Shown: piece by piece, positions 1 through 50,214 of the stretch
Layout: each line of letters begins with the position of its first letter
Numbering within the stretch: position 1 is the stretch's first letter
Source of the DNA: Girardia tigrina
Taxonomy: Eukaryota
NCBI GenBank assembly: GCA_001938485.1
Contig: MQRK01236650.1
Coordinates: 1 to 50,214 of the forward strand
DNA length: 50,214 nt
Direction of reading: 5' to 3'
Program-made: the position numbers and the translations under genes
The notes under the pieces: model-generated
Told to the model about the DNA's origin: nothing
What the model saw: the letters and a program-made list of their open reading frames with translations, nothing else
Database searches by the model: none

Positions 1-372
1 AATAATATTTTGTATTTCAAATTTGAAAATTATATTTCTAAAAATAAGAATAATATTTTGTATTTTAAATTTCAGAATTTTAATTCTGAAATAAAATAAT
101 ATTTTGTATTTTAAAATTTTGGAATTGTAATTCTAAAATAAAATAATATTTTGTATTTCAAATTTGAAAATTGTATTTCTAAAAATAAGAATAATATTTT
201 GTATTTTAAATTTCAGAATTTTAATTCTGAAATAGAATAATATTTTGTGTTTTAAAATTCAGAATTTTAATTCTAAAATAAAATGATATTTTGTATTTTA
301 AATTTGAGAATTGTAATTCTGAAATAAAATAATATTTTGTATTTTAATTTTGAGAATACTAATTCTACAATA
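1..372. repeat. AT-rich minisatellite, ~46-48 bp unit, about 8 copies, running off the window start
   Basis: Unit AATAATATTTTGTATTTYAAATTT... recurs every ~47 bp. Variants at 1-94 recur at ~142-235, suggesting a 3-unit higher-order period. Internal palindrome TTCAGAATTTTAATTCTGAA. Confidence 0.9.
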
Positions 373-1731
373 AAAAAAATAATAGTTCTAAATAATAAAA
401 ATAATAATTTCTAAAATTTCATTTTAATAAATGGCTTATCATTATTTATAATTCCATATTTTTATGTATAAGAAATCTGGTCAGAAAAAAAAGAAAACAA
501 AAGTTCCTCAAAAAATATTGTTTAAATAATTGTTATTTGTGTTATTAATAAATTTTTGGTGTTATGAATTCTAATATTGATCAAGAACCCAACAATGCTA
601 AAACGTGATTAAAAATATGTTTATGATGCATTTAAGGTCAATGACCTACTTAATTTTAATGCCTCGAATTCAGCACTTTAAAAATCTGTACGTACGACTG
701 TAAAATAATGCTTATTACAAAGGTTACACCATCTCTTAGAAAATCCAAAAAAACTAAGTTATACACCTAATAAATTCAAATTAGACAGTTTTCTTTGCTA
801 GATTAAATGATTGACCGAATGGTGTGTGCCTAGTATTCATGTTTCGATTTGCTCGCTCTGATTGTTTAACCAATCAGATCAGTTATAGTCACAAAGGATT
901 TCAAAAATCACTTTTTATCGAACGATTATTTTTTACAATTGCAAAATTTATCGAATTATTATTTTTTAACGATCTCAAATATAGGATTATTATTTGAGAT
1001 TATAAACTCACGATTGTTATTTTTACGAATTATTGTTTTACGAAAAAATTGACAATCACGAATAAAATTATTTAACAAATACGTTTTGCGATTTTGAGTT
1101 TATATTTTTAATAATTTTACGCTTTGAGTGTTTTGGATTACTGAAAGTTATTTCATTTGTGATCTTTGCTGAAACAAATTTACTGAAGTGATATGTGAAA
1201 TGTTTGTTGATTGAGAACATTTACATTTTATTAAAAGAAATAAACATTTTTTGAACCTTGTCGATTTCTGATTTTTGAAAACATTTTAGGAAAAATAATA
1301 GCTAAACAGACATAAAAGACTTTAAAATCAAAAAATGGGCCCAACACAACCAGAATACCTTTACACTCTGCAAATCTCTGGAGCAACCTAGACACTGCCG
1401 GTTTAAAGGTATTTTGTGCAATCAAATGTTTTTGTTAATATTTTTATTAATCATATTATCATAATGATTTAACTTAATAATGATTTAAATGACGTTCTTA
1501 CCTATTTTGTATGTATTTTATTAATTGATTTTATGGTAAATCAATTTTTTATTTTAATAACAGTGCTAAATGTAAATATTTTAAATAAAATATTTATGTT
1601 TGTCGAATTGACGTAATTTCCGAATTCGAATTTATTAAGTCGATGCATAAGTTTCTGACCTTTGATAAAAAGGGATATAATTCTTTAATTGTCCCCAAAA
1701 TTCACGTGGTTATTTTTTTATTATTCTGGAA

Positions 1732-2670
1732 ATGGATACCAATAAAAATTACATATGCCACTGTATATTATTTATGTTTAATCTTGGCAAAACTGCGTCG
1801 AAAGTGGAGGACGAAATTTACCAAGCATATGGCACAGGTTCTGTTCGCCTTACAACGATCAAAAAATGGTACACCAAGTAAAAGAAGGGCAAATTCAATC
1901 TGGAGGACCAGCGACAAAGTGGTAGACTGAAAGAAATGAAGGACGGTGAGCTTATGGTTCTCTTAGAAGAAGATGATGGAGAGTCAACCCTTGAATTGAC
2001 CAAGCGCGTCAACGCTAACCAGTCGACAGTCCTGTGGCGTCTGAAAGCTCTAGGAAAGGTGCAGAAAGCAGCAAGATGGGTCTCACATGCTGTCTTTCCC
2101 GAAACAAGGACAGTAGGATGAATATTACCATGGCTCATCTCACCTACCACTGAAGAAAATTGTTTTTATAGTGAATCGTCACTAAAGACGAGAAATGGGT
2201 GTATTAAGATAACTCAGAACGAAAGAGAGAATTTAGAGAGACGGTAGACCCCGGAACTCTCTAAATGTTAACCCCAAAACACAATATTCACGGAAAGAAG
2301 GTATTTCTGTGTATATAGTACGAAATGAAGGGCCTTCTTTATTATGAGCTGTTGGATTCCGGGCAAACGGTTACCGCACAACGCTATTGTGATCAGTGAG
2401 TTATGGAAAAATGTGAGTCATTGTAGATGCAAGGTCATACAGGTGCATGATAACGCTAAACCGCATGTTGCTTCGGCGACGAAAAATATGATTTTAGTGC
2501 TTGGATGGGTGGTTCTACCGCACTTGTCCTATTTACCCGACTTGGCTCCAACAGATTTTTATATATTTCGGTCTTTGCAACATTATCTCGTTATCTCGCT
2601 GAAAAACATTTCAAAACATGCAATGAAGTCAAGAAATGCATAGATGACTTCATTGATTCGAAAGATGAAG
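1732..2670 (+). pseudogene. Mariner (DD34D) transposase pseudogene
   Basis: Starts MDTNKNYICHCILFMF at 1732. Motifs WVSHAV (WVPHEL), IVTKDEKWVY, HDNAKPH and YLPDLAPTDFYIFRSLQHYL (YSPDLAPSD). Several stops and frameshifts. Confidence 0.95.
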
Positions 2671-3392
2671 ACCATAATGAAATTTTTGTATTACTAATGA
2701 CTTCCTTTTAATTCAATTTTATACCGAATAATTTAAATTTTTGACAAATGTAAATAAATTCTGAATCCCAGGGCCATGACTTCATTTTTCTGGGTTTAAA
2801 CCTTATTTACAATGCATCAGTTTTACCTCTCACAAAATTGTTTAAACAATCGGAATGAATTTTTTTATAATTATTTGGCATTGTCGGTTTTAATCGCTTT
2901 CGCACTGTTACAAGTGGAGTTTTTGGCATGTTCTGTACTACTTTCCCTTGATGTACGAGAAATTCACACTAATCACAACGATTATTGTTTCTTCAAGTCC
3001 TGATCATTGTCCACAATCAATTCATATCACCTGTAAATACAAAGTAAACTTTTTGTCAACTTCGAGGTTAAAATCTAAATAAAACTTGTTTCTTTCCTTT
3101 CTTGGAAGGATGTTAAAAATGTTTTGTCTCATCTTTGGTTTCCGAATTAATTTTTCAGTCTTTCAAGGTGTTACTTTAATATATACTGATTTTTTCGGTA
3201 GTACAGACAAAACAGTAAATTTTTTTATAGGCAATGAAGAGCACAGATAGAACGCAATTACTTAAGACATTGTGAACTAAACGTAACGTATTGTAATGTA
3301 TCATGTGTTCAATTTGTCACTTATGTTGTCTACTAAATTCACTCAATCAGAGTTCTGCTAAGATCAATGTTTAGATCATCAATCATGGTAGA

Positions 3393-4585
3393 TGATGGTG
3401 CAGGAGCGGGCGCAGCGATTTTGTGGCCGCAGCGCACCGGCAACGAGGAGCAAGCCTCTGGTCGGGGGGGTACATTTAAATGTTACTTTTACATTTTACA
3501 ACCCTGAAATGGCCGTCCTGAAAGGCGCTTAACTTCAATGATCTTGTCCCCCGCATAGCATCAGAAAATTCGTCATACTCGCTACAATTCTCATCGATTT
3601 TTGATGTTTGCCAAAAAACCACAGAAANNNNNNNNNNNNNNNNNNNNNNNNNNNNNNNNNNNNNNNNNNNNNNNNNNNNNNNNNNNNNNNNNNNNNNNNN
3701 NNNNNNNNNNNNNNNNNNNNNNNNNNNNNNNNNNNNNNNNNNNNNNNNNNNNNNNNNNNNNNNNNNNNNNNNNNNNNNNNNNNNNNNNNNNNNNNNNNNN
3801 NNNNNNNNNNNNNNNNNNNNNNNNNNNNNNNNNNNNNNNNNNNNNNNNNNNNTGACCGTCGATTAAACTTCCACCTTCGAGAAAATTACAAACGTTTTCG
3901 TCGCGTTTCGAGACCAATAAATACGTTTCTTTTAAATTCGATTGTTGTTCTTCTTCAGAATAATGTGTATAAAATTTTGTTATTCGTGGTTTGCCGTGAT
4001 TATTGAACACCAGATTTGCTTTAATCATGCTAAGAATGATAATAAAACGTTGGTTTGTTTTCTTGTCCAAAAAAAAATTAATTTCACACAATTATATTTT
4101 GATAATTTCCTTCAAATAAAAAAACTTGAAAAATGTCGGTTTTAAATTTTTTATTTTCCACGACAATTTTGCGCCAATCACCAAATCAAAATTGATTCGA
4201 ATAAACAATAAAAAAAATTTCACTGATTTCGACCAAAATTCACATCAATTAATATTAAAAAAAATAATTTCGACCAAATTTCACAAATAAAACATTTGAG
4301 TTCCAAACATTGATATTAAACAGACATCGGTGTCAAAACCCAATTTCCAGAATTCTTTTAGCAAATTTTCTATAGGTTTTAATGATGAAATTTTTGATTT
4401 TATAACCGAATACGAGAATCTGAGTACTGTATTGAAATTTCCAACAAAAATACCGGAAAGATTTTCAGTGTTAGTAAGAAAATTTTCAAGATTTTTTGAT
4501 TATAATTATGCGACAAACTCAAACAATTGAGAAATGTGTAAACTCGGAAAAATTTGAAATTCGTTAATGATTTTATCACAAAACA
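3393..4585. mobile_element. Insertion with TG...CA ends and 5-bp TSD GTAGA, carrying an AP-3 sigma gene fragment; contains an N-gap
   Basis: GTAGA at 3388-3392 and 4586-4590. The paralog near 13823 has one GTAGA and no insert. The insert begins TGATGG and ends AAAACA. Confidence 0.8.
3853..4028 (-). pseudogene. AP3S: AP-3 adaptor complex sigma subunit, 5' 58 codons, intronless, cut off by the N-gap; probably a captured or degenerate copy
   Basis: MIKANLVFNNHGKPRITKFYTHYSEEEQQSNLKETYLLVSKRDENVCNFLEGGSLIDG closely matches the conserved AP3 sigma N-terminus. It has non-conservative changes at conserved hydrophobic sites and lies inside a TSD-flanked insertion. Confidence 0.85.
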
Positions 4586-4776
4586 GTAGAGTGCATTCAA
4601 ATCCCTTAAATATGTAAGAATTGTTCATTTCAGTTCATGGTTTTCTTTCTATCATGTTATTTATGATTATAATTGTGTACATTATCAATGTAAAAAACAT
4701 CTCTGAGGGGCCTCAGCTTTATAGTCACCCTGATGGTAAGTACTAATACTCATGATTGTACCAAAATCTTAAACAA

Positions 4777-5014
4777 TCTTTTTCCCAAAAACCGTAATAT
4801 TATGGTTAGCATGATATGTTTGTTTATATTATCAGTTGGGCTATTGACTTTTGATAGTTGGTAAAAATTTTGCGGAATGTTTTGAATTGTTTGTATCTTT
4901 TTCCCAAAAACCGTAATATTATGGTTAGCATGATATGTTTGTTTATATTATCAGTTGAGCTATTGACTTTTGATAGTTGGTAAAAATTGTGCGCAAGGTT
5001 CTGAATTGTTTGTT
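4777..5014. repeat. Tandem duplication, 2 x ~119 bp
   Basis: TCTTTTTCCCAAAAACCGTAATATTATGG... occurs twice head to tail. The second copy runs into the LTR-like sequence at 4988. Confidence 0.9.
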
Positions 5015-5534
5015 GTTTTATAGTTTTCATGTTGTATGTTGATTCAGATTGTGTCTCTCCTACACAGATGGGTGATTGGTATTTTCTTAGATTCCTACTA
5101 ATTTAAACTAATTTATTTTAATCTTAAAGTTTAACATTTTTCAAATGTAATACTTAAATTTTCGAATGTAATATTTAATTTTAAATGTAATTTAAAAGTT
5201 ATATATATTATTTAATTGGTACTTTTTTTTAAATGTTTAGATTTGATTTTAACCAACTAGAAGTTTGATAATTAAATAATATTATAAATATTTTCTATTG
5301 TTTTCAAAAATTAGGATGAATTTCAGAAATATAATTATCAAAAAATGCCAAATAACGAAAGTAGTTCGAATAATTGTTTTAATAACACTTTGACTTTTGA
5401 TATTAATAAATGTTCGAAAAATCATATTGATGTTGTTAATACAAATAATAACTGTGGTATCTTCTGAGGCCTTTGAATTTTTTATAAAAAATACCCTCAA
5501 ATCAATGTTAATATTGATGTAGCTTAATCTTCAT
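4988..5534 (+). mobile_element. Ty3/gypsy LTR-like repeat (family A); 3' end approximate
   Basis: TGT start and shared core ATTGTGYCTCTCCTRCNCAGATGG, as in the LTR following the PPT at 42158. Extended similarity to 21917-22297. Confidence 0.7.
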
Positions 5535-6475
5535 ACGAACTGTAAATGGTTTGCATAAAAACATTACAATAGAACACATTTTCAATAATTCTGGTACATT
5601 AATGTTTTTTTCAATTACCAAAGAAAAACACTTAAATAATATATAAAAAAATAAAAAATAGTCACATTTTTTGTTAAAAATTAACTTACCTATTTTGTTG
5701 ATTATGCTTTCAAATTTTTTTTCGTTTCAATCGTCTTAATTAATTAGGATATATTAAAGCGAAATTTTTTAAATATGAAACAAAATCAAATAAGCTAGAT
5801 TACAAAGAAAACAACGCTTGTCTAAACAACGATATTTTTCTGCAGCAACCAGACCAACACTGGCCACGTACACGTTTAAGAGCGGTAATGTATATTCTTA
5901 TCATGTATGTCGGTGCTGTCAAATTTGGGGAGCAACAAATGTATTTAAAGAATGCTGGACTTAAAATAGATTATTTCCTGAAAATTGATTCAAGAAATAT
6001 AACTTATTTTAAAATAGTTTTAGGTCTGATATAAATAAGCTTCGAAAAATTAAATTTTTTCGTTAAGGTTAAAGATTGCAAAAAAACATAATCTAAAGTG
6101 CTTCATTTTTATAAACAAAGAATGTATTGTTTTTTTGTATAAGCTTCATAACACAAAATCCTAATTTCTTTATTCTGTATTTTTTATTCTTTTTAATCTA
6201 CTTTAGCTAAATTCTACTCTAAATACTTTTATGATAAAAGAAGCTTGAAACGAAAATCTTTTTTGAATTTCAAGAAATTTCAAATTTATAATAAAGTATT
6301 CATAAGAAAATATTCTTCAAATATTTTATACCAGCCATCACGAAAATAGATCCAATATTTGGTGTTATATTCCAGAATTGTCAAAATTGTTGTTATTAAC
6401 AATTATATTTTATTTTTTTCTGTTAAAAGATTTTTAAATTAAGAAATTTACTTTATTATTTTATTTAAGTCGATA

Positions 6476-6536
6476 TGGGTCGTAAAACGATTCGGACTAG
6501 GGAAGTGGGTCGCAACACAAAAATGTGACCACCACT
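6476..6536. mobile_element. Possible hAT (Charlie/Buster-like) terminal remnant
   Basis: Repeated TGGGTCG subterminal motifs followed by ...ACCACTG (CAGTGGT in reverse). No partner end found. Confidence 0.3.
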
Positions 6537-6714
6537 GTTAGAGTTAGTAAATATGAATATTTTGACGAAAGAACGTTTATCATCAAGTGACAAGAACATC
6601 AAGTTTCACATTAATTATTCAAATTTCGTATTATTGCATAAAAATGTTTTTTTAGAATTTTAAATAGATTTTAAACTAATTATGTTTACTATAAAGTTTA
6701 TTAATTTTTAATAT

Positions 6715-6787
6715 TTAACCGTCATCTTCTGAACAACGGATTTTTTCTTATATATTGTCGGTAACGAAAAGGCATATGAGGGGTTAA
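6715..6787. mobile_element. Possible tiny piggyBac-like MITE
   Basis: TTAA-CCGTCAT ... ATGAGGGG-TTAA: imperfect terminal inverted repeat bounded by TTAA. Confidence 0.3.
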
Positions 6788-7886
6788 TTTAAATTTGCAT
6801 TTCGTTAAAATAATTTACTATTTTTTTAATTTAAAAGTTAAAATATTTTTATGTTAAAATGCTTATTAAATATTTTAAAAAGTAAAAATGATATATCTTT
6901 AAAAAAATACTAATTTAAAAATAAAAAATGTTTTTTTAATGTATCGATTAAATATCTTTAAATTAAAAATAATAAGAAAACCATTAAAGATTAAATACTT
7001 ATTTACAAAAAAAATATTTTTACTGTCATAACAATTTATATATTTTAATAGAAGTCATAAAACAATTTTAAATAAATTTTAAAATAATTTTTGTTTTAAT
7101 GTAAAAAATTATTTATTAAATTTAAAGTTTAAAATTTGTTAAACTTTAAAAATTAAATCGAAAAGAATTTAATAGATTAATTGTGGCGAGATAATTGAAT
7201 TAACAAAAAATTTTGTTTAAATATGGGTATTATTGTTATAATAAATATTGTGGTGTTAAATTATGAGTTCTGAATTTGATAATAATGAAAGTGGCATAAA
7301 CGCTACTTACAAGGCAGTCATTACGCCATCAATAAATCAAATAGACCTCTCAAAAAACGTGCCCGGCACTCTTTAAAAAAACGCAATCATGCCTCATATA
7401 GTCTAAATGTTGTTGATCCTTGTATAAATACAATAATCTTTCAACTGTAGGTACATTTTGACGAATGATCAAATTTATTGTTTTCATAAAAAAATGTTAA
7501 AATCAGTTTACAAATGAGATTTTAAAACTCATTTTGTAATAAAAATCTAAAAACACATCAAGCTTTTTTTAATCAACTTTATTTTATTTTAATTTTATTT
7601 TTCTTGGTATAGAAATGCTGGTTTTATTTCAATATCAAAAAGAGATAAATTTTAACAAATAAAATAATAAAGATTATAAATAATACAATAAGAAAAAAAG
7701 TTACTCTGTTTCTTAATTGAATCTTCAATTAAATTTTTCATTTCTTAAATATATTTAACATAAATTTATTTAATATTTTAAGTGTTATCGTAAAATAAAA
7801 TTGATTTATAGAAGTAATGAAAAAATCAAATATGAATATTTATAAATATTTTTATCTATATCGGTTTAAGATTTATAAAAAAATAG

Positions 7887-7994
7887 TTTCTCAAAAAATT
7901 TGTTTAAATATTAGATTGAAACATTTTTTGTGGTATAATAAAAATTTTAATCTCTGCTACTAATAACTCCGACGATGTTCCAAAAACCACTAAT
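7887..7994 (+). mobile_element. 3' part of a 5' LTR preceding gag; related copies at ~503-600, ~11591-11700 and ~15805-15922
   Basis: Shared GTTYCTCRAAAA...TTGTTT motif. This copy is followed immediately by TGGCGGCC (PBS-like TGG) and the gag ORF. Confidence 0.55.
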
Positions 7995-9027
7995 ATGGCG
8001 GCCTTTGCCACAAACTCTGACCAATTAATCTCCAAATTGATTCTGGAGCATTTTAAACGGGATGACGATGTCGAAGTATTTATTACGAGTTATTATAGAT
8101 ATTTTAAAGCAGCAGGAGTATCCGATAATTTAAAAGAGCCTATTGGTGGTAACTTTGCTTTCGAGGGAGTTAATCCCGGTATACGAAAACACGAGATCTT
8201 CAGAAAGAGGTTTTGAGAACAGGTTACGAGAAGCGTTTCAAAAAAAGATATCAAATGGATGTTCTTAGAGAAGCCGTAGAATTTCAAAGAAAAACGAAGA
8301 CGACATCAGAATTTTTTGCTAAAGCGAGGAAGATGGCTGAATCGACAGTATCGTTTCAATGGACAGTCAAAGAAGTGGAAAAATGCCTGTTATTAAATTG
8401 TAAAAACGATAACGAAACAAAGAAAGAAATAAAAATGAAGGATATGCAAGAAAAAGAAGAGATAAAGAAAATTATTAAAAAGATGGATGAAGTCAAGTCA
8501 GAAATAAAACAGGTCAATGCCATAAGACCATCTTATGCCAGTGCTGTACATCGTAACAAGCTAGTAAACAGTAGATTTCCGGTGAGAAATGGACCAAATA
8601 GAGAACAGAAAACCTGCTGGAATTGTAATGAAGTAGGCCATATGAGAGCCCAATGCCAGAAGAAGCACGAAGGGACATGTTTTGGATGCGGTCAAAAAGG
8701 CCGCATGAGTCGCGTATGTCATCTACAATGCAAAAGATGTCAAAAACCAGGCCATAGAGCGGATGAATGTTATACAAAATTCGAGATAACGTCTCCAGAT
8801 TTAACAATAATGAAAAATCGGATGGAAGAACATGGGGACAAAAACAGTTTCCACGAAATGACAGGCAACCAAGAACGAACGGAAGATCAAATCAGTATTC
8901 GAATGACTACTACCGAGGTATAGCGAGAGGACGAGAACTGTCTGCACTAGAAAAAGAAGACAAAGATTTCTTGGAAAAAAACGAAGACAGCCAAATCAAC
9001 GAGGAACCGATTTTGGCGATGGAGTAA
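7995..9027 (+). pseudogene. Ty3/gypsy gag with three CCHC-type zinc knuckles, frameshifted
   Basis: ORFs 7995-8216, 8213-8923 and 8767-9027. Knuckles CWNCNEVGHMRAQC, CFGCGQKGRMSRVC (H to R) and CKRCQKPGHRADEC. Confidence 0.9.
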
Positions 9028-10727
9028 GTTTTGTAAATCTTAAACCGAACCGTATAAGTAGTATATATGATTATTATAGTAAAAGTATGTGTAGTGGTGG
9101 AGCTGGAGTCTTAGCTGTTATCTTAGACAGAAAACTATACCACTAACAATAAAAGATAAAAGGAAATAATGTTTGGGAACTGGGTATTTATTTAAAATAT
9201 GAAGAGTGAATGAATTTGGTAGGTTAAATAGTTAAGGGTTATCTGATTGTGATCACCGCAAATAAAGAACTAAATAATCAATAAAAAAATATTAATTATT
9301 TTATATTAACTAAGTTTATTGCACAAGAACAATATATAAGTACTAGAAAACTAAATAATCAACGATTTAGGTAGTCTAAATAAATTTTGTGATAAATGTC
9401 TATGCTTAGGATATAATTTGATGAGGAATATATTTTTTTAGATTATAATTGATCTTCGGCTATCTTTATTCACGAAATTTAGGAAATAAAATTATATACG
9501 AATTGTACTAGTAACTTGGTATAGGAAATTGAATATATCAAAATTATTGAGTTGGTAACAGATATAAATCGAATAGTTATCTTCAAATATCCCATCGACA
9601 ATTGTAGTTAAAATATAAAAGAATTTTACCTGATACTGGGTTTGTTTGATTTTACGAACAACTATGAATTATAATATTAGAACTGGAAACAAAATAGAGC
9701 TCATAGCTTCATCATATATAATGTCGCATTTATTCATTGATTTTTTTATTTGTAATTTGTTTTTAGATATCGTGGTACTTAATATGATATCATTATAAAT
9801 TTTCTATTTTTGTTATTTTTCCAAAAATGATTGCCAACATGTGATATTCGATATAAAATTTGAAATTTTGTGGCTACAGAATTTTTTTCATTTCATAACG
9901 AATTTTATCTTCAAAAAACTTTTAGCAAATGATAAATCTTGAACATTTAGATTTTCTAAAAATGACGTATTGCTTATGGACCAGATATATAAAATTTTTC
10001 ATTACGAAAAATTCCATTTGCTAACTAAAAATTAATTCTTCGTTAAAACGGAAATATATTTCAATACCAAAAAATGTTTTGTTTGAATATTCATTAATTA
10101 CATAATTCAGACTAATTCCGAGGTATTCAAACTGCCCAAATGCAAGCATATAGTTTTCCACAAATGTTCATGTCAATATATTGCTAATAATGTGAGACAC
10201 AAGATTAAATGCCCCATAACTAATTGTTCACAATATATTTAGGATAAAATTATAAAAAAAATATTTGTAAATACTCAAATAGATTTTTATGAATAGTCAT
10301 CAATATTAGCAGTTTCAAGTACCGTTTGAAAACGTTTGACTAATGGATGCCCGAATATTGTTCTTATTGAAAATAGAAATTCTGTATTTCCTTGTTACTA
10401 TTACGATCAACCAAATAAAAGTTAAACGCCTCGAATCAAATGAAAGCCAATTTCAAAATTGTCAATGTATTCCTAATCCAGAAGCTTTTGATTGTCCTAT
10501 ATGTAAGGGTTTTATTTAGCCGAGAGAAGGCATAATAATGAGAAATTCAAATAATCATAAATAATTTATCTGATATCGATTTTTTTATTTATATATAATT
10601 TATTCGATATCGATTATATTTTCCTTCAACTGAAGCATCACAGTATGTATAAAAGTAATAATGATATAAAAAATAATAAAAATATAAAAATAAATAATAA
10701 ACTTATAAAAAATTTAAATAATGACAT

Positions 10728-11169
10728 TATGAAAGAAAAGAAAGAAGAAGCAGTAAAGAGAGAGGTAGACACACAGGATGAATATGAAATAGACGAAAAA
10801 GGATCGACGAAGAGTAAATCTAGAGAAGAAAGTATTTACGAAAACCTCCAACTAACGGAGAAAACAGTACGATGGATGAAGAGTTCATCAATAGAGACAC
10901 AAACAGGTGATGCAAAGATGATTATGGCGTTGGAAGATAAACAGGGGAAAATTTCGTATGACAGACTNNNNNNNNNNNNNNNNNNNNNNNNNNNNNNNNN
11001 NNNNNNNNNNNNNNNNNNNNNNNNNNNNNNNNNNNNNNNNNNNAATGTGATAACAGCAGAATTAGCAAGACATTTCAAGACAGCAACGATTAACAGCACT
11101 AATCAAAGACTGACAGCAGCAAACGGCGCACAGATGAATGTCGTGGGAGAGTTGGAAGTTATATTATAA
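10728..11169 (+). pseudogene. Ty3/gypsy gag-protease junction and retropepsin-like protease fragment
   Basis: NVITAELARHF...LTAANGAQMNVVGELEV resembles the retropepsin flap region. The catalytic DTG would fall in the N-gap 10968-11042. Confidence 0.7.
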
Positions 11170-12208
11170 ATAAAACAATTAAATCGACTTAAATGAAAAA
11201 TGCGATTTGAATTTTGTTTTGGAAAAAATAATTATTAATGGAAATATAATTTTATTTCTGTAAAAAGGGGTGATTTAAAAGTTGTTAAATTAATTTTGGA
11301 TTTTAAGTTCTATTTTCAAAATATTATTTTAATAAATCTATCATGAAAATGAAATGGAAAATGCTATTTTATAGAATTGAGAAATTTAATTGAGAAACAA
11401 GTAAATTTGAATGTTCAATAAAATTGAAAATTAATAAAAGACGCAACAAAATCTTTGTGACAAAATTTTAATTCACTATAATTTTTTATGAAAAAAAAAT
11501 TTTTGAATTTTAATTCGTAAAGCAATATAATAACCATATTTATATATCAATTCTTATTTATACTGGTTTGTGTAAAAAGAAAGTGCAAAAGTTCCTCAAA
11601 AAAATATATTTGTTTAATAAAACTCAAATTGTGGTAGAAATAAAGTTTTGTGTTAATGATAATGTCTGTTGATCAAAAACCCAATAATAATATTTCATCG
11701 ATGTTGAAAAATTACCAGAAAAAATAAATATTGCATAATTTGTTATATTTTTCTTTATTTTGTCAAGTTATTAAAAAATAATTTAAGCCAAATAGACATT
11801 AGCCATTTTTGACTTATCCTAAAATAGCAGAAGGTAAATGAGGCATTAAGATTTTTGTACATAAAGACTCTAATAATATTTCAATATTATTTTTATAAAT
11901 ACATGATTTATTATTTGTTATTTATTTTTGCAAATAAAATAAAATACCTTGATTGGAGGATTCCTTTGCCCCATCCTCTGAAAAATATTCTTAATTAATA
12001 TATTATCCAACATTATACATTTTTGTTTATTACTTTTGATAAAGTTATAATAAAATAAAAGAAGAAGTAATAAATATTTATATACTTGATATGTAGCAAA
12101 AGTCTAAGGTTTTTATTCCATAAGTCAGAAATAACTTTCTTTAAACAACATATCGTTTATTTATATATCACATATACCTCACGATATGACGCCGCTGCTT
12201 TACAAATA

Positions 12209-12304
12209 CAGGTTCCCAATCCCGGCATTTTTCCAATCCCAAGATTTCGGGACCCATCTCGAACCTAATATCTGGATCAAGGGGTCCCGGAATTGCAAAA
12301 CATG
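12209..12304. mobile_element. Small MITE-like remnant with AATCCC/GGGA motifs
   Basis: CAGGTTCCCAATCCCGG ... CCCGGAATTGCAAAACATG form imperfect inverted ends. A similar motif occurs near 31105-31147. Confidence 0.35.
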
Positions 12305-13140
12305 TTATAATGTAATCATGTTTTTCATTAACTAAAATGCTTTTTCATAAACTAAAATCATTTTTTTTCAAATGTTAGATTTTAAAATACCATAATGAAA
12401 TTATTGTATTATTGTTGGGTATTACAAATCTTTAACTTTAAATATTATTTTTTAAATATAAATCTTTATATTTTAAACTGAAATCTTTAATCTTTAATCT
12501 TTAAATCTGACTCCAATTAATCAGAAAGGACTTCCAACATAAATATATGAATAATGAACACAAAATTCTTTTTCCAAATACTATATTTTTCAATAACACA
12601 AAATAGCACACAGCTTTATATTGTTCAATTCAATAGTATCAATAGACGTATTCACAAACGGATATTCGATGCGAGTTTATCAGATCACAGCTTGTTTATT
12701 TTCAAATTCTAAACCTTCTAAACTCACGATAACCGTAATCAACTGAAAGTTATAATGATCTACTTCTCCTATACAGGATACTATCGATCAGTACTTTCAA
12801 TAGAGGAATATTAATCGAATAAATAAAATAAAAATAAATAAAATAAAAAAAATAAAATACACTTTACGATTCTTACTTCTTGTAGTTTTAGATTAGAAAT
12901 TTTTTTGGGAAAACTAAACTAAATTTGCTGCTGTTTATATAGTGGTTTTCGTCAGCCTTTAAAATTGATAGAATAAAACAAAGACTAAAATATTTTTAAT
13001 TTTCAATTCCAAATTTTGATAAACTAAATATTATTTTGTTTTAAATTAATAATTTTGCCAAAAGAATTATTTAAAATTTTTTAACATAAAATTTTATCAA
13101 AAGTGTTTATAAGTATTTTCGAAACCCTAACATTATTATA

Positions 13141-13992
13141 GACTTCATTTTAATTCAATTTTACACCGAATAATTTAAATGTTTAAAAAAGTAAACAAAT
13201 TCTGAATATTATTTACAATTCTTAATAAATCATTTGGCATCAGTTTTATCTCTCAAAAAAATGTTTAAACAATCGGAATGAATTTTTTTATAATTATTTG
13301 GCATTGGCGGTTTTAATCGCTTTCGCACTGTTACAAGTGGATTTTTTTAGCATGTTCTGTACTACTTTCCCTTGATGTACGACAAATTCACACTAATCGC
13401 AACGATTATTGTTTCTTCAAGTCCTGATCATTTTCCACAATCAATTCATATCACCTGTAAAACCAAAGAAAACCATGGGCTTTCTTTTTGTCAACTTCGA
13501 GGTTAAAGTCTAAATAAAACTTGTTTTTTTCCTTCCTTGGAAGGATGTTAAAAATGTTTTGTCTCATCTTTGGTTTCCGAATTAATTTTTCAGTCTTTCA
13601 AGGTGTTACTTTAATATATACTGATTTTGTCGGTAATACAGACAAAACAGTAAATTTTTCTAGAGGCAATGAAGAGTACAGACAGAACGCAATTACTTAA
13701 GACCTTGTGAACAAAACTTAACGCATTGTAATGTATCATGTGTTCAATTTGTCACTTATGTTGTCTGCTAAATTCGCTCAAACAGAGTTCTGCAAACCTC
13801 AATGTTTAGATCATCAATCATGGTAGAGTGCATTCAAATCCCTTAAATATGTAAGAATTGTTCATTTCAGTTCATGGTTTTCTTTCTATCATGTTATTTA
13901 TGATTATGATTGTGTACATTATCAATGTACAAAACATCTCTGAGGGGCCTCACCTTTATATTCACCCTGATGGTAAGTACTAATACGCATGA
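13141..13992 (+). repeat. Copy 2 (uninterrupted, empty site) of the ~850 bp duplicated segment
   Basis: Matches 2699-3392 joined to 4591-4755. Confidence 0.95.
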
Positions 13993-15014
13993 CGGGCATG
14001 AAATCTTTGCAATTACGAAAATGGAATATTAATAAGGAAATTCGTCTCTACCCGTATGCCTCGTATCAAGTGCTTTTATTGATGATGTGATTTATTGGAG
14101 AGTGCTGATTGGCCGTGACACATAAAAATGAATGTACGTTGTGGTACGTGTCGTATGACAAGTTAATGTTTAAGACTTATCCACCCCACCAAGAACAAAA
14201 GCAATAAACTAAACAGAAACAAAAATAAACAGAAACTAAAAATATTTATTATAAATCTTACTTTCTGAACCAATCGCATCTGTAAAAAAATTATTTATAA
14301 ATTATTCGAATTAAATAATTTTAAAATATTTTTGAACATATTTACAAGTCTTAAAATTGGCATTATTTGTTTATTACCTCCAGGGTCTTGTTACTCCTTT
14401 CAGAATAATTTATTATTTGAAATTTGTCATTAGTATACTCTTCCACTGCGGAAATTATTATGAGTTATCATTCGCTATGTACACTGCAATTCAGCTGTAT
14501 AAATCATACGTGACTCAGTTAAAAAATCTGAAATATACTTGAAGAAATATAAGTTCCAAAGGTCAAGGAGACATTTCACCTTTCCTTTCATATGATCATT
14601 AATATGTAATTTGTTTGTATCTCAATTGCTTTCTAAATGAGTAATGATTTCGGGCTCATCCAGATCGAAATGTTGCATTTCTTTCATTGAATAAAAATTA
14701 TTATTATCTATAATATGTGATATGTTCGTGATTGTGTTCTGATGAAAATTAAAAAGAAGACATTTTCTAAACTCAGTTTCTAACAAAAATAAACATATTA
14801 TTTAAAAAGTTTTGCCTAAGTAAATTTCTGTGGAACGATTTTTATTTATCCCGCACAAACCAAAAATATCAAAAAAATTGTAAACATCAAATATGTGACT
14901 TTATTATTTTCAAAATTTTACATTGCAGATATTTTAAAAAAACTTTAATTTTAAGTATATTTAAATTACAAAAAAAGCTATTTTCAAATATTTTATATAT
15001 TAATTTTGTATTTA

Positions 15015-15018
<4 letters not shown>

Positions 15019-15051
<33 letters not shown>
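15019..15051. repeat. (TA)n microsatellite; others at ~28335-28388, ~31282-31312, ~39254-39271 and ~41123-41141
   Basis: Direct reading. Confidence 0.9.
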
Positions 15052-15054
<3 letters not shown>

Positions 15055-16340
15055 ATATTGTGTTTTTTGAATATTTTTGTATAAACATTTTAATAAACTT
15101 CGTAAGAATTTAATATTTATTATTAAATTTACATTTTTTCATATTTTATCTACTTTTAAAGTTTATATAATTCTGTTGAACTATTTTTAAGACATTATAT
15201 TTAATTTTTTTAAATCAATTTGATTACAAGTTCGCTTACTTTAAATTTTATCCAGAACATTTATTTTAAAAAATTATTAATATTGTAATTTTATACCACA
15301 TTTTATCGTCTTCGCGTTTTTTACAATAAATTTCTATTTTTTACTTTTATAATGTGATATTATTTTAAATGTATTTTTAGTCTTTAATTCAAAAAATTAA
15401 GTCTCCAAAAGCCTTACAAAATGATTCATTATCCACAAAAGAAAATAATGTATACGATTTGAAACTTTGAGGTGAACTCTAAAAATATAGAAAAGACAAT
15501 ATCGCCCCCCTATACATACACAACATACCTATGTACAACAAACCTTCATTTTATTTCATTTAAAAAGAAAGCTTTTATAAATTAAAATGTTTTATTCCCA
15601 AGGAATATGTAAAATTTCAATATTTTTTAATAAGCTACCGAAATTTTAGATATAAAAACTTTTCAAATGTAATTTTGAAAATTCCGAATGAAAACGTAAA
15701 GATATCGTAACATTTTAAAACTTCAAATTTTAGAAGTAAATTATGTAAATGTATTTATATTTAATTTTATTTATATTATAATTATGTTGTGCGAAAGAAA
15801 AAATGTTCCTCGAAAATTTGTTTTAAAAAATTTTGTATTGAAATAAAATTGTAATATTATGATAATTCTCGGTTTGAATTCAAAATTGTGATATCGGTAG
15901 GAATGACCACAGCGAACCTAACATGGGTTTTAGTTAAATATTATGGCTTTCATAAATTATGTAATATGTAATTCATTTAATTCCAATTTAATCAATTATT
16001 ATCAGTACAGGTAAATCTTTACGAGACTCAGACATATTTATTATAACTATATATAACTGTCATCAAATCTATGTGTTTTGTTAGCACAATGGTTATAATA
16101 TTATCGTTTTTTGGTAAAAGTATTGTTTTGGCGAATGGTAGGTAAAAGCCCGAAGTTAATGTTATATTTTTTGCACAAAATTGTGGGTATACATAAATAA
16201 ACAGCAAATCCAACCTTTAACATCTTTTAAATTTTAAAATCAAATACGAGTCTTTCACCAAAACAATATTTTTCCCAAAAACCGTAGTAGGGGAAAAATG
16301 GGGATTCACCGGCACTACCCCCCCNGGGGGTGTGTAACTA

Positions 16341-16800
16341 GTTACCGCGCGGTTACCATAGCAATGGTCACAGTTACCATGGCAACGGTCGCCATCACCT
16401 TAGCAACGGTTGCGGTTACCATGGCAAAGGTCACGGTTACCATGGCAACGGTCGCGATCACCTTAGAAACGCTTCTGATTGGTTCCTGGTTCCCTAGCAA
16501 CGGTTCCAGGTCACTTGGAAACGCTTCTGATTGGCTCCTTGGTTCCCTAGCAACGGTCGCGATCACCTTAGAAAGGCTTCTGATTGGTCGGCGGTTCCCT
16601 AGCAACGGTCTCGGTTACCATAGCAACGGTAACCAAGGCACATTTTTCATAAGTAACGGATACAGTGATCCAAGATGGCTGTAACCATGGTAACGGCCCC
16701 CGTATCCATAGCAACCGTGACCCCGTAACTAGGGAGCGTAGAAAAAAGTGCTAATCGATCACTGCAGTGATCAAATGTGCAAATTGATATTTTGAAAGGC
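16341..16800 (+). repeat. GC-rich 21-bp-period array of RFX X-box-like palindromes with interspersed CTGATTGG boxes; probable subterminal region of a mobile element
   Basis: GTTACCATRGCAAC-type units start at 16352, 16373, 16394, 16415, 16436 and 16457. CTGATTGG at 16475, 16527 and 16580. Inverted copy at 38650-38814 and decayed copy at ~25715-25915. Confidence 0.85.
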
Positions 16801-16873
16801 TATAGTATCGATATGTAGTCCCCGGATCTTAAAGAAATGGAAACCTTATTTTACCGTCATAGTAGGGTGCGTT

Positions 16874-17505
16874 TAGGGCCGCCGCGTGGGTAAGAGGTGC
16901 CTTTGTGCCAGATTATTTTCAGCGCCCTTCCCCGAACTGAACCCCCATGTCAAAAACTATGACTTGTTATGAATTTAATCATCAGAATATTTCCAATGAA
17001 TTCTTTTATTTTATAAAATAATTACAGGTTATATAATACGATAATATACAGGCATGGGTTATATACATACAATATATAATACTAAATCTAAGTAATCAAT
17101 AAAATTTGCTTGTCTCAAACATATATTAAGAATTAGATTACTTTATAATTATTCATCACTCAAAAATCAAATTACTTTTTACATATTTACTCTTCTAGCT
17201 TTAGCAGCTACATGACGCCTTTATCGAACGAAGTTGAGCGATCTACACGATCGCATCGCACGAAGTGACGAGCGCGCTTTCATAGCGTGGTATAATAAGG
17301 TATACGTTGCGCCCGCGTTTCCAGTATCTCTCTAATAAATCCATATTTGTCACTTTTTCTTTTTTATCATTTAATTTTTTTATATTTAATTTTAATTTTT
17401 TTATTTAGTGAGGTGGCGCCGAGTGAAAGAGGCGCCTGCCGGTGCCTTTAACACTCGGTGCCCTTGTGTGGCGCACAATATGAACAATCGTACGCGGCGG
17501 CCCTG
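16874..17505 (-). mobile_element. Non-autonomous hAT DNA transposon, 632 bp
   Basis: TIRs TAGGGCCGCCGCGT / ACGCGGCGGCCCTG and perfect 8-bp TSD GGTGCGTT (16866-16873, 17506-17513). An internal minus-strand ...AAKARRVNM* resembles a hAT transposase C-terminus. Confidence 0.93.
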
Positions 17506-17513
17506 GGTGCGTT

Positions 17514-17760
17514 ATCAGAAGCTTCGGACGTTTTGAGCAATCTTTATCGAAAATGGTTTTGATTATGATTTAATATATAGAAAAGATGACGAACATGTAA
17601 GTACAGATGAATGACGACGTCTGTGAAAAATGTGAAACAAAAAACGAAGAACCAAAATCAACTAAAGAAAGGATGGAACACATCAATACAGTGGTGATTC
17701 AGTCTACAATTCAATGGATAACAGAAAAACAAGGAAAGTGTTTAGGAATCAAGATTTTGG
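17514..17760 (+). pseudogene. Ty3/gypsy RNase H C-terminal remnant (target of the hAT insertion)
   Basis: GFDYDLIYRKDDEHVSTDE resembles FDFxIxYRxGxxHxNADxLSR, followed by a CxxC linker (CEKCETK). Confidence 0.55.
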
Positions 17761-17879
17761 ATTTCTCAGTTGTGTCCCTTGGTTGCATATTATTTTTATT
17801 TTTCGAATTTTTCGTATTTAATTCATTGTTTTATTTGTTTGCGTTTAGTTTTTTTATTCAGTTTTAATTTGAGAACTTC

Positions 17880-18042
17880 AAAAAACATTGAGAAAATTAA
17901 ACCTAAATATAAACATTAAATTTAAATTTAAACCCCATTAGTTTTATATAACAAGTATTAAAATATTAATCAGGCATATGGGCAGAGACAACCTCAAAGC
18001 AGCAGACAACATTCAAACATCAAACAACAAAAATTCTTCACA
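17880..18042 (-). mobile_element. Diverged LTR-like 5' end in reverse orientation
   Basis: Reverse complement reads TGTGAAGAATTTTTGTTG...TTGTCTCTGCCCATATG, similar to family A LTR starts. Confidence 0.45.
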
Positions 18043-18535
18043 ACAATAGCTGATAATAATAATTTGATTTTTTTGTCAAACTCTTCTGTTATAATAACAT
18101 ATTTGATAAAAGAAACAAAAGTTTATTTATAATTACTTAAAATTAATAAAAATAATAACTTACTGATTAATTTGAATCTGACTTCCACCATCATTAATAT
18201 TAAAATTAGAATCGCAATTACAATCGTGACGACTAAATATTTTAAAATCAAGTTAATTTTAAAAAAAATAAGTATTTGTTTTAAGAAAATCAATAAAAAT
18301 AAAGTTTTTTTATATAAAATTAATTATTTTAGTTTTTTTAATTTTCTAAATAATTTGATTTCTTAAGTTGTTGGCCGCTGCACAGTAGTTTCATTAATAA
18401 AAGTTACAAATAATCCTTCTTTAAAATAGAGATCATTTATTTAATCAATCCAAAAAAGATAATAAATTATATTAATTATAAAAATTATAATTACAAAAAC
18501 AACAAATAAACTTGAAAAAAGATGGCAATTTTTTA

Positions 18536-19558
18536 TTAAAAACAAATAAACGCCATTTAAAAATATATTTTAGGATAATATATTTCGACGGTTTAACCGT
18601 CATCATCAGATCACTGATTNNNNNNNNNNNNNNNNNNNNNNNNNNNNNNNNNNNNNNNNNNNNNNNNNNNNNNNNNNNNNNNNNNNNNNNNNNNNNNNNN
18701 NNNNNNNNNNNNNNNNNNNNNNNNNNNNNNNNNNNNNNNNNNNNNNNNNNNNNNNNNNNNNNNNNNNNNNNNNNNNNNNNNNNNNNNNNNNNNNNNNNNN
18801 NNNNNNNNNNNNNNNNNNNNNNNNNNNNNNNNNNNNNNNNNNNNNNNNNNNNNNNNNNNNNNNNNNNNNNNNNNNNNNNNNNNNNNNNNNNNNNNNNNNN
18901 NNNNNNNNNNNNNNNNNNNNNNNNNNNNNNNNNNNNNNNNNNNNNNNNNNNNNNNNNNNNNNNNNNNNNNNNNNNNNNNNNNNNNNNNNNNNNNNNNNNN
19001 NNNNNNNNNNNNNNNNNNNNNNNNNNNNNNNNNNNNNNNNNNNNNNNNNNNNNNNNNNNNNNNNNNNNNNNNNNNNNNNNNNNNNNNNNNNNNNNNNNNN
19101 NNNNNNNNNNNNNNNNNNNNNNNNNNNNNNNNNNNNNNNNNNNNNNNNNNNNNNNNNNNNNNNNNNNNNNNNNNNNNNNNNNNNNNNNNNNNNNNNNNNN
19201 NNNNNNNNNNNNNNNNNNNNNNNNNNNNNNNNNNNNNNNNNNNNNNNNNNNNNNNNNNNNNNNNNNNNNNNNNNNNNNNNNNNNNNNNNNNNNNNNNNNN
19301 NNNNNNNNNNNNNNNNNNNNNNNNNNNNNNNNNNNNNNNNNNNNNNNNNNNNNNNNNNNNNNNNNNNNNNNNNNNNNNNNNNNNNNNNNNNNNNNNNNNN
19401 NNNNNNNNNNNNNNNNNNNNNNNNNNNNNNNNNNNNNNNNNNATTTCTTATATAAAAGCAATAAAAAAGAACATAATCAGTGATCTGATGATGACGGTTA
19501 AACCGTCGAAATATATTATCCTAAAATATATTTTTAAATGGCGTTTATTTGTTTTTAA
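18536..19558. repeat. Perfect 84-bp inverted repeat (18536-18619 / 19475-19558) flanking an N-gap
   Basis: The arms are exact reverse complements. Either a foldback element or a scaffolding artefact. Confidence 0.85.
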
Positions 19559-21916
19559 AAACAACAAAGCTTAAATTTTATTAACAGGGTGCAACCAAGA
19601 TTAATATTTGTATTTGAAAAGAACTAATTTGTATATCTCCTCATAATTTTATCTAAGTTGCTTCTAGATATTATTTTCTTATTGTTTAGAATAGATCGTC
19701 AGCTATTTTGAAAAATCGTTTTGTATTTTTTGAGAAAAAAAATGATATATATTGTGTGTCTTAATTATAATTGTGCAAACCCTGAAGGTTGAAGAGAAAT
19801 AACAAAAAATAATATTACCAGATAAATAACTATTAAAAAAATAATTTAAGTAACACAATGAAAATATATGTTAGGAGATAAAACAATGAAATAAACTAGA
19901 AAACTTTTAATAAAAATACACTAATCTGACTATATGACAGGATGAACGTCTAAACACTTGTAAGGGGATAGAATGTTATTGGTATCACCGAAAAAGTCTA
20001 TAACGTTTAGATAGAATGGTAAGGATAATTGATTATGGTAATTGGAGTATCTGATAATAATCTAACACCAAATTGACAAGGAATAGAACCGAGGTAAAAG
20101 AAAATTGAATCTTGTATCGGAATTGAATGAGAGATGAAATTATTGATTCTAATTTGCTAATTTTTAAATTGGGCGGCTCGCTAGGCTTATTTCGTCATAT
20201 GTTATCGTTATTTGTCTTTTAAACAATTAACAATAGTTTCTTAAAATGATAGTTGGAATATTAGAAGACGTTTACGAATTTTTTATTGATTTGATTGGTA
20301 TCAAGATGAAGGGAATTTTATTTTTTGGAAATAAAATTACCATAAAAAGAATCCGTTGTAAAATTAGTCTTTATAATGGCTAGCTAATTTTCAATATTAA
20401 AATCCACGGATTAATATAATATTGATTTGGATATCGAAATTCGATAAATAAAAAAGGTAAGTATTCTTAAATTGACAAAAATAATAATTTTGTTTTAATA
20501 ATAGGTAATTATTCCAACTAGCTTTGGCGATAATATGAATTGTCGTGATTGATACGATAAAAAGGTAATTATTTTTTTTCTATCTTTTCTTTTTCATTTT
20601 TAATTTCTTCTGATTATAAAAATTAACATAATTATTCACCCACATTTTTTGTGGAGATTTCAACGGAATTTTCTGCATCAGATAATGAATCTGAATGAAG
20701 TATCTGTGGAAAGACGACTCAATGTATAATCTTCCATTGAGATTAATTATTTAATGAATAAATATTCTTATATAAATATTTTAAGATAAATAAATATAAG
20801 AAAGAAAATAAAACTACAATAAAACAATATCGAATTGCTACAATATAAATAAATAAATTATTATTCAATTTTATTAACTAATTATTCACTCAACCATTGG
20901 TTTAAAGATGTATGAATAATTTTCCTTATGTAAAATTAAATAATTTCTACTGGGACTTTTCAAACATAAATGTTTTTACTAAAAAATTGTAAGTTGGTTT
21001 AAGTGTGTCAACAAAATTAATTAAAGTATTAAGGAAGTTGGTAAGGAGAGTTGACTGAAAGGAGGTATACTTCACAGTTTCTGGAAATATGCTCTGCGAA
21101 AATGTGTTATTACCGAAGATGAGTGTCTGATGATATACTAAAAACTTATATGTGATCAAACAACAAGTTTGTTTCTGTTTGTGTAAAGTATCCATAGTTT
21201 TAACCGAATAATTTGATTTCAGATTTATTAAATTGTAAAGCATTTAGGAAAGATTTAAGTTTGCGTATGGGTGTCATATTTAATCTTTGTGGCGGGAAAC
21301 ATTTAATTTTCAGATGAATGTCACATTTATTGAGAAGGTTTCGTCAATAAGCATTACATGCGATTTTTGAGTTTTAGGGAATCTCATTAACTCTAAACCA
21401 ATTTCAATATGTAATGATTATTGTGTAAAACCATTTGTTTAAATCGGTGGATCGTCAAAGCTGTTTTTTATTTAAATAAATTTTCATGCAACACGTTTAT
21501 CTTGTTCTGATTCAGAGAACATATTGTTTAGTAAATTCTTTTTATACATGAAATAATTTATATATATCTCAGAGATGACAACATAATAAATGTGGTTAGT
21601 TACAGAGATCAAATAATAACTCCTTTTGTAAAAGAATCATTCTTTTTTTAGGTCATTCATCAGCTACAATTCAAGAATTACGAAACAAAATTATGATGTT
21701 ATTACTAAAGAAGCCTTGGTTAATGTCTATGGTGATTTTGTTCGCCCATTGATTTATGTATTCAAGATAATAAAGCTCATTTAAATATATTTTTACAAAA
21801 CATTGAGTAGAAATAAATAAAATATAAATAAATAAAAGATTACTGAAAAGACAGAATAAATTAAATAATTATAATTTTAATAGTTACACTAGTAATTTTG
21901 AATTTTAAATACTATT

Positions 21917-22297
21917 TGTGAGAGATGTTTTGAGTTGTTTTTTGATATTGTACATGTTGTATGTTGATTCAAATTGTGCCTCTCCTGCACAGATGGATGA
22001 TTGGTATTTTCTTTGATTCTTACTAAAAAAATAATTTAATTTATTTTTAAAATAAAAAGATTTAAAATAATTTTTGAATGTAATATTTAACCAATTAAAA
22101 TCTTTATAATTAATAAATATAAATAAAACTTTTTTCATTTTTTGAAAAATTAGTATGAATTCAGAAATATATTAATCAAGAAAATATCAAATAGCGAAAG
22201 TCTTTTGAATGATTGTTGTCATAACAAATCTGATTGTGGTGTTAATTAATGCTTGAAAATTATATTGATGTTGATAATACTGTTATTTGCATTTACA
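21917..22297 (+). mobile_element. Ty3/gypsy LTR-like repeat (family A); 3' end approximate
   Basis: TGTGAG start and core ATTGTGCCTCTCCTGCACAGATGG. Aligns with the 4988 copy. Confidence 0.7.
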
Positions 22298-22368
22298 TTA
22301 TCAGTCATAATATTACAATTAATTATTATTACAAACAAATTATTATTTATTTTTTAATCATATTATTA

Positions 22369-23208
22369 CTAGGTTGACTCAACGGTTTCCTCGTTTTCCA
22401 CTCTTATTTTCAAGATAACAAAGCATGACAACAAAACTCAATTCTTCTTCGGATTGTGTCTTCAACCATTTTTCAGCTAGTTGCTTGATTGCACGGGAAT
22501 ACCACTCTGTCATTTTGGAAGCAAAGAAATTGTGGCACCTTTGTTAAATCTCTTCTACTGAATCTAACAGCCATTCTTTGAGAAAATTCGTCATTGTCCG
22601 AAAGAGGTGGTATTCGCTGCGGGCAAGGATATGACTGCAGATAGGGTATGCAATCGAAGCGTCCTTGTTTAACTATTGGTTGGGCGGTCAGACTTATGGT
22701 AAAGCTAATAATTCTACATGTTGGAACTACGTAAAAATATGTATTTTTCATCCCTCGTACCTATCCTTCTGAAAAAATGAATTTCATTAGGCTGAGCAAA
22801 CCATTCTTTGTAGAGATCAAGTTGTTGTTGTGCTTGAGTGGTTGTCAGTTTGTGATTAATTTGTCTACACCATCTATTGACAAGGCCAAGCTGATTAGGA
22901 TGACGTTGAATAATAGGTTAGAAGGACCGACCTCTACTGATAATCTCTGCGTGCTAGTGCATGGCTGTTCCTTCACAGCTTGACGTAGAATGTCATGATC
23001 AACAGCATATGGATTCCCAGATCTATACTGGTCATCAAATTGAAGTCACCACTTGAGAAACTCTTGAACCACGATTTGACAAACGAACACCGACCAAACG
23101 AACACCGACCAAACCTTCGCATTCTATATATTTCCAAGCAGCTGCATTGAAGCGCTTTTTGCAGTAATATCGCAAAAGGACTCGAATTTCATATTTTTCG
23201 CTCACCAT
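22369..23208 (-). mobile_element. Internally deleted mariner element with transposase pseudogene and one TIR
   Basis: MVSEKYEIRVLLRYY..., WFKSFSSGDF, RSGNP, IGTRDEKYIF, LARSEYHLFRTMTNFL...FFASK...WY...LAEKW. TA-CTAGGTTG terminus at 22367-22376. Short tandem duplication at ~23080-23114. Confidence 0.9.
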
Positions 23209-23323
23209 AATCTGATAAGACTAAAGTAACACTATACAATGATATTTGCCATGTAATATAATAATAAATAATATAAAAATCAATAATGGAAAAATAGAAT
23301 ATTCATATAAATTTTATATCAAA

Positions 23324-23593
23324 AAAAATCAAAAGATTTTTTAAAAATAAATATCTTTGAAATGATTAATAATAAATATTAATTTGATTACTAGGGTGAT
23401 AATACATTTTTTTCATTTTTCTATGCCTTACAATGTGACATTTATTTTATATTATAAAATTTATATTATAAAATAACTGTCACAATGTAAAGTATAGAAA
23501 AATGAAAAAACTTATTATCACCCAAGTAATCAAATTAATATTTATCATTAATCATTTCAAAGACATTTATTTTTAAAAAATCTTTTGATTTTT
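23324..23593. repeat. ~270 bp near-perfect AT-rich palindrome (foldback/MITE)
   Basis: ~125 bp arms are reverse complements with few mismatches, e.g. ATTAATTTGATTACTAGGGTGATAAT vs ATTATCACCCAAGTAATCAAATTAAT. Confidence 0.9.
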
Positions 23594-25714
23594 AAATCCT
23601 GATTAACGTCTAAAAACTCAAATATAAATAATATTTGCTGTTAAACAAAACAAAAAATTTATTCTAAAAATAATATCCATGTTTTTACAAAACTTAAATG
23701 TGTTTAGATAAATCACTTTGTATATTTAAGCATGGTATTAATTACTTAATAAATAATGTTAATAAAGTGCAGATATGACGATGTGTTTCTCCAATATACA
23801 ATATATGCAATTTTTAAATGATAAGTTATTTCAATTATAATACGAAAATTTATTTTTGAATTTTATTTATAATCTTCTTATAAAAATTTATAATTTAAAA
23901 ATTATGTTATAAAATTTTAACTTTTTTGAAGTTTTTAAATTATTTAAAAAAACGAAGTAAAAAGAAGTAACTTCTCAAAGATACAATTGACCATGACTTA
24001 AATAAATTAATTTTATTTGATTTTATTCATGAAAATATTTTAAATTTTACTTATTTAAATATTTTCTATAATCAACTTCTAACACATATTTATTATTATT
24101 AAAATAAATTACCTCCAAACCAATTCAGCAAATATATCTTATCTAAATAGTAAATAGATATTAAATTAAACAAAATTGAAATACAATTAATTAAAAATTA
24201 ATTAGATTTTACTGAAATACTTTTATTTCTCAGATAATATCCTTTATGTGGCCCAAATTAGGGATCAGTTGTTGATTCGACACGGGGAGCGTATAAACAT
24301 ATTTATATACTAATCTTAGTGAGCTCTTATTTGATATTTTTCAAAAATAATTTTGTTAAAGCTTTTTTTGAGAAATTGATTATTATATATGTTAACTAAT
24401 ATGAAATTTTGTTAGTAAATATAATAATAATCCGGAATTTATTGTATATTAATGGTAATTTTTTATTTACTTTTATTGAAGATTTTAGGAATTTAGAGGG
24501 TAATTACTTTGCCAATTTTGAGAATTAATTATTGTGCTATTAAGTTTTATAAATAATAATTCCCAAAACTGTCTCTCATAATGTGAAAACAGAAAACTTT
24601 TTTCATTTGAAATAGAAGATGTTCTATTTATACAATATAACCAATGATCAAGAACGTAACTCGATGATGATTTGTCTCTCCAATACGATCCTCACGTCCT
24701 ATAAATGTAAATAGACTGTGGCTTTTTAGGAGGCCCGAGACGCATACGGATTCATAAAGCACTCCCTTCAACTGGGGATTGACATGCCTAAGCTCCGCCG
24801 GCGAACAGGTTTCGCACCACCACTATCCTAGAATCTTTGCCGTTGTAGAACGTGAAGAATTTGAACAGCATCCTATCGAAGGCGGCGGTAACTGATTTCC
24901 GGCACGGAATCTCAACAATTGTGGTGCATTGTCAATTATAATTCCAAACACCTATCTAATGACGGTATCAATATCGGTTTTAATGGGATGCAGAAAGGTA
25001 TCGCAATATGGTTACTTAGGGCATGCAATTCTCTCTTCTCGCCAACCATCCTTTCTTTCACAAAATCACTCGTTGTAACGACTCCCTGGTCTGTAACGGC
25101 CAATAAAAACGACTCAAACTGAAAGCTTAATGCGATAATCGAACCTAAATTATTATGTAATCGATGCTTTATCAAGATCAAGTATTAAAACGATCACGGA
25201 TTTCATTCCTAAAGCAAAAAAATGAGATTCGGTGCTCAAACAAACGGCAGTGAATTCGTATTTCGGATATGGAACATGTAAAACATATTATTTTTCTCGT
25301 AATTAATGAATTGCAGTTGTCTTACCTTCTTTAAGATGATTATTTCGTTCGTATAAGAGCTTGGTTGAAGTAAATGAAATACAGTGAACATTCCTTTTCG
25401 AAATTCGAATTCCCTGAACATTTCAGTCGTTACTATGTGTTAGAAAATCAATTGATTATCAAAATTAACCCTGCACAAATATCCCTCATTTTTAGTCGAC
25501 CATAAAACTTGCCAATTTTTGCGCCCTCAAATTGATGTCGAGACACATTATGTTTTTGTCGGAGATAAAAGTAAATCACCGTTTTTCAGCAGTAAATAAT
25601 CAATTTTTTATGTCCAGTTATCCTTTAAATATTTTTTTCCATTCGATCACTTGTCCAAATTCATGCTAAATCCCATAATTTGTAACATAGAAGTAGGTAG
25701 GAAATGAACTTCCT

Positions 25715-25915
25715 TATGGTTTCCATGACAACATTGCCAATTACCTTAACAAAGGTTCCAGTTACCATAACAACGTATCCGATTGCCTTAGAAACGGTTT
25801 GTAAATGTATCATGGCGACGGGCCACGTCACTTTATAGTACGTCACTTAGTAGTACCTTAGCAACCGTCACAATTACATTATCAACCATCAAAATTACCT
25901 TGATAACGATAACCA
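25715..25915 (+). repeat. Decayed copy of the 21-bp X-box array
   Basis: GTTTCCATGACAAC, ATTACCTTAACAAA, GTTACCATAACAAC and ATTGCCTTAGAAAC at 21-bp spacing. Confidence 0.7.
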
Positions 25916-26139
25916 TTAAATTATGTTATCGACCGTTCAAAAAGCAACCGGACTGATTGTTTCTGCTCGGAAATATTTCGACTAATTGTTCTTCTATTTT
26001 GTTCGCAGTTGATGAGCCATCCTTTGGTCTTGTATCTCTATCGGCATAGTGCCAGTATATATAATTTTTTATAATAATTTAGAATGTTATAAGAATATAT
26101 ACTCATGTTTAACAATTTAATCCTTGAAACCTATCTAAT

Positions 26140-38039: not shown

Positions 38040-38545
38040 CACGTTTCCAGCATCTGAAAGTTTTTCTTTGGAAACATATAAACATTTATAATTCGTAGTG
38101 TAAATCATTTTTCCACAAAACTTCTGTTTATCTTTCCTAATAAATCTCATTCCATCGGATGTAAGCGAGGACATTAAAACAGTTGCTAATTTATTTTAAA
38201 TTATTGGATATGCCTTCTAGTTTGGTACTTTTTTGGCTTTAAAATATCCGGTCTTTCTCTAATTTGCATTCCCTGACCTTCGATAAAGTCTGCTGATTTC
38301 AAAAATGTTAAATTGCACTCTTTGTAATTAACATTATATAATAAAACTGACTCTCCAGTCTGACAACTTGATTCTCTAAAGTTGCAAAATGGATGTGATT
38401 GTAATTTTCCAGTTGCATCATCAAATATTCCATCAAATGTTCTTAATTCTGTTTGATACTCTATCGAAATCATAATTTTTTGTATAATTTTTTTTCCTCC
38501 CAATTTTACAGGTTCACCTTCACAATCACCATTTACTTCAATCAA
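38040..38545 (-). pseudogene. Fragment of a class III viral fusion glycoprotein (chuvirus G / herpesvirus gB-like), frameshifted
   Basis: NGDCEG...CNFRESSCQTGESVLLY...C then, after a frameshift, MRFIRKDKQKFCGKMIYTTNYKCLYVS. The cysteine pattern and CGxxIxxTxxxxLxV motif recall chuvirus-type glycoproteins; recognised by eye only. Confidence 0.6.
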
Positions 38546-38549
38546 AAAA

Positions 38550-38814
38550 AATAGCACGGTGAAAAAGCACTGTGCTAGCACATTATAAATGTGCGGTAAA
38601 ATGTGCAATATCAATTAGCACTTTAAAAATATCGATTAGCACATCTAGGCACTGTGTAGTGATCGATTAGCACTTTTTTCTACGGTCCTTAGTGATATGG
38701 TCACGGTTGCTATGGATACGGTAAGCGTTACCATGGTTACAACTGCCTTGAACCACTGTATCCGTTGCTAATGAAAAACGTCCCTTGGTTACCGTTGCTA
38801 TGGTAACTGAGACC
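38550..38814 (-). repeat. Inverted copy of the X-box repeat family
   Basis: 38650-38814 is the reverse complement of 16607-16770 at roughly 85% identity by eye. It continues into TAGCAC/GTGCTA repeats down to ~38550. Confidence 0.9.
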
Positions 38815-39061
38815 TTGTTTAAAAATTATATTAAAAATTATATTAGTTTTAATAAATAAATAAAATTAAAAAATAACATTGTTTAAACGAATAAAATTAC
38901 ATGAATCTTAAATTGTTAAAATTAAATGTTTAAATGTAAGTGACTTGTCGTCACATCAGTAGTGGCAAATGTTAATAAAATATATCAAAAGAGGAAGGAG
39001 AAATGAGACTGAAGTCGACGAGAATGTTGTTCAGAATAATTAATGAATACGCTTCCTAAAA

Positions 39062-40358
39062 TAATATTTATTCGCAAAATATAAAGGAATCTTTGATGTC
39101 CACTTAAAGTTTTAAATCTTCATTTGTCATTCCTTATTTAAACTTCAGATGGTTTTTGGTCTTCGTATGCAATTTTGGTGAATTTTCACTCATCAACAAA
39201 GATGTTTCATTTGGTTCTGAATAATTAAGATAAAATAAAGCATTAATTTATTTATATATATATATATATATTTGTCTTATACAATTTGTTCATTTGATTT
39301 ATCTCCATTTTGTATCAGAAGGGGTATAACGTCACTGATGTCAGCAAGTGTTTATAGAATTTACATCAAGACATTAATGAATGGCCTCAAAATGTATTCT
39401 ATGGGGTTCGAAATAAAGTACAAAAATAAAATAAATATAATTAATTGGATGTTTTAAAAATTACCTACATTTATTTGCTTGTTGTGTGATAAAAATCGCT
39501 CTTTTTAGAATTCGCTTTCTCTTGGATTTAGCGGATTGAGTATCCACATCAACTGCGTATTACATCAAACTCGTGAAAGATTTATAAGCCGCATGCCCTA
39601 AAAGAAGTTTTCAAAAAGGCGTTTTATGTGTTGATTATTGGTCAACGGAAGTATGTGGAGCGAAAAAGACATTATGTTAAAAAATGATGTCCACATACGT
39701 TAGGCTTCTTGTGTTATAAAATGGTTATTTTGAAATTTTCTTTCTTTATCAAGCCGATTATTTAAAGAATGCACGACTTACCTTTCCTGGCCTACTAGCT
39801 CAAAATGATTCTTGTAAAATAATAAAAAAGTATTTCTTCGTATGGCATGTCGTTAGAAATATTAACTTACTTATATCTATTCTTCTGTCATAGTCAACAC
39901 AGAAAAAATTACTCTAGGAAAAAAGGATTAATCTCTCACATATAGATTTAACTGCAGCCTTTTAAGACATATTGAATAAAGTTTATAATCTCAAAAGATA
40001 CTGTATGATTACTTTTTGTGTCAGGTAGAGTGCTTATTGAACTTACCACGCAAAAGCATTTTTATGAGTTTTTAATCCTGAGTATTAGTGTTTTATTTTT
40101 ACGATGAATTGAAAGTGAAGAATGTTTTTATGAAAAGTAATCATACATTATCATTACTATAAAAAAGTACGATACAAACTCAGATCATTCCATTTATATA
40201 AAATAATAAAGGGTAAAGAAATAATATAAATTTTGTATATCATGGTTGAAACTCGAGAAATACTAAATAAAATACTAAGCTGCAAACATTACGAATTTTG
40301 TTTACAAAATTGAATGACCCTACTCATTATTTGAATGTCATTGAAACTAAAAAAAGTT
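39062..40358 (+). repeat. Copy 2 of the ~1.3 kb duplication, fused directly to the integrase remnant
   Basis: Matches 32639-34152. Confidence 0.93.
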
Positions 40359-40371
40359 GAAACTAAAAAAA

Positions 40372-40962
40372 ATATGAGAGAAAAGATAAAAGAAGTTGTT
40401 CAAAGTTGTATAAATTGTCAAAAGCGAAAAACACTTACTGCGAAAACAAAAGAAAGATATATTAAGCAATTTGTAGATGAACCTTTTCAGAAAATATATA
40501 TTGACTTTTGTGGCCCATTCAAGAGAAATGTTAATGGATACCAGTATATTTTGGCTATAATTGATCAATTTAACCGATTTATTAGCGTGAATGCAGTTGC
40601 TCACCAAGACGATAAATCGCTACAGAAAATATTGCTTGATAGCTGGATATATAAATATGGACCACCTAAAGAAATCATGATGATAGAGGCAAAACATTTG
40701 AATCAGAAATATTTAAAGAAACACTGAACAAGTTTAAGATAGAAGTATTTTATTCAAGCCCATATCACCACAATACCAATGGAATTATAGCACGATAATT
40801 TAGAACAATTAGAGTTGCTCTTAATATCAGAATAAAGGATGGAACGCATAAAGATTAGACGGAAGTATGGTCAGAAATAGAATTTATGATGAATAGTAGC
40901 ATTCAAGCCACGACAGGTATCTCACCAGTAGAAATAATATATGGAAAGAAATTAAGACATTA
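40372..40962 (+). pseudogene. Ty3/gypsy integrase (zinc-finger CxxC and DDE core), degenerate
   Basis: CINCQKRK, PFQKIYIDFCGPF, YILAIIDQF, WIYKYGPPKEI, SSPYHHNTNGII. Confidence 0.93.
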
Positions 40963-41899
40963 GTGATATTAGGTTCGTGATTAAAATTGGAATTCATAAT
41001 TTTGTAAACTTTATTTCTACTACAATTTTCATTATTGAAACAAATTTAGGAGGAACAAAAATTTTAATTACATAATCCAGATCTAAAAATTCTAAATATA
41101 AATAATAATATCGATGTATAAATATATATATATATATATATGTTATTCTCTCCAATTTTGTATAAATCTTATTTTGTTTCTATTTTATTATTTTTTTACA
41201 ATGTTTATAAATTTGGATCTTTATTAAAATATTTTTAAAAATTCAATTCTTAAATATATTTTTGATATTTAATCATTCGATGATAAATTATTTTTTAAAT
41301 AAAACCCGTTATTTGGTTTTAATAGAAATTGCATTCTTTTTAAAGTTTATTTTCTGTTAAGTAATATTACCTTTAGTTTTTAAAATTTATTTTACTTAAT
41401 CTTGATTAAAAAAGTATTATGAAAAGAAAATTTATAAATTCTATAACCTTATTTATTTTTATTTGAGAATAAAATTTTCATATTATGATTTAAAACATTT
41501 CAACAACTTTCTTTAAAAAATTAAATCATTAAATTTTTTTGGGTAAAAATATTTTGTCCTTTAAAAATTAAAAAAACGAATTAAAACTTTTAACGACAAT
41601 TAAATTCAATAAACATTATGATTTTAAATAGTGATACAAATATATCAAAATCTTCTTTACAATATTTTTTAACTCCAAAACTGTTATTTTAATTGTCAAT
41701 TTTTAAAACTTAATTTTTATAAAAAATGTGTCTCAATTTAATTAAAATATTATCTATAAACTTAAAAATTCTTTATTTAAAAATTTTTAGTTTTAATTAG
41801 TCGAACATTATTTTTTTTTAAAAATATAAAATATGATTTTTAATTTCAAAATATCAAAAATTTAAAAAATATCAAAAATTAAAGTTCACCAAAAGAAAC

Positions 41900-42162
41900 C
41901 CCAACAGGTGGAAAAATAAAGAAGATAAAAAAACGAAATGGGAAAAGAAGAAAAAGCTCCAGAAACGAGAAGAATTTTCAAAGTTGGAGACCAGGTATTG
42001 AAAAAGAGAGAAAATGAATCAAAAGAAGACGACCGATATATTGGCCCTTCAATGATAATAAGACGGAGACATGAAAGAAGTTACGAATTGCAACTCGACA
42101 ATGGTAAAATACTAATAAGAAATGTAGAATGGCTAAAGCCATTTAAATCGAGGGGGATGTGA
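41900..42162 (+). pseudogene. Integrase C-terminal (GPY/F-like) domain followed by the polypurine tract
   Basis: FKVGDQVL...DRYIGPSMII...SYEL...RNVEWLKPF. PPT GAGGGGGA at 42150-42157. Separated from the core by ~0.9 kb of AT-rich DNA. Confidence 0.88.
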
Positions 42163-42650
42163 GGGATAATTGTGAATGTTGTAAGTTTGTTGTTTGTATG
42201 CTGTTTAGATTTGTGACTCCTACTCAGATGGGATTGATATGTTATTTGATTAATTATTTGAATCTAATGAAATTAATTTTAAGTACTAATTAATTAAAGT
42301 TTTATAATTATGAATTTTAATAATATTTTTAGTAAACAATTTTAACTTATTAAATTTAATATATTTTAAAAATTAATGTTCATTTAATAAATTACCTAAT
42401 GCCCTTTTATCCAATAAAATTTAAGAAAATAAAAATCAATATTAAAAATTTCCCATTCATTGTTTTTTTAGATTTGAATATATAAACAAAAACTATATCA
42501 ATCCATGAAAGATGCTCTCTGAAAATTGTTGTGAAGAATCTGTTTGTGTTGTCAATAAATGTTTGCATTCAAATTGTGATGTGATTAATAATCCACATCA
42601 CCATCTATTCAGCTATCAAATTGGTATGAGACTAAAACTTTTCCTGTGCA
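42158..42650 (+). mobile_element. 3' LTR (family A); end approximate
   Basis: Begins TGTGAGG immediately after the PPT. Core TTGTGACTCCTACTCAGATGG. Confidence 0.8.
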
Positions 42651-42863
42651 AAATGAAAGAGTATACCTCTTCCTCAAAATATCAGAAACTAGAATTGAAA
42701 AAAAGAAAATTTCAAGATAATAACTTAGTACAACAGGATATGCGTAGCTTTCTATTCCGTAAGTAACACGTTTGCTTTTATTTACTGTGATTGTCAAATC
42801 AAAGTGCGATCAAATGAATAAAAAACTGTTTTTTATTTATTATTGTTGTTCTTTTAAAACTTT

Positions 42864-43429
42864 TGTGAGGAATATTTGGTGTATAATTGTTTTTTGTAGT
42901 GTTTGCATGTTTAAATGTTGTATGTTGATTTGGGATTGTGCCTCTCCTAACCAGATGGATTATCAATATTTATTTTTTTTATAATCTGAAACTAATTTAT
43001 TTAAATTTAGATTTAATATTCAAATTTTTAGTTTTTATTATTGCAACTTTTAAATAATTTTAATGATTTTATTTTTGTAAATTTTTATATAATTAAAATC
43101 AAATTAATGTTTAAAAATGTCTATAAAAATATTTTATTTAGCCAATCAAATTTAAAATAAATATTTTTAAATAAAATAATCTTATCAAGTATAGTTCAGA
43201 TTATAATGAGAGATATTGAAAATTGATTAATGGATTCTAGTGAAAGCAATACTATCGATCATCATAAAGATGATAAAATTTGTGAATGTAATAAATGTTC
43301 TGTCAAATGTGTGAGTTCTCTTAACAACTTTTATGATGTGTTTTTTAACACTAGTATTAGTAAAATGTTTGTTCAGATATTTTGCATTTGTAAATAGTGA
43401 AACTGCGCCCAACGTAGTATAAATTTCCA
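42864..43429 (+). mobile_element. LTR (family A) followed by PBS-like TGGAGACGG
   Basis: TGTGAGGAATAT start, core ATTGTGCCTCTCCTAACCAGATGG, ends ...TTTCCA, then AAA-TGG. Confidence 0.7.
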
Positions 43430-44325
43430 AAATGGAGACGGCTACTATTATTAGGACAGAAAGTTATTAATAATTTATTTTTATTTTTATTTAAATGCAC
43501 CACAAATACCTGATTCTGGCGGTATGATATGATCTAAGCAAAACATCACCAGTTATTTAAAATAGACAAAAATTATTTACGCATGTTTGGTGATTCATTT
43601 GAGTTTGGGAGGACGCGGTCTAAATTAATTATTTTGATTAAAAAAATATTTATAGAAAACAGAATTCAAAAATTATCAATATATTTTAATGTTTCTTTAT
43701 TAAATTCACTGAAAACCAATTTGACCTAAAACAGAATTAGTTTCTAACTTTTGTCTTTGGTGGAATAAAATACATATTAAACATTGATAGATGCTTGAAT
43801 ATATAAATTATAATTTAATAAAATTGCAATTTTATAGCAAAAAAAACAGTTAAATATGTTAGTAGATAGACATGTTCAATTCAAATTTTTACCACGTTTT
43901 TATTAGCTTGCTTTCTTGTCTGTTTGTCTGGAACAAATCTTGCGATTGATTTTTCGACCACTTTCAGTCATCCAATTGAGCTGAATTGCTTACGATGACA
44001 ATACAATTTGATAAAAAAAATTTGAAAAAAAATAATTTTTTCTAATTTTTTTTGCAAAAAACCACTTACGATTATCTACAAATTTATACACTGTATTAAA
44101 TAGCAATCTTTTCGTTTATTTTCATGAATGAAGTTTTATACAGGCTTGCTTCCGATGACAATACAATTTGATAAAAAAAATTCCTAAATGATAACTAAAA
44201 AATAGTTAAATAATATTATTAATAAAAAAAATTTTATAAAAACAACCACGTTTTTCAAGCATTACCAATGCACTAAAAAGAGGAAAATAATTTCTTTTCT
44301 AGACATGAGAGAAATTTTATACCTA

Positions 44326-44432
44326 ACCAAAAACGTGGGGCATAGAAATGATCGATTGTTACTAAAAATCAGTAAAGAGGAAATAGCAGTTACTAATAGC
44401 AGTAATTCAGAAATCCGCCCCACGTTTTTGGT
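44326..44432. mobile_element. 107-bp MITE with 16-bp perfect TIRs
   Basis: ACCAAAAACGTGGGGC (44326-44341) and GCCCCACGTTTTTGGT (44417-44432), with TA near both ends. Confidence 0.7.
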
Positions 44433-44825
44433 ATAAACGTATATTTTCATGTTTCGTAATTACTGAACCGTCCTTCTTGCATTGTGTTATATGCATGTGG
44501 CGCTCACCGGACACAGACAGTTATAATAAAATATGTATTCAAAAATAAAGATTTTCAACAAAATCTTAATTGTTAGGGTACCTAACCGTTTATTATTATA
44601 CGAAATCTTATACTAAATTTGTTGATATAATGAAAATAACTTATTATTAATCATTAACAAAAATAAACAAAACATGAATTTATAATATTGATTCTTATCT
44701 TTCGAACAGCAATGAAAATGAAGACAGAGGATTCAATATGTCGGGGAAGAATTTATCATAAAAGATAAAAAATAAAATAGTAAAATTAAAAAAATTAATT
44801 TTTAAAACATAACATTCTTTCGTAC

Positions 44826-45077
44826 TTGTTTCCGGACTCGATTGCGTTCGGTTTTCTATTAAATAAAATTAAAAAAAATGTTTTTCTATAAATTAATTAT
44901 TTACTCTTTTTATGTAGTTTCATATTTATTTTGACAAATCCTATGAAATAAAAAATATATAAAAATAATTAAGTGTACTTCTTTCATCGGCCAAGTTGTG
45001 ACACTTTCTGATACCAGAATTTTAGAGGCCAAAGAATGATTTAGAAAAGCAAAGATAGTTAGAATAGTTTTATTCAT
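44826..45077 (-). pseudogene. Possible second micro-exon gene for a secreted protein, apparently disrupted
   Basis: Signal-peptide-like MNKTILTIFAFLNHSLASK. GT-AG bounded 36-nt (44940-44905) and 30-nt (44855-44826) exons are open in phase 1, but the best exon 1 donor (44978) is phase 0. Confidence 0.4.
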
Positions 45078-46017
45078 TTGTAAGGAATGTATTCATTTGA
45101 GTTTTATTGTGACGAAATAAACTTTTTAAACAATAAAAATAAAATTGAAAAAATTATTTTTGACAATTTTTCAATAGTAACTTTCAGGTAAACTCCCGAA
45201 AAGATTTATTTTCTGAAGTGCAGGATCCTCCAACTTTAAGAATCAAAATGCTTTGATTAAGTACAATTTTTGAAAAAGAACTAACTGTCAATTATATGAA
45301 TTTGAACAAACTGAAAAGATTAACTAAAGGATGACCTTAACGGACAACAAGTTCTTTTAAATGTACAAAGTTGTATATAAAAGACATTCTGATGAATATT
45401 TTAAAATGGTCATTGTTGAATGTTGGTTGTTATGTTATTTTAGGATTGTTTCTTCCACCTATGTGAAAGATTGATTTAAGTTCATTTAATTCATTCGATT
45501 AAACAAAACACAAAAAATAATTTATAACAATTATCCTTTTTTGTATATTAATTTTATTTAGGTCTATTTTATATAGTTTATTTATTTATTACTATTTTTT
45601 ATTCTTCTTTATTTCTTTTAAATGTTTTAAACCGCCCTATTATTCAACAATTTAAAAATGTAAATAACAACTTTAAAATTAAATTAATATATCTTTCTCA
45701 TAAAAAAAGTATATTTCAAATATTTCTAAAATAATTTTAAATTATTTTGTAATTTAAATTTATTTCAATAAGTAGAAGTTTATAAATCGAATTACAATAT
45801 AGTTATTTAAATCAAGTTAAGAACGAAGTATAGTTACGAAGGTTTTGTGGACAATTCAAATTGTGATACCAATAAATGAATTGAAAATCATATTAGTGTT
45901 CTTAATAGACATCATAGTTGCAAAGGCCAGGTTTACATAATTAATTGTAATAAAAATTGTTTGTATATCATTTATACATATATGTTTATTTAACATTTTT
46001 ATAACATACAATTATCT

Positions 46018-46150
46018 TGTGAGGAATATTTTGTGTGTTGTGTGAAAGTTTTGTGTTGATTTGGGATTGTGACTCTCCAAATCAGATGGATGATTAATAT
46101 TGGAATTCTTATAATCTAAATTAATTTATTCAAATTTAGATTTCATATTC
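46018..46150 (+). mobile_element. Truncated LTR (family A)
   Basis: TGTGAGGAATATTT start and core GATTTGGGATTGTGACTCTCCAAATCAGATGG; close to the 42864 copy. Confidence 0.75.
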
Positions 46151-46177
46151 AAAAAAAGAAAGATAAAAGAAAAAACA

Positions 46178-46500
46178 ATGAATCAGATAACAGATCAACC
46201 ATTAGATGACATTTACATGGATTTATGTGGACCGATGCTAAACATTAGCGGGAAAAAGTATGTTCTTGGCATAATAGACAGGTTCAGTAAATATGTAAGC
46301 CCCACATAAGTAAATAATCAAGACCAGACGTCAACAGTACAGACGGTACAACAGAAGTTTATATTTCGGTTTTCAGCACCGACGTGCAGGCATGTTAACC
46401 ATGGAAAGGTATTTAAATCTCGGTTATTCGGAGATTGATTAGGGTAGCATTTTTGAGTCCATAACATCATACCGTGTTTCGCACAATATAAGACACTGTC
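46178..46500 (+). pseudogene. Second Ty3/gypsy integrase core fragment
   Basis: QPLDDIYMDLCGPM...KYVLGIIDRFSKYV...FIFRFSAP. Confidence 0.85.
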
Positions 46501-46649
46501 CTATATTAATCGAGGTAAAGAAAAAGTTAATAGGTCTTATACTGAATAGGTCTTATTATAAATAAATTATTATAAATTAATTATGATAAATATTTTATTA
46601 TAAATAAGAGTTTTATAATTATAAATAAATAATGAACTCAGAAAGTAGA

Positions 46650-47037
46650 TGAAGAAAATAAGAAAATACGTTTTCATCAATATAGATTTCATCATCTTCC
46701 ATTACATTCTCATCAATTGTTACATTTGGTGGTTCTTCATTTCGATTCTGTTTAATACAAAATTCGCGTATTTTTGATTTGTCTTAGTTCAATAAAATCA
46801 TTTATCTCTTTCCTTAAAAAATCTTTAAAAGGCTTGTTGATAGACAAATCTAATGAATGTAAGTAAGCCGTCATACCTGATGGAATCATAACCTGATCAA
46901 TTTTCCTTCCGCTTAAAAACTATTTCATCGCTAGCGCTCTATGTGTACTAGCAGAATCCCAAATAAGAAGCATTTTCTACCACACCTGAGAACTAAAGGA
47001 AAAGTGATGTCAATCCATTTTTGGATGACAACTTGGG
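46650..47037 (-). pseudogene. pogo/Tigger DDE transposase C-terminal fragment, truncated by the Polinton
   Basis: LLIWDSASTH...IPSGMTAYLHSLDLSINKPFKDFLR matches the pogo LxxD...H and IPGGxTxxLQPLDVxxNKPFK motifs. Confidence 0.9.
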
Positions 47038-47082
47038 AGTAGTAATAAATTAGCACGGATACCTCCCAACCCTGAAATATTA

Positions 47083-48324
47083 ATATTCAAAAAATCGAAT
47101 ATTTTATCGATAAAACGCATAAAATATTCAAAAAATCGAATATTTTATCGATAAAACGCATATAATATTCAAAAAATCAAATATTTTTTCGATAAAACAC
47201 TATTATTATTCAAAATCGAATATTTTATTATTAAAACGTATATAATATTTTAAAAATGTTATATTATTTATTTCAAAAAGTGGATACCAAAAAGCCATAC
47301 CGTAGTATGGCTTGTTTGATATAAAAAATGTTATATTATTTATAACAAAAATGAGTAATCGGATATTTTATCGATAAACACTATAAAAATTCAGAAAAAT
47401 CGATTTTTTTTGATTTTTCTTTTTTTGTTTTTTTTGTTTTTTTGTTTTTTTTCTTTTTGCATTTGATTTGATTTGATTTGATTTGATTTTGAGATCTCGG
47501 CCGTCTTTAGGAACCGGTTCCAAGAGCAACTGACTGTCGATTTTTCTAATATTCTGAGATTATCTAGAATCTCCCAGAATATTATATTATCAACGCGCAG
47601 CAATAGCATTAAGATAACAGGTCTNNNNNNNNNNNNNNNNNNNNNNNNNNNNNNNNNNNNNNNNNNNNNNNNNNATAAAATATTCAAAAAATCGAATATT
47701 TTATCGATAAAACGCATAAAATATTCAAAAAATCAAATATTTTATCGATAAAATACTATTAATATTCAAAAAATCGAATATTTTATCGATAAATCGCATA
47801 AAATATTCAAAAAATCGAATATTTTATCGATAAAACGCATATAATATTCAAAAAATCGAATATTTTTTCGATAAAACACTATTATTATTCAAAATCGAAT
47901 ATTTTATTATTAAAACGTATATAATATTTTAAAAATGTTATATTATTTATTTCAAAAAGTGGATACCAAAAAGCCATACCGTAGTATGGCTTGTTTGATA
48001 TAAAAAATGTTATATTATTTATAACAAAAATGAGTAATCGGATATTTTATCGATAAACACTATAAAAATNNNNNNNNNNNNNNNNNNNNNNNNNNNNNNN
48101 NNNNNNNNNNNNNNNNNNNNNNNNNNNNNNNNNNNNNNNNNNNNNNNNNNNNNNNNNNNNNNNNNNNNNNNNNNNNNNNNNNNNNNNNNNNNNNNNNNNN
48201 NNNNNTTTAGGAACCGGTTCCAAGAGCAACTGACTGTCGATTTTTCTTATATTCTGAGATTATCTAGAATCTCCCAGAATATTATATTATCAACGCGCAG
48301 CAATAGCATTAAGATAACAGGTCT
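47083..48324. repeat. ~41-bp tandem repeats in the Polinton terminal region, inside a block present twice (47083-47624 and ~47675-48324)
   Basis: Unit AATATTCAAAAAATCGAATATTTTATCGATAAAACGCATAA. The larger block duplication spans N-gaps. Confidence 0.85.
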
Positions 48325-48997
48325 GCAGCCCCATTAAATAATGTATTGAACTACTGGAGAGTTGCTCTCATTAATACCTTAGGTGCATGATATTATGTTA
48401 TAAGTTTTAATGTATCTATTTACATACCGTTTTTTATTAATTATTAAAAATAAAATTGATTGATAAAATACGAATTAATAATAAATAAAATTCACAAAAA
48501 TGTATAAAAAATAAAGTTTGAATTGAAATATAATCATATAAATTGAAATATCTAAAAAAATCAACATTAATTACTGATAAAATTAATAAGTAATATATTT
48601 TAAAAATGTATATATTTTAATTTTTTAGTGGTAATATGAATATTTTTTTTACCTTTTTGTTTGTAAATTTAATTAAATAATGTTTATGAACATTTTGTAT
48701 AAAAAACTACATAAAATATTCTTAAAATTGAAAAATTCATCGATTTTACCTATTTTGCAAAATTTTCAAGTTTTTTCTAAATTTAGAATATTTTAAATGA
48801 TTCTTATGAAGAAAAATAGAATCTATGTATATTTCTAACAAATCTTCTCCACTTTTATAAAAAATTTTTACAGACCATTTTATTTTAAAGAAAAATGGGT
48901 TTTTGTAAGTTAATCAGGGTTAATCTGTTAAATCAAATAATTTTTTAGAGGAAATTTGCGAAAAATTTTTAAAAAATGTTATAATGTTCTAATAAAA

Positions 48998-49453
48998 ATG
49001 GAAGCAAGTAAAATCGGTGAGGAAATTCGCATGGAGAAAAGAATATTTCGTGAAAATATTTTGAGAAGATATATTCATGAATTTAAGATTAATCCGCAAT
49101 TGAAGCATAAGGATTTATGTAATAAAGTTGGTGTATCAATTCATGTTTTTCGTCGAATTCGTCAAGATTTCGGTATGATGGAAAGTATGAAATCATATGA
49201 ACGAAAGTTACCAAGTATTTCAAAACGAAAACGAAAACCAGCGGAGAAAATATCTGAAAAACAAAAAATAGATGTAAATTCTCAAATGAATAATTTAACA
49301 ATTAATCAACAAAAACGCGAAAAAAGAAAAAAAGAAGTTGTTATTGGATCTGGAAAAACAATAATACAAGATAATGTTTCCGCTGTTCCATCTGATAATG
49401 AGGATGATCATAACATTGATGAAAGTAGTGCGGATGAAGAGAAAAAATTATAA
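48998..49453 (+). CDS. Polinton ORF, putative helix-turn-helix DNA-binding protein with basic NLS-like stretches and acidic tail (151 aa)
   Basis: NPQLKHKDLCNKVGVSIHVFRRIRQDFGM is HTH-like; KRKRK; AAAATG start context. Confidence 0.7.
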   Translation: MEASKIGEEIRMEKRIFRENILRRYIHEFKINPQLKHKDLCNKVGVSIHVFRRIRQDFGMMESMKSYERKLPSISKRKRKPAEKISEKQKIDVNSQMNNLTINQQKREKRKKEVVIGSGKTIIQDNVSAVPSDNEDDHNIDESSADEEKKL

Positions 49454-49466
49454 TATAATAATAAAA

Positions 49467-49964
49467 ATGGAACAAATAAATAAAAATTCATCTTTGGAAT
49501 ACGCGAAGAAAGATAGACGTGTAAAAGAGATTGCTCGTAAAAAAGAAAGTAAATTTATGGAGTTATCACTCATAGATCAAAGTGCTGTTGCTCGTAAAAA
49601 TATTTATGAGATGGAAGTTCTCAGTATGGCAATGGAATATATTTCCAACACAGCAATGGGATTGGTTGATGAATTGGAAGAAAAAGATATTGAATTGGAA
49701 TCTTCAAAGAAAAAATTGATTAAAGCGGAAAATATATTAGGTAGTACTGAAAATAAAAAAGCACAAAATGATTATTTTAATTTTTCTAAAGAAGTAGATA
49801 AGGAAAAAACTAAATCTCTTTTGGAAAATAAAAAATGGACTCCTCAAAAACAAGAAAGCTTCAAGCAAGCTTATTTGAAATATAATCTGGATGTAATGAA
49901 TAAATTTTTATCGGGAGGAAATAATTACCAGGAAGATTCAATGGATAACCATGGAAAAATATGA
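49467..49964 (+). CDS. Polinton ORF, uncharacterised coiled-coil-rich protein (165 aa)
   Basis: Intact E/K-rich ORF tightly packed between the HTH ORF and the ATPase; AAAATG start context. Confidence 0.7.
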   Translation: MEQINKNSSLEYAKKDRRVKEIARKKESKFMELSLIDQSAVARKNIYEMEVLSMAMEYISNTAMGLVDELEEKDIELESSKKKLIKAENILGSTENKKAQNDYFNFSKEVDKEKTKSLLENKKWTPQKQESFKQAYLKYNLDVMNKFLSGGNNYQEDSMDNHGKI

Positions 49965-50048
49965 AAAACTTAAGAAAACTTTACTTTTTAATAAAATATA
50001 GTGTAAAATACCCGAAAATGCGGTATTTTTCTAATAAAAAATAAAAAA

Positions 50049-50214
50049 ATGACGAATGAAAAACTAAATATTTTAACAATGTACGAGTCGAAATTCAATA
50101 ACAAATTATTCCCTAAAAATTTTCGAATTTTAATAGTTGGTGAATCGGGATGTGGTAAAAATGTTTTACTAGCGAAAATGTTATTGGAGGATAATTTTTT
50201 AGATTTCAATAATT
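50049..50214 (+). CDS. Polinton A32/FtsK-like genome-packaging ATPase, 5' partial
   Basis: MTNEKLNILTMYESKFNNKLFPKNFRILIVGESGCGKNVLLAKMLLEDNFLDFNN: Walker A GxxGxGK in a typical Polinton ATPase context. Confidence 0.85.
   Translation, partial: MTNEKLNILTMYESKFNNKLFPKNFRILIVGESGCGKNVLLAKMLLEDNFLDFNN

Follow-up and report, generated by a model that had tools for sequence, protein, structure and literature searches.

The capture of genes by LTR elements in animals has already been published, and the LTR-mediated retrocopies described by Tan et al. 2016 (PMC5131818) resemble the locus reported here in several respects: they are partial copies of host genes, truncated at the 3' end and without poly(A), they are embedded in mobile sequence and move onward non-autonomously, and their cargo varies per element family. 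In those retrocopies, however, the cargo replaces the internal ORF between two LTRs. Most LTR elements have TG..CA ends and 4-6-bp TSDs (PMC12440569). Small non-coding integrase products with 4-5-bp TSDs, namely solo LTRs and ta-TRIMs, are described in flatworms (Koziol et al. 2015, PMC4558846); a complete ta-TRIM comprises a pair of LTRs plus a PBS, and what that description gives for them is LTR-initiated fusion transcripts, not gene fragments inside the element. Burro, a giant Gypsy element of planarians, likewise joins flatworm LTR elements with host-like domains, but it exceeds 30 kb and holds these domains in frame in its polyprotein (PMC6431247; compared by description only). Outside the LTR elements, pieces of host genes occur in 22 of the 77 elements of GingerRoot, an integrase-related DNA transposon (Cerbin et al. 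2019, PMC6839031); some of its members have TG..CA ends, but most end in TA, and they possess 100-150-bp TIRs, mostly 6-bp TSDs and lengths of 3.9-12.9 kb. Ginger1 and Ginger2/Tdd (Bao et al. 2010, PMC2836005) also have TG..CA ends, with 5-bp TSDs in TDD-4 and TDD-5, but they are described with 40-300-bp TIRs, TGTNR ends and, in the animal members, 4-bp TSDs. Finally, Pack-MULEs and animal Pack-TIRs are mobile units with host gene fragments that are defined by their TIRs (Tan et al. 2021, PMC8277862).

The locus lies in a window of 50,214 nt from Girardia tigrina (GCA_001938485.1, MQRK01236650.1:1-50214; coordinates are counted from the first base of this whole stretch). Its features, together with the empty paralog used for comparison, are as follows:

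2699..3387, left half of the target repeat, an ~860-bp repeat interrupted by the insert
3388..3392, plus strand, left copy of the GTAGA duplication (single copy in the empty paralog)
3393-4585, insert proper, 1,193 nt, 225 of them N
3393..3470, minus strand, GC-rich conserved terminus (69% GC); its TG on the plus strand is a CA end in the sense of the cargo
3471..3627, interior, of which the first ~40 nt are weakly like the second copy of the terminus (copy 2)
3628..3852, assembly gap, 225 N; it may hide more sequence than stated
3853..4028, minus strand, decayed AP3S codons 1-58 plus 2 nt (codons at 3855-4028, ATG at 4028)
4029..4058, minus strand, T-rich tract ending AG-C immediately 5' of the AP3S ATG
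4059..4585, minus strand, AT-rich far arm, beginning TGTTTTG on the minus strand
4586..4590, plus strand, right copy of the GTAGA duplication (single copy in the empty paralog)
4591..4755, right half of the target repeat, continuing the paralog
13141..13992, empty paralog of the target, with one GTAGA at 13823-13827

Overall, the left flank (2699-3392) is identical to 13141-13827 at 630 of 673 aligned bases and the right flank (4586-4755) to 13823-13992 at 165 of 170, with an overall difference of 5.7% (Jukes-Cantor distance 5.9%). The flanks are collinear with the paralog, and the match picks up again precisely at the pentamer. Against the empty copy both junctions are unambiguous, and the insert starts with the dinucleotide TG (3393) and ends with CA (4585). 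The chance of a TG start together with a CA end is 0.29%, against 9% for an inverted pair of any 2 bp; among the pentamers of the window 0.06% read GTAGA, which is the chance level for the TSD. The GC content steps from 0.34 to 0.68 precisely at 3393. The GTAGA-flanked unit was truly inserted here, and its junctions are of the integrase type. The initial annotation had claimed just such a TG..CA insertion with a 5-bp TSD and an empty site in the same window, with GTAGA twice here and once in 13141-13992, and this was confirmed; the insertion it placed at 3388-4590 is real, but those bounds include both pentamers and the insert proper is 3393-4585.

We also considered that there had been no insertion, either through a scaffold misjoin across the gap or through a deletion between chance pentamers that gave the short paralog. 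A 225-N gap does lie in the insert, and the two halves share no sequence. Nevertheless, a misjoin of unrelated contigs is unlikely because both outer flanks are collinear with the same paralog and meet at the same pentamer. Moreover, the left junction coincides with the composition step and falls precisely where the twice-occurring terminus stops, and a gap may hide sequence but leaves the junctions unexplained. We regard an artefact or deletion as extremely improbable.

Six-frame Pfam searches of the empty copy (13141-13992) gave no match for the target repeat. Mariner transposase remnants occur at 1681-2690 and 31326-31673 (both plus strand), and the first of them stops where the target repeat starts. 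A 270-nt near-palindrome at 23324-23593 (92%) and a 90-nt inverted pair at 18530-18619 and 19475-19564 (98%), set around an 823-N gap, are either MITE-like or assembly-related.

In the sequenced parts of the insert we found no TIR (agreement is limited to 10 scattered positions among the first 30), in agreement with the earlier claim that long TIRs are lacking, and no LTR pair or long direct repeat between its arms. With no TIR and a duplication of 5 bp, the insert is not a GingerRoot element; with no LTR pair, it is not a TRIM. Ginger had been named as a candidate and is excluded on both TIRs and terminal motif: TIRs of 40-300 bp are absent, and the two ends, TGATG and TGTTT, are each one base off TGTNR. 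The TIRs that define Pack-MULEs and Pack-TIRs are likewise absent. The insert departs from LTR-mediated retrocopies in that no LTR pair is visible and that the unit, taking the stated gap size as correct, measures about 1.2 kb. Our search of the open-licence literature returned no report of a TG..CA element in animals that carries host cargo and has neither TIRs nor an LTR pair, which we take as weak evidence of absence.

The cargo is a piece of AP-3 sigma (AP3S), as shown by a PDB match (E 3e-23) and by Pfam PF01217. For comparison we used the best 120 of 638 significant relatives, among which the closest was P0001 (220 aa), identical at 54 of 58 residues. The copy carries Ile5Asn and Ile31Asn, and within these best 120 of 638 an Asn was seen in 0 of 120 homologues at position 5 (116 Ile, 4 Val) and again in 0 of 120 at position 31 (120 Ile). 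The reading frame is still open where the gap begins, the last 2 bases before it belonging to codon 59 and being compatible with the next residue of P0001, and the 58 codons are therefore a lower bound. In P0001 the rest of AP3S takes up 489 nt, whereas the 225 N have room for at most 75 codons. When P0001 and P0002 were searched by tblastn, only codons 1-58 were matched and nothing beyond the gap; a remainder of AP3S on the far side was rejected on this ground. Given the stated gap size, the 5' part of the gene is present, the 3' part is gone and there is no poly(A). Because of the Asn substitutions, and because 489 nt do not fit into 225 N, we read the copy as truncated and decaying; judged from the sequence, it is probably a dead, non-functional pseudogene and not a working locus.

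The host genome is AT-rich, and the relationships of P0001 fit a flatworm. P0001 has a QDY motif that is common only to two trematode proteins among the homologues listed. In a preliminary quick tree of 116 of the 120 proteins (four rows, two of them long fusions and two short, were left out), it fell on the trematode side of a branch with a support of 85, a placement that comes with a long-branch warning and is a lead only.

The initial annotation had described this cargo as the first 58 codons of AP3S without introns, preceded by about 550 bp of upstream sequence, and had treated it as something other than the working AP3S locus. The identity and the non-working status agree with our results, and the upstream DNA inside the insert measures 557 nt from the ATG. 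The end at codon 58 was given up, with the frame entering the gap. No intron is present within the 176 nt, and the claim stands for these 176 nt only, not as intron loss. In vertebrates, AP3S introns lie near codons 23 and 54.

Between the junction and the gap, the left interior (3393-3627) gave no match in Pfam (six frames), plasmids or phages, and none of 35 candidates from the protein set (one frame) reached E 10. The stretch 3471..3627 did not match AP-3 sigma. Rfam returned no match for the left interior and one weak U5 match elsewhere in 2600-4800, and ARAGORN found 0 tRNA genes in the whole window.

The GC-rich end of the insert recurs in the window beside a different host gene fragment:

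27742..27918, plus strand, decayed UCP-like mitochondrial carrier fragment (Pfam Mito_carr, E 6e-9)
28271..28329, plus strand, second copy of the terminus, ending CA; TTTAT and then a (TA)n tract come next

The terminal bases of this second copy (28306-28329) are identical to the left end of the insert at 20 of 24 positions; the next-best site in the window has 16, and 0 of 300 local window shuffles reach 19. Over 80 nt, the gapped score of the pair is 43; the highest score was 35.5 when the window was shuffled 200 times and 42.5 when the query was shuffled as often. A block comparison gave 43 of 59 identical bases, with transitions in 13 of the 16 changes. The homology ends exactly at the junction defined by the TSD and fades about 75-110 nt inward: for the subterminal 40 nt, 2 of 300 shuffles were equally good, and for 3511-3627 the number rose to 44 of 300. 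The left end of the insert is also one of only two window sites with a GC content of at least 62% over 78 nt. A third terminus at 17329 (16 of 24) was rejected, with 45 of 300 shuffles as good, and Rfam matches near copy 2 were rejected as (TA)n noise.

The other strongly GC-rich patch, 17200-17500 (plus strand), is unrelated to the terminus. At about 17415 it holds a TGG-initiated stretch ahead of a short ORF, which to us looks like a primer-binding site. A GC-rich array at 16340-16800 is built from units of 21 nt and 52 nt, which contain TGATTGG boxes and palindromes of the GTTACCATGGCAAC type, motifs that we take to resemble RFX X-box and CCAAT sites. It has an inverted partial copy at 38616-38814 and a weaker likeness at 25720-25930, and is probably the end of a mobile element.

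At the far end no such repetition appeared. No significant second copy of the right end was present in the window: a candidate at 29305 (21 of 30) only equalled the shuffle median and was rejected, with 45 of 200 gapped shuffles as good, and the whole far arm had no significant second copy either (172 of 300 and 19 of 100 shuffles). For copy 2, the best of 28 candidate far ends matched 12 of 20 bases, far ends sought from TTTA, TTTAT or TTTATG plus TG were rejected as chance level, and no matching TSD pair was found; upstream, copy 2 abuts another repeat. The comparison of termini that had been proposed gave a split answer within the window, with a second copy beside different cargo for the left end and none for the right. 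The proposal of a gene-carrying element is strengthened by a decayed housekeeping cargo and a second left terminus with another cargo; only one end is common to the copies.

The carrier fragment matches UCP2 in PDB (E 5e-10) and has a loop about 10-13 residues shorter than UCP1/2. It ends 410 nt inside copy 2, has the same sense relative to the terminus as AP3S, shows no intron, and is the probable cargo of copy 2. As for its parent, 17 candidates were considered and none was significant. A 93-nt repeat, 27647-27739 and 30934-31029 (85% identical), ends exactly where the carrier fragment starts. A weak Gypsy-type RT/RNase H remnant (E 0.009) lies at 26800-27100 (plus strand), about 650 nt upstream of the carrier and on the same strand; it may or may not belong to copy 2, and the proximity may be coincidence because the region is a patchwork of unrelated TE debris.

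We then quantified how readily a terminus would fall beside a host gene piece by chance. Of 201 ORFs of at least 48 codons, 200 were scanned (one containing N was dropped), and strong host-type matches were AP3S, the carrier and WDR36; three weak matches (E above 0.001) were left uncounted, and an otopetrin-like ORF was added to the host pieces. Both cargoes lie in sense orientation within about 460 nt of the shared terminus. When a terminus is placed at random, 1,383 of 95,458 positions (1.4%, post hoc) bring it equally near, and in sense, to one of the three remaining host pieces. The WDR36/Utp21 fragment (24939-25484, minus strand) is decayed, aligns to PDB chain residues 174-349, shows no intron over ~170 codons and has no terminus copy near it. 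The otopetrin-like ORF (35021-36514, plus strand) is intact, intronless and 497 codons long; it has no Pfam match, and its Atlas look-alikes are otopetrins at a score of 0.88, which is a lead only.

With one shared end, the insert could also be a LINE-type chimera made by target-primed reverse transcription, in which the shared 60-110 nt would be the 3' end of a LINE or SINE. The reverse transcriptase would have switched onto host RNAs, or a host transcript would have been read through into the element, and the product would have a very short tail of three-base units, variable 5' cargo and a short TSD. The observed pattern matches in part: the copies have only the cargo-sense 3' end in common and not the far one, each terminates in short ATC/ACC units, the window contains LINE RT remnants (RVT_1), and the similar bases outside both termini could be priming microhomology. 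On the other hand, the far-end TG (5.5% of dinucleotides) and the exact 5-bp TSD, known from one insertion only, would have to be coincidences. There is no poly(A) or real tail, the terminal units numbering at most two; it is the 3' part of the cargo that was lost and not the 5' part; and the terminus contains no conserved stem-loop (z -0.3 to -1.5, no compensatory pair). A LINE-type origin is unlikely, though it deserves attention.

Further mobile debris in the window includes gag zinc-knuckle, integrase and LINE RT remnants and a 137-codon ORF at 7920-8923 (plus), 40335-40727 (plus), 36654-37500 (plus) and 38201-38614 (minus); the 137-codon ORF is envelope-like by eye and has no database match. 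At 48941-50213 (plus), three consecutive ORFs, the first weakly HTH and the last weakly a Pox_A32 ATPase (E 0.001), may mark the border of a Polinton-like element.

The five bases that adjoin each terminus on its outer side, TTTAT at copy 2 and TCTAC at the insert, are two transitions apart, as is true of 1.8% of pentamers, a hint that the target is fixed or the end longer. On another reading, GTAGA would be no TSD but the core at which a tyrosine-recombinase or HUH element (Crypton-, DIRS- or Helitron-like) recombines, or the fixed target of such an element. Helitrons have TC..CTRR ends, an A|T target and a 3' hairpin, and make no TSD. An alternative parse does begin the insert with TC on the minus strand, but no parse of the junctions gives a CTRR end or an A|T target, and no unusual terminal hairpin is present. 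Short direct repeats without TIRs describe the Cryptons of fungi and oomycetes, which suits the 5-bp repeat and a second locus two transitions away, but animal Cryptons are described in the same source as having no terminal repeats (PMC3212892). The TG..CA ends would again have to be coincidence, and a recombinase core is very unlikely.

The far arm bears on a different possibility. Positions 4030-4585 have a GC content of 25%, and the arm is either U3-like DNA of the element or host DNA from upstream of the gene. It contains two overlapping ORFs, of 76 codons at 4300-4527 (plus) and 72 codons at 4284-4499 (minus). Two overlapping ORFs of at least 72 codons occurred in 29 of 1,000 shuffles, and the longest alone in 231 of 1,000. 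The plus-frame ORF 4300-4527 had no match among 1.84 billion representatives, and neither ORF matched in Atlas or Pfam, with PDB E values above 0.7; for want of a database match, their assignment to a neighbouring gene, a gag or a LINE endonuclease was rejected. Were the arm host DNA, the insert could be a one-ended capture at the DNA level, in which an integrase-type transposase would have used one true end and a cryptic CA in neighbouring host DNA. Each event would move a different piece of chromosome, here the promoter, outron and first exon of AP3S. This would account for TG/CA ends and a 5-bp TSD with one shared end only, and for the 557 nt upstream of the ATG together with an acceptor-like site within 10 nt of it; such a site is seen at 17 of 1,655 window ATGs, and the tract has 5 of the 6 bases of the flatworm UUNYAG motif (PMC12582326). 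The overlapping ORFs could be a neighbouring gene, and GingerRoot is described as capturing genes at the DNA level (PMC6839031). Against this, the ORFs match nothing and the longest is unremarkable, the common sense of both cargoes is not required and has a chance of 1 in 2, and the literature search above gave no precedent. We consider such an event improbable, and about equally doubtful is the family that would follow from it: small elements without LTR pair or TIRs, in which one 60-110-nt end suffices for integrase-type insertion with duplication of 5 bp and the other end is any TG/CA of captured host DNA. Members of a one-ended family would each carry a different host gene piece, as an asymmetric, integrase-driven 'pack' element of an animal.

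Whether the cargo came by RNA or DNA, there is evidence on both sides. For RNA, both cargoes are in sense and an intron is seen in neither, and AP3S lost its 3' and not its 5' part, with no poly(A); however, the host may be intron-poor, because the WDR36 piece is also without an intron over ~170 codons. The 30 nt before the AP3S ATG resemble the spliced leader of S. mansoni with a score reached by 8 of 1,654 window ATGs, whereas the M. lignano leader score was reached by 957 of 1,654 and is no better than average (leader sequences from PMC8629364 and bioRxiv 2023.07.20.549885). The top spliced-leader score in the window falls inside an RT remnant. We take the gene name 'orange' to mean AP-3 sigma, which fits the 'sigma-2 or' names among the homologues. 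A S. mansoni gene annotated 'orange' is present in a table of trans-spliced genes (PMC5832876); against its weight as evidence, trans-splicing affects at least 46% of S. mansoni genes (PMC7986045). For DNA or pre-mRNA, the insert holds 557 nt ahead of the ATG, whereas the 1,035-nt contig of P0001 has room for a UTR of no more than 372 nt. The tract 4029..4058 could, from its bases, be either a splice or trans-splice acceptor or a decayed spliced leader; the two readings each stand at about 1%, post hoc.

On balance, we lean towards the insert being an integrase-inserted, non-autonomous, solo-LTR-like chimera derived from an LTR element and carrying host cargo, a variant of the known LTR-mediated gene capture. 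It is favoured because a 5-bp duplication with TG/CA ends is the product of an LTR integrase, while the LINE-type origin needs at least two coincidences. We infer the integrase from junction anatomy alone, and with it an LTR origin, template switching and an RNA route. Element RNA and a host transcript would probably have recombined by template switching during reverse transcription, which would have placed the 5' portion of AP3S, in sense orientation, ahead of the U5-like end of the element. A retroviral-type integrase would then have inserted the product via a 5-bp staggered cut, and the present form would be a solo-LTR-like remnant or an LTR element collapsed around the gap. On a separate, older occasion the family would also have acquired the UCP-like fragment. 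The cargo is by now a pseudogene in decay.

Several observations are in line with this LTR-derived chimera. The shared terminus stops exactly at the junction; a retained 5' part, a lost 3' part and the lack of poly(A) are the pattern described for LTR-mediated retrocopies (PMC5131818); the age is coherent, with 4 of 58 residues off P0001 and flanks 5.7% apart; and, weakly, the Gypsy-type remnant upstream of the carrier is on the same strand. Of the solo-LTR features, TG..CA termini and a 4-6-bp TSD are both present, the TSD from one insertion. Against it, the sequenced parts hold no LTR pair or other terminal repeat, which would be compatible with a solo or collapsed LTR. A solo LTR should match, at both ends, the LTR of a gag-pol element in the same genome, and a second copy exists in the window for the left end alone; of the element sequence expected on both sides of an LTR-mediated retrocopy, one side only, the repeated terminus, is seen. 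The far end has no second copy and copy 2 no matching TSD pair, neither end fits the Gypsy/Ginger TGTNR pattern, the 557 nt and the acceptor-like site fit a DNA or pre-mRNA source, and the outer pentamers of the termini differ by just two transitions.

The support for a gene-carrying family is now better than in the initial annotation, and the kind of insertion is broadly known. Mobile elements that capture genes are known to give rise to duplicated exons, and the animal cases rest on LTR pairs or TIRs. The family of this insert looks like one that shifts gene fragments around, and the finding of one terminus in two copies with two different housekeeping cargoes in 50 kb suggests that it could be frequent in the genome. 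The terminus can serve directly as a probe, and fragments of this sort are open to mis-annotation as extra gene copies. If the far ends prove to be conserved, LTR-mediated retroposition would be extended to a flatworm, with the cargo inside the LTR; if they prove unconserved, integrase-type insertion from a single element end would be a mechanistic surprise.

Follow-up and report, generated by a model that had tools for sequence, protein, structure and literature searches.

The window, by which we mean the whole 50,214-nucleotide stretch of Girardia tigrina DNA analysed here, contains copies of a very high-copy modular repeat family with an array of X-box-like palindromes and CCAAT boxes in its interior. 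The reading that we favour, with a probability of roughly 0.45, is that the repeat is a mobile element that is non-autonomous and has a variable central array, which would bind the host factors RFX, a regulator of cilia genes, and NF-Y. This reading is supported by the abundance of the family, its modular joints, the conservation of the boxes between copies A and B, the consensus-restoring C at positions 16428 and 16575, the occurrence of both 13- and 14-bp forms of the box, the MHC-II-like way in which the Y boxes are oriented and spaced, and the HINE-like end of copy B. It is weakened by the presence of invariant blocks that are not X boxes, by a helical phase kept in only 3 of 6 spacing origins, by an X unit in the place of a CRE, and by the lack of a terminal hairpin in copy A. 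The sequence-only reading of this DNA had proposed a mobile enhancer cassette; a dispersed repeat with consensus boxes is indeed what we find, whereas its use of host RFX and NF-Y as an enhancer is something we infer.

Copy A lies on the forward strand at 16326..16815. Its right edge is approximate (16802-16815) and its true 5' end is missing at an assembly N at position 16325. In two DNA runs the depth falls about 450-fold past copy A position 16781. The array is where it had originally been placed, but the repeat is larger than had been thought, as it extends from the N at 16325 to about 16815, and a further array in the window (copy C, described below) had been missed. A perfect 12-bp palindrome is seen in the sequence immediately 5' of the array (16334..16345, no strand assigned). 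It is followed on the forward strand by six 14-bp X-box-like units with an exact 21-bp period (16352..16470), which make up a 63-bp higher-order unit present twice, and by three 52/53-bp modules (16475..16627), each of which contains one inverted CCAAT (Y) box and two X units. Tandem duplication with periods of 21, 63 and 52 bp accounts for all of 16349-16628. Next come a non-tandem segment that is common to copy B (16629..16715) and carries the X units at 16629 (weak), 16681 and 16702, and a constant 3' block (16737..16815), which contains 27 bp that A and B share without a change as well as degenerate ATCGAT-type repeats. A 16-bp palindrome inside this block (16757-16772) is present in copy A only. 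The C-run and the G-run that flank the single N (window positions 16310-16334) could form a GC hairpin, in which case few bases may be missing and the element may start further left.

A coding role for the array was rejected, as the open frames over it have no Pfam match and the 52/53-bp modules shift the frame. A hammerhead reading of the CTGA and GAAAC motifs was likewise rejected, since the core does not match the hammerhead consensus. No Rfam families or tRNAs were found in the window, in which the 5' end of the array element is missing, a circumstance that bears on the search for a SINE head of tRNA, 5S or 7SL origin.

In total, 15 X-box-like units are found within 16352-16715, in agreement with the earlier claim of more than a dozen palindromes, although in three of them (16394, 16457 and 16562) the left half is asymmetric, which makes them poor palindromes. 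The first six start at 16352, 16373, 16394, 16415, 16436 and 16457, exactly 21 bp apart as had been described, and the remaining nine at 16489, 16510, 16542, 16562, 16594, 16614, 16629, 16681 and 16702. The dyad-to-dyad steps of copy A are 21 (five times), 31.5, 21, 32, 20.5, 31.5, 20.5, 14.5, 52.5 and 21. A relaxed X-box pattern, supplemented by a 13-bp variant of our own, gives 12 exact matches in 16341-16770 compared to a mean of 0.075 (maximum 2) in 200 dinucleotide shuffles. As the units are tandem duplicates, this count is not independent evidence. The RFX consensus has been published in a strict form, GTNRCC N0-3 RGYAAC, and a loose form, RYYNYY N1-3 RRNRAC, and published work also indicates that control by RFX cannot be predicted from a loose match by itself. 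Ten of the 15 units of copy A fit the loose pattern and four the strict one, so that the proposed agreement with the RFX consensus holds. The rest of the window contains 70 loose matches (1.46 per kb) and one strict match (0.02 per kb); copy B has two strict matches and one loose, and copy C has five loose matches and no strict ones. Boxes of 13 and 14 bp are both present, and the variable spacer of the RFX consensus (N0-3) permits both.

A comparison of the units with each other is less clear-cut. By hand count, 8 of the 12 variant alleles among 12 units respect the RFX degeneracy, compared to 22 of the 42 possible changes, and in the 12 aligned units minority letters are found in 29 of the 168 cells that belong to boxes and in 31 of the 84 that belong to spacers. 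The helical phasing stressed in the sequence-only reading stands as far as the 21-bp steps are concerned, but only three of the six independent spacing origins (21, 31.5, 52.5 and 14.5 in copy A; 24.5 and 46 in copy C) are multiples of 10.5. The phasing is mostly the result of tandem duplication and is weaker evidence than it appears.

The three CTGATTGG boxes start at 16475, 16527 and 16580, that is, 52 and 53 bp apart, just as had been reported. On the opposite strand all three read RRCCAATCAG, which is the expected fit to the NF-Y consensus; the CTGATTGG 8-mer occurs three more times in the window on either strand. In all three modules the Y box starts 25 nt past one X unit and 4 nt past the next, on the same strand. 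In the mouse H2-E promoter the same two motifs are 24 nt apart (a hand count from published primers), and the orientation and distance of the boxes matter in MHC promoters. The gap between X and Y in copy A is filled by a second X unit and not by a CRE, as X2 would be; CRE-like half sites are present in copy C only (25825 and 25840). The X-Y geometry appears to be nearer to that of MHC II than expected, but it represents one origin event that was noticed post hoc, and its chance probability is about 5%, as 2 of 21 registers and one orientation out of two would have qualified.

The dispersed nature of the repeat, which had also been claimed, is borne out by two additional copies in the window and by its high abundance in public runs. 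Copy B (38552..38814, reverse strand) is truncated on its 5' side at the equivalent of 16607, has a longer 3' module than copy A, and is 83.9% identical to 16607-16802 over 199 bp. Copy C (25719..25907, forward strand) is a diverged relative (about 75% identity over 59 bp), in which the 21-bp period of the X units is kept; neither an exact CTGATTGG nor the 3' block was detected within 25719-25907. A decayed fragment of a WDR36/UTP21 pseudogene (about 24600-25700, reverse strand) stops right at copy C, and the AGTAGG flank of copy C sits at the edge of the pseudogene (the last stretch was read by eye).

Copies A and B can be compared over 16607-16770, where 1 of the 55 positions inside boxes and 22 of the 109 outside them are different (Fisher P 5e-4). 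Leaving out the weak box at 16629 changes these counts to 0 of 42 and 23 of 122, and when the boxes are shifted circularly, no more than 0 and 1 of 163 shifts give an equally good result. The motifs are therefore more conserved than the spacers, as the sequence-only reading had it, in this single close pair of copies. Blocks that are not X boxes are invariant between A and B as well, namely the 27 bp at 16737-16763 and 13 bp at 16655-16667.

The size of the family was estimated from four of 24 public runs with the repeat, which were picked for containing it and mapped as contigs on 16326-18600. In run X1, 281,409 of 13,058,167 contigs mapped to this region, and in run X2, 150,440 of 15,685,190 (1-2% of all contigs), with nearly all of the depth falling on the element. 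The summed depth in X1 is 0.8-9e7 over 16326-16781 versus 29.4 for the contig over 17893-18506; this quantity is inflated by short overlapping contigs and is not a copy number. Our estimate is that the family has 1e4-1e5 copies, which agrees with the presence of two close copies in 49 kb. The mapped contigs are mostly 90-99% alike, and the family is therefore a diverged one. Among the 40 of 109 variants listed, a C that restores the consensus is found at 16428 and 16575 in 87% and 75% of the X1 depth, respectively. As most copies keep this base and copy A has lost it at both positions, copy A appears to be a decaying copy. Among the 15 of 480 joints listed, some lead from 16483, 16533, 16607 and 16610 to 16738-16746, which shows that members differ in the content of the array but keep the 3' block. 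Loose contig ends at 16334 and 16414 point to further X units 5' of the N in other copies. One RNA run (X5) has a relatively greater depth on the element than the DNA runs have, but we give this no weight, since the runs were picked for containing the repeat and contigs cannot show expression. It is possible that repeat catalogues already list the family without a class.

The same data have to be weighed against a neutral origin, in which a founder palindrome that resembled an X-box by chance was amplified by slippage into a minisatellite within, or derived from, a repeat. The periods of 21, 52 and 63 bp would then be merely unit lengths, and the boxes would be conserved through conversion between nearly identical units or through a role in a hairpin. 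Such an origin would fit the tandem duplication of the whole of 16349-16628, the out-of-phase spacings of 14.5 in copy A and 24.5 and 46 in copy C, and the less than clear-cut agreement with the RFX degeneracy (8 of 12 alleles, where chance would give about half). The 21-bp part is about ten times as deep as the 3' part, which implies that longer arrays or satellites exist and is also in line with a minisatellite. A neutral origin does not account as readily for the boxes at 16681 and 16702, which lie outside the tandem array and yet are invariant between A and B while the spacers change, or for the co-occurrence of two different host motifs, and the RNA fold of the array is only marginally better than that of shuffles (z -1.87, 4 of 100). 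On balance, we consider a neutral origin doubtful.

Only slightly less plausible, though in our view still unlikely, is that the units are iterons, that is, subterminal sites for a protein of an autonomous parent, for instance a transposase or a winged-helix initiator, which resemble X-boxes by convergence or by common ancestry of the domain. Transposon ends typically have phased arrays next to a terminal block that is constant. In addition, the 3' block, which is free of X boxes, is conserved as much as the boxes are, and the window contains a Polinton-like element that likewise carries a terminal palindrome array, with a 41-bp period. However, neither a parent nor an RFX-like ORF is present in the window, and the element-encoded winged-helix protein suggested in the sequence-only reading found no counterpart among the window ORFs scanned. 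The plasmid and phage records searched contained no similar DNA, and the viral, metagenome and genome collections gave chance hits only. Iterons would also leave the three canonical CCAAT boxes unexplained. The loci recovered from these collections by pattern scans (0 and 9 in viral contigs, 1 in metagenome contigs and 1 in prokaryote genomes) were rejected as chance matches, as their similarity barely extended beyond the pattern itself. Separately, an AT-rich contig of the viral collection (L010, 2986-3025) has three tandem 15-bp units with X-box-like palindromes; it shows no wider similarity and is probably unrelated.

The ends of the copies bear on the class of the element. The 3' module of copy B (38544..38690, reverse strand) consists of successive hairpins, the last of which (38577-38552) is followed by a run of eight T (T8, 38551-38544). 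Its folding has a z of -3.03 and none of 200 shuffles was as good. The 3' side of copy B extends about 130 bp past the array, and an env-like fragment begins at 38542, directly after the T8. The hairpins and the T8 are a candidate for the true end of the element. The T-rich boundary is seen on the 3' side of copy B, whose 5' side is truncated. In copy B, a 12-bp palindrome lies 20-31 nt from the T-run with a hairpin at the end, and there is no such hairpin at the visible end of copy A. Variable-length central tandem repeats lie beside a constant 3' module, which is the layout of Helentrons. On account of the hairpins and the T8 of copy B, our leading guess, which we put forward tentatively, is that the element is Helentron-associated, i.e. 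a HINE-like rolling-circle element moved by an unseen autonomous partner. No Rep/Helicase partner was found among the window ORFs scanned. A canonical Helitron has a 3' CTRR end and is inserted between A and T, whereas the putative end of copy B is GCTA followed by the T8. We refrain from filing the element as a HINE member because copy A lacks the end of copy B and no subTIR pair, empty site or partner was seen. The subTIRs of a HINE are paired and 11-15 bp long, and the 5' end that would carry one of them is lost at the N in copy A and by truncation in copy B. A check of the copy A flanks for terminal inverted repeats gave a best match of 12 of 16 bases, equalled by 121 of 2000 shuffles, with the caveat that the N may hide the true end. 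In the seven end-to-end comparisons (TIR or Polinton-like ends), 92 to 1413 of 2000 shuffles were as good. The ends do not follow the LTR rules of TG...CA termini and a neighbouring primer-binding site or polypurine tract, as the hairpin and T8 of copy B lead into the middle of env and the flank of copy A into the middle of pol (judged by eye, with the ends incompletely defined).

The weakest alternative is a terminal repeat of a larger coding element (an LTR U3 enhancer left as solo LTRs, or a Polinton-type repeat) with host RFX and NF-Y serving its promoter. It would fit the Gypsy pol fragment after copy A and the env-like fragment after copy B, both in the orientation of the array, the NF-Y enhancer complex assembled by the ERV-9 LTR, and a match of 13 of 15 bases between the end of copy B and the beginning of the Polinton-like element, which 92 of 2000 shuffles equalled. 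It is nevertheless quite unlikely, as the flanks lead into mid-pol and mid-env rather than to gag or a primer-binding site and are not the same in the two copies, the depth of the element is about 50-560 times that of the pol fragment, copy B ends in a hairpin and T8 and not in CA, and the Polinton match, being one of seven end comparisons, is not significant after that count.

The surroundings of the copies are rich in other mobile DNA. The GC content of the window is mostly 20-31% per kb, which is that of AT-rich animal DNA, and remnants of mariner, Gypsy, non-LTR and Polinton-like elements fill it. To the right of copy A, a stretch of about 60 bases without assignment is followed by an insertion (16874-17505) and then by a broken Gypsy pol fragment (17558-17741). 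The insertion is hAT-like and non-autonomous. Its inverted ends are 14 bp long and agree at 13 of 14 positions, 8 bp of the target are duplicated on its two sides (16866-16873 and 17506-17513), and its ends have a high depth in the runs. A short ORF at 17601-17867 was considered as a cargo gene and rejected, as it is a Gypsy pol fragment; a HMMER library search with this ORF gave one weak unrelated hit. A small MITE-like element with 31-bp inverted ends occupies 16105-16284, and related ends are found in a 119-bp tandem at 4776-5013. At 38040-38542, on the reverse strand, lies a broken gene for a Monjiviricetes/chuvirus-type fusion glycoprotein, with PF24664 in its relatives, which is probably the env of an LTR retroelement. 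No relatives of the Gypsy and env fragments were found in the viral contigs searched. The first part of the Polinton/Maverick-like element occupies 47038-50214, up to the end of the window, and its terminal 41-bp tandem arrays are rich in TATCGATA-type palindromes. It contains two ORFs without assignment (48941-49964) and, at 50040, the start of a Pox_A32-like ATPase (E 9e-4, below the Pfam cut-off). Its array is the second palindrome array near an element end, and assembly gaps may have duplicated it. An intact-looking 497-codon frame for a membrane protein (35021-36514, forward strand) has weak Otopetrin leads in Atlas, spread over three phyla; it has no Pfam match and no sequence homologs were found.

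If the repeat is a mobile element with host-factor sites, its history could have been as follows. A 21-bp unit with an RFX-type X-box would have been amplified in tandem into a central array of variable length, and one derived unit would have gained a CCAAT box. Host RFX dimers would bind the boxes on one face of the helix and NF-Y would bind the Y boxes, and the two factors together would keep the element transcribed or in open chromatin in the cells through which the genome is inherited. This would favour those source copies whose boxes are intact, while inserted copies such as copy A would decay. By analogy, the likeliest beneficiary would be the element itself, through access or expression in those cells. 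In a planarian, NF-YB maintains spermatogonial stem cells (PMC4909293), and RFX has been linked to cilia gene modules there.

A stronger version of this reading is a long shot: the arrays would constitute a selected cooperative RFX-NF-Y module with vertebrate MHC geometry, which in tens of thousands of copies would contain most of the RFX sites of the genome and would act as a sink for, or rewire, a regulator of cilia and the germline. Were it true, the X-Y enhanceosome geometry would be far older than the MHC and would have been exploited by mobile DNA. Binding of RFX would in itself have consequences. At about 10-15 boxes per copy and an estimated 1e4-1e5 copies, the family would contain orders of magnitude more X-boxes than the ciliary promoters do. 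The host would have to silence, tolerate or co-opt the arrays, and the repeat would dominate motif-enrichment studies in this lineage. The arrays would be a natural library in which to test RFX spacing rules and RFX/NF-Y cooperation outside vertebrates. If RFX does not bind, the repeat is abundant but ordinary and has a minisatellite inside it.

No account of an element with RFX or X-box arrays was found in the literature searched. The S box and the recruitment of CIITA/NLRC5 are vertebrate-specific. The MHC class II SXY module (PMC7866136, PMC7753138, PMC4374748) is similar in that an X-type site is followed by CTGATTGG on the same strand, 25 nt away here and 24 nt away in H2-E; however, it is a single-copy vertebrate promoter that needs S, X2/CREB and CIITA, whereas the module described here is tandem and lies within a mobile repeat, in a genome that is invertebrate-like. 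HINE/DINE-1 non-autonomous Helentrons (PMC4067079, PMC7492417) are alike in their very high copy number, the lack of coding capacity, the variable central tandem array with a constant 3' module, and a 3' stem-loop with a T-run, as in copy B. They differ in that no subTIR pair, 5' module, empty site or autonomous partner was seen for the present repeat, and in that the terminal hairpin abuts the T-run in copy B and is absent from copy A, and their central repeats are not described as transcription-factor sites in the available portions of those two papers. Helitrons of C. elegans hold 61% of the heat-shock elements and bind HSF-1 (PMC6927752), and thus provide a likeness of a mobile element with dense sites for one host factor, possibly most of those in the genome. 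HSF-1 binding and gene activation were measured in that system (PMC6927752), whereas here RFX and NF-Y sites with a two-turn period are read from the DNA alone. The ERV-9/LTR12 enhancer (PMC10968565) likewise has CCAAT boxes in a dispersed repeat and NF-Y partnering with other factors, but it is an LTR with GATA-2 and MZF1 as partners and, in the part of the review consulted, without an X-box array, whereas the repeat described here has no LTR ends. The CERP2/CELE2 MITEs of Caenorhabditis (PMC9757741) also are non-autonomous repeats that seed binding sites genome-wide; they are bound by the transposase-related HIM-17, and promoter co-option is proven there. Mobile elements with arrays of host-factor sites are therefore known, and the RFX case is new as far as the literature searched shows. 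In its function, the element would be most like the HSE Helitrons, the ERV-9 LTR and the CERP2/CELE2 MITEs, and in its build it would be most like the HINEs.

Follow-up and report, generated by a model that had tools for sequence, protein, structure and literature searches.

A probable one-off junction between a gB-like errantivirus env fragment and an X-box-bearing Maverick terminal repeat in Girardia tigrina

Anatomy of the 38-kb region

We analysed a 50,214-nucleotide stretch of AT-rich Girardia tigrina DNA (contig MQRK01236650.1, positions 1 to 50,214; hereafter the window), in which a fragment of an envelope (env) gene lies beside a repeat carrying X-box-like palindromes. The region around 38 kb reads as follows on the minus strand.

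38045-38542 (-): frameshifted internal env fragment, placed on a naturally open env copy
38204-38614 (-): chimeric frame running from stop to stop over 137 codons, its first 23 residues read from repeat and filler and those after them from env
about 38540-38561 (-): junction filler of 19-22 bp, resembling the adjacent repeat end and unique in the G000 genome assembly
38562-38821 (-): 260-bp internal piece of a Maverick terminal inverted repeat (TIR)
38706, 38727 and 38794 (span 38706-38807; no strand assigned): three RFX X-box-like palindromes inside the repeat piece, matching the published consensus

The first-pass annotation had described a Cys-patterned open reading frame followed, after a frameshift, by a second motif, and both are there: the stretch CEG..., CNFRESSCQTGESVLLY...C falls in the stop-to-stop frame at 38204-38614 (-), and FCGKMIYTTNYKCLYVS lies in a second, downstream frame, which holds the CGKMIY motif, with the break near 38,214. 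Homology to env is limited to 38045-38542. Reading through repeat and filler DNA accounts for the first 23 residues of the longer frame, and genome matches begin at residue 24-27 in most rows. The repeat had been described as running straight into the reading frame; the two are indeed adjacent on the minus strand, but 19-22 bp of filler separate them, and the repeat piece is an internal part of a TIR, cut at both sides and without a terminus.

The rest of the window carries further mobile-element debris and isolated frames.

2329-2640 and 31326-31673 (+): mariner-type transposase pieces
8174-11166 (+): gag debris
27703-28038 (+): mitochondrial-carrier fragment
35021-36511 (+): intronless frame of 497 codons, encoding a multi-pass membrane protein for which Pfam gave nothing above chance
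36700-37500 (+): non-LTR reverse transcriptase-like remnant, recognized by eye
40335-40900 (+): gypsy integrase debris

The env fragment derives from a class III-type fusogen

The fragment had been assigned by eye to the class III, gB/chuvirus-like fusogens, and profile and fold comparisons of a more complete copy agree. A Pfam search with the window fragment alone returned no match, so the family assignment rests on longer copies. The assembly holds at least 151 matches to the fragment (best 150 scored of 3782 candidates), and the closest env copies among the matches scored are 92-95% identical to the window piece at the DNA level. One naturally open copy matches Pfam PF24664, the Monjiviricetes fusion glycoprotein, with E 8.4e-85; a sequence search of the PDB with the same copy gave chance matches only. 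Its structure model (594 residues, 83 sequences in the alignment, pLDDT 89.3) has a gB-like fold with a long beta fusion domain and a central helix. Against PDB structures, all matches listed for the model were herpesvirus gB (best E 3.9e-14, TM about 0.41); against viral models, chu-like glycoproteins came first (E 1.5e-41, TM up to 0.70). The open copy has a hydrophobic segment at either end, which fits a signal sequence and a C-terminal membrane anchor. By profile and predicted fold, then, the env protein is a class III fusogen of the chuvirus-G/herpesvirus-gB type, sharing with the chuvirus/Monjiviricetes glycoproteins its Pfam family and its best viral structural matches at an identity of about 17-22%. 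The window piece corresponds to about residues 128-290 of the model and lacks the signal peptide, the central helix and the membrane anchor.

A Ty3/gypsy gag-env-pol element as the carrier of env

Longer copies place this env within a retroelement. In two loci (L025 and L034), env, protease and reverse transcriptase (RT) share one frame, followed by RNase H and integrase, both gypsy-type; comparison with PDB structures puts the RT nearest to Ty3 (E 9e-30). On the 5' side, env is preceded by gag with its zinc knuckles and by ubiquitin-like domains (one or two of them), so that the element runs from gag through env, protease and RT to RNase H and integrase. Among 1333 homologues at E up to 0.001, 15 were scanned for domains: protease follows env in the same ORF in eight, and RT is present as well in five of those eight. 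In one homologue (P0009), env to integrase form a single ORF of 2627 amino acids, with a weak zinc knuckle (E 6.1) at its start. A FastTree phylogeny built on 33 of the 83 aligned rows groups the G000 env with all nine such polyproteins at a support of 100. A polypurine tract (PPT) is followed by TG and about 1.26 kb common to two copies, which we regard as a putative LTR, and a PBS-like word was spotted by eye. No copy with both LTRs was seen among the loci fetched, nor, in this fragmented and partly masked assembly, a complete errantivirus or a complete Maverick in one piece.

By these features, the carrier is a Ty3/gypsy gag-env-pol element and neither BEL/Pao nor Maverick. In BEL/Pao elements with a chuvirus-type env, env follows pol. 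A BEL/Pao carrier was ruled out by the RT, nearest to Ty3, and by the position of env 5' of protease; unlike BEL/Pao elements with a chuvirus-type env, the carrier is Ty3/gypsy and has env 5' of pol. Nematode ERVs with a continuous gag-env-pro-pol ORF were reportedly described by Sacco et al. in 2022; the carrier resembles them in having env inside a polyprotein, 5' of protease, and differs in being from another phylum.

The layout of the carrier is already published for flatworms: GAG-ENV-POL errantiviruses with an HSV/gB-type env are reported from Platyhelminthes, Nematoda and Bryozoa, GAG-ENV-POL elements are not monophyletic, and the supplement lists nine flatworm elements, six of them from Schmidtea (Smed_errantivirus_1-6; PMC13524379). 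The present family is like those six in its Ty3/gypsy pol, in its gB-type env between gag and pol and in its many copies. Counted by eye, 39 of 60 residues of the window fragment match the printed env row of Smed_errantivirus_1 (PMC13524379), and the closeness of the env to Schmidtea elements would fit a freshwater planarian host. Unlike the Schmidtea set, the window holds a broken 0.5-kb piece only.

In the parent element, env would be made inside the polyprotein and enter the endoplasmic reticulum via an internal signal sequence; it would be anchored by its C-terminal membrane segment while Pol stays cytosolic until the protease cuts, and it may help the element to spread from cell to cell by acting as a class III fusogen.

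Additional genes of the errantivirus family

Copies of the carrier hold further features on either side of env-pol.

L134:2225-3550 and L026:7249-8517 (-): ubiquitin/SUMO-like domains, one or two in number, after the gag zinc knuckles and ahead of env
L027:7182-8186, L131:4777-5499 and L135:4296-4601 (-): FN3-like type I membrane protein, also in P0153, P0007 and P0009
L027:5660-6022 and L131:2557-4320 (-): DEDD exonuclease ORF, also in L133 and L135

The frame continues beyond the integrase into a signal-like stretch, then beta-rich domains, about three in number, and finally a membrane anchor. This FN3-like protein has at least 152 matches in the assembly (best 150 scored of 1205 candidates), and the post-integrase layout is kept in diverged subfamilies (28-39% identity) and in the homologues P0007 and P0009. 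Its FN3 identity is modestly supported: an atlas search scored 0.96 at low recognition, Pfam fn3_2 gave E 0.69, the model reached pLDDT 43 with structural matches mostly to FN3 arrays, and sequence searches found one close relative only. Past the FN3-like gene, and ahead of the putative 3' LTR, all four copies examined downstream (L027, L131, L133 and L135) have a separate ORF for a DEDD (RNase_T family) exonuclease, with Pfam matches in two and recognition by eye in the others.

By analogy with herpesvirus gD/gH, we tentatively suggest that the parent errantivirus might encode a two-glycoprotein entry system in one polyprotein, with the gB-like fusogen joined by the FN3-like protein as a candidate attachment or trigger protein, although we consider this rather doubtful; alternatively, the FN3-like protein could be a cytokine-receptor-like decoy. 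Relative to the main text of PMC13524379, the G000 errantivirus family adds the ubiquitin-like domains after gag, the FN3-like membrane protein and the DEDD exonuclease ORF. The words 'fibronectin', 'ubiquitin' and 'polyprotein' are absent from that main text, to which the word search applies, so the Schmidtea elements may carry FN3-like or ubiquitin-like features unreported there. We found no prior report linking errantiviruses to FN3; subscription papers, Repbase, and bioRxiv or eLife supplements may hold one.

A separate Maverick family as the source of the X-box repeat

The X-box repeat that the first-pass annotation had noticed is real. Allowing one mismatch or fewer, the window holds nine X-box matches against 0.03 expected, and none of 100 shuffles reached nine; two of the nine lie in the 38-kb region, where a looser pattern adds a third. 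Among 2553 repeat candidates in the assembly, of which 40 were scored, all 19 loci fetched are 91-94% identical to the window piece, and all 19 share further repeat sequence on the inner side of the point at which filler begins in the window. Three whole ends place the repeat piece from 130-220 to 390-480 bp from the terminus of a TIR of at least 0.9 kb with AG...CT ends. In six two-ended loci, the 6-bp flanks agree at six of six positions twice, five of six twice, four of six once and one of six once. The repeat adjoins a pPolB gene (PF03175, E 8.6e-22) with an endonuclease VII insert and an integrase (rve, E 5.5e-13) with a chromodomain. Beside the X-box TIRs there are also a putative double-jelly-roll capsid, with a Pfam E of 4e-4 that falls short of the cut-off, and, by eye, a protease and a minor capsid; no ATPase was seen in the X-box Maverick loci fetched. 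The X-box repeat is thus the TIR of a separate Maverick family, and a very abundant one. The window holds two further copies of its ends.

16286-16813 (+): another piece of this repeat family, independent of the one at 38 kb, that keeps its AG terminus, an X-box array and CCAAT-type units
25716-25911 (+): further X-box Maverick TIR

Three other identities were tried for the repeat. A retroelement LTR was rejected on two grounds, the putative LTR behind the PPT having no X-box and the repeat having inverted ends with 6-bp duplications. Kolobok- or Helentron-type ends, suggested by TTAA-like flanks, were dropped once pPolB, a putative capsid and 6-bp duplications were found. Nor are the 16.3-kb and 38.6-kb repeats the two ends of one 22-kb Maverick: their complementarity is 86% over 160 nt, against the 91-94% identity of the 38.6-kb piece to other loci, and the DNA between the two has no remnant of a Maverick gene.

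The palindromes of these TIRs fit the RFX X-box consensus GTNRCC N0-3 RGYAAC (10.1101/2022.11.11.515474) and are putative RFX sites by sequence. At 16286-16813 and 25716-25911 of the window and in nine loci with X-box TIRs (L066, L076, L077, L082, L084, L091, L100, L119 and L129), the TIRs carry two to seven X-boxes, many spaced by 21 bp, within about 500 bp of the end, and CTGATTGG units of the CCAAT/Y-box type accompany them in four of the nine loci. The family is like Maverick/Polinton elements (PMC8097293) in its AG...CT ends, 6-bp duplications, pPolB, integrase and putative capsid, with a TIR of at least 0.9 kb; unlike them, it has X-box tandems in the TIRs, CCAAT-type units in some copies, and the terminus AGTAGG rather than AGTAGT. 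We found no prior report linking RFX to Maverick/Polinton elements; subscription papers, Repbase and supplements may hold one.

Several short two-ended derivatives of the family, 1.2-4 kb long and with target duplications, occur in the assembly; two of them keep pPolB pieces only.

L044:1339-2572, L079:6320-9396 and L091:3641-7595: short two-ended Maverick derivatives

The assembly has three or more other pPolB families (L056, L062/L063 and L120), which showed no link with the X-box repeat over the stretches fetched. Elsewhere, a fragment at L030:8212-8724 (+), which we take by eye to resemble the N-terminal region of host Raptor, lies between a Maverick terminus and an errantivirus 5' end.

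The annotation had cited the presence of a Maverick in the window when suggesting a possible Maverick lineage. The coding Maverick that begins at 47038 is of another family, without X-boxes.

47038-50214 (+): left end of a second Maverick family, with AGTAGT terminus, 41-bp tandem repeats and no X-boxes
48941-49450: HTH-like ORF in the second Maverick
49365-49961: multi-copy ORF in the second Maverick, with at least 152 matches

The start of a Walker A ATPase of this second Maverick was seen by eye at the window edge.

The junction is unique and env is probably not part of the Maverick

The first-pass annotation had proposed a single enveloped, virus-like element whose termini carry the RFX array, so that the 38-kb region would be a deletion derivative of an enveloped element with X-box termini, possibly a Maverick like the nematode Mavericks with MFUS-1. 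Its placement of the array in Maverick-lineage termini stands, the repeat being a Maverick TIR, but a single element holding both parts is not supported. A 29-base junction pattern matches the assembly once at two mismatches or fewer, and among 41 DNA matches the window alone spans the junction. The annotation had offered the co-occurrence of env copies with the X-box repeat as a check: of the 19 env loci that are closest (44 kb), not one has an X-box, and env copies carry gag and pol. An env profile run over 94 loci (matches to TIR, pPolB and capsid with their flanks, other Maverick families included) gave one match, which lies outside the terminus, so that no env was found inside these Maverick loci; nor was a fusogen gene seen to recur between TIRs in the loci examined. 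Finally, 17 Maverick query proteins found no match in the window.

Some observations count against reading the two as separate elements. The window has its env inward of the repeat, and among 12 longer contigs that bear env or FN3 sequence (138 kb) three also hold an X-box array; in a further locus (L038), an env piece lies about 1 kb from a Maverick terminus. In all four of these cases (the three contigs and L038), the retroelement is outside the terminus, and one of the three contigs shows a Maverick end set into the gag-env region. By plain counts, the array density on the 12 retroelement contigs is no higher than the three arrays in the 50-kb window.

The enveloped Maverick draws some support from the repeat being a Maverick TIR with env inward of it and from the gain of a gB-like fusogen by nematode Mavericks (10.1101/2022.07.12.499685). 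It is nevertheless largely refuted, and we give it next to no weight: the env fragment is 92-95% identical to gypsy env copies, the junction is unique, no env was found inside the Maverick loci examined, the TIR piece lacks a terminus and the Maverick query proteins match nothing in the window. Compared with the nematode Mavericks carrying MFUS-1 (10.1101/2022.07.12.499685), a Maverick and a gB-like fusogen are both present here, in different elements.

A related proposal is that the region is a snapshot of cargo capture, in which a non-autonomous Maverick took up env DNA and moved, the first step of the nematode route. The short two-ended derivatives of the same Maverick and the position of env inward of the TIR would suit it. 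We judge it very improbable, however, given a single copy whose env piece is 0.5 kb long and frameshifted, with no partner TIR with target duplication seen; since the terminus is lost, the env-repeat junction piece is not mobilisable now.

Assemblers mostly join repeats where sequence is shared. An assembly chimera of two high-copy repeats, absent from the animal, would be compatible with a fragmented assembly of 255,254 contigs and with the sequencing runs, among whose listed contigs (four runs) none bridges the junction, although contigs drop rare variants and the runs may come from other individuals. In keeping with a meeting of two separate elements, the summed depth of contigs differs about 40-fold and 120-fold between the two sides of the junction in two DNA runs, and one contig of run X3 continues in env where the window has repeat. 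Runs X3 and X9 have separate contigs over env and over repeat; that these are RNA runs is a guess, so we make no claim about expression. Runs with small shares were left out. Against a chimera, the 19-22 bp of filler match neither parent at that place, where assemblers would usually have joined shared sequence. We consider this explanation improbable, if less so than either Maverick-based one.

We therefore favour, with considerable confidence, a one-off chimeric junction made of the debris of two unrelated, abundant mobile elements and encoding nothing that works. Templated inserts mark alternative end joining. A single event would have made the junction, either a deletion within nested insertions or the repair of a break by end joining, since the filler resembles the adjacent repeat; it may be a copy of nearby repeat sequence, possibly a templated insertion at the repaired break.

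Discussion

The junction itself, as mobile-element debris, is of no import. Had an enveloped Maverick outside nematodes been true, it would have meant a second origin of a vector for horizontal transfer, a reading that our analysis does not uphold. Two leads remain from what the parent elements carry. PMC13524379 describes as unknown how gB-type errantiviruses get into cells when gD, gH and gL are lacking; the FN3-like membrane protein would be one candidate answer. According to PMC8532177, whose passages on the subject do not mention RFX, Polintons and LTR elements of planarians lose their silencing as cells differentiate, Polintons on the way to epidermis and brain. The X-box arrays in the Maverick termini, to judge from their sequence, may offer a testable cause of the desilencing of Polintons, through RFX in ciliated cells.
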